Virus record (IMG/VR): IMGVR_UViG_2740892118_000001
Coordinates: 1-6,707 of that record
Length of the DNA: 6,707 nucleotides
Strand: one strand, 5' to 3'
DNA from: a virus
Taxonomy: Duplodnaviria; Heunggongvirae; Uroviricota; Caudoviricetes
Shown here piece after piece: positions 1 through 6,707 of this stretch. The notes beneath the pieces are model-generated. The model saw only the letters and a program-made list of their open reading frames with translations, searched no databases and was not told the DNA's origin. Every line of letters begins with the position of its first letter. Positions within the stretch are counted from its first letter, which is position 1. The position numbers were made by a program, and so were the translations under genes.

Positions 1-72
1 CTGAATAAAAACCGGAGATGATGCCAGTTAGCCATAATCTCTGCATTTTCTTAAACGTTGGTTTGGGAGAAG
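1..72. repeat. Left inverted repeat (IR-L) of the invertible tail-fibre cassette; truncated by the window start
   Basis: Positions 1..72 are the exact reverse complement of 1822..1893, checked base by base. Identity breaks at 73 versus 1821. The leftward extent is unknown because the window begins here. Confidence 0.9.
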
Positions 73-431
73 CGGCAAAACGGGGTGTGGGAACAGGGGA
101 AAATCAGATACCGGACATGGCTTCATTTAGTGGGGTGAGGGATTATTACGGAAAACAACTTTTGCCAGGAGGGTTGATACTTCAGTGGCTGACGATTCCA
201 TCAAGTGCAGCAGCTAAAGCTGTAACACTGAATAATGGTAATTATCAGCTGTCAGGCTATAAATGGCCCCAGTCATTTGGTGTCCTGTTTGCTGTGTTTG
301 CTACAAAAGTTTCTGGCTCGACTAACGAAGCATATGCAATCTCAGTTAATCGTCACTCTACCGATGTAATTGTCACCTGGAATGCCCGTAAGGCTGATGA
401 TGTCCACATTTTAGGAATTGGGAAATTATGA
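18..431 (+). CDS. Tail-fibre tip / receptor-binding module, alternative A (Mu Sv-like position), in the currently upstream-proximal orientation
   Basis: 137-aa ORF starting at ATGATG with GGAG 4 nt upstream. Its first 18 residues ([18 protein letters not shown]) are encoded by the repeat and are identical to the N-terminus of the minus-strand ORF 1421..1876, after which the two proteins diverge. Its stop overlaps the start of the downstream chaperone gene (ATGA at 428..431). The tail-fibre assignment rests on position and the shared N-terminus, not on a recognised domain. Confidence 0.6.
46..71. other. hix/gix/cix-like 26-bp recombination crossover site (left), 12-2-12 with central TT
   Basis: The bottom strand reads TTCTCCCAAACC-AA-CGTTTAAGAAAA, an imperfect dyad with 8 of 12 half-site pairs complementary. 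This matches the recalled Hin/Gin site layout (TTnTCnnAAACC half-sites around a 2-bp core). The inner edge of the site coincides, to within 1 bp, with the point where the two repeat copies diverge. Confidence 0.6.
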
Positions 432-847
432 AAATGAAATGGTCCCCATCTGTTCAGGGATTTTTCTCTGAAAATAACAGCGATATTCCCGATGATGCTT
501 TCGATATTGAAGATGCTCTTTATTATGAACTTATGAATGGTCAGAGTACGGGGAAAATTATTATCAATAACCCGGATAACTACCCTGTACTTACTGAATA
601 TCCAGCGAAGACACAGGAACAGGAAATAGCTGAAGCGGAGGGAATGAAAAGTATACTTATTGAACAGGCCAACGAATACATGAACAGTAAGCAATGGCCT
701 GGTAAAGCCGCTATTGGTCGTCTGAAAGGTGAGGAACTGGCGCAATATAATTTGTGGCTGGATTATCTGGACGCACTGGAACTGGTTGATACCTCCAGTG
801 CGCCAGATATTGAATGGCCTACGCCTCCGGCAGTTCAGGCCAGATGA
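428..847 (+). CDS. Tail-fibre assembly chaperone (Tfa / Mu U / P2 G-like)
   Basis: 139-aa ORF whose C-terminus ([24 protein letters not shown]) matches the conserved C-terminal motif of phage tail-fibre assembly proteins. It is coupled by an ATGA overlap to the preceding tip ORF. Confidence 0.8.
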
Positions 848-1421
848 CATCCGGCGCGGTGCTGGTATCTGTTGCCGTCACCGAGTCAATGTAATCCAGC
901 ACAGCGTTAAGTCGGGTGTTTTCTGTCTGCGTCAGCTTCCGCCCGGCCTGTAATTTCAGCTGAATCAGACTGATGGAAGCCATTGCAGCATCAATCAGCG
1001 ACTGGCGCTGTGCTTCTGCCGCTTCTACTGCGGCGCTATGCTGTGCCTCAGTATCGGTCACCCATTTCTCACCATCCCATTTATCGTATGGCGTTAACGG
1101 TGCGAGAGTGGTTGTATTTTCGGGATAGTCGCCTGGTGCTGTGATTTCTTTGGCATCTCCCGTTTCGGTGTTGTAGACAATTTCACCGCGATGGTCTGGC
1201 ACATATTCCCATGAGTTAAAATCTGCAGAACGGCAGATTGCATAACCAGCTTTATGTGTAACTGGTGCATCTAAACAAGAACATGCCGGGATACCGACGC
1301 CAATGGCAAGATATTCATTTGAAGTAGAAATATATTCCCGAGTTTTACCATCATAGTTATAGACGGTAATATTCCCCGCCTTCGTGGCAATAAGCTCGCT
1401 ATTTAATACGGCGTTATCCAT
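819..1421 (-). CDS. Tail-fibre assembly chaperone, alternative copy (Mu U'-like)
   Basis: 200-aa ORF with C-terminus [26 protein letters not shown], the same Tfa C-terminal motif. Its start overlaps the stop of the upstream tip ORF by 1 nt (TAATG on the minus strand). Its 3' end overlaps the convergent Tfa gene across 819..847. Confidence 0.8.
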   Translation of the reverse strand: MDNAVLNSELIATKAGNITVYNYDGKTREYISTSNEYLAIGVGIPACSCLDAPVTHKAGYAICRSADFNSWEYVPDHRGEIVYNTETGDAKEITAPGDYPENTTTLAPLTPYDKWDGEKWVTDTEAQHSAAVEAAEAQRQSLIDAAMASISLIQLKLQAGRKLTQTENTRLNAVLDYIDSVTATDTSTAPDVIWPELPEA

Positions 1422-1876
1422 TATGCAGCCCTTACGATATAGTTAAATGCAATATTTCGTGGACGGGTTTCGCTCCCGCCATATGATGATGTAAATCCCG
1501 AATATGCCCGGTGTCCCGCATCCGTCGTATTAGCCCAGGAAGGACCGCTAGAAGTATAGATGACCCCATTGTAATCATGGCCGTGTGCCTCAATGCTCCC
1601 GTCCTGAGGAGACAGGAGAGTCCGTCCTGAATCAATTCCTCTTCCATCATCCCACCCACGAATGAATTCGCCGCGTAAATCTGGCAATTTATTTGTCGGA
1701 TAAACTTTTGCCAGTTCCGGATACTCTTCGGCAGAAAAAGCTGCACCGTTGCATTTCAGCCAGCCTGTTGGCGGAGTGGCTGAGGGCCACGGAACAGGCA
1801 CACCAACGGGTAATGCCGAACCTTCTCCCAAACCAACGTTTAAGAAAATGCAGAGATTATGGCTAACTGGCATCAT
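1421..1876 (-). CDS. Tail-fibre tip / receptor-binding module, alternative B (Mu Sv'-like), with a phage tail-collar-type domain
   Basis: 151-aa ORF. It contains the motif block PVPWPSATPPTGWLKCNGAAFSAEEYPELAKVYP...LPDLRGEFIRGWDDGRGIDSGR...NIAFNYIVRA, typical of the C-terminal collar domain of P2 H / Mu S-type fibres. Its N-terminal 18 aa are encoded by IR-R and are identical to those of ORF 18..431. Confidence 0.8.
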   Translation of the reverse strand: MMPVSHNLCIFLNVGLGEGSALPVGVPVPWPSATPPTGWLKCNGAAFSAEEYPELAKVYPTNKLPDLRGEFIRGWDDGRGIDSGRTLLSPQDGSIEAHGHDYNGVIYTSSGPSWANTTDAGHRAYSGFTSSYGGSETRPRNIAFNYIVRAA

Positions 1877-1893
1877 CTCCGGTTTTTATTCAG
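1822..1893. repeat. Right inverted repeat (IR-R) of the invertible tail-fibre cassette
   Basis: Exact reverse complement of 1..72. It ends 11 bp before the invertase start codon at 1904. Confidence 0.9.
1823..1848. other. hix/gix/cix-like 26-bp recombination crossover site (right), 12-2-12 with central AA
   Basis: The top strand reads TTCTCCCAAACC-AA-CGTTTAAGAAAA, the inverted copy of the site at 46..71. It lies 56 bp upstream of the invertase start codon. Confidence 0.6.
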
Positions 1894-1903
1894 GGGGATG
1901 CTC

Positions 1904-2497
1904 ATGCTTATTGGCTATGTACGCGTGTCAACAAATGACCAGAACACGGAATTGCAGCGTAATGCGCTGGAGTGCGCAGGATGTGAGCTGATTTTTGAGG
2001 ACAAAATCAGCGGCACGAAGTCCGACAGGCCGGGGCTGAAAAAACTGCTCAGAACATTATCGGAAGGTGACACTCTGGTTGTCTGGAAGCTGGACAGGCT
2101 GGGGCGTAGTATGCGGCATCTGGTCATTCTGGTTGAGGAACTGCGCGAACGCGGCGTTAATTTTCGCAGCCTGACGGATGCTATTGATACCAGCACGCCG
2201 ATGGGGCGTTTTTTCTTTCATGTGATGGGTGCCCTGGCTGAAATGGAGCGAGAACTCATTGTCGAGCGGACACGCGCCGGACTGGAAGCGGCCAGAGCCA
2301 AAGGTCGTATTGGTGGCAGACGACCGAAACTCACCGCGAGTGAGTGGGAGCAGGCCGGGCGTTTGCTGGCTGCAGGGGAGTCACGTCAACGCGTGGCACT
2401 GATTTTTGATATTGGTCTGTCCACGCTCTATAAAAAATTTCCCTCATCAGCGACAAAGAATAAATTGTGTCATCCCTTAGCCAACCGGGACAAATAG
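1904..2497 (+). CDS. Serine DNA invertase, Gin/Pin/Hin/Cin family
   Basis: The protein begins MLIGYVRVSTNDQNTELQRNAL, which carries the catalytic-serine motif of the resolvase/invertase family. It continues with GDTLVVWKLDRLGRS and MGRFFFHVMGALAEMEREL, and ends with a C-terminal helix-turn-helix region (RQRVALIFDIGLSTLYKK). A GGGGGA Shine-Dalgarno lies 5 nt upstream. I prefer the ATG at 1904 to the track start at 1859 because the recalled Gin N-terminus is MLIGYVRVS and because 1859..1893 lies inside the repeat. Confidence 0.93.
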   Translation: MLIGYVRVSTNDQNTELQRNALECAGCELIFEDKISGTKSDRPGLKKLLRTLSEGDTLVVWKLDRLGRSMRHLVILVEELRERGVNFRSLTDAIDTSTPMGRFFFHVMGALAEMERELIVERTRAGLEAARAKGRIGGRRPKLTASEWEQAGRLLAAGESRQRVALIFDIGLSTLYKKFPSSATKNKLCHPLANRDK

Positions 2498-2556
2498 CCT
2501 GACATCTCCGGCACAACTGAAAATATCACTCACCCATTAACCACGGAGTTAAACGG

Positions 2557-3747
2557 ATGAGTGACTATCATCACGGCGTGCAGGTGCTGGAGATTAACGA
2601 CGGCACCCGCGTCATTTCCACCGTATCCACGGCCATTGTCGGCATGGTCTGCACGGCCAGCGATGCAGATGCGGAAACCTTCCCCCTCAATAAACCGGTG
2701 CTGATTACCAATGTGCAGAGCGCAATTGCAAAGGCCGGTAAAAAAGGCACGCTGGCGGCGTCGTTACAGGCCATCGCTGACCAGTCAAAACCGGTCACCG
2801 TTGTTGTGCGCGTGGAAGACGGCACCGGCGACGACGAAGAAACGAAACTTGCGCAGACCGTTTCCAATATCATCGGCACCACCGACGAAAACGGTCAGTA
2901 CACCGGACTGAAAGCCCTGCTGGCGGCGGAGTCGGTAACCGGTGTTAAACCGCGTATTCTCGGCGTGCCGGGACTGGATACCAAAGAGGTGGCTGTTGCA
3001 CTGGCATCAGTCTGTCAGAAGCTGCGCGCTTTCGGGTATATCAGCGCATGGGGCTGTAAAACCATTTCCGAGGTGAAAGCCTACCGCCAGAATTTCAGCC
3101 AGCGTGAGCTGATGGTCATCTGGCCGGATTTCCTCGCATGGGATACGGTCACCAGTACCACCGCCACCGCGTATGCCACCGCCCGTGCACTGGGGCTGCG
3201 TGCCAAAATCGACCAGGAGCAGGGCTGGCATAAAACGCTGTCCAATGTCGGGGTGAACGGTGTTACCGGCATCAGCGCGTCCGTATTCTGGGATTTGCAG
3301 GAGTCCGGCACCGATGCTGACCTGCTTAACGAGTCAGGCGTCACAACGCTGATTCGCCGTGACGGTTTCCGCTTCTGGGGTAACCGTACCTGCTCTGATG
3401 ACCCGCTGTTCCTCTTTGAAAACTACACCCGCACCGCGCAGGTGCTGGCCGACACGATGGCTGAGGCGCACATGTGGGCGGTGGACAAGCCCATCACCGC
3501 AACGCTGATTCGCGACATCGTTGACGGCATCAATGCCAAATTCCGTGAGCTGAAAACAAACGGCTATATCGTGGATGCGACCTGCTGGTTCAGCGAAGAA
3601 TCCAACGATGCGGAAACCCTTAAGGCCGGAAAACTGTATATCGACTACGACTATACCCCGGTGCCTCCTCTTGAAAACCTGACCCTGCGCCAGCGTATTA
3701 CCGATAAATACCTGGCAAATCTGGTCACCTCGGTTAACAGCAATTAA
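2557..3747 (+). CDS. FI: Contractile tail sheath protein (P2 gpFI-like)
   Basis: 396-aa ORF beginning MSDYHHGVQVLEINDGTRVISTVST, with GGAG 9 nt upstream. Its size, sequence and position immediately before a tube gene match P2 FI. Confidence 0.93.
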   Translation: MSDYHHGVQVLEINDGTRVISTVSTAIVGMVCTASDADAETFPLNKPVLITNVQSAIAKAGKKGTLAASLQAIADQSKPVTVVVRVEDGTGDDEETKLAQTVSNIIGTTDENGQYTGLKALLAAESVTGVKPRILGVPGLDTKEVAVALASVCQKLRAFGYISAWGCKTISEVKAYRQNFSQRELMVIWPDFLAWDTVTSTTATAYATARALGLRAKIDQEQGWHKTLSNVGVNGVTGISASVFWDLQESGTDADLLNESGVTTLIRRDGFRFWGNRTCSDDPLFLFENYTRTAQVLADTMAEAHMWAVDKPITATLIRDIVDGINAKFRELKTNGYIVDATCWFSEESNDAETLKAGKLYIDYDYTPVPPLENLTLRQRITDKYLANLVTSVNSN

Positions 3748-3759
3748 GGAGCCTGACCG

Positions 3760-4278
3760 ATGGCAATGCCGCGCAAACTCAAGTTAATGAACGTCTTTCT
3801 GAACGGCTACAGCTATCAGGGCGTCGCGAAGTCCGTCACGCTACCAAAACTGACCCGTAAGCTCGAAAACTATCGCGGTGCGGGGATGAACGGCAGCGCA
3901 CCGGTAGACCTCGGCCTTGATGACGATGCGCTGTCAATGGAGTGGTCGCTCGGTGGCTTCCCGGATTCGGTTATCTGGGAGCTTTACGCCGCAACCGGTG
4001 TGGATGCCGTGCCGATTCGTTTTGCAGGCTCTTACCAGCGCGACGATACCGGCGAAACGGTGGCCGTCGAAGTGGTCATGCGTGGACGTCAGAAAGAAAT
4101 CGACACCGGCGAGGGTAAACAGGGAGAAGACACCGAGTCGAAAATCTCCGTGGTCTGCACCTATTTCCGGCTGACGATGGACGGTAAGGAGCTGGTCGAA
4201 ATCGACACCATCAACATGATTGAGAAGGTGAACGGCGCCGACCGGCTGGAGCAACACCGCCGAAATATCGGCCTGTGA
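3760..4278 (+). CDS. FII: Tail tube protein (P2 gpFII-like)
   Basis: 172-aa ORF beginning MAMPRKLKLMNVFLNGYSYQGVAKSVTLPKL, with AGGAG 9 nt upstream. It starts 12 nt after the FI stop. Confidence 0.93.
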   Translation: MAMPRKLKLMNVFLNGYSYQGVAKSVTLPKLTRKLENYRGAGMNGSAPVDLGLDDDALSMEWSLGGFPDSVIWELYAATGVDAVPIRFAGSYQRDDTGETVAVEVVMRGRQKEIDTGEGKQGEDTESKISVVCTYFRLTMDGKELVEIDTINMIEKVNGADRLEQHRRNIGL

Positions 4279-4285
4279 TTTTCAT

Positions 4286-4306
4286 CCGGTCAGCCAGGCT
4301 GACCGG
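4286..4306. other. Perfect 21-bp palindrome between FII and E; candidate attenuator hairpin or protein-binding site
   Basis: CCGGTCAGCC-A-GGCTGACCGG has 10-bp arms that are exactly complementary. It starts 8 nt after the FII stop. No T-tract follows on either strand, so it is not a canonical intrinsic terminator. Confidence 0.4.
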
Positions 4307-4334
4307 TTAACCCTGATTCAGAAGTGAGAAAACC

Positions 4335-4610
4335 ATGAACAAAGAAAATGTGATTACCCTGGACAATCCGGTCAAACGTGGTGAGCAGGTCATCGAACAG
4401 GTCACGCTGATGAAACCCAGTGCGGGGACGCTGCGCGGTGTCAGTCTGGCTGCGGTCGCGAACTCCGAAGTCGATGCACTGATTAAGGTGCTGCCGCGCA
4501 TGACTGCACCGATGCTGACCGAGCAGGAAGTCGCCGCACTGGAACTGCCTGACCTTGTGGCGCTGGCCGGTAAGGTGGTCGGTTTTTTGTCGCCGAACTC
4601 GGTACAGTAA
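4335..4610 (+). CDS. E: Tail assembly chaperone (P2 gpE-like), unshifted product
   Basis: 91-aa ORF (MNKENVITLDNPVKRGEQVIEQVTL...) placed between the tube and tape-measure genes. It ends shortly after a TTTTTTG slippery run. Confidence 0.9.
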   Translation: MNKENVITLDNPVKRGEQVIEQVTLMKPSAGTLRGVSLAAVANSEVDALIKVLPRMTAPMLTEQEVAALELPDLVALAGKVVGFLSPNSVQ

Positions 4611-4762
4611 CGTTTCCGAAAAATCTCTCGGTCGATGACCTGATGGCGGATGTGGCAGTGATATTTCACTGGCCGCCATCAGAACTGTATCCCATGAGCC
4701 TGACCGAACTCATCACATGGCGCGAAAAGGCGCTCCGGCGAAGCGGAAACACGAATGAGTAA
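4335..4762 (+). CDS. E': gpE+E' fusion made by a -1 programmed ribosomal frameshift
   Basis: After a -1 slip at T_TTT_TTG (4583..4589) the shifted frame stays open for 58 codons (VAELGTVTFPKNLSVDDLMADVAVIFHWPPSELYPMSLTELITWREKALRRSGNTNE) and stops at TAA 4760..4762, 8 nt inside the T gene. This is the conserved arrangement of tail chaperone pairs (P2 E/E', lambda G/GT). Confidence 0.75.
4583..4589 (+). other. Slippery heptamer T_TTT_TTG for the E/E' -1 frameshift
   Basis: In the E frame it reads GGT TTT TTG. The heptamer lies 19 nt upstream of the E stop codon. Confidence 0.7.
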
Positions 4763-6707
4763 CAATGTAAAATTACAGGTATTGCTCAGGGCTGTTGACC
4801 AGGCATCCCGCCCGTTTAAATCCATCCGTACAGCGAGTAAGTCGCTGTCGGGGGATATCCGGGAAACACAAAAATCACTGCGCGAGCTGAACGGTCAAGC
4901 ATCCCGTATTGAGGGATTCCGCAAGACCAGTGCACAGCTTGCCGTGACTGGTCATGCACTTGAAAAGGCACGGCAGGAAGCCGAAGCCCTTGCCACACAG
5001 TTTAAAAACACCGAACGTCCGACCCGTGCTCAGGCGAAAGTGCTGGAATCCGCAAAGCGTGCGGCGGAGGACTTACAGGCGAAATATAACCGCCTGACAG
5101 ATTCCGTTAAACGCCAGCAGCGGGAACTGGCCGCTGTGGGAATTAATACCCGCAATCTTGCACATGATGAGCAGGGACTGAAAAACCGTATCAGTGAAAC
5201 CACCGCACAGCTTAACCGTCAGCGTGATGCGCTGGCGCGTGTCAGTGCGCAACAGGCAAAACTTAACGCAGTAAAACAGCGTTATCAGGCCGGAAAGGAA
5301 CTGGCCGGAAATATGGCCTCGGTGGGCGCTGCCGGTGTGGGGATTGCGGCGGCGGGAACGATGGCCGGAGTTAAGCTGCTGATGCCCGGTTATGAGTTTG
5401 CGCAGAAAAACTCAGAATTACAGGCTGTGCTCGGTGTGGCAAAAGACTCCGCCGAAATGGCTGCACTACGCAAGCAGGCGCGTCAGCTCGGCGACAACAC
5501 CGCCGCCTCGGCGGATGATGCGGCCGGTGCGCAGATTATCATTGCGAAAGCGGGTGGAGATGTTGATGCCATTCAGGCGGCAACGCCGGTCACACTGAAC
5601 ATGGCGCTGGCGAACCGCCGCACGATGGAAGAAAACGCCGCCCTGCTGATGGGGATGAAATCCGCCTTTCAGCTTTCAAACGATAAGGTCGCTCATATCG
5701 GGGATGTTCTCTCCATGACGATGAACAAAACCGCCGCCGATTTTGACGGCATGAGCGATGCGCTGACCTATGCCGCACCTGTGGCAAAAAATGCCGGTGT
5801 CAGCATTGAAGAAACCGCCGCAATGGTCGGGGCGCTGCATGATGCAAAAATTACCGGTTCAATGGCGGGGACGGGAAGCCGTGCCGTGTTAAGTCGCCTG
5901 CAGGCACCGACGGGAAAAGCATGGGATGCACTGAAAGAGCTTGGTGTGAAAACCTCAGACAGCAAGGGAAACACCCGACCAGTATTTACCATTCTGAAAG
6001 AAATGCAGGCCAGTTTTGAGAAAAACCGGCTCGGTACTGCCCAGCAGGCCGAATACATGAAAACCATTTTCGGGGAGGAGGCAAGCTCAGCCGCCGCCGT
6101 GCTGATGACTGCCGCGTCAACCGGAAAGCTGGACAAACTGACCGCTGCGTTTAAAGCCTCAGACGGGAAGACCGCAGAGCTGGTAAATATCATGCAGGAC
6201 AACCTCGGCGGTGACTTTAAGGAGTTTCAGTCCGCTTATGAGGCGGTGGGGACAGACCTGTTTGACCAGCAGGAAGGCGCACTGCGTAAGCTCACTCAGA
6301 CGGCCACAAAGTATGTGTTAAAACTCGACGGCTGGATCCAGAAAAACAAATCACTGGCGTCAACCATCGGCCTCATTGTCGGTGGTGCACTGGCGCTGAC
6401 TGCTGTCATCGGTGCCATTGGCCTCGTAGCCTGGCCGGTTATCACTGGCATCAATGCCATCATCGCGGCAGCAGGCGCAATGGGGGCAATCTTCACGACG
6501 GTTGGCAGTGCTGTTATGACGGCCATCGGGGCGATTAGCTGGCCGGTTGTGGCCGTGGTGGCCGCCATTGTCGCCGGGGCGTTGCTTATCCGTAAATACT
6601 GGGAGCCTGTCAGCGCATTCTTTGGCGGTGTGGTGGAAGGGCTGAAAGCGGCATTTGCGCCGGTGGGGGAACTGTTCACGCCACTTAAGCCGGTGTTTGA
6701 CTGGCTG
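4755..6707 (+). CDS. T: Tail tape measure protein (P2 gpT-like), 5' partial; the ORF runs off the window end
   Basis: The frame from ATG 4755 is open for 651 codons to the last base of the window. The N-terminal part is rich in heptad-like A/Q/R/L/K/E stretches (MSNNVKLQVLLRAVDQASRPFKSIRTASKSL...). A Gly/Ala/Ile-rich hydrophobic block follows near 6350..6600. It sits immediately downstream of E/E'. The ORF track omits it only because there is no stop within the window. Confidence 0.93.
   Translation, partial: MSNNVKLQVLLRAVDQASRPFKSIRTASKSLSGDIRETQKSLRELNGQASRIEGFRKTSAQLAVTGHALEKARQEAEALATQFKNTERPTRAQAKVLESAKRAAEDLQAKYNRLTDSVKRQQRELAAVGINTRNLAHDEQGLKNRISETTAQLNRQRDALARVSAQQAKLNAVKQRYQAGKELAGNMASVGAAGVGIAAAGTMAGVKLLMPGYEFAQKNSELQAVLGVAKDSAEMAALRKQARQLGDNTAASADDAAGAQIIIAKAGGDVDAIQAATPVTLNMALANRRTMEENAALLMGMKSAFQLSNDKVAHIGDVLSMTMNKTAADFDGMSDALTYAAPVAKNAGVSIEETAAMVGALHDAKITGSMAGTGSRAVLSRLQAPTGKAWDALKELGVKTSDSKGNTRPVFTILKEMQASFEKNRLGTAQQAEYMKTIFGEEASSAAAVLMTAASTGKLDKLTAAFKASDGKTAELVNIMQDNLGGDFKEFQSAYEAVGTDLFDQQEGALRKLTQTATKYVLKLDGWIQKNKSLASTIGLIVGGALALTAVIGAIGLVAWPVITGINAIIAAAGAMGAIFTTVGSAVMTAIGAISWPVVAVVAAIVAGALLIRKYWEPVSAFFGGVVEGLKAAFAPVGELFTPLKPVFDWL

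Follow-up and report, generated by a model that had tools for sequence, protein, structure and literature searches.

A Pin/Gin-type inversion switch of the tail-fibre tip in a P2-like Escherichia coli prophage, and the probable hybrid origin of its 72-nt repeat

Two convergent cassettes, each made up of a fibre tip and a Tfa chaperone, lie in a 1.78-kb segment at the left end of the window (the whole stretch of 6,707 nucleotides analysed here). The segment is enclosed by an inverted repeat of 72 nt (1-72 and 1822-1893, 100% complementary) and is followed by a gene for a serine DNA invertase. The locus raises the question of whether the segment is inverted in nature and whether the long repeat has any part in the inversion. 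The locus is a Pin/Gin-type DNA-inversion switch of the tail-fibre tip in a P2-like E. coli prophage, and on comparison with closed genomes the perfect 72-nt repeat appears to be neither native nor part of the switch machinery. The whole explanation, a real inversion switch in a P2-like prophage with the 72-nt repeat as a hybrid junction of its two orientations, was given a probability of about 0.88.

The invertible segment was assigned to 58-1836 (no strand), 1,779 bp between the central dinucleotides of two crossover sites. The right pix-type 26-bp site is at 1823-1848 on the + strand (TTCTCCCAAACC AA CGTTTAAGAAAA), with 1 mismatch to the e14 site adjoining pinE. The left pix-type 26-bp site, in the form present in the window, is at 46-71 and reads TTCTCCCAAACC AA CGTTTAAGAAAA on the - strand, with its central dinucleotide at 58-59. 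The two sites are inverted and each consists of 12-bp half-sites and a 2-bp core, as in the Gin/Hin/Cin/Pin systems. Searches of the window for a third crossover site returned none, whether 3 mismatches at most were allowed or the core pattern was relaxed. A shufflon-like multiple-inversion system (at least 3 sites, more than 2 arrangements) was ruled out, as the window holds two sites only. A sigma-70 promoter scan gave 3 sites against a shuffled mean of 4.0, i.e. no excess, and a terminator scan gave 8 sites against a mean of 2.8, the sole noteworthy one being a weak hairpin with a T-run at 1865-1884, between the segment and the invertase.

The invertase gene (1904-2497, + strand) encodes a protein of 197 aa with the catalytic Ser9 in YVRVST and with matches to PF00239 and PF02796. 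The start was set at 1904 (MLIGYVRVST) rather than at the mechanical ORF start of 1859. A resolvase N-terminal catalytic domain is joined to a C-terminal HTH (HTH_7), as in the Gin/Hin/Cin/Pin family; 159 of 184 residues (86%) are identical to e14 PinE and 148 of 193 (77%) to Mu Gin, and residues 1-182 were aligned with the Gin structure 3UJ3 at E=1.6e-94. A Gin-family invertase is thus located just outside the right repeat, as the earlier note on this DNA had proposed. The 3' end of the gene overlaps the P2 pF activator-site region. The first 200 nt (5') are well conserved with gin and pinE, and in a search for an enhancer footprint the synonymous-site conservation of the 5' part was not clearly above that of the rest of the gene. 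Flipping of the segment is probably catalysed by this particular invertase, and by analogy would depend on Fis and an enhancer.

Tip A (60-431, + strand) comprises GLGE and 119 aa and matches the C-terminal end of phrog_2557; a domain search returned no Pfam domain for it. Its chaperone TfaA (428-847, + strand) is a Caudo_TAP protein of 139 aa, 50% identical to e14 TfaP, and its start overlaps the tip A stop (ATGA). On the opposite strand, tip B (1421-1834, - strand) comprises GLGE and 133 aa with a Collar domain (PF07484) and is 63% identical to e14 StfE, while its chaperone TfaB (819-1421, - strand; 200 aa, Caudo_TAP) is 89.5% identical to e14 TfaE. Tip B is silent in the orientation of the window. 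The domain matches bear out that a Collar-type domain is confined to the right tip and that each tip has its own Tfa chaperone behind it. An NCBIfam search did not find a specific family for the fibre parts. Of the Mu and e14 proteins with which the cassette proteins were compared, those of e14 alone matched; neither tips nor chaperones resembled Mu S, S', U or U' at E<1e-3.

The ORFs 18-431 (+ strand) and 1421-1876 (- strand) have a common N-terminus of 18 aa and unrelated remainders (BLASTP E=2.8). The earlier note read them as two alternative tips that share this N-terminus and then diverge, which is correct for the ORFs in the window, but the common N-terminus is mostly spurious and the real fibre coding within it is GLGE only. 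The tips are C-terminal modules of longer fibres, fused to a constant part of 280 aa, and not stand-alone ORFs; in PHROG it is the C-terminal ends of families of long fibres that they match.

Inversion occurs in nature, as both orientations are present in closed genomes and an exact flip separates two sister isolates. Apart from positions 3543 and 6296, window 58-6707 is matched throughout by the closed RefSeq genome of E. coli M172-1, which in place of window bases 1-57 has the 3' end of a gpH-like constant region. Tip A is fused to this region in frame, through the crossover site, in a continuous CDS of 399 aa. The native left site of M172-1 is TTCTCGCATACC TT GGTTTGGGAGAA, of which the outer half-site, TTCTCGCATACC, lies within fibre coding sequence (LLAYLGLGE). 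In-silico inversion produced an in-frame H::tipB fusion of 413 aa, so that one constant 5' part of the fibre is fused in frame to alternative 3' parts in the two states. With the same cassette pair, the state of the window was found in M172-1, E6474 and LR778147, and the flipped state (~98% identity) in five distinct closed genome sequences, including Q65, CB7453 and 5735; this count corresponds to six records for six strains, with CB7453 also present under a second accession and with WP8-S18-CRE-02 and GSH8M-2 sharing length and coordinates. The sister isolates GPEC1209 and GPEC1210 have 9,470-nt loci that differ in one respect only, an exactly inverted stretch of 1,840-1,870 nt delimited by the 15-nt core. 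In the complete P2-like phages KC618326 and OQ383618 a tip-A-like cassette adjoins the invertase and a tip-B-like cassette is fused to H. The window itself carries junctions of both orientations. At this exact locus inversion is probable from the relatives and the hybrid junction. The proposal that inversion swaps the tip and chaperone pair behind the constant fibre region is supported by the 413-aa fusion, by the two orientations in closed genomes and by the GPEC1209/GPEC1210 flip.

Downstream of the fibre genes the window holds tail sheath FI (2557-3747, + strand; 97.3% nt identity to P2), tail tube FII (3760-4278, + strand), tail assembly chaperone E (4335-4610, + strand) and the 5' part of the tape measure T (4755-6707, + strand), which runs off the window end; FII and E were assigned from domain matches and nt identity to P2. 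Sequence conservation extends over the surroundings of the annotated P2 -1 frameshift site for E+E', with its T-run (GGTTTTTTG). The order FI, FII, E/E' with the slippery site and T is that of a P2-like (Peduovirus) tail module, and window 2477-6707 has 97.3% nt identity to P2 (FI, FII, E/E', T), beginning inside the pF activator site. Pfam matches and this identity confirm the P2-type tail module that had been placed beside the switch.

On the mechanism proposed here, a P2-like (Peduovirus) prophage carries an e14/Pin-type inversion cassette in place of the P2 3' part of H, G and fun(Z). The gpH-like fibre gene contributes a constant part of 280 aa, just upstream of the window and ending ...LLAYLGLGE, with a 26-bp crossover site inside its coding sequence. 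The invertase would bring this site together with its inverted partner at 1823-1848 and cleave both at their central dinucleotides, so that the 1.78-kb segment is flipped. In one orientation H::tipA (399 aa) is made with chaperone TfaA, in the other H::tipB (413 aa, Collar domain) with TfaB. Presumably the receptors of the two fibres differ, and progeny virions would then differ in host range.

The left arm of the 72-nt repeat begins at window base 1, so the window edge sets its outer limit. Window 1-57 (no strand) is a non-native left flank. Reverse-complemented, it is exactly the flank on the invertase side (1837-1893), and it corresponds to the junction at which, in the opposite orientation, tip A adjoins the invertase. 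In the closed genome Q65, which is in that opposite orientation, the right junction, once reverse-complemented, agrees with window 1-130 at every base. By these matches, the window unites two junctions that belong to different orientations, a left one and a right one. Stop codons occur in all three forward frames within window 1-21, and therefore a fibre ORF from further upstream could not continue into tip A here; the window as given is without the fibre constant part. The native repeat in M172-1 is 27 nt at 81%, with a 15-nt perfect core, and in every other closed record examined the repeat is 21-31 nt. The perfect inverted repeats described in the earlier note are thus present in the window but not in the native genome; the note had itself named a difference of this kind as telling against its reading, and the difference counts against the repeat, not the switch.

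The 72-nt repeat was most likely caused by short-read assembly of a culture or sample holding both orientations. Those short-read draft contigs in which the segment has an invertase flank at either side all start precisely where the repeat has its outer end; the length of this repeat varies (55, 98, 111 or 127 nt), and other metagenome contigs break at, or up to about 40 nt from, window position 1822. The left junction (window 1-99) has no exact match in viral, metagenome or genome contigs, and an 81-mer around the variant at 6296 has exact matches in 18 metagenome contigs, none of which corresponds to the window. Assembly graph logic alone fails to explain an invertase flank at both ends as against a break at the crossover. 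As a source for the left flank, an e14-like element (L002) was tried and rejected: its flank has 2 differences in the first 17 bases, while the right flank of the window itself agrees exactly.

The window could alternatively be a faithful single molecule in which the invertase-side flank truly occurs a second time, left of the segment, for example through Pin-mediated recombination between the sites of two pin-bearing elements or through a local inverted duplication; neither tip would then be connected to the constant part of the fibre, which would be 'off'. Several independent draft contigs likewise have an invertase flank at both ends, E. coli genomes often contain more than one locus of this kind (2 places per genome at the median, 13 at most), and an e14-like element with tip A adjoining its own invertase exists (L002). 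This reading is nevertheless improbable, since the double-flank arrangement was found in 0 of 5,426 complete E. coli genomes, the draft-contig repeats of 55 to 127 nt always end at the contig end, the left arm starts at window base 1, and the left flank agrees exactly with the window's own right flank and not with that of the e14-like element. That the double-flank form is a real product of Pin-type recombination between two pin-bearing prophages, or of inverted duplication, and constitutes a third 'off' state, is very unlikely; if true, it would be a footprint of invertase-driven rearrangement between prophages.

Tips that act as independent proteins of 137 and 151 aa, starting MMPVSH... and taking a common N-terminal module from the repeat, are hardly credible. 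Both ORFs begin with ATG and gene callers do report them, but both match solely the C-terminal ends of long fibre families, their first 14 codons derive from the spacer ahead of the invertase gene, the expressed copy in closed genomes is a fusion of 399 to 445 aa, and the e14 counterpart with a similarly odd N-terminus is annotated as a pseudogene. A switch that mainly serves the host in the lysogen, one orientation making a protein derived from the fibre that keeps other phages from adsorbing, has a precedent in the adsorption block reported for the homologous e14 segment (PinQ, e14 StfE2; PMC12529663). The identities of tip B and TfaB to e14 StfE and TfaE (63% and 89.5%) point the same way. 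The cassette sits, however, in a structural module 97% identical to P2, and M172-1 has a full P2-type lysis, baseplate and tail gene set around it, because of which virion host-range switching explains the cassette without a host-defence role. Expression of P2 late genes is, moreover, not expected in a lysogen, and a mainly host-serving switch is highly improbable.

With the virion host-range switch as the preferred reading, the locus is a further example of the textbook host-range switch of phages, a type already known. The switchable variant of the P2 module put forward in the earlier note has been published (PMC4272514; bioRxiv 10.1101/2024.10.15.618418, on invertible fibre segments in P2-like prophages) and is annotated in phage pro483. 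The wider meaning of the window lies in its repeat: in short-read assemblies an active invertible segment can look bounded by a long 'perfect' inverted repeat, part of which is the alternative junction, creating spurious common N-termini and masking the true gene fusion. Hybrid junctions of this kind are a cheap indicator of both orientations in a sequenced sample.

Among known systems the P segment/PinE of e14, a cryptic prophage of E. coli K-12, is alike in layout (constant part, tip, Tfa, convergent Tfa', tip', invertase), in size between the repeat arms (1,797 against 1,749 nt), in the invertase-side site (1 mismatch) and in the invertase (86%), TfaB/TfaE (89.5%) and tip B/StfE (63%). It differs as a lambdoid remnant, whereas the prophage here is a P2-type myovirus, intact in the closed relative M172-1; the constant region here is gpH-like (PF12571), tip A is without an e14 counterpart, and the invertase, unlike PinE, runs on at its C-terminus for 13 aa, over the P2 pF promoter region. 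The Mu G segment/Gin is alike in a fibre gene whose constant and variable parts meet at a 26-bp site, in two cassettes of tip and chaperone and in an invertase (Gin, 77% identical) just outside, but is 3 kb against 1.8 kb here, with tips and chaperones lacking similarity (E<1e-3). Inversion has been published for e14 and for P2-like prophages (PMC4272514), and in the P2-like prophages of EPEC E2348/69 the inversion of such segments was demonstrated by sequencing and PCR, one locus having three repeats and shufflon-like behaviour (Goldberg et al. 2014, PMC4272514). These segments, pro483 (92.9% match over 71% of window 1-2600, with an annotated DNA invertase) and other Peduovirus records are alike in phage type and genome position; they differ in cassette combination, and the three-repeat EPEC locus differs from the two sites here. 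Canonical P2 (NC_001895) has a fixed H of 669 aa, then G and fun(Z), where the inversion cassette stands here.

The locus is a real, ordinary Pin-type fibre switch. Its apparent specialness lay in a long perfect repeat with a common N-terminus, and that feature is not native. The contents of the window were accurately described in the earlier note. A repeat search of the window returned an inverted repeat of 72 nt, 100% complementary, with arms at 1-72 and 1822-1893. The forward strand carries the left fibre tip, tip A (18-431, 137 aa), and its Caudo_TAP chaperone TfaA (428-847); the Caudo_TAP chaperone TfaB (819-1421) and the right tip, tip B (1421-1876, 151 aa, Collar domain PF07484), are on the reverse strand. 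Outside the right repeat lies a forward-strand resolvase/HTH_7 invertase gene with its real start at 1904. Its assignment to the Gin family was correct: the product is identical to Mu Gin at 148/193 positions and to PinE, the e14 invertase of E. coli K-12, at 159/184, with the catalytic serine in place. P2-type genes for sheath FI, tube FII, chaperone E and the 5' part of tape measure T follow. A weak terminator-like hairpin and then a T-run were observed between the invertible segment (58-1836) and the invertase gene, at 1865-1884 (+), mirrored at 10-29 (-); the hairpin at 1865-1884 could be the end of the fibre operon, comparable to the V-operon terminator of P2.

Across window 58-6707, positions 3543 and 6296 are the only differences from the closed E. 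coli M172-1 chromosome (NZ_CP058714.1), which is wholly unlike the window across 1-57. In place of 1-57, M172-1 has the 3' end of a fibre gene of gpH-like type (with PF12571 as its N-terminal domain), whose 399-aa CDS crosses the repeat core unbroken and continues into tip A. Perfect repeats encoding a common N-terminus had been proposed, with the proviso that differing repeats in the native genome would point to an assembly artefact; the native repeat does differ, being 27 nt with 81% complementarity in M172-1 and having a perfect core of 15 nt, TTGGTTTGGGAGAAG. In the P2-like phage KC618326.1, sites at 3058-3088 and 4922-4952 form a 31-nt perfect repeat and the invertase-adjoining site has the 'constant-region' outer half-site. 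Native repeat length thus differs among relatives, at 21-31 nt in KC618326, OQ383618 (also a P2-like phage), E. coli Q65 and e14 of K-12. The repeats are Pin-type 26-bp crossover sites, of which the window holds only two. The right site (1823-1848) is TTCTCCCAAACC AA CGTTTAAGAAAA, one base apart from the e14 site adjoining pinE. The native left site of M172-1 is TTCTCGCATACC TT GGTTTGGGAGAA and encodes LLAYLGLGE.

Both tip ORFs begin with the same 18 amino acids and are otherwise unrelated (E=2.8); likeness between the two chaperones is confined to the C-terminal 68 residues (34% identity). The shared N-terminus does not hold up as a real tip module. It is artefactual, arising when the spacer on the invertase side is translated, and GLGE is the sole stretch in the fibre frame. 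The tips are C-terminal ends of fibres, both matching long fibre families at their C-terminal ends only (413-534 of 534 in phrog_2557; 479-638 of 673 in phrog_523). The e14 fibre tip StfE, annotated as a pseudogene, has an equally odd N-terminus (MPFACYFFIFINVGLGE...).

Window 1-57 is the exact reverse complement of 1837-1893, the spacer from the right site to the invertase gene. In closed genome Q65 the segment is reversed and tip A adjoins the invertase; the right-hand junction there, once reverse-complemented, agrees with window 1-130 at every base. The window therefore joins junctions of both orientations. Its left junction is that of tip A next to the invertase and its right junction that of tip B next to the invertase, and both cannot be present in one copy of the locus. 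Stops in all three forward frames inside window 1-21 mean that no fibre gene could enter tip A as arranged. From the sequences compared, 57 of the repeat's 72 bases can be attributed to the hybrid junction, most likely caused by short-read assembly of a sample holding both orientations.

Public draft or metagenome contigs with the window's left junction do exist, each starting precisely where the repeat has its outer end. Repeat length in these contigs is 55 nt in six and 98, 111 and 127 nt in one each, so that it is set by the contig cut point and not by the DNA. Other metagenome contigs of the same prophage break at, or no more than about 40 nt from, position 1822. Among 5,426 complete E. 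coli genomes, queried with the window and with a similar draft contig, none had an invertase flank on both sides; matches covered either the stretch from about position 55 on or the stretch ending at the far junction, and none combined the two. A genuine second copy of the invertase-side flank to the left of the segment is very improbable.

The proposal that inversion swaps the tip and chaperone pair behind a constant fibre was borne out by closed genomes in both states and by in-frame fusions. When 58-1836 was inverted computationally and placed after the constant region of M172-1, the result was an in-frame 413-aa H::tipB fusion. The flipped-state query matched five distinct sequences of closed genomes (coverage 95%, identity about 98%), including Q65, CB7453 and 5735. 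These correspond to six records and six strains; CB7453 is also present under a second accession, and the records of WP8-S18-CRE-02 and GSH8M-2 have the same length and coordinates. M172-1, E6474 and LR778147 were matched by the unflipped query at 95% coverage or more. Records at 80% coverage or more numbered 15 for the flipped query versus 8 for the unflipped. GPEC1209 and GPEC1210 are sister isolates with a related P2-like prophage; their 9,470-nt loci differ in nothing but one exact inversion, which spans 1,840-1,870 nt and has the 15-nt core at its bounds. The complete phages KC618326 and OQ383618 have H fused to a tip-B-like cassette, with a tip-A-like cassette adjoining the invertase. 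Continuous flipping in culture has been described for the e14 and P2-like prophage segments (PMC4272514). By analogy with the Gin/Hin/Pin family, the invertase would synapse the two sites and cleave at the central dinucleotides before strand rotation, assisted by Fis bound to a putative enhancer that would lie in the 5' portion of the invertase gene. The two fibres may confer different host ranges, as judged from Mu and P1.

Window 2477-6707 has 97.3% nucleotide identity to phage P2. The similarity begins at 2477, within the annotated binding site for the activator (Ogr) of pF, so that invertase coding sequence takes the place of the site's upstream half. Within window 2440-2556, about the last 13 invertase codons overlap the region homologous to this site, and the invertase has 197 aa versus 184 in PinE and 193 in Gin. 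At the position of the inversion cassette, P2 itself carries G and fun(Z) after the 3' part of H. Around the annotated P2 E+E' -1 frameshift site (window 4560-4640) the sequence is kept, T-run included (GGTTTTTTG), with two substitutions versus P2 in 80 bases. A host-defence role like that of PinQ/StfE2 (PMC12529663) is improbable and not needed here, since the surrounding phage module is 97% identical to P2 and the P2-type structural genes flanking the cassette in the closed relative M172-1 form a complete set.

As a switchable variant of the P2 fibre module the locus stands, though not as a novel one: RefSeq contains it almost base for base, and its class has been described before. This P2 hotspot was noted in a survey preprint (bioRxiv 10.1101/2024.10.15.618418) for its invertases and inverted neighbours. 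In E. coli TUM11352, a P2-type fibre and invertase module lies in one orientation at 17946-21456 of NZ_CP134387.1, an 88,440-bp record labelled as a plasmid (perhaps a phage-plasmid, or else a replicon assigned wrongly), and a related module in the chromosome has the opposite orientation. The tip A cassette was also seen, 98.8% identical and adjoining a 185-aa Pin-like invertase, at 6938-10491 of ENA ERZ27280528 k141_470721, in a small element with integrase, DinI and DUF4145 near dnaB and alr and no visible P2 genes; cassettes thus move between unrelated elements. In the suggested comparison with Mu S/U and e14, no cassette protein resembled Mu S or U, and e14 homologues were found. The e14 P segment is closest to the cassette, with TfaB 89.5% identical to TfaE, tip B 63% to StfE and TfaA 50% to TfaP.

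Follow-up and report, generated by a model that had tools for sequence, protein, structure and literature searches.

A terminal inverted repeat at the invertible tail-fibre cassette of a P2-like Escherichia coli prophage: a probable assembly chimera and a candidate invertase promoter

Introduction

Does the long inverted repeat that encloses the tail-fibre cassette of this prophage belong to the element, and where does the adjoining invertase gene have its promoter? The window, i.e., the whole stretch of 6707 bases analysed here, comes from a P2-like (Peduovirus-type) E. coli prophage with an invertible tail-fibre cassette and a Pin/Gin/Cin-type invertase. A first-pass annotation had described how the identity between the two repeats continues 45 bp beyond the 26-bp crossover sites. 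It had taken this outer part to be either the remnant of an inverted duplication or a second copy maintained for function, with the invertase promoter in the right repeat or site and a mirror promoter on the left, antisense to the fibre gene.

Such loci are known to be difficult for sequence assembly. Clonal E. coli cultures hold both orientations of the e14 and P2-like cassettes (PMC4272514). In E. coli EC958, approximately 50:50 mixtures at the prophage tail-fibre inversions gave rise to spurious contigs (Forde et al. 2014, PMC4134206), and the same study cautions that duplications may be artefactual and that silent 3′ fragments are automatically annotated as tail proteins.

Results

Gene content of the locus

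The features of the window are collected in Table 1. The invertase has its counterpart in the complete genome of E. coli M172-1 (L001) under a 100%-identical match, where it is annotated as a recombinase family protein, and its N-terminus, MLIGYVRVSTND, is the same in Cin and Gin. On its 3′ side follow P2-type tail sheath, tail tube, gpE-type tail assembly, and tape-measure genes, the sheath domains at 2557–3747 being assigned by Pfam. The first 117 nt of the invertase gene align without gaps to P1 cin and D108 gin, and the enhancer annotated in P1 cin at +19 to +90 of the gene corresponds to 1922–1993 of the window. A Pfam search with the product of the ORF at 18–431 gave no match. Its counterpart in M172-1, fragment A, is the 3′ end of a full tail-fibre gene (CDS 4175–5374), and the ORF is labelled as 'hypothetical protein' in flipped-state genomes.

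Table 1. Features of the 6707-base window (positions are window coordinates).
Feature	Position	Strand	Evidence or remark
Bases 1–57	1–57		Reverse-complement copy of 1837–1893; invertase-side flank on the left cassette end, as in the flipped state
ORF 18–431	18–431	+	137 aa; codons 1–13 from the flank copy, remainder tail-fibre C-terminal fragment A
Left crossover site as in the window	46–71	+	TTTTCTTAAACG TT GGTTTGGGAGAA; outer half (46–57) of the invertase-side type
Invertible cassette	58–1836		Between the core dinucleotides TT (58–59) and AA (1835–1836)
Fragment A tail-fibre assembly chaperone	428–847	+	Pfam Caudo_TAP, E = 5.7e-24
Fragment B tail-fibre assembly chaperone (tfaE-like)	819–1421	-	Pfam Caudo_TAP, E = 1.9e-32; annotated tfaE in L001
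Silent tail-fibre C-terminal fragment B	1421–1876	-	Pfam Collar, E = 2.7e-15; annotated 'phage tail protein' in L001
Right (invertase-side) crossover site	1823–1848	+	TTCTCCCAAACC AA CGTTTAAGAAAA; conserved in ~70 related loci
Candidate invertase promoter	1848–1876	+	-35 ATGCAG (1848–1853), 17-nt spacer, extended -10 TGg-CATCAT (1868–1876)
T-run	1883–1887	+	TTTT present in all nine aligned lineages, shortly after the candidate -10
Invertase Shine-Dalgarno GGGGGA	1893–1898	+	Read from the sequence; relatives have a purine-rich block at the same place
Pin/Gin/Cin-type serine DNA invertase	1904–2497	+	197 aa; Pfam Resolvase (E = 2e-52) and HTH_7 (E = 1.1e-12)
Predicted recombinational enhancer	1922–1993		Positional homology with the P1 cin enhancer only

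Judged from its sequence, the locus is an inversion system of the Gin/Pin/Cin/Hin type. It combines a small serine recombinase that has a resolvase domain and a C-terminal helix-turn-helix with two 26-bp imperfectly palindromic inverted sites with a 2-bp core, the segment between them is found in both orientations with the exchange exactly at the core, and this segment holds alternative tail-fibre C-termini with their cognate chaperones (Caudo_TAP twice, Collar once). Both 26-bp sites, the right one and the genuine left one taken from the un-flipped complete genome of M172-1 (TTCTCGCATACC TT GGTTTGGGAGAA), fit the consensus quoted in PMC4134206.

At L006:6938–10491 a similar invertase, ~92% identical in the DNA of its 5′ part, is accompanied by the same flank and the start of the same cassette. 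There the module adjoins an integrase, a DinI-family gene, and a DUF4145 gene and not a tail sheath gene. This difference in gene neighbourhood indicates that the invertase/cassette module is also present in another prophage context.

The repeat in the window

A repeat search of the window returned one outstanding inverted repeat, far above chance expectation, whose two arms of 72 nt (1–72 and 1822–1893) are 100% complementary. In agreement with the first-pass annotation, the identity stops 1 nt past the inner edge of each 26-bp site (46–71 and 1823–1848); on the outside it reaches 45 nt, and the right site is the reverse complement of the left site as it stands in the window. The 45-bp extension is thus present as described, but its extent is cut at the window boundary: as the left arm begins at window base 1, the figure of 45 bp is the distance to the edge of the sequence and not a measured end of the identity.

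The two inversion states in finished genomes

Window 1–2600 was compared by megablast with 5,426 complete E. coli genomes, six of which cover at least 80% of this part in one place. Every match in these six genomes begins at base 53–58 and none at base 1, and the arrangement of the window, with the invertase flank also to the left of the cassette, was found in none of the 5,426 complete E. coli genomes. The best match, M172-1, is 100% identical over 58–2600 in megablast; from base 55/58 to 6707 the identity is 99.95%, and 3 mismatches were counted over 55–6707. Its core-to-core distance is equal to the 1777 nt of the window. To the left of the cassette, M172-1 has the constant part of its tail-fibre gene (CDS 4175–5374), which reads across the left site, and the identity with the window ends where the core TT begins, at base 58.

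The core dinucleotide is the point of strand exchange in the serine invertase family. Sequence outside this point is not homogenised by inversion, as the first-pass annotation had correctly argued, and this explains why the identity in real genomes breaks at the core dinucleotide. The two sites of the real element evidently have only the core and the inner half-site in common (15 nt).

Window 1–140 itself is 100% identical to several complete genomes. The complete genomes of WP8-S18-CRE-02 and 5735 (L004 and L005) match window 1–140 at 100% and 1–1472 at 97.5%; in both, an invertase gene on the other strand directly precedes the matching part, and the fibre gene adjoins the opposite end of the cassette. 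These two carry a prophage of the same kind in its flipped state. The segment therefore occurs in both orientations, un-flipped in M172-1 and flipped in the other two genomes, with the breakpoints of identity at bases 58 and 1836. In the window, the right junction (1836|1837) is that of the un-flipped state and the left junction that of the flipped state, which is impossible in one sequence unless the invertase flank is duplicated.

Terminal repeats in related loci and draft contigs

All fetched loci were oriented on the invertase, the right core was located, and left sites were sought upstream. Among the 42 related loci with an internal left site, the outward identity was 0 nt in 41 and the inward identity typically 13 nt. 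Non-zero outward identity was found only where it met a contig end; L007 had 112 nt, the window 57 nt, and L092 37 nt. In L008 it amounts to ~96 nt and runs up to the contig end and the invertase start. L007 and L008, two small contigs, stem from draft assemblies of isolates, and both of their ends consist of invertase flank; their terminal inverted repeats are perfect, 127 and 111 nt long, respectively, and reach the first invertase codons. In draft contigs of the same element, the left repeat is therefore longer than it is in the window, an outcome that the first-pass annotation had itself named as speaking against its reading.

Further terminal repeats measured 98 nt (L013), 55 nt (L009–L012, L014, and L015), and 52 nt (L092, 37 + 2 + 13), and in several SPAdes-style contigs the first base is exactly 55 nt away from the repeat's inner edge. 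Since the length of the terminal repeat differs between draft assemblies, it is set by the assembly and not by biology. An exact look-up of the 137-aa ORF gave 14 contigs, none identical to the window, and exact scans for the left junction in viral, metagenome, and species-representative genome collections had no match.

Two other loci departed from the usual arrangement. A P2-like phage of E. coli O157:H43 T22 has a 16-nt insertion in the invertase-side site (L002:4030–4090). The insertion copies the fibre-side outer half-site and is followed by a remnant of the usual outer half-site; as a result, the identity between the two sites of this phage covers all 26 bp and extends a few bp beyond. 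A metagenome contig carries a complete invertase on each side of the cassette (L046:565–3591), one of the e14 pin type (565–1155, minus strand) and one of the P2 type (3001–3591, plus strand), with flanks of different types. Because its two invertases differ in type, this contig is most simply read as a chimera between two prophages with a cassette in common; otherwise, it would be a real double-invertase locus.

The right flank as a candidate invertase promoter

The right copy (1849–1903, 55 nt) is genuine and forms the short control region of the invertase gene. To examine its conservation, the 100 nt upstream of the start codon were aligned for nine lineages: the window type, the e14 type, Chris1, YP3, two IMG/VR types, D108/Mu, SfMu, and P88. 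The alignment revealed a fixed order of elements: the 26-bp site, TG, 17 variable nt, TGGCAT(C/G)AT, 6 variable nt, TTTT, the Shine-Dalgarno sequence, and the start codon. In a larger set, TGGCATNAT was found in 67 out of 72 distinct flanks, and 63 of these have it at a distance of exactly 19 nt from the site and 25–27 nt from the start codon.

Nearly all positions that are invariant across the Mu-like, e14-like, and P2-like flanks fit a promoter of the form -35 xTGxxx, 17 nt, and TGn-CATnAT, while the invariant TTTT downstream of the -10 is not accounted for by this arrangement. The bases critical for a promoter are among those conserved (T and G at positions 2 and 3 of the -35, A at position 2 and T at position 6 of the -10), and their spacing is fixed even in diverged relatives, as expected of an extended -10 promoter. 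The predicted transcript start is at ~1882–1884.

A sigma-70 scan, as proposed in the first-pass annotation, gave a mixed outcome. In a rough log-odds scan, the candidate was the best of 1701–1903, but its score of 3.98 lies below the mean best score of shuffled sequences (6.6 ± 2.0). It matches the consensus at 2 of 6 positions in the -35 and 4 of 6 in the -10, and a consensus promoter scan found nothing in 1822–1903. The case for the promoter therefore rests on conservation. We regard TGGCAT(C/G)AT as a plausible weak extended -10 promoter of the invertase gene, although it is not significant from sequence alone. The earlier proposal that the promoter lies in the right repeat or site is plausible and has a specific conserved candidate in 1849–1903 and at the edge of the site.

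Invertases of this kind are generally expressed at a low level, and a weak promoter would agree with this. The candidate -35 abuts the outer edge of the crossover site, and an invertase bound to the site might dampen its own transcription. Autoregulation of the invertase through this overlap of site and promoter could thus be envisaged by analogy with other serine recombinases.

Other readings of the flank were considered as well. In the window, 1865–1884 contains a weak terminator-like hairpin (AACTGG..CCGGTT, then the T-run) just before the ribosome-binding site of the invertase; a terminator was rejected after RNAalifold on the nine-lineage alignment returned 0 pairs and no consensus structure. 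A sigma-54 reading of TGGCA was dropped, as the spacing to any GC element is wrong and not conserved in the alignment, and inspection for an IHF site gave no WATCAA..TTR match across the lineages. In the Mu-like loci L018, L102, and L103, the best promoter-like pair was located inside the gix site (TTTCCT, 16 nt, GATAAT). The equivalent pair in the window (TTCTCC, 15 nt, GAAAAT) has a lower score of 3.03. Because of this lower score, and because it explains no more than one conserved base outside the site, a promoter wholly inside the crossover site is a minor alternative.

Discussion

Origin of the left copy

The evidence from finished genomes and from draft contigs points in the same direction. 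The left arm of the repeat abuts the end of the sequence, it is absent from finished genomes, where the identity breaks at the recombination point, and terminal repeats recur in other draft assemblies with lengths that depend on the assembly. On the strength of these comparisons, we consider it very probable that the left copy in the window is an assembly chimera of the two inversion states at a contig end. Most likely, no single molecule carries bases 1–57 contiguous with the right junction, and the 45-bp outward extension of both repeats is most likely not a feature of the real element, only the right copy being genuine.

Such a chimera could form as follows. A Pin/Gin-type serine invertase flips the tail-fibre C-terminal cassette at the two 26-bp sites with their 2-bp core. 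With both orientations coexisting in a culture, an assembler could enter the cassette from the invertase flank by one junction and leave it by the other. It would then presumably halt on meeting its own reverse complement, leaving a terminal inverted repeat at the contig end. The arm of 72 nt fits no common assembler word length, which we count against a chimera. Word size as an explanation of the arm length was dropped, as any length equals k or k-1 for some odd k.

A true inverted duplication in the source genome, with the invertase flank and perhaps a second invertase on both sides and a repeat longer than the window displays, would also let the arm reach base 1, and the metagenome contig with a full invertase gene on either side of the cassette could be taken as a precedent. 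Yet that contig combines invertases and flanks of two types, as expected if two prophages with a common cassette had been joined into a chimera, and a duplication of this kind was seen neither among the 5,426 complete E. coli genomes nor in 41 of the 42 loci with an internal left site. It would, moreover, separate the constant region of the tail fibre from its C-terminal cassette. We therefore hold a true duplication to be very improbable.

The view that both 45-bp extensions are genuine and under selection, with one promoter directed rightward to the invertase and another leftward from the left copy, antisense to the fibre gene, is scarcely credible to us. The 72-nt identity is indeed perfect within the window, and the right copy does contain a conserved motif, but the extent of the identity is simply the distance to the window edge, and the left copy is missing from the complete genome with 99.95% identity as well as from all other complete loci examined. 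With the left copy not a genuine part of the locus, neither a duplication remnant nor a functionally kept second copy needs to be explained, and the antisense promoter proposed for it has no place in M172-1 or in the other complete loci. The chimera of two inversion states thus remains our preferred reading of the left copy, and the right copy represents the ordinary control region upstream of a Pin/Gin-type invertase gene.

The minus strand of the flank

The conserved TGGCAT can be read on the other strand as well. Its complement, ATGCCA, is the start of a minus-strand ORF that passes through the site and continues in the reading frame of the silent fibre fragment. This StfE-type ORF comprises 151 aa (1421–1876, with the ATG at 1876 or 1873), and in the presumably artefactual left copy it gives rise to the 137-aa ORF at 18–431. 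In e14, stfE begins at the homologous ATG and is a pseudogene in the K-12 annotation. The e14 protein StfE2 has been reported to block T2 adsorption after inversion of the P segment (2025, PMC12529663). According to our reconstruction, it is an ORF of the same kind, with its start in the flank and reading into the fibre fragment, in its flipped-state version.

TGGCAT might therefore have been kept as the start codon of an StfE-type ORF that reads into the invertase-adjacent end of the cassette and encodes a small receptor-binding-domain protein, and not as part of a promoter. The in-frame ATG, an ORF of at least 100 aa in 56 of 67 flanks, the homologous start of stfE, and the reported activity of StfE2 agree with this. 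On the other hand, the motif is equally kept where a stop closes the ORF after 5–10 codons (Mu/D108, SfMu, P88, L030, and L084), and the flank-encoded residues beyond Met-Pro differ between lineages; a coding constraint thus explains the conservation less well than a promoter does. In addition, the Shine-Dalgarno-like GGAG or GGA lies merely 0–3 nt from the ATG, and the pseudogene status of stfE in K-12 does not favour a coding function. We consider this explanation of the motif rather unlikely; the ORF as such is compatible with the promoter reading.

A combination of the two, in which the 55-nt flank would act as a two-way module from Mu-like to P2-like loci, with a weak invertase promoter on the top strand, partly covered by invertase at the adjoining site, and an StfE-type start codon on the bottom strand, whose ORF would be completed by the cassette end next to the invertase, seems improbable. 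If it were true, each inversion state would make one full fibre together with a free receptor-binding-domain protein of the other type, and this free protein would belong to the class of e14 StfE2, reported to block phage adsorption.

Comparison with known inversion systems

The G segment of Mu with Gin (also D108, SfMu, and P88) has the same layout as the window, i.e., a cassette with alternative tail-fibre C-termini and chaperones, a 26-bp site, a short spacer, and an invertase reading away from it. The spacing is also the same, with 19 nt from the site to TGGCATGAT and then 26–27 nt to the start codon. The sites differ (TTCCTGTAAACC.. in Mu, TTCTCCCAAACC.. in the window), and the spacer is otherwise unrelated. 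In the Mu group, the minus-strand ORF of the flank is closed by a stop, and the host phage is Mu-like, whereas that of the window is P2-like.

Closer to the window is the P segment of e14 with PinE in E. coli K-12, which has a near-identical site, a very similar flank, the homologous start of stfE, and likewise a cassette of two fibre fragments and two chaperones. However, e14 is a defective lambdoid remnant, while the window belongs to a P2-like prophage in which sheath, tube, and tape-measure genes follow directly after the invertase. EC958 resembles the window in its P2-like or related prophages, 26-bp sites, and extra or duplicated contigs (PMC4134206); there, both orientations were present in one culture and long reads displayed both alleles, whereas the window is known from assembled sequence alone.

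The C segment of P1 differs more. Its invertase Cin is homologous (~75% DNA identity over the 5′ end) and the enhancer likewise lies in the 5′ coding region, but cin is located on the other side of the segment and is directed at cixL, a site that overlaps the 3′ end of the gene, and the predicted promoters are far from the site. The proposed overlap of promoter and site is therefore limited to the Mu/e14/P2-like layout. In Tn3 and gamma-delta, the small serine resolvase binds a site at res that overlaps its own promoter, which results in autoregulation. These systems encode a resolvase with a three-subsite res and the window an invertase, and Tn3 and gamma-delta serve here as a model for the candidate autoregulation.

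Implications

Invertible prophage cassettes occur in both orientations in ordinary cultures and can lead to contig ends that copy an internal flank in reverse complement. Such contigs mimic a long, functionally kept inverted repeat, and phantom ORFs are the result. The warning signs are three: the repeat arm extends to the end of the contig, finished genomes show a break exactly at the crossover core, and the length of the repeat changes from assembly to assembly. Recognising this pattern spares false leads, and its value is mainly cautionary. For the biology of these phages, TGGCAT(C/G)AT, located 19 nt from the site in Mu-like, e14-like, and P2-like loci, offers a testable candidate for the poorly documented invertase promoter and, at the same time, a handle on the possible autoregulation of the invertase.
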